Part shown: positions 1 through 64,000 of the stretch, piece by piece | How positions within the stretch are numbered: position 1 is the first letter of the stretch | Layout: every line of letters begins with the position of its first letter | Notes under the pieces: model-generated | Database searches by the model: none | What the model was told of the DNA's origin: nothing | The model's input: only the letters and a program-made list of their open reading frames with translations | Made by a program: the position numbers and the translations under genes | DNA from: Thermoanaerobaculia bacterium | GTDB taxonomy: Bacteria > Acidobacteriota > Thermoanaerobaculia > UBA5066 > Gp7-AA6 | Direction of reading: 5' to 3' | Assembly (NCBI GenBank): GCA_036505535.1 | Contig: DASXTI010000148.1 | Coordinates: 19,345 to 83,344 of the forward strand | DNA: 64,000 nt

Positions 1-136
1 CGAATGAGATCCAGATGACGTTCATGCCGCGCCAGGCGTCGGCGGGATCGCGGCGACAGGCGGATACGCCCAACGCGCTCGACAAGAGACTCGTCGCAGC
101 GAGCACTTGGACAGCCAAGATTCTCGGATCTCTCAT
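1..136 (-). CDS. possible 5' part of a lipoprotein gene running off the left edge (partial, weak)
   Basis: Minus-strand ATG at 136..134 opens a frame that stays open to position 1: MRDPRILAVQVLAATSLLSSALGVSACRRDPADAWRGMNVIWISF. It has a signal-peptide-like core ending in a lipobox-like V-S-A-C, and third codon positions are mostly G/C. It is absent from the ORF track (truncated) and no clear SD is visible. Confidence 0.3.
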   Translation of the reverse strand, partial: MRDPRILAVQVLAATSLLSSALGVSACRRDPADAWRGMNVIWISF

Positions 137-297
137 CGAAGCCGTCTGGAGAGCGCGGTCCCGAAGCTGGCTCTCTCGAACATCTTCCCGACAGGATATC
201 CGTTCGCATACCGGTTGCCGCCGAGGCATTCCTGCGAGAAACTGACCACTGTGAGCCCCTCCCCAAGTTTCGAGCCGAAGCCCCGGCACTCTTCCGA

Positions 298-3200
298 ATG
301 AGCGAATCCACGCTGCTTCTCGTCGGTTACTACGGCTTCGGCAACACTGGAGACGAGGCGATCCTGGCGTCGATCGTGGCCGGATTGAGACGACGGGCGC
401 CGGACGCGCGATTTGTCGTCGTGTCGGGTGATCCCGCCGATACGCGTCGGCGATACGGGGTCGAAGCCGTGGGCTGGAAGGATCCCGTCGCGATTTCCGA
501 GGAAGCGCGCCAGGCCGACCTCGTGGTGGTCGGCGGCGGCGGTCTCTTTCAAGACTACTTGGGCTTCGATCCGGGCGCGCTGCTGACGCCGAGGCATGGC
601 GGCATCAGTTTCTATGCGGGTCCCGCCGTGCTCGCGGCGCTCGCCCGCAAGCCGCTGGCACTCTTCGGGCTCGGATTCGGGCCGCTCGAGTCCGTCCATG
701 CGAGGCGCTTCACACGCGCCGTCGGAGAAGCGGCCTGTCACATTTCCGTGAGGGATGAGGGCTCCAGAGCCCTGCTCGTCTCCGCCGGTCTGGAATCTTC
801 GCGGATCGCCGTGTCGGCCGATCCCGCCTTCACGCTCAGCTTCGAGAAGATCTACCCCGAGGATGTGCTCGCCGGAGCGGGCGTCGAGCCGCGGCCGCCG
901 GTAGTCGGAGTCGCTCTCCGCAACTGGTCGATCGGCGTCGATCCGGCATTCTGGGAGCGCGAGGTCGCTACGGCTCTCGACCTCTTCGTGGAGCGGACCG
1001 GCGGCACACTCCTGTTCGTACCATTCGAGCGCAGCCCATGGGCGAGCGCCGACGATTTCGATCTGGCGCCTCGCATCCGCAAGCGGCTCCGGCACGCGGA
1101 TCGAGCCGCGACCCTCACGGAGCTGCGTCATCCCGCCGAAACGGCGGGTCTTCTGGCCGGCTGCGACCTCGTCCTCGGCATGCGTCTGCACTCTCTGATC
1201 TTCGCGGCCGCCGGCGGTGTGCCCCTCGTCGGCCTCGCCTACGATCCGAAGGTCGGCAGCTTCTTCGAGCGCGTCGGCGCCTCCGACATGGTGATCCCGC
1301 TGGCGGACGTCACCGCTCGCGATCTGCTCAACCTGATGGCGCAGGGCCTTGAGAAGCGCGACGATCGCCGGCTCGGTCTGCTTGGCGCATCCGCGGAGCT
1401 GCGCCGACTCGCCGAGGAAGACTTAGACCGGGTCGCCTCTCTGCTTCTCCAGCCTCCAGTTCTGCCCCCGATTACCGAGGATCTCGTGACGCTCTTCGAC
1501 GACGCCGTTCGAGGCAACATGCTCCAGAGGGAGCAGGCCTCGACGGAGCTCGAGGCGTTGCGCGAGGCTCACGCGGAGCTGCAGACGAGGGCCGCGGAGC
1601 TGGGCACGGCCTTGATCGGTGCGGACCGCCGCGCCGCGGAGGCGGAAAAGCTGCTCCAGGCGGAGCGCGAGTCCCATCTGCGTGAAAAGTCGCTTCTCGA
1701 GCGCCAGGCCGCCGAGGCTCGCCAGGAGCTCAATCAATTCAAGACCTCGCGGCTCTGGAAGACGGCGCATATCTACTGGAGCGCGCGCCGGGGCGTGAGC
1801 CGGGCAAAAACATCGGCGAAGGGCGTTGCCCGCAAGCTGCTGGGGCGCCCGCCATCCGACTGGGCGGGGCGTAACGAGGCGCACGAGGCCATCAAGGAGG
1901 CCGCGCCGCTCGCGATCGAGAACCGGCACGACGTCGTCTGCTTCCCGATCATCGATTGGGACTTCCGCTTCCAGCGGCCGCAGCAGCTCATGAAGCGATA
2001 CGCGGAGGCTGGCCATCGGGTCTTCTACATCGCGCAGCGGTTCCGGCCGGCGGGACAGCCCTACGAGATCTCGGAGAAGGCGCGCAACGTCTTCGAGGTG
2101 TCGCTCCGCGGGCCCGAGAAGAACGTCTATAAGGACCGGCTCGAGACCGAGGAGTCGGAGGCGCTCTTCCAAGGGATCGACGCTCTCCGGCGCGATCGGT
2201 CTCTCGGGGCGACCGCTTCGATCGTGCAGCTCCCGTTCTGGTCGCCCGTGGCCCGGCGCTTCCGAGACGACTGCGCCTGGCCGCTCGTCTACGACCTCAT
2301 GGACCACCACGCCGGGTTTTCCTCGAACACCGCGGCGATGGTCGAGGGAGAGCGGGAGCTTCTCTCGTCGGCCGACCTCGTCCTCGCATCATCGGCGTTT
2401 CTCGAAGAGCAGGCCCGCCGGCAAAACCCGCACGTTCTGCGTCTGCCAAACGCGTGCGATTACGAGCATTTTGCGGCCGTGTCCGAGCCTCGCAACACCC
2501 GGCCCGTCGTCGGCTACTACGGCGCGATCTCCGACTGGTTCGACGCTGGACTCGTCGCGGAGCTCGCACGTCGGCGTCCCGACTGGGATTTCCTGCTCGT
2601 GGGCTCGACCTGGGGCGCCGACCTCGGAGAGCTTCCGAAATTGCCGAACGTCGCGATGCCGGGGGAAAAGCCATATGCCGAGATTCCTCGCTGGCTCGAA
2701 CGCTTCGACGTCGCGTTCATCCCGTTCAAGGTCACTCCGTTGACCGAGGCGACCAATCCGGTCAAGGCATACGAGATCTTCGCGGCCGGAAAGCCCCTCG
2801 TCTCCGTGCCGCTGCCGGAGCTTTTGGCGATGGCGCCACACGTACGGACCGCATCCGCCCCTGCCGAGTTCGAGAAGGAGATCGAGGCGGCACTCCGCGA
2901 CACGAAACCAGACGAGGTCGAGTCCCGGCGCGCCTTCGCCAAAGAGAACACCTGGGCGCGGCGATTCGAGACGATGTCGGCCGCCGTCGCGGGCGCCTTT
3001 CCGAAGGCCTCCGTTGTCGTCGTGACCTACAACAACCGCGATTTGAATCGCCTCTGTCTCGGAAGTGTCGCCGCGCGGACGGAATGGCCGAACTACGAAG
3101 TTCTCGTCGTCGACAATGCCTCGAGCGACGGCACGCGCGAGCTTCTCGATGAGCTGCGGGGGAGCGATCCCCGCATTCGGATCATCGTCAACGAGGAGAA

Positions 3201-4881
3201 CCGCGGCTTTGCCGCCGCCAACAACGCCGGCCTCGCCGCCTCGACGGGCGAGTACCTCGTCATGCTCAACAACGACACGGTCGTGACGCGAGGCTGGGTG
3301 ACCGCTCTGATTCGCCACCTCGCGGCCAATCCGAAGCTCGGTCTCGTTGGGTCGGTCACGAACGCGATCGCCAACGCGGCGAAGATCGAGGTCGGTTACA
3401 CGGACGTCGCGGCCTTGCCGGCCTGGGCTGCGGAGTGGGTCCGCGAGCACGACGGCGAGACCTTTTCGATCCCGATGGTCGCCTTCTTCTGCGTGGCGAT
3501 GCCGCGACGGGTCTACGAGACGGTCGGACCGCTGGACGAGCGGTTCGGCATCGGGATGTTCGAGGACAACGACTACAACCGCCGCGTGCGCGAGAAGGGG
3601 TGGGAGATCCGTTGCGCCCGCGACTCCTTCGTCCACCACTGGCAAAAGGCGTCGTTCCGGCTCCTCGGCAAGGACGCGTACCTGGCGCTCTTCGACGAGA
3701 ACCGAAGAAAGTTCGAGCAGAAGTGGGGGGAGAACTGGAAGGCCGAGGGCATCGACCTCTGGCAGCGAGCCGATCTCGGCTTCTATCGCGATCAGCTCGA
3801 CAACGTCCGTCAGCGGATCGCCGCGGCGCCGGGCGTCGTCGTCTTCCTGCCCTCGGTCGGATGGGGAATCCATCTCTTTCAGCGGCCGCATCACCTGGCG
3901 CGGACCTTCGCCCGCTCGGACTGGGTTTCGATCTTCGATTGCTCGAACGCCCACGACGACGTCAACGGGTTCAAGGAGATCGAGCCGAATCTCTTTCTCT
4001 TCCGGGGACCCTCCGGCGTCCTCCAGCAGATCGCCTCGCCTCTGCTCTGGGCGTTCCCCTACAACTTCGCGCAGAAGGATGGCTATCCGGCCGACGCTCG
4101 TGTCGTCTATGACTGGATCGACGACCTGACCGTCTTTCCATACGACCCGGAGCTTCTCCGGCGCAATCACGAGCGGGGCCTCGCGGAGGCGACGATCGTC
4201 GCGAGCGTGGCGCGGAGACTTCACGAGCAGGCGCTCGCGCGACGGTCCGACGCCCTCTATCTGCCCAACGGCGTCGAGTACGAGCGCTTCGCGGCCGAAG
4301 CGCCTCTCCCCTCGGGAGACCGCGATCTCGACGCCTTCCGCGCGGCGGGTCGCCCGATCGCCGGTTACTACGGAGCGCTCGCCGAATGGTTCGACTACGA
4401 GCTGCTCGATGAGGCCGCGCGTCTCAAGCCGGACTGGAGCTTCCTTCTGATCGGCCCGATGTACGACCAGAGCCTGCTGGGGCGTCCGATGCTGAACAGA
4501 CCAAACGTCCGGTGGACGGGGCCGCGCGACTATCACCTGCTGCCCGGTTACCTGCGCCTGTTCGACGTCGCGACGATCCCGTTCAAGATCAACGAGATCA
4601 CGACCGCCACTTCCCCGTTGAAGCTGTACGAGTACTTCGCCGCCGGCAAGCCCGTCGTGACGACGCCGATGCCCGAATGCATGGCCTACCCCGAGGTCGC
4701 GATCGCTCGGAACGCCCGCGAGTTCGTCGAGGCGCTGGATCGTGCCCGCGTCAGAGGAAAGGATCCCGCCTTCCGGGAGCGGCTCCGGAGTCTGGGCCAC
4801 GAGAACTCCTGGGACGCGCGGGTGAAGGCGGTGCTCGCGCAGCTCGAGCACGCCGGCGAGCACGCGCTGCAGAGAGCCTAG
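298..4881 (+). CDS. 1527-aa multidomain glycan-synthesis protein: polysaccharide pyruvyl transferase (CsaB/WcaK-like) + coiled coil + GT-B (GT1/GT4-like) + GT2 + second GT-B module
   Basis: ATG at 298, one uninterrupted ORF. The N-terminus LLLVGYYGFGNTGDEAIL...VVGGGGLFQDY is pyruvyl-transferase-like (nt ~298-1400). An E/A/R/L-rich coiled coil lies at nt ~1530-1740. HDVVCFPIIDWDFRFQRPQQL (nt ~1927) and VVVFLPSVGWGIHLFQRPHHL (nt ~3835) open two related modules. Each ends in IPFK.....T.ATSPLK/NPVK.YE.FAAGKP.V. SVVVVTYNNRDL..VLVVDNASSDGT..NRGFAAANN..LNNDT (nt ~3005-3700) is a classic GT2 core. Confidence 0.85.
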   Translation: MSESTLLLVGYYGFGNTGDEAILASIVAGLRRRAPDARFVVVSGDPADTRRRYGVEAVGWKDPVAISEEARQADLVVVGGGGLFQDYLGFDPGALLTPRHGGISFYAGPAVLAALARKPLALFGLGFGPLESVHARRFTRAVGEAACHISVRDEGSRALLVSAGLESSRIAVSADPAFTLSFEKIYPEDVLAGAGVEPRPPVVGVALRNWSIGVDPAFWEREVATALDLFVERTGGTLLFVPFERSPWASADDFDLAPRIRKRLRHADRAATLTELRHPAETAGLLAGCDLVLGMRLHSLIFAAAGGVPLVGLAYDPKVGSFFERVGASDMVIPLADVTARDLLNLMAQGLEKRDDRRLGLLGASAELRRLAEEDLDRVASLLLQPPVLPPITEDLVTLFDDAVRGNMLQREQASTELEALREAHAELQTRAAELGTALIGADRRAAEAEKLLQAERESHLREKSLLERQAAEARQELNQFKTSRLWKTAHIYWSARRGVSRAKTSAKGVARKLLGRPPSDWAGRNEAHEAIKEAAPLAIENRHDVVCFPIIDWDFRFQRPQQLMKRYAEAGHRVFYIAQRFRPAGQPYEISEKARNVFEVSLRGPEKNVYKDRLETEESEALFQGIDALRRDRSLGATASIVQLPFWSPVARRFRDDCAWPLVYDLMDHHAGFSSNTAAMVEGERELLSSADLVLASSAFLEEQARRQNPHVLRLPNACDYEHFAAVSEPRNTRPVVGYYGAISDWFDAGLVAELARRRPDWDFLLVGSTWGADLGELPKLPNVAMPGEKPYAEIPRWLERFDVAFIPFKVTPLTEATNPVKAYEIFAAGKPLVSVPLPELLAMAPHVRTASAPAEFEKEIEAALRDTKPDEVESRRAFAKENTWARRFETMSAAVAGAFPKASVVVVTYNNRDLNRLCLGSVAARTEWPNYEVLVVDNASSDGTRELLDELRGSDPRIRIIVNEENRGFAAANNAGLAASTGEYLVMLNNDTVVTRGWVTALIRHLAANPKLGLVGSVTNAIANAAKIEVGYTDVAALPAWAAEWVREHDGETFSIPMVAFFCVAMPRRVYETVGPLDERFGIGMFEDNDYNRRVREKGWEIRCARDSFVHHWQKASFRLLGKDAYLALFDENRRKFEQKWGENWKAEGIDLWQRADLGFYRDQLDNVRQRIAAAPGVVVFLPSVGWGIHLFQRPHHLARTFARSDWVSIFDCSNAHDDVNGFKEIEPNLFLFRGPSGVLQQIASPLLWAFPYNFAQKDGYPADARVVYDWIDDLTVFPYDPELLRRNHERGLAEATIVASVARRLHEQALARRSDALYLPNGVEYERFAAEAPLPSGDRDLDAFRAAGRPIAGYYGALAEWFDYELLDEAARLKPDWSFLLIGPMYDQSLLGRPMLNRPNVRWTGPRDYHLLPGYLRLFDVATIPFKINEITTATSPLKLYEYFAAGKPVVTTPMPECMAYPEVAIARNAREFVEALDRARVRGKDPAFRERLRSLGHENSWDARVKAVLAQLEHAGEHALQRA

Positions 4882-6341
4882 GCCGCCTCGACGCGCGCCG
4901 GTTTCGCTCGCCAACGCGACGCGATCGACTGCGCCACCCATGTGAGATCGGCGATCAAGACCAGGTCGCAGAGCGCTTGGAAGACGAAGAGGTGCCGATC
5001 GGCGCCGATCAGGGAGTCCGCGAGCACGCACACGAGGAACTCGGCGCTGGCGACCAGCACTAACAGCACGATTCCCGCCCGAAGCAGGCGACCTAGTTCG
5101 GAGGAGCGGCGATAACCGAGGAGGGCGAAGAGCAGGTTCCCCGCAAGGAGAAGGGTCAGAAAGGGCAGGGCGAGCGGCCGAAGCTTGAGCCTTAGATCGC
5201 TCCACACGGCGAAGTGACGGGTCATCGTATGCGCAGGCAGTTCTTGCATCTTCTCGAAGTTCCCGAGGGCCGGGGGCCTTAGACGAAGAGCCTGGTCGGC
5301 GCCGCGGCGGACAACCGAGAAGAGTCTCGAAGGATGCGCGAGATAGAAGCGGATCAAGTCTCCGTAGCCGAAGTGCGGAAAGAAGAGTTCCCGGAATCCA
5401 GGGTCCCGGAGAGGACTTTCGGCGACATATGGATTCCGCCCGGAGTCCTTCGCGAGCTCGGGATCGAGCCCAAGCTCCCGCAGGTCGGCAGCGCGGTCGG
5501 GCGAATGCGGCAGCAGCTCGAGAAAGACCGTGTCATAGAGGGCGAGCTGCCGAAAGGATGCCGGAGTGCGCAGGTTGTACCAGGCGGCGAAGAGGCAGAG
5601 TAGAAGCGACAGCCAGACGGCTGGCCTTCGCCACCATGGCCCCGCGCCGCGGGCGAGAAAGACGGCAAAAGCGGCCAGAAACGGTGCCTGGATGGTTTCC
5701 TGTGGCTTTGAGCCGACAAACAGGAACGCACAGACGAAGTAGGCGAGCATTAGGCCGCCCTCGAGCCGCCCCCGCCTGATAGCTGCGGCCGCCACGCCGA
5801 TCGTCAACAGCAGAAAGAGCAGAGAGGCCGTCTGGCTGTAGAACGAATTGAACAGAGCGGCATAGCCGACGTCGGTGAAGACGAATACGAGCAGCACGGC
5901 GAGGGCGGCCTGCGCGGCGTGCGAAAGATCGCGACCGGAGGCGACCAGTAGGCCGATTGCAGTGAGGAGAAGCACGATGTGGAGCGCGCCGAGGACGCGA
6001 ATGTCAAAAACGTGGCCGGAGGCAAAGGGCACTGCCGCATAGCGGGCCAGGAACGCCAGAAGGGTCTCCGAGGTGAAGTAGCCGCTCCGGTACCAGAAGG
6101 GCCGGACGATCGCGAACTTCGTCACCGCCCAGGAGAAGTACTTGTCTTCATAGCTGTCGGCAACGTGCTGAAAACCGGCATATCCCATGACCTTATCGAA
6201 GTCACCGTTGTCCGCGAGGCCTATGATCGGCGGAACGAAAAGCTGAAGTCCGAGAAGAATGGCCGCGGCCCCGACGGCGACCCAGACCACGAGCTGGTTG
6301 GAACGGAAAGATTCGGTGGCTTTCACGAGAACCGAGGCCAA
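4878..6341 (-). CDS. polytopic inner-membrane protein, family not recognised (possibly GT-C-like)
   Basis: 487-aa ORF with about 11-12 hydrophobic spans (LVVWVAVGAAAILLGLQLFV, LGALHIVLLLTAIGLLVA, ALAVLLVFVFTDVGYAALF, LPFLTLLLAGNLLFALLGY...). An acidic loop ADNGDFDK follows TM1. The stop codon overlaps the stop of 298..4881 (CTAG). Confidence 0.7.
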   Translation of the reverse strand: MASVLVKATESFRSNQLVVWVAVGAAAILLGLQLFVPPIIGLADNGDFDKVMGYAGFQHVADSYEDKYFSWAVTKFAIVRPFWYRSGYFTSETLLAFLARYAAVPFASGHVFDIRVLGALHIVLLLTAIGLLVASGRDLSHAAQAALAVLLVFVFTDVGYAALFNSFYSQTASLLFLLLTIGVAAAAIRRGRLEGGLMLAYFVCAFLFVGSKPQETIQAPFLAAFAVFLARGAGPWWRRPAVWLSLLLCLFAAWYNLRTPASFRQLALYDTVFLELLPHSPDRAADLRELGLDPELAKDSGRNPYVAESPLRDPGFRELFFPHFGYGDLIRFYLAHPSRLFSVVRRGADQALRLRPPALGNFEKMQELPAHTMTRHFAVWSDLRLKLRPLALPFLTLLLAGNLLFALLGYRRSSELGRLLRAGIVLLVLVASAEFLVCVLADSLIGADRHLFVFQALCDLVLIADLTWVAQSIASRWRAKPARVEAA

Positions 6342-6468
6342 GGTGGGTTCAGGTACGATTCAAGGCCTGAAAGATGGTGTCAGCATCGGCTACATCCTGT
6401 ATGGAAGTGGCGGTGTTCGGCCGTCGATTTGATCTCGCGAGGGATTCCTCCTCGTCGCATGAGACTCC

Positions 6469-8415
6469 TTGAGCCCTGAATCGGGCTCGGAGCAGTACGC
6501 GCGCTCCATCGGGCTCCTCTCGATCGTCGCCCTGGTTGCCGTTGTTCCTCGGCTTTTGGCCGGCCTGTCGGATCCCATCACCTACGATGGCTACTGGCAT
6601 CTCTTCATCGCCCGGAATCTGGTGCGAGAGTATCGGAGCCTCGCCCATCCACCCCTGTTTCCATTGCTCCTCAAGGCGTCTGACGCCATCCACCACTCGC
6701 GTCTTTCCTACGAAGCCGTTTCCATCGCGTCCGGGGCCGGGGCCGTCTTTCTGTTCGGACGGATCCTGCAAAAGTTGAGAACGAGCCCCGCTGTTCCAGT
6801 CCTCGGCGCCCTGGCGTTTGCGTTCTTTCCGAGCGCGATCCGGATGTCCTCCGTCCTCGAGTCCTACATGCTCTGCGTTCTCTTCGTGCTCGCCGCGTTC
6901 CTGGCGTATCTCGATCTCGTGCGCCCCGACCCCCCTGCAGTCCCCCGGCGAAGCCGCGTAGCGTTCGCAAGCTACGCAAGTCTGGCTCTGCTCTCCCACT
7001 ACGTCGCCGGCCTCTTCTTCGCTGCCTGCCTTGCGGCGCCTCTCCTCGTCGCAGTGGTTCGGCCTTCTTACCGGCACGCGTTCCGACGAGCACTTAAGAG
7101 AAGGTATGCAGCCGACGCCGCCACCTTGCTTATCCCGGCGGCTGTCGGCGGGCTCCTCTTCTGGTTTCTGGCGCGCCCCTGGGTGCGAAGCCTGAATCAC
7201 CTTCCGGAGTTCTACTTTCAACCTGGAGGGGAAACGGCCGCTTCTTTTCTCGTTCGCAATCTCGCGAACACGTTCAACCTCTTTTCACCTTTCACGGTGG
7301 CGAGACACTGGACGGCCATCTTGCTGCTTGGGGTCTTCGCGCTTGTTGTGTTCGCTACATCCGTCACTGGAAACAGTCCGGAGGAGAGCCTCGGCGCGCG
7401 GGCGATGCCTTCGGCCATCCTCCTTCTTCTTCTCGCGATCGGCATGGCCGGAGGTCTTCTCGGCCGCTATCCCTTCGGCGGTGCCATGCGCCATCAGTTT
7501 CTTCTTCTCGTCTTCGGCCTTCTCGCCGGCTTCGTCGCCTTCGACCGACTCCTCGGGTTCGCCTCCCCGATCCTCAGAGTACTCCTCGTAGTTCTGTGCG
7601 CGAGTGCGATAACCGCCAACACCGTCCAGAATCTGCGGGCTTGGTGGACGCCCGGCCCGGACCCGTTCGATGCCGAAGCAAGGACGTTTTGGAGTGAATT
7701 TCCCAATGCCCATCACGTTCATCTCGACCAGTTCAATCTGATCGGTTTTTTCGCGCAACACCATGACTGGCTCTGGACATTCTTGGGTCGCGCCGCGGGA
7801 AACCCCTCTCTCGAGCGCTACGAGATCTCCCGCGAGAAGAGACGTCTAACAGTGGTGGCGCATCGGGACCTCTGGAACATGGACTTTCGCGATCCGAGTC
7901 TCTACGATGCTCTGGCTGGCTCCCGGAGCGCGAGCGACCCCCTCTGCCTCGAAATCTTTTGCGTACGTCAGCCACTCCCTGGCCGACCGGCGAACGCCGA
8001 CAAGAGAGATCTCGACGACCGAATTACCGAACTAGCACCCTACGCTGGTCTGCACGCGAACAAGCTTCTCGTTCGGGGAGACGATGTTTTCGGGGACTTC
8101 TGCGCCGGGCGAGTCGGCGCGGCAAGGCCGTCTCCACGGTTAACCTCGGTCGTTCCCGCAGGAACCCACGCGAGAATCGGCTTTCAGGTCCAGCCCAACG
8201 GCGACTCCGCCATCTCGGTTCTCGGCAGAGGATTCCTGAGAGGCGCCGTCGTGTTCTTGGCGGAACGCGCGCTCAATACCACATACGGCAACAGCGGATG
8301 GATTACCGCTGTGGTCCCATCCGATCTCTACGCGCAGCCGGGCCGCCTCTCGGTTCGTGTCGTCAATCCGGACGACCAGGCTTCGAACGTTGTTTGGTTC
8401 GAGGTCGCGCCCTAA
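6469..8415 (+). CDS. GT-C / PMT(ArnT)-like polytopic membrane glycosyltransferase with C-terminal IPT/TIG-like domain
   Basis: TTG start in the track (exact start uncertain). The N-terminal ~430 aa are multi-spanning, with an early loop motif DPITYDGYWHLFIARNL and many Leu/Phe/Ala-rich helices. The C-terminal ~90 aa (LTSVVPAGTHARIGFQVQPNGDSAISVLGRGF..LSVRVVNPDDQASNVVWFEV) reads like an Ig-like IPT/TIG domain. Confidence 0.65.
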   Translation: MSPESGSEQYARSIGLLSIVALVAVVPRLLAGLSDPITYDGYWHLFIARNLVREYRSLAHPPLFPLLLKASDAIHHSRLSYEAVSIASGAGAVFLFGRILQKLRTSPAVPVLGALAFAFFPSAIRMSSVLESYMLCVLFVLAAFLAYLDLVRPDPPAVPRRSRVAFASYASLALLSHYVAGLFFAACLAAPLLVAVVRPSYRHAFRRALKRRYAADAATLLIPAAVGGLLFWFLARPWVRSLNHLPEFYFQPGGETAASFLVRNLANTFNLFSPFTVARHWTAILLLGVFALVVFATSVTGNSPEESLGARAMPSAILLLLLAIGMAGGLLGRYPFGGAMRHQFLLLVFGLLAGFVAFDRLLGFASPILRVLLVVLCASAITANTVQNLRAWWTPGPDPFDAEARTFWSEFPNAHHVHLDQFNLIGFFAQHHDWLWTFLGRAAGNPSLERYEISREKRRLTVVAHRDLWNMDFRDPSLYDALAGSRSASDPLCLEIFCVRQPLPGRPANADKRDLDDRITELAPYAGLHANKLLVRGDDVFGDFCAGRVGAARPSPRLTSVVPAGTHARIGFQVQPNGDSAISVLGRGFLRGAVVFLAERALNTTYGNSGWITAVVPSDLYAQPGRLSVRVVNPDDQASNVVWFEVAP

Positions 8416-8476
8416 AGCGCGTTCGCAGCCGAGACGAGGGGTCGTCAGGTCGCAGCCTCGGATGGCGGCTTGTGGC

Positions 8477-10303
8477 TTACGGAGCCCGCCGAACAAACTC
8501 AAAGCTCGCCGCCGCAACGCGTCCCCACTCCCAGCCGGGGTCGGGGCTGACGGCGAGCACTTCGATCGAAACCTCGCGCGCCGCATCGCCGCCCGGCATC
8601 GGAAGCGGGATCTCCATCCACCCCGCCCCCGGGTCTTTGGCGATGTCGTGTCGGAAGACTTCACGCCCTTGCATTTCGACGCGCTCGACGATCCGATCCG
8701 GCAGGCCGCCACGCTCGTAGGAGTCCTCGAGGCGCAGCACGATCGTCTCCCCTGCTGTGAGCCGCGGAATCGAACAGACGGCGCGGGCGAAGTCTCCCGG
8801 GGAGGGGTCCGGATTGCGAATCGCGATCGTCGCTCGCGAGGCCTCGAACGCGGCGAGAATTCCTGAGTCGATGCGGCAACTCGTCCAGCCCTCCCCGGCA
8901 ATGGCCAGGGGAAAACGGGTTACGACCGGCGGCGGCTCGTCCTTCCGCGCGAGAAGCCTTGATAACGGCGGCACGGCAAGCAGAAGAACGATCGACCCCG
9001 AAAAGGCAAGCGCCCCGAGACCGACGAGCTCCCTGCGCGACGATCGAGCCTCGATCTCGGCCGCTGCCAGCGAGATCGCCAGAAGCTCGAGAGCGACTGC
9101 GGGAACGATCAGTCGGCCCATCGGCGAGATCAGCGCTTGGATTGCGAACTTCAGCAGAACCGCCGCGGCCACCACGAGGATCGCCCTGTTCTTCCTCCGG
9201 AAGCCGACGATGAGCGCGGCGAGAAAGAGTCCCTGGATCAAGGCAAGCTCTCGCCGCAACCAGGGAGACAAGCGCTGCGCCAGAACCGCCCCTCTTTCGC
9301 GGAGGGCGGGATCGAGTGCCTCCTTCGCTCCCAGGCTCCAAAACAGATCGTCGGCGTCGCTGTTGATCACGAGACGGAGCGCGGCGACCCCGATGCGGAA
9401 TGCATGAAACCGGTAACGGCGCTTTAGCTCAGACCAGGCGAGACGATAGGACTCTTTGCGCAGGCGTTCGGAATTGGTGACGAGGTCCGGATCGATCGAG
9501 ATCACGTACAAGGAGGGATTGGTCCAGCCGGCCATCGCGGCGCCCGGTACGGCGCTGCCCAGCAACCCCAGCCCGCCGTGCTCGGTCGTAATCGTGAGGT
9601 GGCCCGTCGCCGCCGCCCGCTGAGCGCAAAGGGCGAGGATCGGCAGGCCCGCCGCGAGCGCCAGGAGAGACACGCGCTTCCGCCGCCCTGTCACCCGCCG
9701 CAGTGCTCCCGAGGCGACGACGACAACGGGAAGAAGAACGATCAGCATTTCCTGGCGAATGGCGATGGCCAAGGCGAACAGCAGCCCGGCGGCGATCGGA
9801 TGGCCGCGATCATCCGGCATGAGCAGATTCCGGGCGGCGAGGGCAGCGAGAGCGATGGTCGGCAGGAGGACCCAGTTGTCCTGCGCCACGACGCCGGAGA
9901 AGAAGATCTGCCCCGGCCAGAGCGCGAGCAGCAGGCCCGCCGCCATTCGCCACCGAAAAGAAACGACACCCCGCCAGAGCAGAAACGGCAGGAGGGGAAG
10001 CAACCCTGTGACGACCGCCGTGGCCGTGCGCGCCACGGACACAGGCTCACCGGGGAGGAAACGGAAGAGAACCGAAAGGATCAGCGGCAGTCCCGGGTTG
10101 AACTGCTGCCAGTGCCAGCTCTTCTCCACCAAACCCTGGTCGCTCAGGCGGAGTCCGAACTCGATGAGCGCCTGAAAATCGGAGAACGGCAAGGTTGGAA
10201 ATCGGCTCACAAACGTGAGCCGCGCGCCCACGCCGAGCAGGATAAGCAGAAGGGCGCAGGCCCATTCTCGGGCCGACGGCGCTTGTCGTTCGGAGTCCGT
10301 CAC
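8477..10303 (-). CDS. GT-C / PMT(ArnT)-like polytopic membrane glycosyltransferase with soluble C-terminal domain
   Basis: GTG start overlapping the stop of the upstream methyltransferase (GTGA at 10300..10303). The N-terminus LLLILLGVGARLTFVSRFPTLPFSDFQAL..PGLPLILSVLF resembles the loop-1 region of family-39-type GT-C enzymes. There are about 11 TM spans, then a ~190-aa non-hydrophobic tail. Confidence 0.65.
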   Translation of the reverse strand: MTDSERQAPSAREWACALLLILLGVGARLTFVSRFPTLPFSDFQALIEFGLRLSDQGLVEKSWHWQQFNPGLPLILSVLFRFLPGEPVSVARTATAVVTGLLPLLPFLLWRGVVSFRWRMAAGLLLALWPGQIFFSGVVAQDNWVLLPTIALAALAARNLLMPDDRGHPIAAGLLFALAIAIRQEMLIVLLPVVVVASGALRRVTGRRKRVSLLALAAGLPILALCAQRAAATGHLTITTEHGGLGLLGSAVPGAAMAGWTNPSLYVISIDPDLVTNSERLRKESYRLAWSELKRRYRFHAFRIGVAALRLVINSDADDLFWSLGAKEALDPALRERGAVLAQRLSPWLRRELALIQGLFLAALIVGFRRKNRAILVVAAAVLLKFAIQALISPMGRLIVPAVALELLAISLAAAEIEARSSRRELVGLGALAFSGSIVLLLAVPPLSRLLARKDEPPPVVTRFPLAIAGEGWTSCRIDSGILAAFEASRATIAIRNPDPSPGDFARAVCSIPRLTAGETIVLRLEDSYERGGLPDRIVERVEMQGREVFRHDIAKDPGAGWMEIPLPMPGGDAAREVSIEVLAVSPDPGWEWGRVAAASFEFVRRAP

Positions 10304-11400
10304 TCGGCCATCGCGCCCGCAGGCCGAGTTCGCATCCAGAAGCTTGCGCCGCCGAGACTGACATTTCGCCCCGGAACGGAGAATTCCCGAAGCGCCGCCG
10401 GCGCCACGCGCATCAAGAAATAGTTCGCAATCATGACTTCAAGCGCCGCACTGTTGGCGAGCAGCCCCGCCAGAACGTACTGCTCGTTGAAATAGAGCCG
10501 CTGGAGCGGCCACTCGCGCGGATACTCGAACGGCAGAAAGATGTCATGGACGTGAACCCAGACGCCGGAGCGAAGGGACGGCACGACACGCAGCAGAAGA
10601 TGGTTGACGTCGGAACCGGTCTTCGAGACGTGGGAGCAGTCGATGAAGAGAATGTCGCCGTCGGCAAGATCGCGAAAGAAATCGAGGGGGACCTCCAGAA
10701 CCGAAGCCGCGTGGAGGCGGACTCCGGGAATCTCCGTGGCGAGAAAGGGGCGCGGATAGGGCTCGATGCAGTCGATGCGGGTCTGGCCGTTCCTGGCGGC
10801 GGCCTCGGCGGCCAGGAGCGTCGAGAAGCCTCCACCGACCTCGATGACTCGCGCCGGGCGCAGATGGCGGATCAGGGAGTAGTAGAGAACCGCGTCCTGG
10901 TGCGAGAACTCCGAGTTGCGCCAGAAGAAACGTCGGGCCTCGTCGGGCAACCCGTCGGGATCCTCCGGGAATGCGGCGAGCTCATCCCCGAAGCGGTGGA
11001 CGCGCCGCCACAGCGACAGCTGCTCTCCGGCGTCATAGCGGACGCCTGTCTCGAACCGGGCCGACCAGACGCTGTCCGTGAGCCTTTCGGGGTCGAAGAC
11101 CGGGGTGTAGAAGTGCTCGGGCAGAACCTGCAGCCCACGCGGCCGCCACCGCTCGTGGAGAGCGGCCATCTGGGCTGTCCACCCCGACTCCGTCGGACCC
11201 GCAGTGAGCTTTTCGTAAAGATGATCCGCGACGACATCTGAGGAAAGCTTCTCCAGCATCGTGCCGGCCGCACGGGCGAGATCCTCTGAATCTCGCGGCC
11301 CACCGATCCGCTCCCAGGGGATGACGGCGACGATGTCCTCGGGAGAAAGCGTGCGGGCAAGCGCGGCTCGGGCCAGACGGCGGAGGAAGGGATGTCGCAC
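10300..11400 (-). CDS. class I SAM-dependent methyltransferase (Methyltransf_24/TylF-like core with N-terminal extension)
   Basis: VIEVGGGFSTLLAAEAA (glycine-rich SAM loop), then CIEPYPRPFL, DILFIDCSHV, VWVHVHDIF. It is translationally coupled to 8477..10303. Confidence 0.7.
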   Translation of the reverse strand: MRHPFLRRLARAALARTLSPEDIVAVIPWERIGGPRDSEDLARAAGTMLEKLSSDVVADHLYEKLTAGPTESGWTAQMAALHERWRPRGLQVLPEHFYTPVFDPERLTDSVWSARFETGVRYDAGEQLSLWRRVHRFGDELAAFPEDPDGLPDEARRFFWRNSEFSHQDAVLYYSLIRHLRPARVIEVGGGFSTLLAAEAAARNGQTRIDCIEPYPRPFLATEIPGVRLHAASVLEVPLDFFRDLADGDILFIDCSHVSKTGSDVNHLLLRVVPSLRSGVWVHVHDIFLPFEYPREWPLQRLYFNEQYVLAGLLANSAALEVMIANYFLMRVAPAALREFSVPGRNVSLGGASFWMRTRPAGAMAE

Positions 11401-11463
11401 TCCGGCCTAGCCTAGCAGGCTGCCAAGAATGGATGCGGGCGTCTCGGACCTGAGCCGGAGAGC

Positions 11464-11820
11464 TTACGGACTACGAGCCGGAACCGTCGCGGTCGGCGTG
11501 GCGGCGGCAACGGTCGGAGACTCGATCCGTACGGAGGTCGCAACTTTCTTGCCGTCGCGCTCGAGCCAGCGCACGGCCACGCGGTCGCCGGCCTTCAGCG
11601 TTCCCCCCTGAACGCGCGTCGCATTTGTGCGGATCAGGGTCGTCTCCTTGCCGGCCGCGTTGCGAATGAGAAAGGTCCTCGCCGCGTCATCGATCCGCAT
11701 GACGGTTCCGGAAAGAGCGTTGCCGTGGCTCTTGGGCTTAGCCGTCGGGGTCGGCACGGCACGCGCCTTCGTAGCAGCGAAACCCACCAGCAGGCCGATG
11801 AGCATGAGCCGTCTCGTCAT
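11464..11820 (-). CDS. small exported protein, unknown function
   Basis: 118 aa with N-terminal signal peptide MTRRLMLIGLLVGFAATKARA, a beta-rich core (GTVMRIDDAARTFLIRNAAGKETTLI..GDRVAVRWLERDGKKVATSVRI) and an A/T/P-rich tail. Confidence 0.55.
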   Translation of the reverse strand: MTRRLMLIGLLVGFAATKARAVPTPTAKPKSHGNALSGTVMRIDDAARTFLIRNAAGKETTLIRTNATRVQGGTLKAGDRVAVRWLERDGKKVATSVRIESPTVAAATPTATVPARSP

Positions 11821-11842
11821 CGTTGCTCACCTTATGGAGCGG

Positions 11843-11863
11843 GACGTGAACGGAACGTGAACG
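11843..11863. promoter_or_regulatory. tandem direct repeat RACGTGAACG x2 (11-nt period) in a divergent promoter region
   Basis: gACGTGAACGgaACGTGAACGa lies 23 nt upstream of the minus-strand start at 11820 and 35 nt upstream of the plus-strand ATG at 11898. Confidence 0.3.
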
Positions 11864-11897
11864 ATTACGCTCCCGGATCAGGAATACAGTTACGCCC

Positions 11898-13577
11898 ATG
11901 AAAAAATTGCGACTTCTGTTCCCCCTCTGCCTCGCCGCCCTGGCTCTCACTCCCGCGACCGATGCCCCCTACGATCTGCTCTTCCGAGGCGGCCACGTCG
12001 TCGACGGCACGGGCGCTCCGTGGTTTGCCGCGGACGTCGGCGTGCGCGACGGGAAGATCGTCGCCGTCGGCGCGCTCGCGGGGCACGCGGCGAAGCGAAC
12101 GATCGATGCGAAGAGTTTGATCGTCGCGCCGGGCTTCATCGATCTCCTCGGCCAGTCCGAGTACAACGTCTTGGTCGACAAGCGCGCCGCCTCGAAGATC
12201 ACGCAGGGGATCACGACCGAGGTGACCGGCGAGGGAGAATCGATCGCGCCGCTCGACGACAAGCTCATCGCCGAAAGTCACGACGTCTACGAAAAGTACG
12301 GCGTCTTTCCCGATTGGAAGACGCTCGACGGATACTTCAAGACGCTGGAAGAGCGAGGCACGGCCATCAACCTCGCCACCTTCGTCGGCTCAGGCGGCGT
12401 GCGCGCGATGATCGTGGGTCGCGAGAATCGCCCCGCCACGGCCGAGGAGCTCTCGAAGATGGAGGCGGTCGTCGACCAGGCGATGCGGGAAGGGGCCCTC
12501 GGCGTCTCCTCGTCGCTCCAGTACATTCCGAACATCTATTCCTCGACCGACGAGCTGATCGCGCTGGCCAAGGTCGCGGCGCGTTACGGCGGCGCGTACT
12601 TCACGCACCAGCGCTCCGAGTCCAACCGCATCGACGCTTCGCTCGACGAGGTCTTCCGGATCGCGAAGGAGGCAGGCATCCGCACGCAGGTCTGGCACCT
12701 GAAAACGGCCTACAAACCGAACTTCGGACGTATGCCGGAGATCCTGAAGAAGATAGAGGAGGCCCGCTCTCGCGGCATCGACGTCGCCGCGAATCAGTAT
12801 CCATGGAATCGCGCCTCCAACGGCCTCGACGCGTGCCTGCCGCCGTGGGTCCGCGAGGGCGGTCGCGAGCCGCTCCTAAAGCGCCTCTCCGATCCTTCGA
12901 CGCGTGCCCGCGTCAAGGCGGACATGGACCGAGAAACGAAGGAATGGGAGAACCAGTGGCTGGGCTCGGGCGGCGCGGACGGCGTGATGGTCGCCGAGGT
13001 CTTGAGCGAGAAGCTCAAGCCCTACGAAGGAAGGACCGTCGCCCAGATCGCCGCCGACGAGAAGAAGGATCCGCGTGACGTGGTCATCGACCTTGTTCTG
13101 GCGGACCGCGCCAACGTGTACTGCATCATTTCGATCATGGACGAGAACGACGTACGCGCGGCTCTGGCCCATCCGCTCGTCTCTTTCGGATGCGACTCGC
13201 AGGCCAAGGCGATCGACGGCCCGTTCGGGAAGGAGACGTCGCACCCGCGAGGATGGGGGTCGGCGTCCCGGATCTTGGGTTACTACGTTCGCGAGCAGAA
13301 AGTGCTGCGCCTGGAAGAGGCGGTTCGCAAGATGACATCCTTCGCTGCCGAGGCGGCCGGGTTGAAGGATCGCGGCGTTGTCAAGGTCGGATTCGCGGCC
13401 GACCTCACGGTATTCGATCCCCAGACGGTCAACGCGCGCGCGACCTTCGAGAAGCCGAATCAGTACAGCGAAGGCATTCCGTACGTCGCGGTCAACGGGG
13501 TTCTCGTGGTCAACGAGGGCAAGATCACGGGCGCCGCGCCCGGAAAGGCGCTGCGGGGACCGGGCTACAAGAAGTAG
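11898..13577 (+). CDS. N-acyl-D-amino-acid deacylase (D-aminoacylase) family amidohydrolase, secreted
   Basis: Signal peptide MKKLRLLFPLCLAALALTPA, then the typical DLLFRGGHVVDGTGAPWFAADVGVRDGKIVAVG..APGFIDLLGQSE opening and C-terminal ADLTVFDP..GIPYVAVNGVLVV. Confidence 0.8.
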   Translation: MKKLRLLFPLCLAALALTPATDAPYDLLFRGGHVVDGTGAPWFAADVGVRDGKIVAVGALAGHAAKRTIDAKSLIVAPGFIDLLGQSEYNVLVDKRAASKITQGITTEVTGEGESIAPLDDKLIAESHDVYEKYGVFPDWKTLDGYFKTLEERGTAINLATFVGSGGVRAMIVGRENRPATAEELSKMEAVVDQAMREGALGVSSSLQYIPNIYSSTDELIALAKVAARYGGAYFTHQRSESNRIDASLDEVFRIAKEAGIRTQVWHLKTAYKPNFGRMPEILKKIEEARSRGIDVAANQYPWNRASNGLDACLPPWVREGGREPLLKRLSDPSTRARVKADMDRETKEWENQWLGSGGADGVMVAEVLSEKLKPYEGRTVAQIAADEKKDPRDVVIDLVLADRANVYCIISIMDENDVRAALAHPLVSFGCDSQAKAIDGPFGKETSHPRGWGSASRILGYYVREQKVLRLEEAVRKMTSFAAEAAGLKDRGVVKVGFAADLTVFDPQTVNARATFEKPNQYSEGIPYVAVNGVLVVNEGKITGAAPGKALRGPGYKK

Positions 13578-13587
13578 GTTTGGTTCG

Positions 13588-13645
13588 GTCGCGGCGCGAG
13601 GAGTCTCCGCGAAGTAACCAAGCGGAGGAGCCTCGCGCCGCGGTC
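13588..13645. terminator. long GC-rich hairpin between convergent genes (bidirectional terminator candidate)
   Basis: GTCGCGGCGCGAGGAGTCTCCGC - 11 nt - GCGGAGGAGCCTCGCGCCGCGG. The arms are complementary except for a few positions. The right arm touches the usp stop codon (13644..13646). Confidence 0.55.
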
Positions 13646-14057
13646 ATTTCACCAGCAGCGCCGGACAGCGAGAGAGGATCCCGACCTTGTGGCTGATCGT
13701 TCCAATATCCTCGGCCGGACGCTTCGCGGGGAGTCTGTGGGAGTTCATGACGATCAAGTCGATCTTCTTCTCGTCGGCATAACGCAGGATCTCGTCGACC
13801 CGGTTTCCGTAGAGGATCGCCGACTTCGAAGGGACCTTGCCGGATGCGGCGAGAAGGCGCTGCATTTTTGCGCGAGCGTTGGTCTCGAGCCTTTGGTAGA
13901 AGTCGGAAAGGCCTCGCGGATCCCCCGCGTCGACGCGCTCGATGACGTGGAGCAGCGTAACGGTCGCGTCCTTCGCCGCTCCGAGCCTCGTGGCGATTCG
14001 CACGGCGCGGGCATTCTTCTTCGAAAAATCGACCGGAACGAGAATCTTGCGGAACAT
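13644..14057 (-). CDS. universal stress protein (UspA family)
   Basis: MFRKILVPVDFSKKNARAVRIA..VTLLHVIE...IDLIVMNSH...GTISHKVGILSRCPALLVK: canonical Usp layout. Confidence 0.85.
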   Translation of the reverse strand: MFRKILVPVDFSKKNARAVRIATRLGAAKDATVTLLHVIERVDAGDPRGLSDFYQRLETNARAKMQRLLAASGKVPSKSAILYGNRVDEILRYADEKKIDLIVMNSHRLPAKRPAEDIGTISHKVGILSRCPALLVK

Positions 14058-14108
14058 CGGCCACCCCCAAAGCAGCTTTGATCAGTACACCTGCATGTCT
14101 CGCGCCAA

Positions 14109-14861
14109 TTACTTCGCCAGCGCCTTGAGCTTGCGTGCGGGCTGATCGAGGTTGAAGGTGCGGATGGCGTTCTTCTGGATGTGCGCCATCGCCTCCTCCA
14201 CCGAGTCGGTCAAGAGCAGCAGATCTAAGTCCGTGTTCGCGATCGTCCCCGCCGCGACCATCTTCACCAGCAGACCCATGGCCGTCCGATAGAACTCCGT
14301 CCCCATCAAGACGACCGGAAAATTCTCGATCTTCTCCGTCTGGATCAGGGTCAGAGCCTCGAAGAGCTCGTCCATCGTGCCGAGCCCGCCCGGCATCACG
14401 ACGAACGCATAGGAGTACTTCACGAGCATGACTTTCCGGACGAAGAAGTGCTCGAACGTCACGGAACGGTCGAGATAGGGATTCAACTCCTGCTCTTCCG
14501 GAAGGACGATGTTGCAGCCGACGGTGAAGCCGCCGGCCTCCTTCGCCCCCCGGTTGGCCGCCTCCATGATCCCCGGGCCGCCGCCGGTGATCACCGTGAA
14601 GCCCATTCGGGCCAGACCCGCTCCGACCTTGCGCGCCAGGGCGTAGTAAGGGTGGTTCTCCTTGAAGCGCGCCGAACCGAAGACCGTCACGCACGGGCCC
14701 ACGAAGTGGAGCGCCCGAAAGCCTCGGATGAACTCCGCCATGGTTCCAAGAACGGAGAGCAATTCTTTCCAGCGGGAGCGCGGCCCCGCGAGGAAGAGAC
14801 GCTCCGGCGGAGTGGGATTCGCCTCGACGGTCTGAGGGGAACCGGTAGGGTTGTCTGGCAA
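14109..14861 (-). CDS. LOG family protein (TIGR00730-type, cytokinin riboside 5'-monophosphate phosphoribohydrolase-like)
   Basis: VTVFGSARF..., GGGPGIMEAANRGA and PGGLGTMDELFE motifs. Confidence 0.85.
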   Translation of the reverse strand: MPDNPTGSPQTVEANPTPPERLFLAGPRSRWKELLSVLGTMAEFIRGFRALHFVGPCVTVFGSARFKENHPYYALARKVGAGLARMGFTVITGGGPGIMEAANRGAKEAGGFTVGCNIVLPEEQELNPYLDRSVTFEHFFVRKVMLVKYSYAFVVMPGGLGTMDELFEALTLIQTEKIENFPVVLMGTEFYRTAMGLLVKMVAAGTIANTDLDLLLLTDSVEEAMAHIQKNAIRTFNLDQPARKLKALAK

Positions 14862-14893
14862 GAGGTCTTCGCCTCGCGCCGCTTGGGCGGGCG

Positions 14894-15292
14894 TCAGCTC
14901 GGCCGGCGCGCCGCGGCCAGCCGCGCCTGGGCCAGCTCGAAGCGCCCCCGGATTTCGTCGAGAGTGTCGACGCCGGCGGTCTTCATCTCCTCTTCCGCCC
15001 GCACGCGCTCTCGCTCGGCGGCCGCCGTGTCGATCTCGCCGGCTCGCTCGGCGGAGTCCGCGAGCACGGAGACCCTATCGTCGGCGATCTCGGCAAACCC
15101 GGTCGAGATCGCGAGGGCGTCGCTGCTCCCCGCGCCGCGATACGAAAGGACCCCGGTCTTCAGCAGCGTGATCAGCGCCGCGTGCCCCGGCAGAACGCCC
15201 AGGTAGCCTTCCGAACCAGGGAGCTGAACCTCGTCCGCCTCGGTCTCGGCGACCTTGCGCTCGGGAGTGACGACGAGAAGGTGGAGAGGCAT
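14894..15292 (-). CDS. atpC: F0F1 ATP synthase subunit epsilon
   Basis: LHLLVVTPERKV..VQLPGSEGYLGVLPGHAALITLLKTGVLSY, immediately downstream of atpD. Confidence 0.9.
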   Translation of the reverse strand: MPLHLLVVTPERKVAETEADEVQLPGSEGYLGVLPGHAALITLLKTGVLSYRGAGSSDALAISTGFAEIADDRVSVLADSAERAGEIDTAAAERERVRAEEEMKTAGVDTLDEIRGRFELAQARLAAARRPS

Positions 15293-15327
15293 TACTGGTG
15301 TCCCGTAATAGAACTGATTTGCGGTTT

Positions 15328-15396
15328 GAAATCCGTAGGGGCTGCCCTTGCGGCCGCCCGCGGGCGGGGACGAGCCCCGCCCCTACGACGGATTTC
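15328..15396. repeat. GC-rich long hairpin / REP-like element in the atpD-atpC spacer
   Basis: GAAATCCGTAGGGGC-TGCCCTTGCGGCCGCCCGCGGGCGGGGACGA-GCCCCgCCCCTACgaCGGATTTC. The core GTAGGGGCTGCCCTTGCGGCCGCCC recurs at 46681..46705. Confidence 0.6.
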
Positions 15397-15422
15397 CTTA
15401 TCAAGACGTCGGCGACAGAACA

Positions 15423-16877
<1,455 letters not shown>

Positions 16878-16887
16878 TCACTCCCAG

Positions 16888-16964
16888 GTTCCATGTTCCA
16901 AGTTCCATGTTCCAAGTTCCAGGTCGTATTTCCATCTTGGAACCTGGAATCTGAAACCTGGAAC
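16888..16964. repeat. heptamer-array inverted repeat (GTTCCAN x5 / NTGGAAY x4) in the atpG-atpD spacer
   Basis: GTTCCAT GTTCCAA GTTCCAT GTTCCAA GTTCCAG - 15 nt - TTGGAAC CTGGAAT CTGAAAC CTGGAAC. Confidence 0.85.
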
Positions 16965-16971
16965 GTCCTTA

Positions 16972-17841
16972 CTATCCCAGCGCCGCCGCTCCCGAAACGA
17001 TCTCGATCAATTCCTTCGTGATCCGCGCCTGACGGGCGCGGTTGTAGGTCAGCGTCAACTTGTCGATCAGCTCGCCCGCGTTCTTCGACGCCGAGTCCAT
17101 GGCGGTCATGCGCGCGGCCATCTCCGCCGCGGAGGACTCGAGCAGAGCCAGGAAGACCGTGAACTCCAGGTACCGGGGCAACAGCCACGCGAGAATCGTC
17201 TGCGGATCGGGCTCGGTGATGTACTCGCGCCTCGTGCTCTCCTTCCCGGGAGAGGGCATCTCGGTCGACAGCGGCAGGAGCTTGACCGTCCGGACGACCT
17301 GAGAGAGGACGGAGCGAAACTCGTTCACCACGATGTAGACGGCGTCGACACGGTGAGAGAGAAACTCCTCCGAAAGGAAGGAGGCTATCTCCTTGGCGTG
17401 CCCGTACTGAAGCGAGGCGAAGATGCCGGGGTAGACCTTCTCCGTGAAGGGGACCCGCCGGCGCCTCCAGAACTCGACCGCCTTCCGACCGACCGGAAGA
17501 ATTCGCACCTCCTGCCACTCTCGGTGCGTCGAGAGCAATTGCGACGTCGCGCGATTGACGTTTGTGTTGAAGGCGCCGCAGAGTCCCCGATCGGCCGCGA
17601 GAACGACGAGAATCACCCGCTTCTCCTCGCGGGTTTCGAGCAGAGGATGATGCGCCTCGCCGGAACGCGCGGCGACGGCGGCGAGAACGTTGGAGAGGAG
17701 CCGGGAGTAGGGGCGAGCGCCGACGACGCGATCCTGAGCGCGGCGCAGTCTCGCGGCGGCGACCATCTTCATCGCCTTGGTGATCTGCTGCGTATTCTTT
17801 ATGGAGCGCAGCCGCCGCCGAATGTCGATGAGTGAAGCCAT
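16972..17841 (-). CDS. atpG: F0F1 ATP synthase subunit gamma
   Basis: MASLIDIRRRLRSIKNTQQITKAMKMVAAARLRRAQ...ITKELIEIVSGAAAL. Confidence 0.95.
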   Translation of the reverse strand: MASLIDIRRRLRSIKNTQQITKAMKMVAAARLRRAQDRVVGARPYSRLLSNVLAAVAARSGEAHHPLLETREEKRVILVVLAADRGLCGAFNTNVNRATSQLLSTHREWQEVRILPVGRKAVEFWRRRRVPFTEKVYPGIFASLQYGHAKEIASFLSEEFLSHRVDAVYIVVNEFRSVLSQVVRTVKLLPLSTEMPSPGKESTRREYITEPDPQTILAWLLPRYLEFTVFLALLESSAAEMAARMTAMDSASKNAGELIDKLTLTYNRARQARITKELIEIVSGAAALG

Positions 17842-17853
17842 CTCGCCGTCACC

Positions 17854-17881
17854 TCAATCCCAAATCCAAAATCTAAAATCG
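17854..17881. repeat. one-armed tandem heptamer array (TCAATCC CAAATCC AAAATCT AAAATCG) in the atpA-atpG spacer
   Basis: Four consecutive 7-mers fill most of the 41-nt spacer. No inverted partner is seen. Confidence 0.7.
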
Positions 17882-17882
17882 A

Positions 17883-19421
17883 TTACGCGGCCAATGCGCC
17901 CGCGTTCTCCTTGACGAACTGATCCTTGAACTCCTTGATCGCCACCGCCAGCGCCTCGTCGGTCGCCTTCTCGAGCTTCCCGGTCGCCACGATCGCCGAG
18001 AGGACCTCCTTGTGCTTTGCCTTCAGATACTCGTGGAGACCCGCCTCGAACTCGCGGATCGCCTCCACTTTGAGCGAATCCATGTAGCCCTTCGTGCCCG
18101 CGTAGATCGAGGCAACCTGAAGCTCGACATCGACCGGCTGAAACTGGGGCTGCTTCAAGAGCTCGACCATCCGCTGCCCTCGGGAGAGCTGCGCCTGAGA
18201 GGCCTTGTCGAGGTCCGAGCCGAACTGTGCGAAGGCCGCGAGGTTGCGGTACTGCGCGAGGTCCAGCCGCAGCGTGCCCGCGACCTGTTTCATCGCCTTG
18301 ATCTGCGCGTTGCCGCCGACGCGGGAGACCGAGATCCCGACGTTGACCGCGGGGCGCACCCCCGAATAGAAGAGGTCGCTCTCCAGATAAATCTGGCCGT
18401 CGGTAATCGAGATGACGTTGGTCGGAATGTACGCCGACACGTCGCTGGCCTGCGTCTCGATGATGGGAAGGGAGGTCAGCGAGCCACCCCCCCTTTCGTT
18501 GGAGAGCTTGGCCGCCCGCTCGAGCAGACGGGAGTGGAGGTAGAAGACGTCGCCGGGGTACGCCTCGCGGCCGGGAGGCCGCCTCAGAAGCAGCGAGATC
18601 TCCCGATAGGAGGCCGCGTGCTTGGAGAGATCGTCGTAAATCGTAAGCGCATGCTGCTTGTTGTAGAGGAAGTATTCGCCCATCGCGCAGCCGGCGTAGG
18701 GCGCCAGATATTGCATCGGGGCGGGATCCGAAGCCGTCGCCGAGACGATGATGGTGTGCTCTATCGCCCCGTGCTCGGCCAGCGTCTTGGCGACCTGCGC
18801 CACGGTCGACTTCTTCTGGCCGATGGCGACATAGATGCAGATGATCCCCTTCCCCTTCTGGTTGATGATCGTGTCGAGCGCGACGGCGGTCTTGCCGGTC
18901 TGGCGGTCGCCGATGATGAGCTCGCGCTGCCCGCGGCCAATAGGGATCATCGCGTCGATCGCCTTCAATCCCGTCTGGACGGGCTCCTTGACGGGTTGGC
19001 GGTCGATCACCCCCGGCGCGATGCGCTCGGTCGGGTAGCTCTCGGCCGCCTTGATTGGCCCGCGGTCGTCTAAGGGACGGCCGAGCGCGTCGACGACGCG
19101 GCCGACGAGCGCCGGCCCCACGGGGACCTCAATGATGCGGCGGGTGCGGCGGACCTCCTGCCCCTCCTTGACTTCCTGACTCGCGCCGAAGAGCACGACG
19201 CCGACCTGGTCCTGCTCGAGATTCAAGGCGAGGCCGTAGATGTCGTGGCCGAAGTCCACGAGCTCGCCCGCCATGACCTTCTCTAAGCCGTAGATGCGGG
19301 CGATCCCATCGCCGACCGACAGCACCGTGCCGACCTCCGCCACGTCGATGGCCTTCTCGTAGCTCGCGAGCTGCTGTTTGAGGATTGCCGTGATCTCGTC
19401 CGCTCTGATCTCCATGCTCAC
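17883..19421 (-). CDS. atpA: F0F1 ATP synthase subunit alpha
   Basis: Walker [40 protein letters not shown]. The start is either GTG 19421 (overlapping the atpH stop) or ATG 19415. Confidence 0.97.
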
Positions 19422-19963
19422 GCTCCCGTTCTTGCTATCGCCTGCTGCTGGAAGCGCCGGACCGCCGCCGTCGCCGAGGCGTCGAAGACGGTGCTTCCGA
19501 CCCGCGCGACGAAGCCCGCGAGGATCGCCGGATCCACGTCGACGCGCAGACGCACTCTTCCGCCGACCCGGTTGGCGAGCGCTTCCTCGATGGACTTCTT
19601 CTCTTCGTCTTCGATGGCCGCGGCGACGGTCAGCTTTCCCTGCACGATTCCCTGCTTCGCATCATGGGCATCGCGCACGCTCCGGACGATCTGCTCGGCC
19701 TCCAGCAGCCGATGGTTGTTCAGCAGGACCTGGAAGAAACGCCGCCCAAAAGGATCGATGCCGGCCCGAGCCGCCAGCTCCTCGACGGCCCGGCGCTTCG
19801 CGTCGAGCGGAACCGCGGGTGTTGCGAGAAAGGCCCGAAGCGTTCTGTTCTCCTGGACCGAACGCGTGAGGATGCCGGCCGATTCGAGAAAAGCGCCAAA
19901 GTCGTAGCCGGTCGGCGCCATCTCGATGAAAGCTCGGGCATACGGGTGGGTGAAGGCGCTCAC
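19418..19963 (-). CDS. atpH: F0F1 ATP synthase subunit delta (OSCP)
   Basis: Position between b and alpha, 181 aa, ..[42 protein letters not shown]-type C-terminus. GTG start in a GTGA overlap with atpF. Confidence 0.85.
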
Positions 19964-20526
19964 CGGGCCTCTTTCATCCGGGACACGCTTTCGGTCAGGA
20001 TCCGCCGGCGGTCCTCGTCGGTGACTTCCCGCGACACGATCTCGACGGCCGCGGCGGCGGTCAAATCCGCGGCCGTCTTACGCAACTCCGCGATCGCGGC
20101 CGCGAGGCGCCGTTCGATCTCGTCCAAAGCCTCGGTGCGGACGCGCTCGGCTTCCTCATGCGCACGAACGGCGAGAGCGGCGCGGGCGCTTTCCCCTTCG
20201 AGCTCCCCCTGTCGGCGGACCTCCGCGATCTCGAGCTCGAGCCGGGCCGTCCGGGCGCGAATCTCGGAGGCGAGGCGCTGCACCTCGGCGCGCTGCTGCT
20301 CGGCCTCCTTGCGCCGCTCTCCGACCTCGAGCTGCCGTTTGCGAAAAGCCTGCGCCATCGGCCGCGCCACGAAGTAGAGCAACACACCGAGGAAGAGAGC
20401 GAGATTCAGCAGTTGCCAGATCCAGAGAGGAAGTCCCAGAAATTTCGTCGCTTCGTGGGTTTCCTCCTGCGACAGAAGGAGCGCGACCGAAATGACGGCC
20501 GGAGCGTGGGGGAAGAGCAAGCTCAC
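19960..20526 (-). CDS. atpF: F0F1 ATP synthase subunit b
   Basis: Single N-terminal TM (LWIWQLLNLALFLGVLLYFV) followed by a long charged helix. GTGA overlap with b'. Confidence 0.8.
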   Translation of the reverse strand: MSLLFPHAPAVISVALLLSQEETHEATKFLGLPLWIWQLLNLALFLGVLLYFVARPMAQAFRKRQLEVGERRKEAEQQRAEVQRLASEIRARTARLELEIAEVRRQGELEGESARAALAVRAHEEAERVRTEALDEIERRLAAAIAELRKTAADLTAAAAVEIVSREVTDEDRRRILTESVSRMKEAR

Positions 20527-20957
20527 GCGGCGAGCTTCCGACCGAGAATCTTTTCGGCGAGCTCGCGCGCCAGACCGCGCGCGCGTTCGGGCAGCTCCTT
20601 TGCCGAAGAAGCCGACTGCGCTTCGATCTCGCCGCTTCCGTGTGCGATCGCGTCGGCGGCCGCGGCACGGGCCTCGGCGAGCTTCTTCTCTAAGAGTGCG
20701 AGCCCTTCGCCGCGCAATCCTTCGCGCGTCTTGAGCGCCTCGCGCCGGGCCGTCGCAAGCTTTTCCTCACCCGCCTCGACCGCGCGATCGAGCGCCTGGA
20801 GGCTCTCGGCATACGCCTTCTGGGCATCACGCTCCTCGTTCTCGCGCGCTTCGAGGATCGCGGTGAGGGGAAGGAAAAGGTACTTCTTCAGGATCCAGTA
20901 GCAGATCCCGAAGGCAAGGAGCACATAGAGACTGGTGACGTTGGGCAGTTCGATCAT
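20523..20957 (-). CDS. atpF2: F0F1 ATP synthase subunit b' (second b-type stalk subunit)
   Basis: 144 aa, one TM (LYVLLAFGICYWILKKYLFLPL) plus an E/A/R-rich helix. It is the first gene of the operon as seen here. Confidence 0.75.
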   Translation of the reverse strand: MIELPNVTSLYVLLAFGICYWILKKYLFLPLTAILEARENEERDAQKAYAESLQALDRAVEAGEEKLATARREALKTREGLRGEGLALLEKKLAEARAAAADAIAHGSGEIEAQSASSAKELPERARGLARELAEKILGRKLAA

Positions 20958-21005
20958 GGGAAAACTTTCCGAGCGACGAAACCGCGGATCAATAGCACAG
21001 AGATT

Positions 21006-21101
21006 CGGTAGTTGGTAGTCGGTAGTTGGGAGTCGGTAGTTGGTAGCGGGAATTAAAGCGACACCACCACTACGAACTATCGACTACCGACTACAGACTG
21101 A
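21006..21101. repeat. heptamer-array inverted repeat (YGGTAGT x6 / NNACTAY x5) between bactofilin stop and atpF2 start
   Basis: CGGTAGT TGGTAGT CGGTAGT TGGGAGT CGGTAGT TGGTAGC - 19 nt - CCACTAC GAACTAT CGACTAC CGACTAC AGACTGA. Confidence 0.85.
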
Positions 21102-21124
21102 ACCAATAAACCATTATTTGACAG

Positions 21125-21499
21125 TCACTTACGTGTCATCTCGACGAGGCGCGGCACGGCTTCGGATGTCATATCGCAAGAGCCCTGGAAGAACGCGCCT
21201 TCCTCGATCCGCAGCACCGGCGTGTGGAGCTCGGCGGTAACGCGTGCGCGGGGATGGATCTCGATTCGCTCGCTCGCGCGAACGGTCCCCTTGAGCGAGC
21301 CGTTGATGGAAAGCCGCTCGACATGGATCTCCGCGTCCACTTCGGCCGAGTCGCCCAGAATAAGCTCGCTTCCCGACGGGATGCTCCCTTCGAACTTTCC
21401 ATCGATGCGAAAGGTCTCTTCGAAAGAGAGCTCTCCCTTCAGATGGCTTCCCTTGTCGAGGAAACCATTGAGAGTCGCACCTTCACCGCGTGCTTTCAT
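21125..21499 (-). CDS. bactofilin (polymer-forming cytoskeletal protein)
   Basis: ATG at 21499 preceded by GAGGAGG (the track ORF starts at an upstream TTG, 21523). FLDKGSHLKGELSFEETFRIDGKFEGSI..SELILGDSAEVDAEIHVERLSINGSLKGTV.ASERIEIHPRARVTAELHTPVLRIEEGAFFQGSCDM is the DUF583 beta-helical repeat pattern. Confidence 0.85.
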   Translation of the reverse strand: MKARGEGATLNGFLDKGSHLKGELSFEETFRIDGKFEGSIPSGSELILGDSAEVDAEIHVERLSINGSLKGTVRASERIEIHPRARVTAELHTPVLRIEEGAFFQGSCDMTSEAVPRLVEMTRK

Positions 21500-21525
21500 C
21501 CCCGCCTCCTCGTGAACCTGCAACT

Positions 21526-22380
21526 CTACGCTTTTCCCGAAAGCCGCTCGAAGAGCCCGATCAATTCCTCTTCCGACCCGAACGCGATCTCGATTCTGCC
21601 GCCGCGTCGTCGCCTCACGATTCGGACGCGCGTCTGGAGGCGCCGCGCCAGCTTCTCCTCGGCGTCGCGCGTGAAAGGATCGCGCCGGCGCTCCCGCGTG
21701 ACCTTCTCGCCCGATGCCATGCGCGCGACACGCTTTTCGGTCTGGCGGACCGACAGCGCGCGGCGAACGATCTCCTCTGCGAGTCGCTCTTGCTCGTCGG
21801 CCGACGCTAAGGCGGCGAGCGCCCGGGCATGCCCGCCGGACAGCTCGCCCGACCGAATCTTCTCCCGGACCGATGAAGGTAACCTCAATAGGCGCAATGT
21901 GTTAGCTACTGTCGTGCGGTCCTTGCCAACGCGTTCCGCGATCTTTTCCTGGGTGAGGCCGAACTCCTCCCTGAGCCGGGCATAGGCCTCCGCGGCCTCC
22001 AAGGGATTCAAGTCTTCGCGCTGCAGGTTCTCGACGAGAGCGGCCTCGAGCAGGTCCCGGTCCGAGGCCTTCTCCCGAACCGCGATCGGGACCCGCTCTA
22101 GACCAGCCAGCGCAGCCGCGCGCCATCGCCTCTCCCCCGCGACGATCTCGAATTTCTCACCCCGGGCAACGACGACGATCGGCTGCACGATCCCCTGCTC
22201 GCGGATCGATTGCGCCAGGTCTGCCAGGGCCGCTTCGGAGAAGTTGCGGCGCGGCTGGAACCGCGACGGGGTCAGCCGCTCGATCTCGACCTCTCCCCCG
22301 AAGGTTCCACGGGGCACGTCGTCTTTCCCCGGCAGAAGGGCCGACAGCCCACGTCCCAGGGCCGGTTTGCGGTTCGTCAT
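21526..22380 (-). CDS. parB: chromosome partitioning protein ParB
   Basis: KPALGRGLSALL, ..QPRR.F.., GIVQPIVV, IVAGERRWRAA, HTH LTQEKIAERVGKDRTTVANTLRLLRLP. Confidence 0.95.
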   Translation of the reverse strand: MTNRKPALGRGLSALLPGKDDVPRGTFGGEVEIERLTPSRFQPRRNFSEAALADLAQSIREQGIVQPIVVVARGEKFEIVAGERRWRAAALAGLERVPIAVREKASDRDLLEAALVENLQREDLNPLEAAEAYARLREEFGLTQEKIAERVGKDRTTVANTLRLLRLPSSVREKIRSGELSGGHARALAALASADEQERLAEEIVRRALSVRQTEKRVARMASGEKVTRERRRDPFTRDAEEKLARRLQTRVRIVRRRRGGRIEIAFGSEEELIGLFERLSGKA

Positions 22381-23144
22381 TTCGCCTTTTGCCTTCTCAG
22401 GAACTCCCGGCCCAGAGCGAGATACGCCTCCGCGCCCTTCGACTTGATGTCATAGGCCAACACCGGTTTGCCGTATGAAGGCGCTTCGCCGAGCCGGACA
22501 TTTCGCGGGATCACTGTTTCGAAGACCTTGTTCCCCAGATGCTGGCGGATGTCTTCGACGACCTGCCGAGCGAGGTTAGTCCGCTCGTCGAACATGGTCA
22601 AGACAATCCCTTCCATGACCAAGAGCGGATTGAAGGAGTTCCGTACGCGCTCGACCGTTTCGAGAAGGTCGGTCAAACCTTCGAGGGCGAAGTATTCGGT
22701 CTGAATCGGCACGAGAACCGAGTCGGCGGCGGTCAGTGCGTTTACGGTCAGGAGTGATAGAGACGGCGGGGTATCGATGAGAAGAAGATCATATGCGGTG
22801 CGAATCGGACCCAGGGCGAAGCGAAGCCGGGATTCCCGATTCTCGTAACCGACGAGCTCGATTTCCGCGCCCACCAAGTCGCGGCCAGAGGGCAGGAGCC
22901 AAAGGTTCGGGAACTCTGTCTGCCGAACGGCCGGTCCCGCTTCCCCCGAAAGAAGGGCGCCGTAGACCGTCTCACCCTCGCCGCGCTTGGGGAAGCCCAG
23001 GCCCGAGGTTGCGTTGGACTGTGGATCGAGGTCGACGAGAAGCACCTTGTGATCCAAGGCCGCGAGGGCCGCCGCGAGGTTGATCGCCGTCGTGGTCTTG
23101 CCAACACCCCCTTTTTGGTTGGCAACGGCGACGATGCGACCCAT
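22377..23144 (-). CDS. parA: chromosome partitioning ATPase ParA/Soj
   Basis: Start reassigned to ATG 23144 (MGRIVAVANQKGGVGKTTTAINLAAAL, deviant Walker A). The 82-codon upstream extension in the track is R/G/P-rich. ATGA overlap with parB. Confidence 0.93.
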   Translation of the reverse strand: MGRIVAVANQKGGVGKTTTAINLAAALAALDHKVLLVDLDPQSNATSGLGFPKRGEGETVYGALLSGEAGPAVRQTEFPNLWLLPSGRDLVGAEIELVGYENRESRLRFALGPIRTAYDLLLIDTPPSLSLLTVNALTAADSVLVPIQTEYFALEGLTDLLETVERVRNSFNPLLVMEGIVLTMFDERTNLARQVVEDIRQHLGNKVFETVIPRNVRLGEAPSYGKPVLAYDIKSKGAEAYLALGREFLRRQKAK

Positions 23145-23224
23145 GAGTGGCCCGATTATGGCCGGGGAAGCGAAAACCGCGAAACGGAAAAGAAACTCGG
23201 AAGCGTTCCACGGGGAACGTGCCC

Positions 23225-23863
23225 TCAGACCTTCCGATAGACGGCGATGGCGCGCCGCCTGGATCCCGGAATCGGAATGGTCTTTTCCAGAGAGAATCGG
23301 GATGCCAGTTCGGAGCCGAGCTCCTCCGGCTTGGTCGTCCAGACGAGGAGCTCGCCCGCGGGGCGCAGGAAGGGGCCCTTTCCAATCCAATGCGCGAGAC
23401 TGCCGACGGCTCGAGTCGTGGCCGCGTCGAATGTATGCCCGCCGACTCGCTCGATCCGGCCTTCGAAGACATGCGCCTTGCGAAGACCGAGCTCTCGGAT
23501 GACGTGCCGGAGGAAGGCGGCGCGTTTGGCTCGAGACTCCACGAATGTCACCCCGAGATCGGCGCGCCCGATCGAAAGTGGAACGCCCGGAAAGCCGGCG
23601 CCCGATCCAATGTCGATGACTGTCGCGCCCTGGGCAATCAGCTCGGCCCCGAGGGCCGACTCCAATGCGTGGTCGGCGAGCTCCTCGGGCGTCAGGTCAC
23701 CCACGAGATTGGTCCGGCGGCGCCATCGGTCGAGCTCCGAGAGATACCTCGAAAGCGAGGCGAGGACGGGAGGGTCGAAGGAAAGCCCAAAGGCCGGGGC
23801 GCGTCGATGGAGCAGCGCCTCGAACCGCTCAGGCGGAAGCGGCTCCTCCGCCACGCGCGACAT
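23225..23863 (-). CDS. rsmG: 16S rRNA (guanine527-N7)-methyltransferase RsmG (GidB)
   Basis: ..RRTNLVGDLTPEEL..H.LES.., VIDIGSGAGFPGVPLSI. Downstream of mnmG; the annotated start overlaps the mnmG end by 35 nt, so the true start may be slightly later. Confidence 0.88.
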   Translation of the reverse strand: MSRVAEEPLPPERFEALLHRRAPAFGLSFDPPVLASLSRYLSELDRWRRRTNLVGDLTPEELADHALESALGAELIAQGATVIDIGSGAGFPGVPLSIGRADLGVTFVESRAKRAAFLRHVIRELGLRKAHVFEGRIERVGGHTFDAATTRAVGSLAHWIGKGPFLRPAGELLVWTTKPEELGSELASRFSLEKTIPIPGSRRRAIAVYRKV

Positions 23864-25700
23864 GCGCGGAGATTATCGCGACGGCCGCCGGCGTCACGCC
23901 CGGGATGCGGGCGGCTTCGCCGAGGGTGCGTGGCTTTCGCCGCGAGCAGGTTTCCACCACCTCGCGTGAGAGGCCCGGAATGCCGGCGTAGTGAAATCCT
24001 TCTGGAATCCGGCGGGTCTCGAAGGGCTTCAGCCGCTCGAGCCGTTCGGTCTCCCGCCGAATGTATCCTTCGTATCGCACGCGTGTTTCCAGGATTTGCT
24101 TCTCCTCCCGGCTGAGGTTCGCAAAAAGGGCCGGGGCAATTCGCTCGAGGTCAGTCGCTGTTAACTCTTGTCTTTGCAATAGCTTATGGATTGTAACCGG
24201 CGTCTCGATACTTAGGCCGAGTCGCTCGAGCAAGAGCTCTCGGGTCTGGCGATTTGGATTGAGGACCTCCTTGCGAAGCGCCGCCTCGGCTGCTCGCAAG
24301 CGCTCCTCACTTCGCATCGCCAGAGCGTAAACGGCTTCGCCGATGAGTCCCAGGCGTCTGCCGTGCGGCAGTAGGCGCGGGAGAACGCTGTCGACGCCGA
24401 GAAGCAGCCGGTACTCGGCACGCGAGGTGAAGAGCCGGTACGGCTCCTCCAGCCCCTTCTTGGTCAGGTCGTCGATCATGACCGCCGCGTAGGCCTCGGA
24501 GCGCTCGAGAACGAAAGGCGCCTCTCCCCGCACGGCGCGGGCGGCATTGATGCCGGCGCAGATTCCCTGTGCGGCCGCTTCCTCGTAGCCGGAGGTCCCG
24601 TTGATCTGGCCGGCGAGAAAGAGGCCCGGGATCTCGAGTGTCTCGAGTGAGAGCCGCAGCTGATCGGGAAAGACGAAGTCGTACTCGACCGCGTAGCCCG
24701 GCCGGATCATCCGGGCGGTTTTCAGCCCCGGGATCTCGGCCAGGATCGCGCGCTGCACGTCCTCCGGAAGCGAGGTCGAGAGGCCGTTGATGTAAATCTC
24801 TTCCGAATCCCAGCCATCGGGCTCGAGAAAGATCGTGTGCTGGCTCTTCTCGGCGAACTTGACGACCTTGTCCTCGACGGACGGACAGTAGCGGGGGCCG
24901 ATGCCGGAAATCTGTCCCGAGTACATCGGGCTTCGATGCAGGTTCTCGCGGATGAGCGCGTGGACGCGGGGATTCGTCGCGGTCAGCCAGCAGAGCGCCT
25001 GACGCTCGGGGAGCCGGGTCGTCTTAAACGAGAACGGAACCGGGGGATCGTCCCCTTGCTGCGGGACGCAGGCGGCGTAGTCGACGCTGTCGCGGTGGAC
25101 GCGCGGCGGCGTGCCGGTCTTGAAGCGGCCGAGCCTCAGGCCGAGGCGCGCGAGAGAGGCGGAGAGACCGGTTGCCGCGGCCTCTCCGACGCGGCCCCCG
25201 CGGGTCTTTCGCTCGCCGGTGTGCATCAGGCCGTTCAAGAAGGTGCCGGTCGTGACGACGACCGCGGGCGCCTCGATCCGATCGCCGGCCGCCGTGACGG
25301 CGCCGCAGACCTTGCCGCGCTCCTCGAGCAGCTCCTCGGCCATCCCTTCGAGAAGCGTCAAGTTCGGTGTCGTGCCCAGCTTCCCGGCGGCCAGCCGAGC
25401 ATAGAGGCCCCGATCGCACTGCGCGCGGGGGCCCCACACGGCGGGCCCGCGGGAGCGATTGAGGATGCGGAACTGGATGCCGGCGGCGTCGGCGAGCTCT
25501 CCCATGACGCCGCCGAGCGCGTCGATCTCGCGGACCAGTTGACCCTTTGCCAGACCGCCGATCGCGGGATTGCACGACATTCTTCCGATGGCCGGCAAGT
25601 GCCCGGTCAGAAGCGCCGTGCGACGGCCCATGACCGCGCAGGCGTGCGCCGCCTCGATGCCCGCGTGACCGCCGCCGATGACCAAGACCTCGAATCTCAC
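23829..25700 (-). CDS. mnmG: tRNA uridine-5-carboxymethylaminomethyl synthesis enzyme MnmG (GidA)
   Basis: FEVLVIGGGHAGIEAA, MSCNPAIGGLAKGQLVREIDALGG, GPRYCPSVEDKVVKF, FLAGQINGTSGYEEAAAQG. Confidence 0.97.
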   Translation of the reverse strand: MRFEVLVIGGGHAGIEAAHACAVMGRRTALLTGHLPAIGRMSCNPAIGGLAKGQLVREIDALGGVMGELADAAGIQFRILNRSRGPAVWGPRAQCDRGLYARLAAGKLGTTPNLTLLEGMAEELLEERGKVCGAVTAAGDRIEAPAVVVTTGTFLNGLMHTGERKTRGGRVGEAAATGLSASLARLGLRLGRFKTGTPPRVHRDSVDYAACVPQQGDDPPVPFSFKTTRLPERQALCWLTATNPRVHALIRENLHRSPMYSGQISGIGPRYCPSVEDKVVKFAEKSQHTIFLEPDGWDSEEIYINGLSTSLPEDVQRAILAEIPGLKTARMIRPGYAVEYDFVFPDQLRLSLETLEIPGLFLAGQINGTSGYEEAAAQGICAGINAARAVRGEAPFVLERSEAYAAVMIDDLTKKGLEEPYRLFTSRAEYRLLLGVDSVLPRLLPHGRRLGLIGEAVYALAMRSEERLRAAEAALRKEVLNPNRQTRELLLERLGLSIETPVTIHKLLQRQELTATDLERIAPALFANLSREEKQILETRVRYEGYIRRETERLERLKPFETRRIPEGFHYAGIPGLSREVVETCSRRKPRTLGEAARIPGVTPAAVAIISAHVARGGGAASA

Positions 25701-25797
25701 GACCGGATTCTCTCCCAGAACCCTCCTCGGGCCTTGTTACGATCCACCCAAGAGACCGGGCCCGAATTGGCGGATCCCGGAATCCTCGGAGGCAGCT

Positions 25798-26694
25798 ATG
25801 AGAACGCTTTGTCGTCCATGCTTAGGCGTCGTCTGCGGGGCCCTGCTGGTATTGACGCTTCCTGCTCTCCTGGCAGCCGAGGAGGAACGGCTCGATCGAG
25901 CGCCTCGCCAGCCGGTCGTGCTCGCAAGCGGTGCCGTCTCCTACCCGCAGGGAACCAACCCGGACAGCATGCTCCAGCCAAAGAGCGGATACGGCATCGA
26001 TGATCTCCAGGTCGTCAACATCCCGTTTGCGGAGTTCCTCCCGCGCACCTCCTCCGGCGCGTATACCAGTCTCTGCTGCATCACCGAAGGGGCGCGGTGG
26101 GCGACCGGCGGCGACAACTTCTTAGTAGCCGGGATCGACGCCGGCCTCGTCCCCAACGGTGCCCATCTCGAACAGATCGCCTTCTACGTCGGGGATACCA
26201 ATGCTGTAACAGACCTCAACTTCGGCGGGTACCTCTGTCGGACCTGGGTGGATTCAGACGGTACCAATAGGGACCAGGACTGTCCCGTCTTCATCTCGAC
26301 CCTCTCGAACCCCGGGGACACGGTCATCACGGCCGCTCCGAACATCCCCGTCAGGTACCGGTATGACATCGACGGCGACAGCACCGCCGAGGTCGTCAAC
26401 TACATGGTCTTTGCCGAGTTCGGGATCAACGGACAGCAGGTCTACGACGGCTCCGTCCGACTGCGCCAGGCGCGGCTGCTGTTTCGGCGCCAGATCTCGC
26501 CAGCGCCGTCAACGCCAACTTTCAACGACGTCGCTCCGGGAGACTTCGGGTTTCAGCACATCGAGGCGCTGGCGGCCTCCGGGATCACGGGGGGGTGCGG
26601 CGGGGGCAACTACTGCCCGAATAGCTTCCTGACGCGGGCGCAGATGGCGGTGTTCCTCGCCAAGGCCCTGGGGCTCCACTGGCCGGCGTTTTAG
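25798..26694 (+). CDS. secreted protein with a C-terminal S-layer-homology (SLH) domain
   Basis: Start reassigned to ATG 25798 (MRTLCRPCLGVVCGALLVLTLPALLAA signal peptide). The C-terminus FNDVAPGDFGFQHIEALAASGITGGCGGGNYCPNSFLTRAQMAVFLAKAL matches the SLH motif (F.DV......I..L...GI..G......P...LTRAQ.A..L..A). The N-terminal ~230 aa are unrecognised. Confidence 0.75.
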   Translation: MRTLCRPCLGVVCGALLVLTLPALLAAEEERLDRAPRQPVVLASGAVSYPQGTNPDSMLQPKSGYGIDDLQVVNIPFAEFLPRTSSGAYTSLCCITEGARWATGGDNFLVAGIDAGLVPNGAHLEQIAFYVGDTNAVTDLNFGGYLCRTWVDSDGTNRDQDCPVFISTLSNPGDTVITAAPNIPVRYRYDIDGDSTAEVVNYMVFAEFGINGQQVYDGSVRLRQARLLFRRQISPAPSTPTFNDVAPGDFGFQHIEALAASGITGGCGGGNYCPNSFLTRAQMAVFLAKALGLHWPAF

Positions 26695-26710
26695 CCCGGG
26701 CGGGCGTTCC

Positions 26711-26742
26711 AGGGACATATTAGTAGCTACTAATATATCCCT
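26711..26742. repeat. 32-bp AT-rich near-perfect palindrome between convergent SLH gene and mnmE
   Basis: AGGGACATATTAGTAGCTACTAATATATCCCT has 16-nt arms with one mismatch, centred on AGCT. It is strikingly AT-rich for this genome. Confidence 0.8.
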
Positions 26743-26746
26743 AGTT

Positions 26747-28108
26747 CTACTTGCCGATGCAGAACGTGTCGAACAGGCGCCGCAGCACGTCCTCGGATGT
26801 CGTCTCACCGACGAGATCGGCCAGCGCGTCGAGCGCGGCGTGGCAGTGCGTGACGGCGTACTCGGGCGAGAGTCCCCTCGCCAGCGCCTCGCTCGTCTCG
26901 ATGGCTGCCGAGCGTGCCCGCTCGACCAAGTCGCGCTGCCGAAGCGAGCCGAGCACCTCGGAGGTCTCCTCGGTCGAGATATCGGCGGCGATCGTATCGG
27001 AAAGAAGCGCGCGCAGGCGTTCGCCGGTCTCTAGGCCCAGGCCACAGAGCGGACGGGCGTCCCTTCGCACCGAACTCCATCCTTCCGGCATCCGGTCGAT
27101 CTTGTTGGCGATCAAGATCCGGGGCTTTCCGTCGAGGAGCGCCAGCGCCGCTTCATCCTCCGCTTCGAAGCCCTCGAACGCGTCGAAGACGTAGAGGATG
27201 GCGTCGGCCCTCTCGGCCTCTTCGCGCGCGCGCTCCACCCCGATCTTCTCGACGATATCGGTCGTCGCGCGCAGTCCCGCCGTGTCGATCAGTGTGACGG
27301 GTATCCCTCGGATGTCGACGACCCCTTCGAGGGTGTCCCGCGTGGTCCCGGGAATCTCGGTCACGATCGCGCGCGCGACGCCCAGCAGGGCGTTGAAAAG
27401 CGTCGACTTGCCCGCGTTTGGGCGCCCAAGGATCGCGACCCGGCATCCGTTCGAGAGCAGACGACCCGTCTCGTAGGTGGCGGCGAGTCGCTCGAGGGCT
27501 TCCACCGCAGCCGCCAGGCGTGTCGATACCGCGGGATCCACGCCCTCCCCCACGTCTTCGGAAAAATCGATCGTCGCCGCCAGCCCCGCCGAGGCGGAAA
27601 GCAGGTCCTCGCGAACGCGTTCGAGCCGTTCCGAGAGTCCCCCCTCGAGCCGGCGCGCGGAGAAACGAGCGGCGGCGGGCGTCTTCGCCTCGATCAGCTC
27701 GCGGACGGCCTCCGCGCGCACGAGATCGATCTTCCCGGAGCGAAACGCGCGCTCCGTGAACTCGCCCGGACGGGCCGGCCGCGCTCCGGCCTCGGCGGCC
27801 GCCTGCAACAGCCTCTGGATTGCCGCCGGGCTCCCATGCACCGAGAGCTCGGCGACGTCCTCGCCGGTCGAGGATGCCGGCTTAGCGAAGAAGGTGGCCA
27901 GGCCCGTGTCGATCGTCTCTCCCGCGGCGTCCAAAAAAGAGACGAGATGAGGCCGCCGCGGCCGGAGCGACGCGGGCAGGCCCGGCGCGAGAGTGGCGAG
28001 GATTCTCGGAGCCTCCGGGCCGGAAAGCCGCACGACGGCTAGGGCCGAGCGGCCGGCGGGCGTGGCGAGGGCGACGATGGTGTCGAGGAAGCGAGAATCA
28101 GGAAACAT
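26747..28108 (-). CDS. mnmE: tRNA modification GTPase MnmE (TrmE)
   Basis: DTIVALATPAGRSALAVVRLSG, G1 GRPNAGKSTLFNAL, TTRD, DTAGLR, C-terminal CIGK. Confidence 0.96.
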   Translation of the reverse strand: MFPDSRFLDTIVALATPAGRSALAVVRLSGPEAPRILATLAPGLPASLRPRRPHLVSFLDAAGETIDTGLATFFAKPASSTGEDVAELSVHGSPAAIQRLLQAAAEAGARPARPGEFTERAFRSGKIDLVRAEAVRELIEAKTPAAARFSARRLEGGLSERLERVREDLLSASAGLAATIDFSEDVGEGVDPAVSTRLAAAVEALERLAATYETGRLLSNGCRVAILGRPNAGKSTLFNALLGVARAIVTEIPGTTRDTLEGVVDIRGIPVTLIDTAGLRATTDIVEKIGVERAREEAERADAILYVFDAFEGFEAEDEAALALLDGKPRILIANKIDRMPEGWSSVRRDARPLCGLGLETGERLRALLSDTIAADISTEETSEVLGSLRQRDLVERARSAAIETSEALARGLSPEYAVTHCHAALDALADLVGETTSEDVLRRLFDTFCIGK

Positions 28109-28206
28109 TGCCGATTGCCGATTGCCGATTGGCGATTGGCGATTGTGAAGCCCTCAAGGTCTTCTAAGCCTAATCGGCAATCATCAATCGGAAATCATCA
28201 ATCTGA
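28107..28206. repeat. heptamer-array inverted repeat (ATTGSCG x6 / AATCNNN x5) filling the jag-mnmE spacer
   Basis: ATTGCCG ATTGCCG ATTGCCG ATTGGCG ATTGGCG ATTGTGA - 23 nt - AATCGGC AATCATC AATCGGA AATCATC AATCTGA. The first unit overlaps the mnmE start codon (28106..28108). Confidence 0.88.
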
Positions 28207-28210
28207 TCCG

Positions 28211-28906
28211 CTACCCTCTCTTCAACCTCACCTCTACCCTCTTCAAGAACCCCTCTCCCTCACTTTCCGTCTCGACCTCCGGGTCCTCGGCCAGCGCGAG
28301 ATGGACGAGCCGCCGCTCCCACGGCGCGAGCGGCGGAAGGATCTGCGGCCGGCGCGTCCGGCGGACTTCGTCGGCCGAGTGATGCGCGAGCTCCTCCAGT
28401 GCGTCTTTGCGATGAGCGCGGAATCCTTCCGCATCCAGACGCGGATGGACGGGGGAGCCGAGGCGCTTCGACGCGATCCGGCCCACCAGAACTTCCAGTC
28501 CGGTCAACCCCTCGCCTTTGTTCGCGAGGAGGGGCTCGACGTCGTCTCCGAAGAGCTCGAACAGCATCTCGTCCTCGGCAGACTCCCGGCGGCGGATCTC
28601 GACGAGCAGCCCGGCCGCCGATAGCAGCTCGGTCAAGGTGGACTCGACCATCGCCACGGCTTCCGCGCTGGTGGAGCCGGGCAACGGCTGCTCGCGAGGC
28701 GCCCGGTCGAGCGCCTCGGAATCCTGACTCTCGATACTCGACTCTCGGCTCTCGACTCTTTCTTCCACCTCGATCTCCACGACGCGCCCGCCCCAGAAGG
28801 ATTTCTCGTCGCGGACCACCGAGTACTTGAGCTCCGAGGCCGGCCTTCCGAGAGCCCTTGCGGCGCCCTCGACCGCTTCCTGTTCCGTCTTCGCTTCGTA
28901 CCTCAT
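28211..28906 (-). CDS. jag: Jag/KhpB-type RNA-binding protein (Jag_N + KH + R3H)
   Basis: Position after yidC. The C-terminal R3H region is ..LPPLAPWERRLVHLALAEDPEVETESEGEGFLKRVEV. Confidence 0.8.
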   Translation of the reverse strand: MRYEAKTEQEAVEGAARALGRPASELKYSVVRDEKSFWGGRVVEIEVEERVESRESSIESQDSEALDRAPREQPLPGSTSAEAVAMVESTLTELLSAAGLLVEIRRRESAEDEMLFELFGDDVEPLLANKGEGLTGLEVLVGRIASKRLGSPVHPRLDAEGFRAHRKDALEELAHHSADEVRRTRRPQILPPLAPWERRLVHLALAEDPEVETESEGEGFLKRVEVRLKRG

Positions 28907-28921
28907 CGTGTTTCTCCCGGC

Positions 28922-30550
28922 CTACGCGCGCGCCTGCTTCAGCGCTTTCGCGGGCACTTTGGGGGGCGGCGCCGAGTCGTCCTTGACGATCCGGTTCATG
29001 ACGAGTTGCTGCACGATGGTCAGCAGGTTGGAAAACAGCCAGTACAGGACGAGCCCCGACGGCATGTCCTTCAGAAAGAAGCCCCAGATAACGGGCATGA
29101 ACATGAAGATCTTCTTTTGCGCTGGATCCATCGTGGAAGGGGTCATGGCCTGCTGGACGTACATCGACACGATCATGAGGATCACCAGGATGTAGCTTCC
29201 GTCGATCGCCGAAAGATCCTTGATCCACAGGAAAAACGGGGCATGCCGCAGCTCGATCGAGCGCGACAGCACGTTGTAGAAAGCCACCAGAACCGGAAGC
29301 TGCAGCAGGATCGGGAGGCATCCACTCATCGGGTTGTACCCCTCGGCCTGATAGAGCGCCATCAGCTCCGTATTCATCTTCTGCCGCTGTGCGGCGTCGC
29401 TCTTGGCCTTCTTGTACTTCTCCCGGATCGCAGTCATCTTCGGCGCGAGCTTCTGCATCTTCTTCATCGACACGTAGCTCTTGGCCGTGAGCGGGAAGAG
29501 CAGCAGCCGGATCAGAAACGTCACCACGAGGATGGCGAGGCCATAATTGCCGACGAGCCCGTATGCCTTCTTCAGCAGCCAAAGGAGCGGCCGTGCGAGG
29601 ATGCCATACCACCCGAAGTCGACGGTGCGCTCGAGCCCCAGGCCGTAGCTCTCCAGGATCGTCACGTCCTTGGGCCCGAAAAACGCGGAGCAATCCAGAA
29701 CCCCCTCTCCGGCGACTCCGGTGGCGATCTCGACACTGGGCTTTCCATCGGGACGCGGCGGCGAGAAGGAAAAGACACGCGCGACCGTCGGGGAGCGCGG
29801 CACGAGGACTTCGAGGAAGTAACTGTCCTCGATCCCGGCGAACGCCCGCGCCGGCAGGCTCCACGGGGCCGCCGTGGCGGCTTTGTCGGGCCGGATCGTC
29901 TTGAGCCCATCGGCTCCGGAAACCACTGCGGAAGCGGGCATGACGTAACGAGACGCGCGTTCGCGATCCGTCGGGTTGCGCAACCCCGGCCCGACGAGAA
30001 GGCTGTATGGCGGACCCTCGACGTCGACCTTGACCTCGAAGAGATAACCGTTGCCGATCCGGATCTCCTTGGCCACGGCGATTCCGGAGTCGGCGTAGCG
30101 AAATCGGAGGACTCGATCCGACTCTCGCTCGACGACGAACAACGCGCCGGCGACGCGCTTGGTCAGCTCGGCGTCCTTGCCGAAGTCGAGCGACAGTGGC
30201 CGCGGAAACTCCGCGGGAAGCGTCGGGACGAGCTCAAGTGGGTGCATCTGCTCATCGACGTGGCCGGTCAGGATGAAGGATTGGACGACCGCGCCGCGAT
30301 TGGAGAAGGTTGCCGTGAAGACACCGTTGGAGACCCTCGTCAGCGTCTCGGCCGACGCACTTTCGCGTGCGGGTCGAGCCTGAGCAGCCTCGACGGCGGG
30401 CGAGGGTTTCGGTGTGGCCGCCAGAGCGGCAGCGGCCGGTGTCGGTAGGGGCGCTGAGACCGGCTTTCTCGCAGGCTTGGGGGCGATCCACTCCCAGAGG
30501 AGAAGGACGACCAGCGACAGCGCCGCGGCGAGCAGAAGTCGTTTTTCCAT
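28922..30550 (-). CDS. yidC: membrane protein insertase YidC
   Basis: Start reassigned to ATG 30550 (MEKRLLLAAALSLVVLLLWEW). The C-terminal core is GILARPLLWLL...GNYGLAILVVTFLIRLLLFPL..KSYVSMKKMQKLAPKM..I.EKYK.D..K...E.M.LY...G.NP..GCLP.LLQ.P.... Confidence 0.93.
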   Translation of the reverse strand: MEKRLLLAAALSLVVLLLWEWIAPKPARKPVSAPLPTPAAAALAATPKPSPAVEAAQARPARESASAETLTRVSNGVFTATFSNRGAVVQSFILTGHVDEQMHPLELVPTLPAEFPRPLSLDFGKDAELTKRVAGALFVVERESDRVLRFRYADSGIAVAKEIRIGNGYLFEVKVDVEGPPYSLLVGPGLRNPTDRERASRYVMPASAVVSGADGLKTIRPDKAATAAPWSLPARAFAGIEDSYFLEVLVPRSPTVARVFSFSPPRPDGKPSVEIATGVAGEGVLDCSAFFGPKDVTILESYGLGLERTVDFGWYGILARPLLWLLKKAYGLVGNYGLAILVVTFLIRLLLFPLTAKSYVSMKKMQKLAPKMTAIREKYKKAKSDAAQRQKMNTELMALYQAEGYNPMSGCLPILLQLPVLVAFYNVLSRSIELRHAPFFLWIKDLSAIDGSYILVILMIVSMYVQQAMTPSTMDPAQKKIFMFMPVIWGFFLKDMPSGLVLYWLFSNLLTIVQQLVMNRIVKDDSAPPPKVPAKALKQARA

Positions 30551-30561
30551 CAGGCCATCGC

Positions 30562-30780
30562 TTATGGGACCGGATCGAGGCCGCCGCGGTGGAACGGGTG
30601 ACAGCGAACGAGTCGCCTCATCGTGAGCTTCCCCCCCGTCCACAGACCGTGGCGGAGGATCGCCTCGCGCGCATAGACCGCGCAAGTCGGCTCAAAGCGG
30701 CAGGCGCGGGGCAACAGCGGAGAGATCCACTCCTTGTAGAAATCCAGAAGCGCGACGGCGACTCGCGAGGATCCCCTCAC
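30562..30780 (-). CDS. yidD: membrane protein insertion efficiency factor YidD
   Basis: GTG at 30780 in a GTGA overlap with the rnpA stop. LLDFYKEWISPLLPRACRFEPTCAVYAREAILRHG...G..LT.RRL.RCHPFHRGG.DPVP is the YidD signature. The long upstream extension in the track is antisense-like, out-of-frame sequence. Confidence 0.8.
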   Translation of the reverse strand: MRGSSRVAVALLDFYKEWISPLLPRACRFEPTCAVYAREAILRHGLWTGGKLTMRRLVRCHPFHRGGLDPVP

Positions 30781-31157
30781 GTCGCGAGCCGCCGCGTCAG
30801 CGCTCGAGTCACGGCCGAGCGGTAGTCTTCCAAAAGCTCCTGGAAGGAGGCGTTCGCCGCCGCGGGCTTCACGTTGATCACGAGGCGTACTCCCGAGCGC
30901 CCGAAGTGCGACCGCGTGCGGCGGAAGATCTCGCGCAGCCTGCGGCGCACCCGGTTGCGGGCGACGGCCGTTCCGACGCGACGCGGCACGGAGATTCCGA
31001 GCCGCTGGCCCCCGGCCGAATCGGCCAAAAGCAGAAAGACCTGAATGTGTCGCCCGGAAACGCGCACCCCGGAGGCGTAGCACTCTTCGAATTCCCTGCG
31101 TTTGCGGAGGCGGTCGCCCCGGGAGAGAGTCTCCCGGACGGCCGGGCCCGAGTTCAC
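30777..31157 (-). CDS. rnpA: ribonuclease P protein component
   Basis: [27 protein letters not shown], ..[29 protein letters not shown] start in a GTGA overlap with the rpmH stop. Confidence 0.9.
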
Positions 31158-31288
31158 ACCGCGAGTCTTTTGCGCCCCTTGCGCCGGCGAGCCGACAGGA
31201 TGGCGCGACCCGAGCGCGTCCGCATGCGGACGAGGAAGCCGTGGGTGCGCTTGCGGCGGCGGTTGTTCGGCTGATAGGTGCGCTTCAT
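31154..31288 (-). CDS. rpmH: 50S ribosomal protein L34
   Basis: Not in the ORF track (<60 aa). Minus-strand ATG 31288: [44 protein letters not shown], stop TGA 31156..31154. Confidence 0.95.
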
Positions 31289-31340
31289 AAAAGAGGGGGA
31301 ATCCTAGGGGCGGGCGGGACCGAAGTCAAGCGGTCGTGCC

Positions 31341-31426
31341 GTTCCACGTTCCATGTTCCAGGTTCCAGGACGCCGATGTTCCTGCGATATGGCTTGACCT
31401 GGAACTTGGAACCTGAAACTTGGAAC
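31341..31426. repeat. heptamer-array inverted repeat (GTTCCAN x4 / YTGRAAC x4) in the rpmH-dnaA divergent spacer
   Basis: GTTCCAC GTTCCAT GTTCCAG GTTCCAG - 30 nt - CTGGAAC TTGGAAC CTGAAAC TTGGAAC. Confidence 0.85.
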
Positions 31427-31468
31427 CTTCTTTTGGATATACTCCCGCTCCCCGGACCCCGAAGAGGC

Positions 31469-31497
31469 TTCCACAGTTGTGGAAAACTTGTGGAAAT
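31469..31497. promoter_or_regulatory. cluster of three DnaA-box-like motifs upstream of dnaA
   Basis: cTTCCACAg TTGTGGAAAAc TTGTGGAAATc. Each matches the TTATCCACA / TGTGGATAA consensus at 7-8 of 9 positions. They lie 14-42 nt upstream of the dnaA ATG. Confidence 0.6.
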
Positions 31498-31510
31498 CCG
31501 GCAGCTCGTG

Positions 31511-32830
31511 ATGACCGATATCTGGAACTCCATCCTCAAGCAGATCGAAGACAAGCTCGATCCCAAGGAGCTGAAGACTTGGTTCGGACCCACGCGCCAA
31601 GTCCAGTTCGATGACGCCGCCGGCGCGGGTGTTCTTACCGTCTCGGTTCCCTCCCGCGTCTTTGCCGACTGGATCGAGTCCAAGCACGGCGACCTGCTGT
31701 CGCGGGAGGCCGCCGCTGCCGGTTTTCCCCAACTCGAGATCCGATTCGAGTCCGGCCGCGCGGATTCCTCCCCGATGGCGAGCCCGGCAGCCGCGACTTC
31801 CGCCCCCCCGCCGCGAGGCGCCGGCAACCCGAGATTCACTTTCGACACTTTCGTCGTCGGCTCCTCCAATCAGTTCGCGCACGCCGCCGCGCGTGCGGTG
31901 GCCGAATTGCCGTCGCGCTCTTACAACCCGCTTTTCTTGTATGGCGGGGTTGGCCTGGGAAAGACCCACTTGATGCATGCGATTGCGCAGGAGATTCTGC
32001 GCCGCTCGCCCGAGATGCACGTCATGTACCTGTCGGCCGAGCGCTTCTTGAACGAGCTGATCAACGCGCTGCGGTTTGAGCGGATGCACGAGTTCAAACG
32101 GCGCTATCGCGAGCTCGACGTGCTGCTGATGGACGACATCCAGTTCATCGCGGGAAAGGACTCGACTCAGGAGGAGTTCTTTCACACCTTCAATGCGCTC
32201 CACGATGCGCAGAAGCAGATCGTCGTCACTTCCGATGCCCTGCCGAAGGAGATCCCGACGCTCGAGGAACGCCTCCGGTCGCGCTTCGAGTGGGGCTTGA
32301 TCGCCGACATCCAGCCGCCCGACCTCGAGATGAAGGTGGCGATCATTCGAAAGAAGGCGGCGGCCGAGAAGACCGAGATCCCCAACGACGTGGCGATGTT
32401 CATCGCGGGGACCGTTAAGTCCAACGTCCGGGAGCTCGAGGGACGCTTAAACCGAGTTCTGGCCTTCTCTTCCTTGACCGGAAAGCCGCTGACCGTCGAG
32501 CTTGCCCGGGAGACCCTCCGCGACATCGTCGGCACCGAGGAGCATCGGGCGGTCCCGTCCGAGATCCTCAAGGCCGTGGCCTCCCATTATGGTCTGCGGG
32601 TCTCCGACATGAAGGCGAAGTCCAACGCCAGGCCGGTGGCCTTCCCCCGCCAGGTCGCGATGTACCTCTGCCGCAAGCTCACCGACCTCTCCTATCCGGA
32701 GATCGGACGCCTCTTCAACGACAAGCATCATTCCACCGTCATGCACTCGGTCGAGAAGATCGAGCGCATGATCGAGGACGACGCCGATTTCCGCCGGGTC
32801 GTGGACGGCTTCACGCAGCCCTACCGCTGA
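31511..32830 (+). CDS. dnaA: chromosomal replication initiator protein DnaA
   Basis: Start reassigned to ATG 31511 (MTDIWNSILKQIEDKL). FTFDTFVVGSSNQFAHAAA, Walker A GGVGLGKTHLMHAI, LLMDDIQF, box VII, C-terminal HSTVMHSVEKIE. The track's upstream extension runs through the repeat element. Confidence 0.96.
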   Translation: MTDIWNSILKQIEDKLDPKELKTWFGPTRQVQFDDAAGAGVLTVSVPSRVFADWIESKHGDLLSREAAAAGFPQLEIRFESGRADSSPMASPAAATSAPPPRGAGNPRFTFDTFVVGSSNQFAHAAARAVAELPSRSYNPLFLYGGVGLGKTHLMHAIAQEILRRSPEMHVMYLSAERFLNELINALRFERMHEFKRRYRELDVLLMDDIQFIAGKDSTQEEFFHTFNALHDAQKQIVVTSDALPKEIPTLEERLRSRFEWGLIADIQPPDLEMKVAIIRKKAAAEKTEIPNDVAMFIAGTVKSNVRELEGRLNRVLAFSSLTGKPLTVELARETLRDIVGTEEHRAVPSEILKAVASHYGLRVSDMKAKSNARPVAFPRQVAMYLCRKLTDLSYPEIGRLFNDKHHSTVMHSVEKIERMIEDDADFRRVVDGFTQPYR

Positions 32831-33057
32831 CGACGTCGCCGAAGCGCCGATTTTCCGCCGCCGCGTTTTCCACACCGGCCGATGATGCACTGCAACGATG
32901 CGCCTCTGCGGAGAACGTCCGACGCGATTCACAGCAGCGACCTCGATTTTGACCCTATTTTTATTGGCTTTTCTGAGCATCGCGAACTCTTGAGCAGCCC
33001 TACAAATACGGCTAAATGTGATAGACTTTTTCCTCTATCCGGAGGTGCCTTGTTCCC
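32831..33057. other. candidate oriC segment (dnaA-dnaN spacer) with a DnaA box and AT-rich stretch
   Basis: TTTTCCACA at 32866..32874 (8/9 to consensus), weaker box-like sites, and the AT-rich run GATTTTGACCCTATTTTTATTGGCTTTTCTGAGCAT (32945..32980). Gene orientation flips around this locus. Confidence 0.5.
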
Positions 33058-34170
33058 ATGGAATTGACTGTCAAACGGGGCGACTTCTTGAATGAGTTGA
33101 CCCTGATGCAGGGAGTCGTGGAAAGGAAGAACACGATTCCGATCCTCTCCAACATCCTCTTGCGCGCGGCCGACGGACACTTGAGCTTCACCTCGACCGA
33201 TCTGGACTTGACCTTGCTGTCCCAGGCCGAGGCGAAAGTTTCGCGCCCGGGAAGCGTCACGGTTCCGGCCCGCAAGCTCTTCGACCTCATCCGAAACCTT
33301 CCGGAGTCGGAAGTTGCCCTGAAGCTGATGGACAACCATTACCTCGGGGTGACGTGTGAGCGCTCGAGTTTCCGGCTCGTGGCGCAACCGGCCGAGGACT
33401 TTCCAACGGTTCCAAAAGTCGAGGCAAAGAGGGGGGTTACATTCCCTCTCGATCTCTGGAAGCGATTGACCCGTAAGGTCTTATACGCCGTGTCGGCCGA
33501 GGAGACGCGGTTTCAGCTGATGGGCGCGCTGTTGAAGGACAAAGGAAAGGAATTCGAGCTCGTCGCAACCGACGGCCATCGGCTCGCCTTGATCGACTTC
33601 CCGAAGGAGGATGCGAAGGCTTCTTTTCCCAACGTCTTGATTCCCAAGAAGGCTCTCGCCGAGATCCTGAAGATGGATGGCGGGGCCGACGCGCACGTGG
33701 AGATCCGGCACTCGGAGAATCATCTTCTCTTCACCGTCGGAACCCGACAGTTGGTGGCGCGGCTGCTCGATGTCAACTTCCCCGACTACGAAAAAATCCT
33801 GTCGAAATCCAACGACCGCGTTGCCAAAGCGCCGACGCTCGCCTGCCAGGCGGCGGTTCGCCGCGTGGCGCTCTTTTCCTCGGAGCGCTCTCGCGGCGTC
33901 AAACTCTCCTTCGAGAAGGATCTGCTCACGGTGGCTTCGGCGAGCCAGGAGCTCGGCGAGGGCACCGAGACGCTCGATGTTTCCTTCGACGGTGAGCCGC
34001 TGTCGATCGGTCTGAACGCCCAATACCTTCTGGACTTCCTGGAAGAAGCCGAGTCCGAGAGCGTCCGACTCGAATTGAAGGACGAGAACACCCAGTGTCT
34101 CTGCCAACCCGAAGGAGGCATCGAGGGAGCCTCTCGGTATCTGTACGTGGTCATGCCCATGCGCCTCTGA
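33058..34170 (+). CDS. dnaN: DNA polymerase III subunit beta (sliding clamp)
   Basis: MELTVKRGDFLNELTLMQGVVERKNTIPILSNILL.A.DG.L.FT.TDL...., 370 aa, C-terminal YLYVVMPMRL. Confidence 0.95.
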   Translation: MELTVKRGDFLNELTLMQGVVERKNTIPILSNILLRAADGHLSFTSTDLDLTLLSQAEAKVSRPGSVTVPARKLFDLIRNLPESEVALKLMDNHYLGVTCERSSFRLVAQPAEDFPTVPKVEAKRGVTFPLDLWKRLTRKVLYAVSAEETRFQLMGALLKDKGKEFELVATDGHRLALIDFPKEDAKASFPNVLIPKKALAEILKMDGGADAHVEIRHSENHLLFTVGTRQLVARLLDVNFPDYEKILSKSNDRVAKAPTLACQAAVRRVALFSSERSRGVKLSFEKDLLTVASASQELGEGTETLDVSFDGEPLSIGLNAQYLLDFLEEAESESVRLELKDENTQCLCQPEGGIEGASRYLYVVMPMRL

Positions 34171-34187
34171 CTCTGCGAAGGGACAGC

Positions 34188-37723
<3,536 letters not shown>

Positions 37724-37732
37724 TGACCAGGT

Positions 37733-37822
37733 CGGTAGTTGGTAGTCGGTGGTCCGTAGTTCGAAGAAACGCGCTGCCGGCGGGTCCACAACGACAGACT
37801 ACAGACTACGGACTACGGACTA
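37733..37822. repeat. heptamer-array inverted repeat (YGGTAGT-type x4 / CRGACTA x4) filling the gyrB-gyrA spacer
   Basis: CGGTAGT TGGTAGT CGGTGGT CCGTAGT - 34 nt - CAGACTA CAGACTA CGGACTA CGGACTA. Same unit family as 21006..21101. Confidence 0.85.
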
Positions 37823-37826
37823 ACCC

Positions 37827-40451
<2,625 letters not shown>

Positions 40452-40524
40452 AGCTCGCCCGCCGTTTCGGGGAAGCCGGACGGAGAGGCGCCCGGCGTCC
40501 TTCGGCATATAGAATCCGCCCCTC

Positions 40525-41148
40525 ATGCGACTCTTTCTGGACAGCGCGAGTATCGAGGAGGCCCGGCGGATCAAGGATCTCGGCCTTCTCGATGGCCTCT
40601 GGCTCTCCCTGGCGAGCGCCGAGGCCATGGGCGTGGAATACCGGAAGGCCGTGCGGGAGCTGGCGGCCTTGACCGATGGGCCCGTCCTCGTCGAGACGGG
40701 CGCGGAAGATCAGAAGGGAATGTACAAAGAGGGGCGAGAGCTCGCCAAGCTCGGAAAAGACGTCGTCATCCAATTGCCGCTTCGGCCGGATGGCTTGCGC
40801 GTGGCTCGCTTGCTCGCCCAGGATCAGATCGCGACCTGCGCCTCGGGCTGCTATTCCGCCGCGCAGGCTTTGATTGCCGCGAAGGCGAATGTCAGCTACC
40901 TGGCGCCCTCGGTCGGGCCACTCGACGAGGTCGGCTCGATCGGCATGGACTTAGTCGAGCAGATCATTCGCGTCTTCGACAATTACGGCTTCCAGACTCA
41001 GATCGTGGTCTCCGAGGTCCGCAATCCGATTCACGTCTTGGACGCCGCATTGATGGGAGCCGATGTGGCAGCCCTGCCGGGTGAGGTTCTCGAGCAGCTT
41101 CTGCGGCATCCGTTTTCCGAGGACCTTCGTCGAGGGAGACCGTCGTGA
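40525..41148 (+). CDS. transaldolase/Fsa-family (type 3B) homolog lacking the catalytic residues (probable pseudoenzyme)
   Basis: MRLFLDSASIEEARRIKDLGLLDG.. aligns with M.FF.DTAN.EEI.....G...GVTTNPSL. However, TTNPS is replaced by LWLSL, the Schiff-base Lys motif V(K)IP reads VIQLP, and SPF.GR.DD reads APSVGPLDE. Confidence 0.6.
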   Translation: MRLFLDSASIEEARRIKDLGLLDGLWLSLASAEAMGVEYRKAVRELAALTDGPVLVETGAEDQKGMYKEGRELAKLGKDVVIQLPLRPDGLRVARLLAQDQIATCASGCYSAAQALIAAKANVSYLAPSVGPLDEVGSIGMDLVEQIIRVFDNYGFQTQIVVSEVRNPIHVLDAALMGADVAALPGEVLEQLLRHPFSEDLRRGRPS

Positions 41149-41411
41149 AGGCCTCGGCGGATCGCATCCTTTACCTCTCCCGCGTCATTCTGAAGACCCT
41201 CAAGGAAAACCGGAATCTCGAGCCGAAGTCCGATGAGGAGACGGCGCGGCGCGCCGCGGTCCGAGAGCTTACCGAAGGCTACGCGGAGCTCGAAGCCATC
41301 GAGGAAAAAGTCAGGGCCTCGCTCGCGCGGCGCAAGTCCATCTCGGAAAGCGAACGGGAATTTCTCTTTTCGAGAGCCCTCGAGGCAGAACTCCGAAAAC
41401 ACGGCGCATAG
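41145..41411 (+). CDS. small charged helical protein, unknown function
   Basis: 88 aa, GTG start in a GTGA overlap with the upstream stop. MKASADRILYLSRVILKTLKEN... Family not confidently recognised. Confidence 0.5.
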   Translation: MKASADRILYLSRVILKTLKENRNLEPKSDEETARRAAVRELTEGYAELEAIEEKVRASLARRKSISESEREFLFSRALEAELRKHGA

Positions 41412-41531
41412 GTTCTCGATTTTCTCCCGCCGAGTTGTTGAATTCTACGGTAGTTTTCTATTAACTGTCTGTATTTAAATCAAGTTATTAAACATAAACT
41501 ACGGAATATGGAAGACCCTGCTGACGGCTGA
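41412..41531. promoter_or_regulatory. most AT-rich spacer of the window, with an inverted repeat; probable promoter/operator of the MocR-pdxST unit
   Basis: cTACGGTAGTTTTctattaactgtctgtatttaaatcaagttattaaacATAAACTACGGAat. CGGTAGTTT (41445..41457 region) and its near-complement AAACTACGG (41494..41505 region) flank a 36-nt AT-rich core. Confidence 0.45.
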
Positions 41532-41588
41532 GTGGGCTGCGATACAATTGGCTCGATGGTAGGCCAATTGGGTCTAGACCGGATAACG

Positions 41589-43013
41589 ATGGATCGCGTC
41601 ATAGGTGTGCCGCTCTCCGAGCAGGTCTGTGGCGCAATCGAAAGTCGAATTGCGGGCGGAGTTTTTCCCGAGAACAGTCGGCTCCCGACAACGCGCGAGC
41701 TTGCGGCGGCGCTCGGGATCAATCGAGGCACCGTCCAGGCAGCATATCGGCGGCTGCGCGAGAAAGGCCTGGTGGAAAGCCGGGTTGGAAGTGGCACGGT
41801 CGTGCGGGGCTTTCCGCATCCTTCGGAGCTACCCTTTCGACTCTCCGAGCTTCTCTCGCGGCGCGCGATCGAGCTTCCGGAGGAGTCCCCCGTCGTTCCG
41901 ACTCCCCCGCTCATGGCCGACTTTTCCCGTCTGGCTCCCGACGAGAGGTTTTTCCCGATCGAGGAGTTCACGTGCACGGTATCCGACGCGTGGAGCCGCC
42001 GGAGAGACCTCTGGCAATACGCTCCCCCGCTCGGTTTGGAGGAATTACGCCGCGAAGTCTGCCGCCGCCTCCAGGAACACGGCATCGAACGCTCTTGCGA
42101 CGAGATCCTGGTGACCAGCGGCGCCCAGCAAGGCCTGGATCTTCTGTTCCGGACGTTTGCCGATCCGGACGATCTCGTGGCGATGGAATCGCCGACATAT
42201 CCGGGGGCCCTCGCACTCGCGAGGCTGGCGGGCGTCTCTGTGCTCCCGCTTCCGATGGATCCCGAGGGACCGGATCCCCGGGCGCTCTATGGCCGGCACG
42301 CCAAGCTCGTGTACGTGATGTCGGAGCGCCAGAACCCCACGGGCATCACGACGAGCGAAGAACGGCGGCAGGAATTGCTCGAGGCGGCGATTTCCGCCGG
42401 GGCGCTTCTCATCGAGGACGGCTACGAGGAGCCCGAGTCGGGCTTGGTCCCGCTATCGGTCCGCCGGCCGGACCGCACGATATGGCTCGGGACCTTGTCG
42501 AAGGATCTCGTACCCGGATTCCGCATTGGATGGATCGGCGCGGCGCGGCCGATCATCGAGCGCCTGGCGCGCGTCAAGAAGGCGACCGATTTCCAGACTC
42601 CCGTTCCGCTCCAGGCGGCCGTCGCCGCCTTCTTGCGTGCGGGCTCGGACCGCAGGGTGCGCCAGAACCGCGGCGAGGAGGTGGCCTTGCGCGTCTTGGC
42701 CGCGTCTCGCGCCTTGGAAGAGCACATGCCGGAGGTGAGCTGGTGGGGCGGCGAAGGCGTGAACCCGCTCTTCTGGCTGCACCTGCCCGACGGCCTTTCG
42801 GGACGGCGCGTTGCGGAGGCGGCAGCGGCCAGGGGAGTTGCGGTCGCGCCCGGCCAGGATTTCGATCCGAAAGGGGAGGACCGTCCGAATGTGCGGCTCT
42901 CCGTATCTCGCGTCGAACGGCGCGAGATTGATCGGGGAATCGCACTGCTGGCGGAGGCGATGCGGGAAGTGCAGTCGAGATCGGGCGCGGCGCTCGGAGC
43001 GCCGGTGGTGTGA
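41589..43013 (+). CDS. MocR-type regulator: GntR wHTH fused to a fold-type-I aminotransferase-like domain (PdxR-like by context)
   Basis: PLSEQVCGAIESRIAGGVFPENSRLPTTRELAAALGINRGTVQAAYRRLREKGLVESRVGSGTVV (GntR HTH), then Y..P.G..ELR..V..., TSGAQQGLDLL, P.YPGA, and the conserved Lys region GTLSKDLVPGFRIGW. The start is uncertain (GTG 41532, ATG 41556 or ATG 41589). Confidence 0.8.
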   Translation: MDRVIGVPLSEQVCGAIESRIAGGVFPENSRLPTTRELAAALGINRGTVQAAYRRLREKGLVESRVGSGTVVRGFPHPSELPFRLSELLSRRAIELPEESPVVPTPPLMADFSRLAPDERFFPIEEFTCTVSDAWSRRRDLWQYAPPLGLEELRREVCRRLQEHGIERSCDEILVTSGAQQGLDLLFRTFADPDDLVAMESPTYPGALALARLAGVSVLPLPMDPEGPDPRALYGRHAKLVYVMSERQNPTGITTSEERRQELLEAAISAGALLIEDGYEEPESGLVPLSVRRPDRTIWLGTLSKDLVPGFRIGWIGAARPIIERLARVKKATDFQTPVPLQAAVAAFLRAGSDRRVRQNRGEEVALRVLAASRALEEHMPEVSWWGGEGVNPLFWLHLPDGLSGRRVAEAAAARGVAVAPGQDFDPKGEDRPNVRLSVSRVERREIDRGIALLAEAMREVQSRSGAALGAPVV

Positions 43014-43019
43014 ATGTGA

Positions 43020-43088
43020 GTTTCAGGTTTCAAGTTTCAAGTTTCAGGATCGACTCTGACTTGGAACCTGAAACCTGAAACTTGGAAC
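43020..43088. repeat. heptamer-array inverted repeat (GTTTCAN x4 / YTGRAAC x4) between the MocR gene and pdxS
   Basis: GTTTCAG GTTTCAA GTTTCAA GTTTCAG - 13 nt - TTGGAAC CTGAAAC CTGAAAC TTGGAAC. It starts 7 nt after the stop codon and ends 22 nt before the pdxS ATG (SD GGGAGG lies between). Confidence 0.85.
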
Positions 43089-43110
43089 CCCGAATAGGGA
43101 GGTCACGCGG

Positions 43111-43995
43111 ATGAACACGAACGATTCTTTCCGGGTAAAGGTTGGTCTCGCCGAGATGCTGAAGGGCGGCGTCATCATGGACGTCGTCAACGCCGAGCAG
43201 GCGAAAATCGCGGAGGCGGCGGGCGCCGCCGCGGTGATGGCGCTCGAGCGTGTTCCGGCGGATATCCGGCGCGACGGGGGAGTCGCGCGGATGTCGCCCG
43301 TCTCGAAGATCCGAGAGATCCAACAAGCCGTTTCGATCCCCGTCATGGCGAAGTGCCGTATCGGACACCTGGCCGAGGCCCGGATACTGGAGGCGCTGAA
43401 GGTCGACTTCATCGACGAATCGGAGGTCCTGACACCTGCCGACGAGGAGAATCACGTCTACAAGCACGACTTCACGGTGCCGTTCGTCTGCGGGTGCCGC
43501 AACCTCGGAGAGGCGCTCCGCCGGATCGGAGAAGGCGCGGCGATGATCCGCACGAAGGGGGAGGCGGGCACCGGCGATATCGTCCATGCCGTCAAGCACC
43601 TCCGGGAGGTTCATCGGGAGATCAAGACGCTGACCCAGCTCACGAAGGACGAGCTCATGGCGGCTGCGAAAGGGTTACAGGCGCCCTTCGAGCTCGTCGT
43701 CGCGGTCGCCGAGAACGGAAAGCTTCCCGTGCCGAATTTCGCGGCCGGAGGGATTGCCACACCTGCCGACGCCGCGCTCTGTATGACGCTCGGCGCCGAG
43801 GCCGTCTTCGTCGGATCGGGGATCTTCAAGTCGGACGATCCGGAACAGCGCGCCCGCGCCATCGTCAAGGCGACCACCCACTGGCGGGACGCCGAAGCCT
43901 TACTTGAGGCCGAAGAGTCGCTCGGATCCGGCATGAAGGGGATCGAGGCCTCCAGCCTCCCGGAAGAGGCCCAGCTCCAGACCCGCGGCTGGTGA
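43111..43995 (+). CDS. pdxS: pyridoxal 5'-phosphate synthase lyase subunit PdxS
   Basis: [84 protein letters not shown]. Confidence 0.97.
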
Positions 43996-44008
43996 TGGAA
44001 AGGAACTG

Positions 44009-44599
44009 TTGAAGACCGTCCCTGTCGCGGTTCTGGCCCTTCAGGGGGACTTCGAGGCACATCGCCGGGCGCTCGCGGAGATCGGTCTGGAAAGCCTCGA
44101 AGCGAAGAGGCCGGAAGATCTGAGCGAAGCCGCCGGTCTGGTCATCCCCGGCGGGGAGTCGACGACCCTGTGGAAGTTCTTCGAGGCCGAGCCATGGGAG
44201 AAGGCCTTTCGCGGCTTCGCCGCGGCGGGCCGGCCAATTCTCGGCACCTGTGCCGGCGCGATCGTGTTGGCGCGCGAGGTCACGAATCCCGCCCAGAAGG
44301 GGCTGGGGTTGATCGACATCGCCGTCGAACGCAACGCCTACGGCCGCCAGGCCGACTCCTTCATCGGCGAGGTCTCCTGCCCGCCCCTCGGTTCGCCCAT
44401 GAGCGCCGTATTCATCCGTGCGCCGCGGATCCGTCGGGTCGGCGCCGGCGTGGAAGTCCTTGGGCGCCGCGGCGACGAGCCCGTGCTCGTGCGAAAGGGC
44501 CGTATCGTGGCCGCGACCTTCCATCCCGAGCTGACCCCCGATCGGCGGATCCACCGGCTGCTCTTCGCGGGGCAGGCATCGGCCAGGAGGAGCGCGTGA
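44009..44599 (+). CDS. pdxT: pyridoxal 5'-phosphate synthase glutaminase subunit PdxT
   Basis: TTG start. VAVLALQGDFEAH, GLVIPGGESTT, GTCAG.I.LA (catalytic Cys), ATFHPELT. Confidence 0.93.
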   Translation: MKTVPVAVLALQGDFEAHRRALAEIGLESLEAKRPEDLSEAAGLVIPGGESTTLWKFFEAEPWEKAFRGFAAAGRPILGTCAGAIVLAREVTNPAQKGLGLIDIAVERNAYGRQADSFIGEVSCPPLGSPMSAVFIRAPRIRRVGAGVEVLGRRGDEPVLVRKGRIVAATFHPELTPDRRIHRLLFAGQASARRSA

Positions 44600-45345
44600 G
44601 CGCCCTCTCCATCGAGGTCCGCAATGAAGTCGCCGTCTTCACGTTGAACCGCCCAAAAGCGAACGCGCTGGATTCGGGGTTGATCGCCGAGATCTCGAGC
44701 GCGTTTGCGTCTCATACCACCGCCCGCGCGGTCGTCCTGGCCTCGGCGCTGCCGGGTCTGTTTTCGGCTGGCTGGGACCTACCGCTCTTGGTCGACTCGG
44801 ACCGAAAGGCGATGCAGGAGTTCCTCGGCCGCTTTTGCGACCTGGTGCGCGAGATATTCGTCTTCGGTCCGCCCGTCGTAGCGGCTCTGTCCGGCCACGC
44901 GATTGCCGGGGGTTTGATCCTCGCGATGGCGGCCGACGAGCGCATTGCCGCAGAGGGGAAGGGCAAGGTTGGTCTATCGGAGGTCATTCTGGGCGTACCG
45001 GTTCCGGCATGCTGTCTCGAGGTCTTCCGTCATGCGATCGGCGCACGGGCCATGGAGCGGCTCGCGGCAACCGGTGAGAACCTCGCGGTGGACCGCGCGC
45101 TGGCGGCCGGACTCGTCGACCGCATCGCGCCCGCCGAGGAGCTTCTGGATCGTGCCGTGGAGCGCGCGCGCATCCTGGCCGGCCTGTCGGCAGCGGCGTA
45201 CGCCAGCATCAAGCTGCGCACGCGCGCGGCCGCGATCGCGCGGTTCGACCAGGCCCGCGAGCGCGACCCGTTCCTGGACTTCTGGTTCAGCCAGGACGCG
45301 CGGTTCCGAATCAAGGACATGGTCGCGAGGCTCGGAGCGAGGTGA
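44596..45345 (+). CDS. enoyl-CoA hydratase/isomerase (crotonase) family protein
   Basis: GTG 44596 in a GTGA overlap with the pdxT stop. VAVFTLNRPKANALD..L..E......, FSAGWDL, PVVAALSGHAIAGGL.LA.A.D.RIA. The track lists this frame only as part of a longer overlapping ORF (44170..45345). Confidence 0.8.
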   Translation: MSALSIEVRNEVAVFTLNRPKANALDSGLIAEISSAFASHTTARAVVLASALPGLFSAGWDLPLLVDSDRKAMQEFLGRFCDLVREIFVFGPPVVAALSGHAIAGGLILAMAADERIAAEGKGKVGLSEVILGVPVPACCLEVFRHAIGARAMERLAATGENLAVDRALAAGLVDRIAPAEELLDRAVERARILAGLSAAAYASIKLRTRAAAIARFDQARERDPFLDFWFSQDARFRIKDMVARLGAR

Positions 45346-45359
45346 GGTTGAGGAGGACA

Positions 45360-45438
45360 ATTGACGATTGCCGATTGGCGATTGATGATTAGTACCTCGT
45401 GTTAACAATCGACAATCGGAAATCGACAATCATCAATC
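45360..45438. repeat. heptamer-array inverted repeat (ATTGNNG x4 / AATCNNN x5)
   Basis: ATTGACG ATTGCCG ATTGGCG ATTGATG att - 16 nt - AATCGAC AATCGGA AATCGAC AATCATC AATCCTT. Same family as 28107..28206 and 55474..55552. Confidence 0.85.
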
Positions 45439-45457
45439 CTTCACGCTCGGCGCTCCC

Positions 45458-46684
45458 TTGACGATCTCCGAACCCCTTCTCTCTGACATCCTCGACGCCC
45501 TCGATCTCTCCCGCGCCCAGCCCGGAGTCGGCTTCCTCGAAGCCCTCTTTACGCGCTTCAACGCCCGCGTCCCCTTCGAGAGCGCAACGAAGATCCTGCG
45601 CAACGCCGAGGTCGGCGATCCATCGGAGAAGCCGCGGACACCCGAGGTCTTCTGGGCCGATCATCTCGAGCGGGGGGCGGGCGGAACGTGTTTTGCCCGC
45701 GTCGCGGCGTTCGACGCGCTTCTATCGGCGCTCGGCTTCGCGACGCGTCGGGTTCTCGGAAGAGTCGAGCGCGACGGGGATCATGCCGCGCTGCTGGTCT
45801 CGAGCGCCGGGGGAGAGACCATTGCGGACGTCGGTTTTCCGCTCCCCGCGCTGCTGCCGGCTCGACCCTCCTCCGTCGAGACGCCGCTCGCAGAGCTCCG
45901 AGTCGACGCGACAGGCCGCGGCCTCTGCGTCCGTCTTCTCGGTGGCGTGCCGGAGGGGCCGCGGTCGATCGAGATCTTCGAGGCGCCGGTATCGGAGGAA
46001 ACGTATCTGGCGCTGTGGCGCGGCACGTTTCAACCGCGGTCGCGCTTCCTTGAGGAGGTCGTCCTGCGCCACGACCTCGGAAGCCGCGTCGTTTCCTTCG
46101 CGAGTGGGGAGATCCGGGTCGACGATCTTCACTCGCGGCTTCGTGTTCCCTTGATCGGCTCGCGTCCCTCGGCGCTCTCTGAGCTTTTCGGCGTGGAAAT
46201 GGAACTCCTCGAGAGGGCCTTCGAGATCGTCGGCGACCCACCTCCGGAAAGCAAAGATGCGACGCTGTCGGCCTATCTCGAGACGGAGGCATCGCCTGCC
46301 GAGGCCTTTGCCGCCATCGCCTCGCGGGAAGGCTACGAACGCCTGCTGCGCGGCGTCGCGGACATCGTCGCGCGCGAAGAAACGCCGACCGGCTTCCGAC
46401 TGGCGCTCTCGGCCTCCGCAGACACTTCCGAAACGAGCGTGGAAGAGGATGTCGCAATCGATTCGGAAGCTCTGCGTCTCGCGATCGTCCGCAAGTCCGG
46501 CGCCTCCGCCTTCCGGTCGTCCTACCGAGCGCAGGAACGGGCGGGAAGGACCTTCTTGATCCGAGAGGCGGTCCTGTCGGGAGCGCGTGAGGATCTTCTG
46601 AGGAACGATTCGCTGCGAGGTCGCCTGGCGGGAACTCTCGCGGTCGATCTCCTGGCGTGGGGGCGGATGCTGGGAACGTCGTAG
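45458..46684 (+). CDS. arylamine N-acetyltransferase (NAT)-like domain fused to a C-terminal SRPBCC-like domain (tentative)
   Basis: TTG start. The N-terminal ~250 aa carry NAT-like triad contexts: RGAGGTCFARVAAFDALLSALGF (Cys), GDHAALLV (His), IADVGFP (Asp). The C-terminal ~150 aa (SAYLETEASPAEAFAAIAS.EGYERLL...) are only loosely START/SRPBCC-like. Confidence 0.5.
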   Translation: MTISEPLLSDILDALDLSRAQPGVGFLEALFTRFNARVPFESATKILRNAEVGDPSEKPRTPEVFWADHLERGAGGTCFARVAAFDALLSALGFATRRVLGRVERDGDHAALLVSSAGGETIADVGFPLPALLPARPSSVETPLAELRVDATGRGLCVRLLGGVPEGPRSIEIFEAPVSEETYLALWRGTFQPRSRFLEEVVLRHDLGSRVVSFASGEIRVDDLHSRLRVPLIGSRPSALSELFGVEMELLERAFEIVGDPPPESKDATLSAYLETEASPAEAFAAIASREGYERLLRGVADIVAREETPTGFRLALSASADTSETSVEEDVAIDSEALRLAIVRKSGASAFRSSYRAQERAGRTFLIREAVLSGAREDLLRNDSLRGRLAGTLAVDLLAWGRMLGTS

Positions 46685-46705
46685 GGGCGGCCCTGGCGGC
46701 CGCCC
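46681..46705. repeat. GC-rich REP-like stem-loop motif between convergent genes
   Basis: GTAGGGGCGGCCctggcGGCCGCCC (GGGCGGCC / GGCCGCCC stem). It is near-identical to 15335..15359 and overlaps the stop codon at 46682..46684. Confidence 0.6.
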
Positions 46706-46730
46706 GACGAAGCCGGGCTTGAGACCTTCA

Positions 46731-47507
46731 TCAGAACCGAAACGACCTCTCTGACTCCAGGAGTCTCAGCCGCGGCTCGTCGAGCGCCGCCACTTCGCGA
46801 CGGATGCGCGAAAGGGACGGCGGCTTCATGTGGTACAGGTACACCGGAACGCGCGCCGGCGCCTTGGCGAGCTCCGCCTGGAGTAGGCGAGGCGTCAGAT
46901 GACAGGAGGCGCGTGCCACCGCGGACTGGCCGTCGGAAAACGATACTTCGAGAAAGATGGCCTTCAGGTCGCGCGCGCGGCGCGCATGGGCCCAGAGCTG
47001 CTCAGTGGGCATCGTGTCGCCGGAGAAAAGAACCCCCCGGCCGGGCTTGGAGACGAGATACCCGTATGCGGGGACGATGTGGTCGACGGGAAGCGGTGTG
47101 AAGGTCACGCTACCCGCCCGGAAGGGCCGGCCCACGGCGAGCGGCCGGAGCACGACTGTCGGCTTCGATCGCGAAGGCAGGCGCGTGAAGTCGGGCCATG
47201 TCGCATCGTTGAACACATGACGGCGCAGCGCCGCCAGGACGGGACCGGGGGCGACGAGCTCGAGCGGCGCGTCGCGCCCATAGAGGTTCTCGACCAAGAA
47301 GGGGAGCGAGGCGATGTGATCGAAGTGGGCGTGTGTCAGCACGATGCGCCGGATCCGGCGCTGGGCTGCCAGCGGCAGCGCCTCGGTCAGCGATCCGGCA
47401 TCGAGCGCCGTTTCTCCGTCGACCAGAAAGGTCGTCATCCGGTATCCCGGCGCGGAGCCGCCATAAGGCCCCAGCACGCGCACTGCGAGGGATGTTCTGC
47501 GGAACAC
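46731..47507 (-). CDS. MBL-fold metallo-hydrolase (class II cyclic-nucleotide phosphodiesterase-like)
   Basis: ..FLVDGETALDAGSL......RRIRRIVLTHAHFDHIASLPFL: HxHxDH metal motif in a 258-aa protein. Confidence 0.65.
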   Translation of the reverse strand: MFRRTSLAVRVLGPYGGSAPGYRMTTFLVDGETALDAGSLTEALPLAAQRRIRRIVLTHAHFDHIASLPFLVENLYGRDAPLELVAPGPVLAALRRHVFNDATWPDFTRLPSRSKPTVVLRPLAVGRPFRAGSVTFTPLPVDHIVPAYGYLVSKPGRGVLFSGDTMPTEQLWAHARRARDLKAIFLEVSFSDGQSAVARASCHLTPRLLQAELAKAPARVPVYLYHMKPPSLSRIRREVAALDEPRLRLLESERSFRF

Positions 47508-47572
47508 CTGAACCGGATTCTACGCGAGTGGGGAGAAAGTGACGGTGCGCCGCCCCACCGACCCGTGCCGCT

Positions 47573-50467
47573 TCAGAACTCCGGTCCGATATAGAACGAC
47601 AGCTTGAAGTTTGAAAGCGACTTCTTGAAATCCCACTGCCTCGAGAAGTCGAAGTGGAGGGGGAGTCCCAGGAAGTTGGTCTGAATGCCGAAGCCGTAGT
47701 CGGCGAGCCCGTCGACGAGCTGGTGGTCGTGCCAGAACTGCCAGTTCTGATTCTTCAGCGCGGCGCCGCCCACATCGATGAAGGCCTTGCCGCGGATCTC
47801 GCGGAAGCCGAGGATTGGAGTGGCGAGAAGATCGATCAGAGGGAAGCGGAACTCGATATTCGCGAAGCCCGCCGTGTTTCCGAAGATTCCGTTGACGTCG
47901 ATCCGGCGGAGTGTGTCGAGGCCGCCGAAAGCCAGCACGTCGGGGAGGTTACCCGTCGCCTGGAACGCATAGAGCCGCACCGCGAAGAGGGATCGCTTCG
48001 TAATCTTGAAGTAGTGCCGCAGATCGGCCGTCAGGTCGAGGGTCAGGGTCGTGGAGCTCTCCCCCTCGATCTTCGTTCCGCCCGTGTAGGGCGCCCACGT
48101 CACCCCGAGCGAGAGCCGGCGCCCCGAGATCGGCCCGAAGGACTCGTACTGCGCCGTATCTCCGACGAGCTTGGCGCCGAATTGAGGGAAGTCGTTCTTG
48201 GCCGTGACCCCGATGATGCGCTGGCCCTCCGGCGTATCGACGATCTCGGGATAGCCGTCGTACTTGCGCGAGAGGAAGCCGACGCTTCCCTCCAGCCGGT
48301 AGTAGCGGTTGAACGGATAGGAGACGAAGAGATTGCCTCCCGTGAACCGATAGGCGTTGCGGGTGCGCTGGATCTGGCCGGTGCTGGTGTCGATCGTCAG
48401 GAAGTAGTAGCGCTGGTCGAAGGCCTCGATGCCTTTCTGGAGCCGCCGGGAGAGATCCGAGTACTGGAACTGGAAGTTGGTGAAGGAGGAGACCGACTGC
48501 AGCGCCGCGATGAAGCGGCGGTCCCCGAGGTTGTCGCCGAAGACCAGGATCGTGTTGGAGAGGAACGTCTGGTCCGTGGCGACGCCGGCCAGAACCTGAG
48601 CGTCTTCGAGGATCAGCTTCCGGCTCGGCTTCTTGCTGATCTTCTCGGGATCCACCGAAACCTCGATCGCCGGCTGGAACGGCGCGATCGTGGTCGGCCC
48701 CGCCGGCGATGGGGCGGGGTTGAGTTCGGCGAGCTTCTTGAACGGCTTCTTCGCGTCGGTCACGTAGAGGGTGAAACGCCTCTTGTAGTAGGCCGTGAAG
48801 ACGAGCCGTTCGCTCCCGTCCCGCCCGATCAAGACCGTGGGGGAGAAACACCCGCCGACGACGTTGGTGTGGAGGAAGGTCTCGCCATTCTCCAGATTGA
48901 TCGAGTAGATGTTGTAGATCCCTCCGTCGCGGTCGGAGGTGAAATAGAGATGCTTGCCGTCGGAGGAGAGGGAAGCGTCTTCGTCGTCCCAGTCGCCGTA
49001 GGTGATCTGCTCCCGCGAGCCGGCGACTCCCGGCTTGAAGCGGAAGATCTTCGCGGTGGTTCCCTGGACCGACGAGTAGTAGACCCACTGGCCGTCGGGA
49101 GAGAAGGTGGGCGCGAAGTCATAGGCGTCGTCTTCGGTCAGATTCGAGAGGGCCTTGGTGTCGAGGTTGTACGAATAGATGTCCGACCGGCCCCCCCGGA
49201 GGCCGCGGAAGACGACGACCTTCCCGTCGGGCGAAAAGGCGGGGTTCAACTGCTGGTCGAGCCCCGGCATGGGGATCATGTCTCGAATGTCCCCGTCGAG
49301 CGCATTCATCAGCACGAGCTCCCGGCCGCGCTCCCGCCGGACGAAGAAGGCCAGACTGTTTCCGTCGGGCGAGACGGCGAGATCGACCCCGCCGATCGGG
49401 CCCGTGGTCAGCCACTGGGCGACGATGTACTCATACCTCGTCTTGAAGCCCTTCGTGAGATTGCGGAAGAGCTTGCGCTCGCGGCTCGAGAACACCACAA
49501 TGTTCGCGTCTTCGCCGAGGGTGGAGATCGCCGCGCCGAGATCGCCGGAGGGGAACGGCCGCACCGAGAGCTCCGCCGTCTGATCCTCGGTTAGCCGGAC
49601 CCGGTCGCCGAAATCGATCGGCTCCCCCTTCTCCGTCAGAATCTTGATGTACTTCTGCCGCAGATAGCGGCGGAAGCGGACGTCGAAATCTTCGGCAGAG
49701 ACGTTGAAGGCGCGCTTCAAGACCTTGTCGATGTTCGGGCCAAGCTGACCGCGGTACTCGAAGACGAAATCGCGGACACCGTCCTTGCCCCACTCCGACT
49801 CCATGAAGTCGAAGACGGCATGGCCGAAGCGGTACGCGAAGAAGCCGTAGATCTGGCGCTCCGCGATCTCCGGGACCTGATCCGCGAGCACCGCGTCGCG
49901 CAGAACCATCCGATCCTTGTCGTCCTCGTCGTTTCCGAAATAGGAGGCCATGCCCTCCGTGAGCCACTGCGGCGCCCCGGAGCTGTAGGCACGCAGGAAA
50001 TTGCCGCCGAACAGAATCTCGAACTGGAAGACGTGCGTGAGCTCGTGCGCGATCAGCTGTTGAAGCTTCAAATCGGGCAGGTCGACCGGCAGGACCATTC
50101 GGTTGCGCGTCGGCAGCGCGAAGGCCCCGACCCCTTCCGGGATGAAGCCCGACAACGTGTTGGTCTGCTCGAAGTCGGAGTGGGTCGCGTAGTAGATGAT
50201 GTTGATCGGCTTGGGGATCTGGAAATTGAGCGCGCGGGAGATGTCGTCGTAGGCGCTCTCCGCATAGGAGGCGACCTTCTGCAGCGAGACCTGCTCCCGG
50301 TCGTAGAAATAGATCGCGAAGTGCGTGGAACGATAGATCTGCCAGTGGAACTTCTCGTAGGCGATCTTGTTCTCGCCGAAATAGGCGTAGTAGGGGGAAA
50401 TGATCTGGCCCGCGGCGGGGGGAGCCGCGGCGGCCGCGAGGATGACGAGCATAAGGAGTTTCTTCAT
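47573..50467 (-). CDS. 964-aa outer-membrane fusion protein: peptidase-MA-like (HExxH) domain + PD40/TolB-type beta-propeller + C-terminal Omp85/D15-like beta-barrel
   Basis: Start reassigned to ATG 50467 (MKKLLMLVILAAAAAPPAAG signal peptide). The track's 226-codon extension is R/G/P-rich and overlaps the upstream gene. HELTHVFQFE...WLTEGMASYF; blades SPDGNSLAFF, SPDGKVVVF, SPDGQWVYYSS, SSDGKHLYFTSDRDG. The last ~350 aa have alternating strands and end ..FKLSFYIGPEF. Confidence 0.8.
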   Translation of the reverse strand: MKKLLMLVILAAAAAPPAAGQIISPYYAYFGENKIAYEKFHWQIYRSTHFAIYFYDREQVSLQKVASYAESAYDDISRALNFQIPKPINIIYYATHSDFEQTNTLSGFIPEGVGAFALPTRNRMVLPVDLPDLKLQQLIAHELTHVFQFEILFGGNFLRAYSSGAPQWLTEGMASYFGNDEDDKDRMVLRDAVLADQVPEIAERQIYGFFAYRFGHAVFDFMESEWGKDGVRDFVFEYRGQLGPNIDKVLKRAFNVSAEDFDVRFRRYLRQKYIKILTEKGEPIDFGDRVRLTEDQTAELSVRPFPSGDLGAAISTLGEDANIVVFSSRERKLFRNLTKGFKTRYEYIVAQWLTTGPIGGVDLAVSPDGNSLAFFVRRERGRELVLMNALDGDIRDMIPMPGLDQQLNPAFSPDGKVVVFRGLRGGRSDIYSYNLDTKALSNLTEDDAYDFAPTFSPDGQWVYYSSVQGTTAKIFRFKPGVAGSREQITYGDWDDEDASLSSDGKHLYFTSDRDGGIYNIYSINLENGETFLHTNVVGGCFSPTVLIGRDGSERLVFTAYYKRRFTLYVTDAKKPFKKLAELNPAPSPAGPTTIAPFQPAIEVSVDPEKISKKPSRKLILEDAQVLAGVATDQTFLSNTILVFGDNLGDRRFIAALQSVSSFTNFQFQYSDLSRRLQKGIEAFDQRYYFLTIDTSTGQIQRTRNAYRFTGGNLFVSYPFNRYYRLEGSVGFLSRKYDGYPEIVDTPEGQRIIGVTAKNDFPQFGAKLVGDTAQYESFGPISGRRLSLGVTWAPYTGGTKIEGESSTTLTLDLTADLRHYFKITKRSLFAVRLYAFQATGNLPDVLAFGGLDTLRRIDVNGIFGNTAGFANIEFRFPLIDLLATPILGFREIRGKAFIDVGGAALKNQNWQFWHDHQLVDGLADYGFGIQTNFLGLPLHFDFSRQWDFKKSLSNFKLSFYIGPEF

Positions 50468-50487
50468 GGGTTTTGGGAAAAGGGGGT

Positions 50488-51192
50488 TCAGTCGGTAAAG
50501 AGGTACCGCTCGGCTTCGCGGTCCCGAGCGACGAAGGTATTGAGGATCTGATTCTCCAGGGAAAAGAGGTTCTCGAAGAGGCCCTGGAGCTCGTCGGCCC
50601 GCCGGGTGCCGGTCTGGCGGAAATCCTTGAACTCGTCCTGGAGCAGTTTTTCTCCCGTCCGCCCGTCGAGAACAAGAAAGACGATGTCGAAGAGGAACCC
50701 GGTCTGTTCCACGTAGACCTGCCGGTAGTAGGTACGGCCATCGATCGGCGAGATGTATTCCTCGGTCTTGTACCCCGACCGGTCCTCGACTTTGAACTCG
50801 AGGCTCCCGGAGACGACGATCTCCGCCATAGTCTGGGCCCCGACCGCGGCCCAGAACTCTCTGGCGCGCGAGAGCTCCGTCAGGTTCGAAGTGGGCAGCT
50901 TGACGTCCGGAGGGGTCTCCACGATCTCGAACTTCGTCTTCTTCTCGAGCTGCTTCTTCAGAAAGCGGTGGAACTCGGCCTGGAGGTCGACGTTCTGAAG
51001 CCGCTTGTCGCGAGCCTTCTCGGCGTCGGTGACCAGGATGAAGGGCGCGAGGGCGATCCGCTCGTTGCCTCGCAGCGGAAGCTTCGGTTTCAGAGGCAGA
51101 CGCAGTCGCACCTGGTCGACGCCCGCCAGCGCCGGCCCGGCCCACAGCAGCCCGGCCGCCAGCAGCAAGCCCGCCACGGTCCTACGGCGCAC
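50488..51192 (-). CDS. exported protein of unknown function (234 aa), middle gene of the TPR-X-OMP operon
   Basis: GTG 51192 gives VRRRTVAGLLLAAGLLWAGPALAG, a signal peptide. The rest is a mixed alpha/beta sequence with no recognised motif. The longer track ORF (to 51513) overlaps the TPR gene in another frame. The start is tentative. Confidence 0.55.
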   Translation of the reverse strand: MRRRTVAGLLLAAGLLWAGPALAGVDQVRLRLPLKPKLPLRGNERIALAPFILVTDAEKARDKRLQNVDLQAEFHRFLKKQLEKKTKFEIVETPPDVKLPTSNLTELSRAREFWAAVGAQTMAEIVVSGSLEFKVEDRSGYKTEEYISPIDGRTYYRQVYVEQTGFLFDIVFLVLDGRTGEKLLQDEFKDFRQTGTRRADELQGLFENLFSLENQILNTFVARDREAERYLFTD

Positions 51193-51550
51193 TGGCGGCC
51201 TTCCCCGTCGTCTTCGTGTAGGACGTGTAGAACTCGGCGAACCGCGCGTAATTGCGGCGAATGTAGTTGTTGTTCGGGTCGAGCTCCAGAGCCTTCTTGT
51301 ACTCGGCCAGAGCCCGCGCGAAGTCCCCGCTGGCCTCCAGCGCGACGGCCAGGTTGTTGTGGGCGCGTGCGTTGTTGGGCTCTTTCGCGATCGCCTGCTC
51401 GTAACGGAAAGCCGCTTCACGCCAGAGGCCCTTCTTCGCGACCGAGGAGCCGAAGGCGATCTGTGTGCCCGCTTTCTCCGTGTGGGAGTAGGACGCGCAA
51501 CCTCCCGCGACAAGAAGAAAAGCGAGAACGACGATGCGGCCTAACTTCAA
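51182..51550 (-). CDS. TPR-repeat lipoprotein
   Basis: TTG 51550 preceded by GGAGGAGGAG. LKLGRIVVLAFLLVAGGCAS (lipobox LVAGGC), followed by WREAAFRYEQAIAKEPNNARAHNNLAVALEASGDFARALAEYKKALELDPNN (TPR units). Confidence 0.7.
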   Translation of the reverse strand: MKLGRIVVLAFLLVAGGCASYSHTEKAGTQIAFGSSVAKKGLWREAAFRYEQAIAKEPNNARAHNNLAVALEASGDFARALAEYKKALELDPNNNYIRRNYARFAEFYTSYTKTTGKAASAP

Positions 51551-51628
51551 GCTCCTCCTCCGCCTTGCGGCCGGGGTGGCTATTATAGGTTTCCTGTCGA
51601 TTGGGAATCGGAGATTTGTCGTCGCGCC

Positions 51629-52765
51629 TTGGATGAAAGATACGTTAAAGACGTGAACGCGGCTTCCCTGACGCGCCGCGTCCTCTTCTCCTGGGCGCGA
51701 GGCCGCGAGCTGACCCCGCATCGACTCTGGCCGGTCCTGCGCTCCCACGGCAGCCTCGAGGCCTTACTCGCCCGGAGCGAGGCCGACTTGGCCGAGATGC
51801 TGGGCTCGCGCGATCGGGCGCGCGCGGTACTGCGCGGACCGGAGGACACCGAGGCGTTGCACTGGGCGGCCGAGGTCGAGAGAACCGGGATGCGCCTGGT
51901 CACGGCCTTCGATGAGGAGTATCCGCGGGCCCTCGCGGAAATCGCGGATCCCCCTTTTCTCCTTTACGTGCTTGGCCGCGTCGACCGGTTGCGCCTGCCG
52001 GCCGTGGCGATCGTCGGCTCGCGCGAAGCATCGCGATATGGCCGCGACGTGGCGTGGCGGCTTTCGCGGGAGCTCTCGAGCGTCGGTGTGGCGGTCGTCT
52101 CCGGTTTTGCCCGCGGAATCGACGCGGCAGCGCACGAAGCCGCGCTGGATGGCCCGGGCGGGACGATCGCGGTCCTCGGGTGCGGTCTCGACGTCGATTA
52201 CCCTCGCGAGCACCATCGGCTCAAGGAGAGGCTCTCCTCCGGCAACCTGCTCGTCTCGGAATTCCCGCCCGGCGCCGAGCCCCGTCCCGAGAACTTCCCG
52301 ATTCGCAACCGAATCATCGCCGGCCTCTCCTCGGGGGTCGTCGTCGTCGAGGCCTCACGCCGGTCGGGCTCGCTGATTACGGCCCGACTCGCCAACGATT
52401 TCGGGCGCGACGTCTTCGCGGTTCCGGGCTCGATCTTTTCGGAGACCTCTGCGGGCGCGCACGAGCTCCTTCGCGACGGCGCGATCCTGTGCCGGAGCGC
52501 CGAGGATGTCCTCGCCGAGCTCTTCCCCTCCGTCGGGCCGGCCCAGCGGCTTCCCGCTGCGGGCTCCCCGGCGCTCTTGACGGAGCTGTCGCCGGAGACG
52601 CGACGCGTCCTCGATCTCCTGGTGCGCGAAGAGTCGCTCTCGGCCGAGGAGCTTGCCCGCGCGCTCGAGCTGCCCGCCGCAACCGTTTTGGCCAGCCTCT
52701 TCGAGCTCGAGGGCGCGGGCCTCGCGCTGTCGGAAGGGGGACGATACGGAGTGGTCCGGCGCTAA
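51629..52765 (+). CDS. dprA: DNA-processing protein DprA (Smf)
   Basis: ..AIVGSREASRYG...A..L...L...G..VVSG.ARGIDAAAHEAAL...G.TIAVLG.GLDV.YP.EH..L......GNLL.SEFPPG..P....FP.RNRIIAGLS..VVVVEA...SGSLITA; C-terminal wHTH. TTG start in the track is uncertain. Confidence 0.9.
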   Translation: MDERYVKDVNAASLTRRVLFSWARGRELTPHRLWPVLRSHGSLEALLARSEADLAEMLGSRDRARAVLRGPEDTEALHWAAEVERTGMRLVTAFDEEYPRALAEIADPPFLLYVLGRVDRLRLPAVAIVGSREASRYGRDVAWRLSRELSSVGVAVVSGFARGIDAAAHEAALDGPGGTIAVLGCGLDVDYPREHHRLKERLSSGNLLVSEFPPGAEPRPENFPIRNRIIAGLSSGVVVVEASRRSGSLITARLANDFGRDVFAVPGSIFSETSAGAHELLRDGAILCRSAEDVLAELFPSVGPAQRLPAAGSPALLTELSPETRRVLDLLVREESLSAEELARALELPAATVLASLFELEGAGLALSEGGRYGVVRR

Positions 52766-52899
52766 GTGCCTCTGCGGAATCCTCCTCGCGGACGGAAGCG
52801 TATTTCGAGCACGGTCCGGGAATAGCCTTGTGTTCTCGGGAGGCGGGAACGGCGCGGTTTGCGCTTTCCCCTCTGTTATGAGACCGTCCCTCGCCCTAT

Positions 52900-55473
52900 A
52901 TGGCTAAGTCGATCGTCATCGTCGAGTCCCCCGCGAAGGCAAAGACACTCGAGAAGTTCCTCGGAAGAGACTTCAAGGTGTTCGCGTCCTACGGGCACGT
53001 GCGCGATCTGCCGCGCAAAGGCCTCGGGGTGGATCGCGGACATGCCTACAAGCCGACCTACGAGATCCTGCAGGGCAAAGAGAAGACGATCAACCAGCTG
53101 CGCAAGGCCGCGAAGACCGCCGATCTCGTCTATCTCGCCGCCGATCCCGACCGCGAAGGCGAGGCGATCTCCTGGCACCTGCGCGAAACGCTGAAGCCCG
53201 GCGCGGGCAAGACCACCTTCCGGCGCGTCCGTTTCAACGAGATCACGAAGAAGGCCGTCCTCGCCGCGATGGAGCACGCGGGCGAGATCGATGCGCGTTT
53301 GGTCGACGCGCAACAGGCGCGCCGCATCATCGACCGGCTCGTCGGCTACGAAGTCTCGGATCTCCTCTGGAGGAAGATTTGGCGGGGTCTGTCGGCCGGA
53401 CGCGTGCAGACGGTGGCGCTGCGGATCATCTGCGAGCGAGAGAAGGAGATCGAGTCCTTCGTTCCGGTCGAGTACTGGACAGTCGACGCCGAGCTCGAAG
53501 GCGAGAACCCGCCTGCCTTCACCGCGCGCCTCACCGCCTTCGACGGGGAGAAGCTAAAGTTCGACGGTACGGACCCGCGGCTTGCCGATGAGCAGGCGGC
53601 CCGCCGCGTGCGCGAGGAGGCAGCGGGGGCGACCTGGAAAGTCGCGTCGGTCGAGACCTCCGAGCGGCGCCGGAATCCGCCTCCCCCCTTCATCACGTCG
53701 CAGCTGCAGCAGGCCGCGGCCCGCCGCCTCGGTTTCGCCGTGCGCCGGACGATGCAGATCGCACAGCGGCTCTACGAGGGGCGTGAGATTCCCGGGCGCG
53801 GGACGGTCGGCCTGATCACCTACATGCGGACCGACTCCACGCGCGTCTCCGAAGACGCGCTCTCGGCCGTGCGGGAGTTGATCGAGAAACAGTACGGTGC
53901 AGGGCTGCGGCCGGAGTCGCCGCGCTACTTCAAGGGTCGCCGGGACACGCAGGACGCTCACGAGGCGATCCGGCCGACGTACCTGGATCTGCCGCCCGAC
54001 GAGGTCGCCCGACATGTCTCGCCCGAGGAGGGCAAGCTCTACCGGTTGATCTGGGAGCGTTTCGTCGCCTCACAGATGTCGGCCGCCCTCTACGACGCGA
54101 CCTCGGCCGAGATCACGGCCGGGCGCGCCGCCTACCGGGCCTCCGGATCGACGCTCAAGTTCCCCGGATACCTGTCCGCCTACGGAATCTCGGCCGACGA
54201 GGAAGACGATGCGGAGAAGGATTCACCGCGCCTGCCGCCGCTCTCCCAGGGCGAGACATTGAAGCTTCGCGACATCAAGCCCGAGAAGAAGGAGACGCAG
54301 CCGCCGCCTCGCTTCAACGAGGCGTCGCTGGTGAAGTTCCTCGAGGAAAACGGCATCGGGAGGCCTTCGACGTACGCCGAGATTCTTCGCAAGCTCGAGG
54401 AGCGCCGGTACGTGCACAAGAGGGACCGGCGTTTCATCCCGACGGCGCTGGGGCGGACGGTCATCGAGATGCTCATCCCGTTCTTCGACGACTTCTTCGA
54501 GACCTCTTACACCGCGCGCATGGAGGAGGCTCTCGACGAGGTCGAGGAAGGCAAGCTCACCTGGACGAAGGCGCTCGCGCAGTTCGATAAGACCTTCACG
54601 CGCGACCGCAACCGCGCGCTCGAGGACATGGTCTCGGGTAAGGCGGGCATTCCGCTCGCCCAGGCGAAGCGGCTCCGGCTTTCGGTCGTGCCCGAGATCG
54701 ACGAGAAGTGCCCGCAGTGCGGCAAGAAGCTCAAGCTCCGCATGGGCAAGAACGGCCTCTTCGTCGCCTGCAGCGGGTATCCCAACTGCACCTTCACTCA
54801 GAACATCCCGGATCCCGAGGAGGACGTCGTCGACGTCTCGGAGATCGAGAACACGACGTGCGACGAGTGCGGCTCTCCGATGAAGCTGCGTCAGAGCCGC
54901 AGCGGCTCGACCTTCCTGGGTTGCTCGGCCTATCCCCGGTGCCGCCACGTGATCAACGTCGCCGTCGCCGGCGGCAAAGCCGAGGCCCGGCCCGACGAGG
55001 CGACGGGGGAGGCGTGTCCGCGCTGCGGCAGTCCGCTGGTGCGCCGGCACGGCCGGTACGGCGCATACGTGTCCTGTTCGAACTATCCGGCCTGCAAGTT
55101 CAAGCCGCCCAAGCCGATCAAAGACACGCTTGTGCGTTGCCCCAAGGACGGCGGCATCATAGCCGAGCGGCGCGGCCGTTTCCGCCCCTTCTATGGCTGC
55201 GTGAACTATCCCAATTGTGATTTTTCGCTGTCCGTCCGCCCGATTCCGGAGAAGTGTCCCGAGTGCGGGAACTCCTATCTCCTGCTCCGGCAGCGCAAGT
55301 CCGGCGACGTGCTCGCGTGCGACAAGGCCGGTTGCGGTTTCGAGAAACCGGCGGAAGAGGTTCCGCCGCTCGTCGAAATCATTCCCGAGGCGGCGCCAGA
55401 GGCCGCCGAGATGGCCGAGGATGTTGTGGCGGCAGGAAAGCCAAAGGCCTCAGGGCGGAAAGCGGCGAAGTAA
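52900..55473 (+). CDS. topA: DNA topoisomerase I with an extended multi-zinc-ribbon C-terminus
   Basis: IVIVESPAKAKTLEKFLG, YLAADPDREGEAISWH, GLITYMRTDS (catalytic Tyr). It then has about five CxxC...CxxC zinc-ribbon units (CPQCGKK..C, CDECGSP..C, CPRCGSP..C, CPKDGG, CPECGNS). Confidence 0.96.
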   Translation: MAKSIVIVESPAKAKTLEKFLGRDFKVFASYGHVRDLPRKGLGVDRGHAYKPTYEILQGKEKTINQLRKAAKTADLVYLAADPDREGEAISWHLRETLKPGAGKTTFRRVRFNEITKKAVLAAMEHAGEIDARLVDAQQARRIIDRLVGYEVSDLLWRKIWRGLSAGRVQTVALRIICEREKEIESFVPVEYWTVDAELEGENPPAFTARLTAFDGEKLKFDGTDPRLADEQAARRVREEAAGATWKVASVETSERRRNPPPPFITSQLQQAAARRLGFAVRRTMQIAQRLYEGREIPGRGTVGLITYMRTDSTRVSEDALSAVRELIEKQYGAGLRPESPRYFKGRRDTQDAHEAIRPTYLDLPPDEVARHVSPEEGKLYRLIWERFVASQMSAALYDATSAEITAGRAAYRASGSTLKFPGYLSAYGISADEEDDAEKDSPRLPPLSQGETLKLRDIKPEKKETQPPPRFNEASLVKFLEENGIGRPSTYAEILRKLEERRYVHKRDRRFIPTALGRTVIEMLIPFFDDFFETSYTARMEEALDEVEEGKLTWTKALAQFDKTFTRDRNRALEDMVSGKAGIPLAQAKRLRLSVVPEIDEKCPQCGKKLKLRMGKNGLFVACSGYPNCTFTQNIPDPEEDVVDVSEIENTTCDECGSPMKLRQSRSGSTFLGCSAYPRCRHVINVAVAGGKAEARPDEATGEACPRCGSPLVRRHGRYGAYVSCSNYPACKFKPPKPIKDTLVRCPKDGGIIAERRGRFRPFYGCVNYPNCDFSLSVRPIPEKCPECGNSYLLLRQRKSGDVLACDKAGCGFEKPAEEVPPLVEIIPEAAPEAAEMAEDVVAAGKPKASGRKAAK

Positions 55474-55552
55474 ATTGCCGATTGTCGATTGCCGATTGAA
55501 GATTGGGCCGGCCTTTCAATCGCCAATCATCAATCGCCAATCGGCAATCTAA
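55474..55552. repeat. heptamer-array inverted repeat (ATTGNNG x5 / AATCNNN x5) filling the gap between convergent topA and radical-SAM stops
   Basis: ATTGCCG ATTGTCG ATTGCCG ATTGAAG ATTGGGC - 9 nt - AATCGCC AATCATC AATCGCC AATCGGC AATCTAA. It begins at the base after the topA TAA and overlaps the minus-strand stop at 55549..55551. Confidence 0.88.
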
Positions 55553-56493
55553 TTTTCTCCCCCCGGCGCGTTCAGGAATCTCCGGAACGGATCCTTCCAG
55601 GGGAACATCTGTGCCCATCGCCAGATCCGGTCGGTCAAGGGGGGCTTGGCCGCGGGGTTCTTGAAGCACTCGGCACAGCGGGGAAGCGCGCCGAAGTCGT
55701 GGGAACGAAACCCCTCTTCGATCGTCCCAAGAAAAGGGGAGGCCGCGATCTCCAGAATCGACTTCTCGCGGACGTTCCCGAGCTTCTGCGTCCCGTCGTA
55801 GTCGTAGCAGCAGTGCGTCACGTCCCCGTTGCAGAGGATGACGAACCACTGGTAGGGCGTGCCCTGGAAACAGCCGTAGTAGGCCTGGTGAAGCTCGGTG
55901 ACTTCCGAGGTATCGAGCCCCTCGCAGGTCTTTTGGATCACGACGGCCTGAGGGTACCGGTCGAGATGGAAGAACTCTCGGAAGTCCTTGACCGACTCGT
56001 CGTGGGTCTGCAACGTGATCATCCGCTGGATCTCGACGGTGATCTTCCTTCCCTTCGACATCTCCAGAAAGCGCCGGATGTTCTCGACGACGACGTCGAA
56101 CTTTCCGCCCTTGCGGACGATTGGGTAGACCTCGGGCTTGAGCGTGTCGATGCAGATGCGGAGCTTCGAGAGCGAAGTCGCGAGGATGTCCTTCGCCCAC
56201 TTTTCGTTCAGCAGCGTCCCGTTGGTCGAGACGCAGACGCCCGGGAAGAGATCGATCGCCTCTGGCAGGCGTTTGTAAAGGAACGGCTCTCCCATCTCGT
56301 GGAGATACTTCATGGGGAGCCGCAGCTCTTTCATCTGGCGGGCGACGTCTTCGACCATTTCCCACGGCGCATCTTCGAAGGGCCGCGTCAAGACGTCCAT
56401 CGGGCACATTCCGCAGCGTAGGTTGCAGCGGGAGGTCAGTTCGAGCATGTACTTGAGCGACCGCAGCCGCAGGCCGTTCTTCCCCCGGCTCAC
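55549..56493 (-). CDS. radical SAM protein with SPASM/twitch-like Cys-rich C-terminal domain (B)
   Basis: GTG 56493 in a GTGA overlap with the upstream stop. LELTSRCNLRCGMCP (CX3CX2C), MGEPFLY, STNG. The C-terminal Cys cluster is YYGCFQG..ILCNGDVTHCCYDYDG...PRCAECF. The track ORF (to 56715) is over-extended. Confidence 0.85.
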   Translation of the reverse strand: MSRGKNGLRLRSLKYMLELTSRCNLRCGMCPMDVLTRPFEDAPWEMVEDVARQMKELRLPMKYLHEMGEPFLYKRLPEAIDLFPGVCVSTNGTLLNEKWAKDILATSLSKLRICIDTLKPEVYPIVRKGGKFDVVVENIRRFLEMSKGRKITVEIQRMITLQTHDESVKDFREFFHLDRYPQAVVIQKTCEGLDTSEVTELHQAYYGCFQGTPYQWFVILCNGDVTHCCYDYDGTQKLGNVREKSILEIAASPFLGTIEEGFRSHDFGALPRCAECFKNPAAKPPLTDRIWRWAQMFPWKDPFRRFLNAPGGEN

Positions 56494-57596
56494 GACGGCC
56501 TCCGGGCCTCGAGTCCTGCCATGGCGGCGAGAACAGGGAGCGCGTTGGCCCGATCGAAGAGGATCATCGTTCGCGCATTGCACTCGTGGGTGCAGCGGCA
56601 CAGCCGGGCATGCTTGTCGTCGACGAAGGCTCGGGCCGCCTCGCTGCCGCGGATCCTGCCGAAGTCGTATCCGGCCTCGCGCACGTTGCCGATGACCGTG
56701 CCGATCAGCTCGCATCCATGGATGTCCCCTTCCTCCGTCAGCACGTACTCCCTTTCGCCGGCGAGGCAGAAGCCTTCGAAGCCGCCGCCGCGCGCCTGGC
56801 GAGCGATGTACTCGAACCGGCGCCGATTGATCTCGCGGCGGGCGCGGGTGCGGGCACCTCGCCAGCCGGTTCGCGCCTCGTCCGGTGGATAGCGCGAGTC
56901 GATCCTGACCGACAGGCGCTCATAGAGGCCGACGTCGAGGTCCTCTTTGACGCGCGGATCGTAAGGATCCCCCCGCACGTAACCCAAGGAGTGATGATTC
57001 GGCCGGTACTTCTCGTAGATGAACTCGCAGAAGTCCTTGATCTCCTTCTGGTTGTCGCGCATGAAGACCGTGGTCACGCCGACCGTCAGATTCGGGGTCC
57101 GGCGCGAAAGCGCGAGGAGCGTTTCGAGGGTCGCGAGCGCCCGGTCGTAGAGGCCGGGCACCGCCCGCACGCGATCGTGGAAGTCGCGGAAGCCGTCGAT
57201 CGAGACCGAGATCCCGAGCGCCAGGTCCGACGAGAAGCCGCAGATTGTCTCCGCGCCGCGCGCGACCTCTTCGGGGGAAAAGCCGTTGGTCGGGATCGAC
57301 GCGGAAAAGAACCCGCAGCGATCGAAGTACACACGGATGATCTCGGGCAAGTCGCGGCGGAGGAAGGGCTCCCCGCCCGAGATCAAAAGCAGACGGATGG
57401 GTGGGAGCGTGGTCGCGAAGCGGTCGATCTCCTCCAAAGTGAGCTCGTTCTTGCCGGCGTTGATCGGATAGAAGCAGTGCGCGCACCGCGCGTTGCAGAC
57501 GGACGTCACGAAGTGCGTCCACTGCGCGATCGCTTCCCCCGGGGCGATCCAGTCGCGCGCGAGCGCCAGGCCGTGTGACAGCTTTCCCATCGTCAT
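56490..57596 (-). CDS. radical SAM protein with SPASM/twitch-like Cys-rich C-terminal domain (A)
   Basis: ATG 57596 in an ATGA overlap with the GT2 stop. VTSVCNARCAHCFY (CX3CX2C), ISGGEPFL, PTNG. The C-terminus is CLAGE..IHGCE....ARLCRCTHECNA. The track ORF (to 58055) is over-extended. Confidence 0.85.
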   Translation of the reverse strand: MTMGKLSHGLALARDWIAPGEAIAQWTHFVTSVCNARCAHCFYPINAGKNELTLEEIDRFATTLPPIRLLLISGGEPFLRRDLPEIIRVYFDRCGFFSASIPTNGFSPEEVARGAETICGFSSDLALGISVSIDGFRDFHDRVRAVPGLYDRALATLETLLALSRRTPNLTVGVTTVFMRDNQKEIKDFCEFIYEKYRPNHHSLGYVRGDPYDPRVKEDLDVGLYERLSVRIDSRYPPDEARTGWRGARTRARREINRRRFEYIARQARGGGFEGFCLAGEREYVLTEEGDIHGCELIGTVIGNVREAGYDFGRIRGSEAARAFVDDKHARLCRCTHECNARTMILFDRANALPVLAAMAGLEARRPS

Positions 57597-58453
57597 GCTC
57601 GCGTCGCGCGGCGGGCCTCGAAGAAACCCTTGATGCGCGCCACCTCGCCGGTAAGAAGAAAGGGGAAGAGCGCCGCCGCCTTGCGGGCGTAGCCGGCGCG
57701 GACCATCCGTCCGACGGTGATCCAGAGGTGGGGAAAGAAGAAGAGAAGGGCAGGGAAGCGCACCAGCATCTTGCCCGGACGCTCGTATCGCCGGCGCGTC
57801 TCGAAGATCGTCCGGCCGCACGCGACCTGTTTCCCCCAGAAGGACGCCCAATCCAGCCGCTCGTGCCGGTGGGTGATCACGATCTCCGGGTCGTACCAGA
57901 GCTTTCCGCCGCGTGCGAGGACCGCCAGGGCGAAAGCCGTGTCCTCCCCCGTGTTCGACTCCGGAAAGCGCACGGGGCCGACGGCGTCGCGGCGGTAGAC
58001 GATCCCCATCGTCGGAATGTTCCTCTTGGCCGAAGGCGCCGCCGTCGAGATCCACTCGGAGTGGTTGAGGAAGTAGTCGAGATCGCCGTAGCGTCCGGGC
58101 CGGCCGTTGGCGATCCGGCCTCCGACGGCGACGATCTCGGAATCGTTCTCGAAGGCGCGTCGGGCTCGCTCCAGCCAGTTCCGCGGGGCGACGGCGTCTG
58201 CGTCGAGAAAGGCGAGCAGCTCACCGGCGGCGGCCTCGATCCCTGCGTTGCGGGCGCCCCCCGCATTGCGGCGCGAGACGTTGCGGATGACGCGGGCTCC
58301 CGCCTGGCGCCCCACGTCAGCGGAGTCGTCCGTCGAGGCGTCGTCCACGACGAGAACCTCTCGCGGCGGCTCGGTCTGCGAAAGAGCGGAGGCCACCGCG
58401 TTGGCGACGGTGCGCTCGGCGTTGCGGCAGGGGATGATCACGCTCGCGCGCAT
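57593..58453 (-). CDS. family 2 glycosyltransferase
   Basis: MRASVIIPCRNAERTV..A..S.L.QT....EVLVVDDASTDDS, NAGGARNAGI, FLDADA (DxD). Confidence 0.88.
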   Translation of the reverse strand: MRASVIIPCRNAERTVANAVASALSQTEPPREVLVVDDASTDDSADVGRQAGARVIRNVSRRNAGGARNAGIEAAAGELLAFLDADAVAPRNWLERARRAFENDSEIVAVGGRIANGRPGRYGDLDYFLNHSEWISTAAPSAKRNIPTMGIVYRRDAVGPVRFPESNTGEDTAFALAVLARGGKLWYDPEIVITHRHERLDWASFWGKQVACGRTIFETRRRYERPGKMLVRFPALLFFFPHLWITVGRMVRAGYARKAAALFPFLLTGEVARIKGFFEARRATRA

Positions 58454-58464
58454 AAACCGTCAGT

Positions 58465-59187
58465 CTATCCCGCAATGCGCTCGGCTTTCGGCGCCGCCCT
58501 GACCAGGATGCGGTAACGGAAGAGTCGTCCGATTCCGGGAGCGCGCCACAACAGCCTCTCGATCCACCGTACGACGGGAAAGGGCGCGGGCGAGTAGGTC
58601 ATCTCGAGCAGCCGCCAACCCTCTTCCTCGAGAATCCTCGCGATTTGCCGCGGGCGTCGCACGGCGATGTGCTCCGGAAACTGCTTGAGGATCAAGCCGT
58701 GCGCCTTGAGTCTCTCGACGTAGTGATCGCGATTCGGCGTGTAGGCGACGAAGACCCCCCCCGGTCTGAGCACCCGGCGCAACGCGCCGAGCATCTGGCG
58801 CATCGTGGCGTCGTCGATGTGCTCGAGAAGGTCGAAGGCCCCCGCGACGTCGATTGAGCCGTCGGGGATCGGATCGAGGTCCGCCACGTCCCCCTTCACG
58901 AAGCGCACGTTCTCGACACTGCGCTTTGCGCGCTCGACCTCCGCGATCTCGAGCGCCTTCTCCGAGGCGTCGATTCCCACGGCCTTCCGGACTCGCGGGG
59001 CGAGCAGGAAACAGACGTCCCCACGAGCCGACCCCAGGTCCAGGACGACCTTGTCGGCCGCGGGATCGGCCAGCCTGACGATGTCGCGGTTGCGCTCGCG
59101 CCACTTGCGCTCCCTCGCCGCGAACGCCGTCACGCGATGGAGTCCCTCGAAGTACTCGTCGGAGTAGGGTTCCGCGTCGAACGCCAT
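58465..59187 (-). CDS. class I SAM-dependent methyltransferase
   Basis: VVLDLGSARGDV (motif I), GIDASEKAL, FDLLEHI, PGGVFVAYTPN. First gene of the four-gene cassette. Confidence 0.85.
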   Translation of the reverse strand: MAFDAEPYSDEYFEGLHRVTAFAARERKWRERNRDIVRLADPAADKVVLDLGSARGDVCFLLAPRVRKAVGIDASEKALEIAEVERAKRSVENVRFVKGDVADLDPIPDGSIDVAGAFDLLEHIDDATMRQMLGALRRVLRPGGVFVAYTPNRDHYVERLKAHGLILKQFPEHIAVRRPRQIARILEEEGWRLLEMTYSPAPFPVVRWIERLLWRAPGIGRLFRYRILVRAAPKAERIAG

Positions 59188-59204
59188 GGCTTCATCTTAG
59201 GCTC

Positions 59205-59274
59205 GGGGTCAGGTCTGTGAACTGTGATCTTGTTGTGTGCCCCACCGTGAATCACAGATCACAGACCTGACCCC
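59205..59274. repeat. strong inverted repeat with CTGTGAN heptamer periodicity in a divergent spacer
   Basis: GGGGTCAGGTCTGTGAACTGTGATC - 17 nt - GTGAATCACAGATCACAGACCTGACCCC. The outer 16 nt are perfectly complementary. Confidence 0.85.
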
Positions 59275-59291
59275 CCCAATAGAATCGAGTC

Positions 59292-59738
59292 ATGAAGGCG
59301 CCGTGGGAGAAGTTCTCGTTGCCAGGTACTTCGCCGGCCTACGCGGCCGGGCGCTCGGCGGAGTTCGTGCGGAGGCTGCGCGAGATCTTCGGGCCGTTAG
59401 TCGAGCGTGTGGAAAAGTTCTCGGCCGGGCCGCATGCCTGGCTGATGGCGGAAGTTCCGTCGGAAGGCTCCCTCTCCGCCTTCTTCCGCGACCTCGAGAA
59501 GCGGCTGGAGCCCGCCGGTTCGCTCTGGGTCGTCTTCCCCAAGAAACCCTTCCTCCGAGAGCTCCACTTTCCCTTTCTTTGGCTGGACGTCCAGAAGGCG
59601 GGACTCGCCGCCGGCCTCGTCGACAACAAGATCGCCGCCTTCTCGTCGCGCTTGACCTCGATCCGATTCGTCATCCCGATCGCCCGGCGGCATCAGCACA
59701 GAGAGCGCCGGGGGCGTTTAGAATCCGGATTCCGATGA
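59292..59738 (+). CDS. small conserved protein, DUF3052-like
   Basis: 148 aa. GSLWVVFPKK.....L......VQKAGLAAGLVDNKIAAFSSRLTSIRFVIP resembles the lWv.wPKk...GLVD.K pattern I recall for DUF3052. ATGA overlap with the trmFO start. The competing frame (track 59237..) is R/A/P-rich junk here. Confidence 0.55.
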   Translation: MKAPWEKFSLPGTSPAYAAGRSAEFVRRLREIFGPLVERVEKFSAGPHAWLMAEVPSEGSLSAFFRDLEKRLEPAGSLWVVFPKKPFLRELHFPFLWLDVQKAGLAAGLVDNKIAAFSSRLTSIRFVIPIARRHQHRERRGRLESGFR

Positions 59739-61081
59739 TCGCCCCCTCCGTCTCTATCGTCGGTGCCGGGCTCGCCGGCTCCGAGTGCGCCTGGCAGCTC
59801 GCGCGGCGAGGGCACCGCGTGCGCCTATTCGAGATGCGCCCGAAGGTCGGCACCGCGGCTCACCAGACCGACCGGTGCGCAGAGCTGGTCTGCTCGAACT
59901 CCTTCCGGTCCGACAATCCACGCAACGCCGTCGGTCTCTTGAAGCGCGAAATGGAGGCTCTGGATTCGCTCATCATCCACGCGGCGCGCGCCGCGGCGGT
60001 TCCGGCCGGGGACGCGCTCGCGATGGATCGCCACGTCTTCGCCAATCTCGTGACCGATGCGATCGCGGCCCGTCCCGAGATCGAGCTCGTTCGCGAGGAA
60101 GTCCGCGAGATTCCGGCGGACGGCTATGCCGTGGTGGCGACCGGGCCGCTGACCTCGCCCGCGTTGGACGCCGCGATCCGGGCGCTGCTCGGGACCGATG
60201 ACCTCTACTTCTACGACTCGATGGCTCCCATCGTCGAAGCGTCCTCGCTCGACACCGCGAAGATGTATCCGCTTTCCCGCTACGGCAAAGGGAGAGGGGA
60301 GGACTACTGGAACTGCCCGCTTTCGAAGGATGAGTACGAACGCTTCATCGACGCGCTGCTCTCGGGTCAGACGGTCCCGATCAAGGACTTCGAGAAGGGG
60401 ATCTACTTCGAAGGCTGTCTTCCGATCGAAGTGATGGCCGAGCGCGGGCGAGAGACCCTTCGCCACGGACCGATGAAGCCGATGGGCCTTCCCGATCCGC
60501 GCACGGGGAAGCTTCCCTGGGCGGTCGTCCAGCTGCGCCAGGACGATCTGACCCGGGAGCACTACAACTTGGTCGGCTTCCAGACGAAGTTGAAGATCCC
60601 CGAGCAGCAACGGATCTTCCGCATGATCCCGGGGCTCGAGAATGCGGCGTTCGTCCGGTACGGCATGCTCCACCGCAACACCTACATCCACTCTCCGGCG
60701 CACCTGGACCGGTTCTGGCGGATGCGCCGGGAGCCCAGGATCTTCTTCGCGGGGCAGATCACCGGTGTCGAGGGCTACGTCGAGAGCGCGGCCACCGGCC
60801 TCTCCGTGGGACTGACGCTCGCCCAGATCCTCGAGGGCAGGGATCCTCTTCCCATCCCCTACACGACGGCGATCGGTTCGCTCGCGCGCCACTGCTCGGA
60901 GCGTCCGCCGGCCGAGAAGTTCGAGCCGATGAACGTCACCTTCGGCTTGATCGAGGACAGCTCCCATTCTCCCGTGCGCGACCGTCAAGTCCGCCGTCAG
61001 CGGATGGTGGAGCGGGCACTCGCGGCGATCGAGGAGTGGAAGGAAGCGATCGGGCCTTGCGTTGCGTCACTCGTATCGTGA
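59735..61081 (+). CDS. trmFO: methylenetetrahydrofolate--tRNA-(uracil54-C5)-methyltransferase TrmFO
   Basis: Start reassigned to ATG 59735 (MIAPSVSIVGAGLAGSECAWQLARRG). LVCSNSFR, FAGQITGVEGYVESAATGL. 448 aa. Confidence 0.93.
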   Translation: MIAPSVSIVGAGLAGSECAWQLARRGHRVRLFEMRPKVGTAAHQTDRCAELVCSNSFRSDNPRNAVGLLKREMEALDSLIIHAARAAAVPAGDALAMDRHVFANLVTDAIAARPEIELVREEVREIPADGYAVVATGPLTSPALDAAIRALLGTDDLYFYDSMAPIVEASSLDTAKMYPLSRYGKGRGEDYWNCPLSKDEYERFIDALLSGQTVPIKDFEKGIYFEGCLPIEVMAERGRETLRHGPMKPMGLPDPRTGKLPWAVVQLRQDDLTREHYNLVGFQTKLKIPEQQRIFRMIPGLENAAFVRYGMLHRNTYIHSPAHLDRFWRMRREPRIFFAGQITGVEGYVESAATGLSVGLTLAQILEGRDPLPIPYTTAIGSLARHCSERPPAEKFEPMNVTFGLIEDSSHSPVRDRQVRRQRMVERALAAIEEWKEAIGPCVASLVS

Positions 61082-61097
61082 GCCAAAAAGAGACCGC

Positions 61098-62081
61098 GTG
61101 CTGACCTGGGAGGAGATCGAGAAGGCGCGCAAGCGTCTCGAGGGGGTGGCGCATCGCACGCCGGTCCTGCGCTCGCGGCAGTTCGACGAGGAAGCGGGCG
61201 CGACGGTCTTCTTCAAGGCGGAGAACCTCCAGCGCGGCGGAGCCTTCAAGTTTCGAGGCGCGTACAACAAGATGAAGGCGGAGACCGAGCGTCAGAGAGT
61301 CTCCGCGGTGGTCGCCTTCTCCTCGGGCAATCACGCCCAGGCGGTGGCACTCGTCTCGCGCCTGCTTCACATCCGCGCGATGGTCGTCATGCCTTCCGAC
61401 GCGCCGCGGTCCAAGATCGAAGCGACGCGCGCATACGGGGCCGAAGTCGTCCTGTACGACCGTGCGAGCCAGAGTCGGGACGAGCTGGCCGACCAAATTT
61501 GCCGGGAGCGGGGCGCGGTGCTCGTTCCGCCCTTCGACGACGAGCTCGTCATGGCCGGCGCCGCGACGGGGGCCGTGGAGCTTCTCGAGGAGGTTCCGGA
61601 CTTGGACGCCCTCGTGGTTTGCGTCTCCGGCGGAGGCCTGATCGGCGGCTGGGCGACGGCCGCGCGTCACATGAGGCCGGAGATCACGATCTACGGCGTC
61701 GAGCCCGAAGCCGCCGACGACACGAAACGGTCGCTCGAAGCAGGCGAGCGGGTCGAGGTCGCCGCCAACGCGACGATCGCCGATGGCCTGCGCGTCACCT
61801 CGCCCGGAAGGCTCACGTTTCCGATCGTGCAAGCCAACGTCAAGGAGATCCTTCTCGTCTCCGACGAGGAGATGATCGAGACTCTGACCTGGATGCTCGA
61901 ACGGATGAAGATCTTGGTCGAGCCCTCGGGGGTGGCCGGCGCCGCCGCCGTTCGCCACGGGAAGGCCGATTTCCGCGGTCAGCGGGTGGGCGTCGTTCTC
62001 TCGGGGGGCAACATCGATCTCGCGAGGCTGTCGGAGTATGTCGCGGCGCGCCGCGAGCCCCTGCCTTCGGGAGTGCGATGA
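61098..62081 (+). CDS. PLP-dependent threonine/serine dehydratase family protein (fold type II, no ACT domain)
   Basis: TPVLRSRQFDEEAGATVFFKAENLQRGGAFKFRGAYN (PLP Lys), AFSSGNHAQAVA, VSGGGLIGG. Start set at GTG 61098 just after the trmFO stop. The track start TTG 61062 would overlap trmFO. Confidence 0.85.
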   Translation: MLTWEEIEKARKRLEGVAHRTPVLRSRQFDEEAGATVFFKAENLQRGGAFKFRGAYNKMKAETERQRVSAVVAFSSGNHAQAVALVSRLLHIRAMVVMPSDAPRSKIEATRAYGAEVVLYDRASQSRDELADQICRERGAVLVPPFDDELVMAGAATGAVELLEEVPDLDALVVCVSGGGLIGGWATAARHMRPEITIYGVEPEAADDTKRSLEAGERVEVAANATIADGLRVTSPGRLTFPIVQANVKEILLVSDEEMIETLTWMLERMKILVEPSGVAGAAAVRHGKADFRGQRVGVVLSGGNIDLARLSEYVAARREPLPSGVR

Positions 62082-62902
62082 TGCGGCGGCGCCGCGCCGC
62101 CGTTTTCATCCTCGCCCTTCCGCTCGCGGGACCCTTGCTCGCGCACGACTTCTGGATCGAGCCCTCGAGCTTTCGTCCCGCTGTCGGATCGACTCTCGCC
62201 GTGCGACTGGTCGTTGGCCAGAAGTTTCGGGGTGAGGCGCTTCCGCGCAATCCCGCGATGATCGTCAAGTTCGTCCTGGTCTCGGACGCGGGCGAGAAGC
62301 CGGTCGTCGGCCGCGCCGCGGACGAGCCGGCGGGATCCGTCCGGATCGAGGCGCCGGGACTTCTGCTCCTGGGCTACCGCAGTCTCAACAATCCTCTTTC
62401 GCTCGAGCCGCAGAAGTTCGAAGAGTATCTGCGGGAGGAGGGGCTCGAGAAGATCATCGAGATCCGCCGCCAGCACGGCGACAGCCAGAAGCCTTCCCGC
62501 GAGGTCTTCTCGCGCTGCGCGAAGGCGCTGCTGCGTGCCGGCGAGGGAATAGGGACCGGCTACGACCGGACTCTCGGATTTACCCTCGAGCTCGTTCCGG
62601 AACGAAACCCTTACGCTCTCAAGGCCAACGAGGACCTCCCGGTCAAGATTCTTTACGAAGGAAAGCCACTGGCGGGCGCTCTCGTCGCGGCGCTTTCCTA
62701 TGCCGAGCCGGAAAAAAAGCTTTCCCAGCGCTCCGATAGGAACGGTCGCGTCCGCTTCCGGCTGCCTGGCGAAGGCGTCTGGCTGATAAAGGCCGTGCAC
62801 ATGGTCGAAGCCGCCAAAGGGACCGGCGCCGACTGGCAGAGCCTTTGGGCTTCGTTAACTTTCGAAGTCCCGAGAGCTTCTCCTGTAGGAAAGGCGCCGT
62901 GA
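62078..62902 (+). CDS. DUF4198-family periplasmic protein
   Basis: ATGATG at 62078 overlaps the upstream TGA. MMRRRRAAVFILALPLAGPLLAHDFWIEPSSF is a signal peptide followed by the HDFW opening typical of DUF4198. The track shows this frame only inside a longer junk-prefixed ORF (61499..62902). Confidence 0.7.
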   Translation: MMRRRRAAVFILALPLAGPLLAHDFWIEPSSFRPAVGSTLAVRLVVGQKFRGEALPRNPAMIVKFVLVSDAGEKPVVGRAADEPAGSVRIEAPGLLLLGYRSLNNPLSLEPQKFEEYLREEGLEKIIEIRRQHGDSQKPSREVFSRCAKALLRAGEGIGTGYDRTLGFTLELVPERNPYALKANEDLPVKILYEGKPLAGALVAALSYAEPEKKLSQRSDRNGRVRFRLPGEGVWLIKAVHMVEAAKGTGADWQSLWASLTFEVPRASPVGKAP

Positions 62903-63807
62903 AACGCGCACTCTTTCTCTGCGGGCTTCTTCTGGCCGGCGCCGCCTGCCGCCATCGAGAGGCGCCGATTCCGGCGCGCATTCCGGCGCGACCCATCCTG
63001 ACTCCGCCGCCACCGGTCTCCGCCGCGGCGAAGCGCTATCCGTTGAAAGGCGTCATCACCGCCGTCGCGCCCGCGAAATCCGAGATCACGGTCCAGCATG
63101 GGGAGATCCCCGGCGCCATGCCGGCCATGACGATGTCCTTCCCGGTTCGCGACGACCCGAAGGTCGTGGCTCTCCTTCGTCCGGGCGACCGGGTCGAAGC
63201 GACGCTCGTCGTCGACGGCGACGTCTTCTTCCTAGAGAGGATCCTGACGAAGGGTTTCGTGCGCACACCGACTCCGGGAGGAGCGGGAGCCGTGCGGCCG
63301 GAGCCCAACAGGGGGATCGCCGTCGGCGAGGCCGTCCCCGATTTCGCCCTGACCGATCAGACGGGCAAGCCGGTGCGCCTTTCGCAGTTTCGAGGAGAGC
63401 CGGTGGCGGTGACGTTCGTCTACACGCGTTGCCCCGTCGCGACGGCCTGCCCGATGACGATGGCCAAGTTCTCGCGGTTGAGCGCGGCGCTGAAGAAGGC
63501 AAGGTTCGGGGTTCTGCTCGCGATCACCGTCGACCCCCAAGACGATACGACGGCGGTGCTGAAAGACTACGCCTCGAAGGTCGGAGCCGACCCGGCGCAA
63601 TGGAAGTTCTTGACGGGGGATCCGGCGGCGGTCGCGCGCGTGGCGGAAACGTTCGGCGTCCTCTACTACCCGGAGCGGGGGCAGATCATTCATTCGCAGA
63701 CCGTGGCGGTCGTGGACCCCAAGGGGCGTCTGGCGACGATCTATTTCGGAGAGAGATGGGAGCCGGAGATGGTTCTCCAGGAGCTAGAGAAAGCGAGGAA
63801 GGGATGA
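62899..63807 (+). CDS. lipoprotein: CusF-like metal-binding beta domain fused to a SCO1/SenC thioredoxin-fold copper chaperone
   Basis: GTG 62899 in a GTGA overlap. VKRALFLCGLLLAGAAC (lipobox). KGVITAVAPAKSEITVQHGEIPGAMPAMTMSFPV (CusF-like M-rich motif). PDFALTDQTGKPVRLSQFRGEPVAVTFVYTRCPVATACP...H (SCO-like). Confidence 0.8.
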   Translation: MKRALFLCGLLLAGAACRHREAPIPARIPARPILTPPPPVSAAAKRYPLKGVITAVAPAKSEITVQHGEIPGAMPAMTMSFPVRDDPKVVALLRPGDRVEATLVVDGDVFFLERILTKGFVRTPTPGGAGAVRPEPNRGIAVGEAVPDFALTDQTGKPVRLSQFRGEPVAVTFVYTRCPVATACPMTMAKFSRLSAALKKARFGVLLAITVDPQDDTTAVLKDYASKVGADPAQWKFLTGDPAAVARVAETFGVLYYPERGQIIHSQTVAVVDPKGRLATIYFGERWEPEMVLQELEKARKG

Positions 63808-64000
63808 GGAAGACCAGGCTTCTCGGTGCCCTCGTGTTTGGTTTGATCGGCGGACTCGCCGCGTCGCTCTACGCCAGGCAGGAACATCCCTCGGAGCTCT
63901 TCAAGCAGTACTGCGCCAAGTGTCACGGCGAGGACGGCAAGGGACAGACGCCGAAGGGCAAGCAGCTGAAGGCGCGCGACTTCACGGACGCGGAGTGGCA
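63804..64000 (+). CDS. c-type cytochrome (partial, continues past the window end)
   Basis: ATG 63804 in an ATGA overlap. MRKTRLLGALVFGLIGGLAASLYA (TM/signal) then ELFKQYCAKCHGEDGKG (CxxCH haem motif). Confidence 0.75.
   Translation, partial: MRKTRLLGALVFGLIGGLAASLYARQEHPSELFKQYCAKCHGEDGKGQTPKGKQLKARDFTDAEW

Follow-up and report, generated by a model that had tools for sequence, protein, structure and literature searches.

Inverted pairs of heptanucleotide arrays with a recurrent arm order in the intergenic spacers of an acidobacterial genome

Described heptamer arrays and intergenic palindromes

The STRR sequences of heterocystous cyanobacteria were first described in 1990. The REP elements of enterobacteria and pseudomonads are single imperfect palindromes of 20–40 nt with a family consensus, a conserved 5' tetranucleotide and a link to RAYT transposases of the IS200/IS605-like type, and the known roles of REP/BIME sequences are the protection of mRNA 3' ends and the binding of gyrase or IHF. 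No class of long simple-sequence repeat is more abundant in prokaryotes than heptamers, which have been proposed to arise by polymerase slippage (Mrazek et al. 2007). Xanthomonas genomes each contain ~185 GGGAATC/(GGGANTN)n arrays, 89–93% of them intergenic and with a preference for four units, and 70–75 convergent array pairs with stem-loop or cruciform potential, most of which are transcribed (Rehm et al. 2015, PMC4692102). Rehm et al. favoured G-quadruplexes as the interpretation, given that GGGAATC oligonucleotides make G4 in vitro; the same study found that the repeats of Xanthomonas campestris and X. axonopodis differ in length and sequence between related species, and that Nostoc has few heptamer array pairs (PMC4692102). 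The heptamer TAACTGA has a patchy distribution among marine Beggiatoaceae, cyanobacteria and Bacteroidetes and forms arrays of 2–6 units that lie directly 5' of start codons, in ribosomal-protein operons among others, and often substitute for the ribosome-binding site; 169 sets are direct and one is indirect (MacGregor 2015, PMC4679880).

The DNA analysed here is a 64-kb stretch of the GC-rich genome of an uncultured, Thermoanaerobaculia-like acidobacterium (the window). Several unrelated heptamers build one architecture in it, a unique loop flanked by two inverted arrays of 7-nt period, as the initial annotation had proposed. That annotation found no described counterpart in a GC-rich genome, a statement that does not stand given the published convergent GGGAATC pairs of Xanthomonas (Rehm et al. 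2015, PMC4692102). The window elements share with these a GC-rich genome, heterogeneous arrays of ~4 units (~90% intergenic in Xanthomonas), a location near gene ends and inverted pairing; moreover, roughly 40% of Xanthomonas arrays lie in convergent pairs, and their arm order matches that of the window elements. Unlike the Xanthomonas units, the window heptamers ATTGNNG, GTTCCAN and YGGTAGT carry no G3–4 tract per unit, several families occur in one genome, the host is acidobacterial, and the elements fill the whole spacer to both codon boundaries. Essential operons of an acidobacterium carry a Xanthomonas-type architecture built from non-quadruplex heptamers.

The initial likening of the elements to STRR and REP/BIME sequences was apt. 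As dispersed, mostly intergenic tandem heptamers they resemble STRRs and the repeats surveyed by Mrazek et al., whereas STRRs have been described as direct arrays, and the STRR units CCCCAGT, TTGGTCA and CAACAGT have no tandem copies on either strand of the window. The elements thus belong to the heptanucleotide tandem-array (LSSR/STRR) class and not to the cyanobacterial STRR sensu stricto. They are intergenic, transcribed and hairpin-forming and lie within operons and at gene ends, as do REP, BIME and REPIN sequences, which would make REP/BIME the favoured functional analogy; unlike REPs, their arms are 7-nt tandem arrays in three or four unrelated families with no common consensus. The likeness to TAACTGA repeats lies in patchy heptamer arrays next to start codons in place of the ribosome-binding site, and the difference is that TAACTGA is one heptamer whose sets are nearly all direct and hairpin-free. 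A search of Rfam at gathering thresholds returned no matches on either strand of the 64 kb, and a literature search with the array sequences returned unrelated primer sequences only.

Period-7 arrays and their hairpins in the window

Period-7 arrays were detected with Tandem Repeats Finder and with a self-match scan at a threshold of at least 16 of 21 positions. Tandem Repeats Finder called period-7 (and period-14) arrays at all listed paired loci, and the scan of the window returned 17 arrays at period 7 but nothing at periods 5, 6 or 8–11, such that the claimed 7-nt periodicity survives both methods and period 7 is the sole strong short period. The comparison set, 927 kb composed of 80 mnmE neighbourhoods from other genomes, contained 22 period-7 arrays, relative to which the window is ~11-fold enriched. 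At a looser threshold of 15/21, 15 of 18 period-7 arrays were intergenic (P ~6 × 10^−13, with ~10% of the window assumed as a rough estimate to be non-coding), which upholds the first description of the elements as strictly intergenic in large part, the exception being a GACTCTC array within the jag coding sequence, which was not in the initial list. The element sequence is not an assembly artefact because the JGI metagenomes 3300036860, 3300036863 and 3300036864 and a Logan run each yielded it in an independent assembly, gap-free and at 99.6–100% identity.

The loci listed initially yielded eight paired inverted arrays and one single-armed array (Table 1). The make-up given for the focal jag-mnmE element is correct (ATTGCCG three times, ATTGGCG twice, ATTGTGA, the loop, and five AATCNNN units). 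The locus at 59205–59274 proved to be an ordinary palindrome, and 41445–41505 contains no element: it is AT-rich promoter-type DNA upstream of a GntR/aminotransferase regulator gene, with no period-7 signal and a fold that is not significant (z about −1).

Table 1 Arrays and related features of the window (positions in the 64-kb stretch)
Feature	Position	Strand	Location	Composition
E1	16888–16964		atpG-atpD spacer, atp operon	(GTTCCAN)x5, 13-nt loop, (NTGGAAC)x4
E2, single-armed	17854–17881	−	fills atpA-atpG spacer	CGATTTT, AGATTTT, GGATTTG, GGATTGA (sense)
E3	21006–21101		bactofilin-atpF' spacer	(YGGTAGT)x6, 19-nt loop, (ACTACNG-type)x5
E4, focal element	28107–28206		fills spacer from jag stop (28211) to mnmE start (28108)	5' arm 28107–28148, (ATTGNNG)x6; 23-nt loop; 3' arm 28172–28206, (AATCNNN)x5
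Single-armed array	28726–28759	−	jag coding sequence, linker residues 49–61	GAGAGTC x5 (sense)
E5	31341–31426		divergent rpmH-dnaA spacer	(GTTCCAN)x4, 30-nt loop, (NTGGAAC)x4
E6	37733–37822		fills gyrB-gyrA spacer	(YGGTAGT)x4, 33-nt loop, (CRGACTA)x4
E7	43020–43088		GntR/aminotransferase regulator gene-pdxS spacer	(GTTTCAN)x4, 13-nt loop, (NTGRAAC)x4
E8	45360–45438		enoyl-CoA hydratase gene/N-acetyltransferase-like gene spacer	(ATTGNNG)x4.5, 13-nt loop, (CAATCNN)x5
E9	55474–55552		entire spacer between convergent stops of topA (55473) and radical-SAM gene (55549)	(ATTGNNG)x5, 8–11 nt loop, (CAATCNN)x5
E10, borderline member	59205–59274		divergent spacer	24-nt palindrome, 96% complementary; just two CTGTGAN units per arm

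Nine loci fold into long hairpins on both strands, with z of −3.2 to −8.8 relative to dinucleotide shuffles. Arm complementarity is 77–96%, and the mismatches fall chiefly at the variable heptamer positions. The eight clear pairs have 4–6 units per arm, with one or two positions of each unit variable, and gaps of 8–33 nt. As first described, the elements are lower in GC (0.32–0.58) than their flanks (0.61–0.70). They begin 0–23 nt from the upstream stop codon and end 0–48 nt from the next start codon, and since their hosts include the essential operons atp, gyrBA and jag-mnmE, they must be transcribed through. In the mRNA, the final unit of the focal element, GGCAATG, contains the mnmE ATG, and no Shine-Dalgarno sequence lies ahead of it; E6 likewise ends 4 nt from the gyrA ATG without a Shine-Dalgarno sequence. 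E1 is followed by an SD-like GAGAGG and then by the atpD start, and the sense strand of E2 is G-rich immediately 3' of the stop codon.

Is the transcribed strand the one on which selection acts? The initial annotation had suggested G:U pairs as a means of identifying the functional strand, and in six co-directional spacers the count was 12 sense versus 11 antisense, with no strand signal. By folding energy the same spacers split evenly, three toward sense and three toward antisense; neither measure thus points to selection on the transcribed strand. Intrinsic termination was rejected as a function since the stems are GC-poor and without U-tracts and none of the elements was predicted to be a terminator; the window has 14 terminator-like sites versus 15.0 ± 4.6 in shuffles, which is no excess. 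A role as back-up stop codons or in start-codon avoidance was also rejected, as GGGAATC and GTTCCAN units are stop-free and E1 is stop-free in all frames.

The relation between the two arms was examined at the variable positions, where agreement between arms of one element was 0.31 in the ATTG family versus 0.10 between arms of different loci, and 0.54 versus 0.41 in the GTTCCAN family. This agreement is little or no higher than that obtained when units are shuffled inside the element. The arms of an element therefore share heptamer variants, yet their units do not stand in strict mirror order.

Turnover in relatives and arm order across phyla

Three syntenic relatives (L207, L208 and L210) have jag-mnmE, atpA-atpG and atpG-atpD spacers of 13–23 nt that are free of arrays. 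At positions where the window has hairpins of ~100 nt, the spacers of relatives measure 13–16 nt. A fourth relative, L205, has hairpins of its own in the jag-mnmE, mnmE-gidA and bactofilin-atpF' spacers and one single array in the atpA-atpG spacer, and its heptamers all differ from those of the window elements. L210, which lacks elements, is the sister of L205 (AtpG 90% identical), and the window is the outgroup. That the window and L205 inherited the elements of these shared spacers from a common ancestor is thus unlikely, given their different heptamers and the absence from L210. The elements are specific to lineages, and their turnover is fast, because L205 carries its own hairpins of different heptamers and its sister has none. 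The atpA-atpG array of L205 terminates in a sequence (ACTGAYYC-ATG) that L210 retains beside the start codon, and at that position L210 has a two-unit proto-array. In both the window and L205, GGTTTATT precedes the bactofilin-atpF' arrays.

Alignment of filled with empty orthologous spacers revealed neither target-site duplications nor conserved termini, and within the window copies of the same family differ in units, variable bases and loops, none being near-identical. Heptamer, unit number and loop all vary; the elements are thus no degraded descendants of one REP or MITE, in keeping with the initial interpretation. Among four population contigs, no indel or SNP was found in E4 or E5, the two paired elements covered; a contingency locus of the hypermutable SSR type was rejected on the basis that length does not vary in these contigs and that the flanking genes are housekeeping genes.

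The survey of other genomes defined 38 heptamer clusters overall. ATTGNNG, GTTCCAN, GGTAGTN and GGGAATC turn up across many phyla as well as in viral contigs, inverted pairs make up about a quarter to a third of the surveyed arrays, and the median is ~4 units in all surveyed families. For four heptamer families in many phyla, the inverted partner lies downstream in ~130 cases and upstream in at most 2; of 140 pairs compared within heptamer clusters, 135 share the same arm order, and G outnumbers C in the 5' arm of 29 of 34 clusters. At GGGAATC loci the G-rich arm comes first, with the partner downstream in 26–29 cases and upstream in none. The polarity, with the G-rich or keto-rich arm leading on whichever strand is read, is thus almost invariant, and it is directed toward the spacer centre in pairs and in single arrays alike. 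The paired architecture was already published; the fixed polarity is new in this analysis.

Avoidance of Rho, whereby a C-rich arm that emerges second would be paired immediately, was considered as a general cause of this polarity. It was rejected because the same order holds at 20 of 24 cyanobacterial loci, and cyanobacteria lack Rho (PMC12642595). The near-invariant arm order therefore amounts to a sequence-independent rule that binds any explanation, including one for Rho-less cyanobacteria. With single arrays assigned to sense or antisense by a local coding-frame test, the G-rich strand was sense in 119 and antisense in 115.

Explanations weighed

From their sequence, the elements are best explained as the same kind as the Xanthomonas GGGAATC pairs, within the wider STRR/LSSR heptamer class. 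We hypothesize, at roughly even odds, that each is a REP-like, locally amplified palindrome of the Xanthomonas-pair kind that is tolerated by looping out of the mRNA. A local 7-nt seed would be amplified in tandem by slippage such that arrays grow in place, and units within each arm would continue to turn over. The self-complementary insert would leave the mRNA path as an imperfect hairpin of 25–35 bp; this would bring stop and start codons within roughly 5–30 nt of each other, for which reason a tight operon could tolerate the insert. The hairpin might also act as a barrier to 3' exonucleases, by analogy with REP/BIME sequences, or might instead modulate translational coupling and termination at the adjoining stop codon.

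Several observations sit uneasily with this hypothesis. The absence of a sense-strand preference counts against it, and is what a neutral or a DNA-level element would also give. Random local slippage with inverted duplication predicts both arm orders, whereas one strongly predominates, and the hypothesis therefore lacks some directional mechanism or selective force. Recurrence of the same heptamers across phyla and viral contigs does not fit easily with independent local seeding. Finally, a Shine-Dalgarno sequence is lacking between the hairpin and the start of mnmE and of gyrA, and their expression may therefore depend on the element and not just tolerate it.

An alternative that accommodates direction, and that appears unlikely, is that the oriented arrays are DNA-level sites. 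Their duplex or extruded form would be bound by a nucleoid protein, a topoisomerase or a recombination protein, which would read them in the direction of the spacer centre; analogous cases are the oriented Chi and KOPS motifs and the binding of gyrase and IHF to E. coli BIMEs. The polarity is fixed relative to the spacer centre in pairs, single arrays and cyanobacteria, and the hairpins give no sense-strand signal, both of which favour this alternative; a break in the loop would, moreover, be predicted from the sequence to leave 3' tails of the G/T-rich strand on both sides. However, the genome contains at least four unrelated heptamers, and together with the number of clusters overall these cannot be accounted for by one sequence-specific reader; a spacing of 7 bp does not match the helical phase of DNA, and the binding protein is purely putative.

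Mobility in trans is a less probable alternative, and one that we regard as poorly placed. The elements would be non-autonomous and MITE- or REPIN-like, with heptamer arrays serving as transposase-binding terminal inverted repeats. A constant arm order per heptamer family across phyla, the variable centre, empty sites in relatives, a patchy phylogenetic distribution and the presence in viral contigs would all follow from this. Against it, and grounds for rejecting a MITE as such, the filled and empty sites differ without a target-site duplication or conserved terminus. The variation among window copies noted above argues in the same direction, the single arrays appear to have grown from a local seed, and no transposase gene is present among the scanned genes of the 64-kb window.

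Recognition in the mRNA was also considered, in which a protein with one heptad per subunit would control translation of the adjoining gene. HutP-like recognition of UAG-N4 repeats and cold-shock or S1-type domains would be models, and GGTAGTN arrays do show UAG every 7 nt, the spacing that HutP recognises. The arrays abut start and stop codons and at E4 and E6 replace the Shine-Dalgarno region, and protein binding has likewise been argued for TAACTGA repeats (MacGregor 2015, PMC4679880). The genome nevertheless has many unrelated heptamers, four or more, so that a heptad-reading protein would have to be several readers; the arrays of paired elements would be base-paired and hence inaccessible, and the single arrays show no sense bias in the count given above. 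For these reasons this alternative is very doubtful.

There is a slim chance that the fixed polarity was left by a directional process, so far unrecognised, that many bacterial phyla share. Repeat-adding or slippage synthesis may extend 3' ends at intergenic breaks that are then joined, and the polarity would therefore be like that of head-to-head fused telomeres, (TTAGGG)n-(CCCTAA)n, in which the G-rich array comes first and its complement second on either strand. The analogy is one of polarity only, as the window arrays have 4–6 units and a unique loop, with no telomerase or linear replicon. Alternatively, selection linked to recombination may operate, with only those palindromes repaired and retained that have G/T-rich 3' tails. 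If either were true, the arrays would not be passive simple-sequence DNA but would mark a new pathway of DNA maintenance.

G-quadruplexes, the interpretation given to the Xanthomonas and Nostoc repeats, are scarcely credible here: despite the in vitro G4 formation by GGGAATC oligonucleotides (Rehm et al., PMC4692102) and the two-tetrad potential of window GGTAGT arrays with GG every 7 nt, the four-G3-tract motif overlaps no element, ATTGNNG and GTTCCAN arrays lack G-tracts, weak GG-type motifs are limited to the GGTAGT and GTTCCA families, and the ~4-unit preference and inverted pairing are equal in families unable to form G4. This sequence evidence rules out the quadruplex reading in two of the window's three families, and the account given in the only detailed study of inverted pairs would fail to cover the same architecture when made from non-quadruplex heptamers.

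Two loci have features of their own. The single-armed array in jag lies in a hypervariable linker of the protein, and its heptamer is that of the intergenic hairpins of L205. E5 is flanked by a promoter-like site for rpmH (31329–31301, minus strand) and by a DnaA-box-like cluster at the dnaA start, and its GTTCCAC units bear a weak resemblance to the local DnaA-box variant TTTTCCACA.

Heptamer hairpins in operon spacers

The elements of this uncultured acidobacterium are real, intergenic and hairpin-forming, and they lie inside essential operons. Tandem Repeats Finder recovered period-7 arrays at each locus listed in the initial annotation, in agreement with the 7-nt periodicity proposed there, and a period-14 reading often outscored period 7 at these loci. 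A self-match scan of the whole window (at least 16 of 21 positions) returned 17 arrays of period 7 and none of periods 5, 6, 8, 9, 10 or 11; relative to the 22 period-7 arrays in 927 kb from 80 mnmE neighbourhoods of other genomes, the window is therefore ~11-fold enriched. The sequence of the focal jag-mnmE spacer (E4) re-reads as described. Nine loci, comprising eight heptamer pairs and the E10 palindrome, form long hairpins on both strands (z −3.2 to −8.8) from arms that are 77–96% complementary and mismatched mostly at variable heptamer positions, and almost all of the longest inverted repeats in the window are these elements. The claim of lower GC content also holds, at 0.32–0.58 for the elements versus 0.61–0.70 for their flanks. 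Because four independent metagenome contigs match the window at 99.6–100% identity with zero gaps, the arrays are not assembly artefacts, and they display no length polymorphism in this population. The initial observation is thus confirmed, and its interpretation is supported in part.

Each element-bearing spacer is ~100 nt and is taken up almost entirely by its element. These spacers are atpG-atpD, atpA-atpG, bactofilin-atpF', jag-mnmE, rpmH-dnaA, gyrB-gyrA, regulator-pdxS, those between an enoyl-CoA hydratase gene and an N-acetyltransferase-like gene and between convergent topA and a radical-SAM gene, and that of one further divergent gene pair. Element E9 spans stop codon to stop codon, the mnmE ATG at E4 comes from the final repeat unit, and no Shine-Dalgarno sequence is left at E4 or E6. 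Transcription must pass through the hairpins, since atpD, gyrA and mnmE are located downstream of them.

Filled and empty spacers among relatives

The elements are lineage-specific and turn over quickly. The nearest relatives, annotated as Thermoanaerobaculia, have at most 71% identity in MnmE and 79% in AtpG. Among five syntenic loci compared, L207, L208 and L210 contain zero arrays, and their spacers measure 12–16 nt (jag-mnmE), 15–23 nt (atpA-atpG) and 13–18 nt (atpG-atpD). Relative L205 carries GTGTCGN/CGACACN hairpins in jag-mnmE, GTCGAGR/YCTCGAC hairpins in mnmE-gidA and bactofilin-atpF', and one unpaired AACTGTC array in atpA-atpG; three of its element spacers coincide with those of the window, and the heptamers are different. 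Protein identities place the window as outgroup and L205 as sister of L210, so that the L205 elements either postdate the L205/L210 split or were quickly lost in L210. The L205 atpA-atpG array terminates in sequence still found beside the start codon in L210, where a two-unit proto-array occupies the same position, which suggests that the array grew in place. Alignments of filled versus empty sites revealed neither a target-site duplication nor a conserved terminus, and mobility of the elements is assigned a lower probability.

In the bactofilin-atpF' spacer, GGTTTATT directly precedes heptamer arrays that differ between the window and L205, and it is missing from L207, L208 and L210. All five lineages share conserved flanks at this spacer, among them a downstream CTGTGCTATTSATCCGCGGTTTCG block.

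Arm order across phyla

The initial annotation could assign the elements to no described family, which does not stand, since array pairs have been published for Xanthomonas (Rehm et al. 2015, PMC4692102). That work reports ~185 GGGAATC/(GGGANTN)n arrays per genome, 89–93% intergenic and with four units preferred, and 70–75 array pairs "in convergent orientation" that could form stem-loops or cruciforms; the majority of arrays are transcribed, and length and sequence differ among species. Its authors prefer G-quadruplexes as an explanation and regard the function as unknown. Mrazek 2007, as cited by others, ranks heptamers first in abundance among long simple-sequence repeats and proposes polymerase slippage, MacGregor 2015 reports TAACTGA arrays upstream of start codons, and GGACCGG x4 and MTYCTGA x5 elements appear in the genome paper on Geobacter metallireducens. 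The paired-array architecture is therefore already known, and what is new are the heptamers of the window, their host and the multiplicity of families. The elements in the window are likewise convergent heptamer arrays of ~four units, a new form within a recognised class that is still little understood; whereas the Xanthomonas heptamers are GGGAATC, no G3-type quadruplex motif overlaps any window element. As the arms nevertheless keep ~four units, the quadruplex explanation cannot be general.

The elements follow a fixed polarity: in every set surveyed, the array used as query has its inverted partner on the downstream side and practically never on the upstream side. Downstream versus upstream partners numbered 40 and 1 for ATTGNNG in genome contigs, 30 (of 140 arrays) and 0 for ATTGNNG in viral contigs, 28 and 0–1 for GTTCCAN, 26–29 and 0 for GGGAATC, and 7–9 and 0 for GGTAGTN. 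Applied to the full set of 690 loci, a generic detector returned 1730 arrays, 153 inverted pairs and 38 heptamer clusters, with one common arm order in 135/140 pairs within clusters. The 5' arm has G > C in 29 clusters versus 5 opposite and G+T > A+C in 29 versus 6, with no T-versus-A bias across clusters. Unpaired arrays follow this geometry too, whichever of the four gene-orientation contexts they lie in, being G-rich on the top strand at the left-gene side and on the bottom strand at the right-gene side; their sense strand is rich in G behind stop codons and rich in C ahead of start codons, as Rehm et al. 2015 (PMC4692102) reported for their one family. Heptamer variants are shared more between the two arms of an element than between arms of different loci, and the units of the two arms do not stand in strict mirror order; the arms are related, each probably turning over units independently.

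Exact-pattern scans located (ATTGNNG)n in Acidobacteriota, Planctomycetota, Chloroflexota, Verrucomicrobiota, Gemmatimonadota, Bacteroidota, Desulfobacterota and Cyanobacteria, (GTTCCAN)n over a similar range, GGGAATC in Xanthomonadales, Gemmatimonadaceae, Thermoanaerobaculia and Cyanobacteria, and (GGTAGTN)n in metagenome contigs given without taxonomy. ATTGNNG arrays also occur on IMG/VR contigs classed as viral (L331–L450, giant-virus bins included), which may be true phage sequences or host fragments. Very long arrays of 18 to >25 units, in contrast to the 4–6 usual in paired elements, use window heptamers, with a Bacteroidales MAG and a Verrucomicrobiales MAG among their sources.

How, then, might such elements arise and persist? 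They are neither terminators, quadruplexes nor recognisable MITEs. They lack U-tracts, and the window holds no more terminator-like sites than shuffles do. The window has no Rfam matches. Avoidance of Rho-loading sites as the general cause of polarity was dropped because the rule holds in 20/24 cyanobacterial loci, and cyanobacteria lack Rho according to PMC12642595. In the favoured reading, the elements would arise by local tandem amplification of 7-nt units, and inverted pairs would persist since an insert complementary to itself folds out of the mRNA, keeping stop and start codons close; any effect would be REP/BIME-like. However, the folds, proposed initially as a means to infer the functional strand, give no sense-strand signal, which weakens a purely RNA-level, purely local account. 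Reading of the elements at the DNA level is less probable, as is their recognition by heptad-reading RNA-binding proteins. The near-invariant polarity and the heptamers common to many phyla further weaken a purely local account and point to a directional mechanism or selection. The main interest lies in this cross-phylum polarity rule and in the failure of the sole published functional idea, the G-quadruplex, to generalise.

Other features of the window

Two listed loci required correction. The first, counted initially as a degenerate pair, is no element but AT-rich promoter-type DNA (28% GC) with neither period-7 signal nor significant fold, and is probably the promoter/operator region of the MocR/PdxR-like GntR/aminotransferase regulator gene downstream, which pdxS follows. 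The second, E10, is an ordinary palindrome with two heptamers in each arm. The description "strictly intergenic" fits the elements and not an overlooked five-unit array inside jag, whose low-complexity, hypervariable linker differs in length among relatives; tolerant coding linkers can thus absorb arrays. The same heptamer builds intergenic hairpins in L205. Two ordinary GC-rich palindromes indicate that conventional hairpins coexist with the heptamer type.

Coordinates of features in the window and in other fetched loci
Feature	Context	Coordinates	Strand
E4	jag-mnmE	28107-28206	
E5		31341-31426	
E6		37733-37822	
E9		55474-55552	
E10	two heptamers per arm	59205-59274	
Promoter-type DNA	upstream of regulator gene	41445-41505	
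GAGAGTC array (GACTCTC on opposite strand)	jag residues 49-61	28726-28759	minus
Palindrome, no heptamer periodicity	between convergent amidohydrolase and Usp genes	13590-13642	
Palindrome, no heptamer periodicity	130-nt atpD-atpC spacer	15334-15387	
Sigma-70-like match TTGACT-17-TAGGAT	rpmH, adjoins E5	31301-31329	minus
DnaA-box-like cluster TTTTCCACA / TGTGGAAA	dnaA start	31470-31500	
SNP cluster	5' part of gidA and opposite-strand SLH-domain ORF	24331-25968	
SLH-domain ORF	mnmE-gidA spacer	25678-26694	
GGTTTATT	bactofilin-atpF', window	21100-21125	
GGTTTATT	bactofilin-atpF', L205	6745-6760	
Very long array	L037	5814-6100	
Very long array	L246	6489-6599	
Very long array	L103	40-176	
Sulfatase gene	atpD-atpC, L205	12449-14818	
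Sulfatase gene	atpD-atpC, L206	3023-5416	

The DnaA-box-like cluster sits at the dnaA start, and the minimum of the cumulative GC skew falls near 32–34 kb, so that the replication origin probably lies within the window. Of the 53 SNPs that separate the window from a population contig (L201), 37 are concentrated in one cluster, which may be a recombination tract or variable insertion; the SLH-domain ORF is missing from the mnmE-gidA spacer of relatives. In one relative (L205 and L206) a sulfatase gene inserted between atpD and atpC, absent from the window and other relatives, splits the atp operon.
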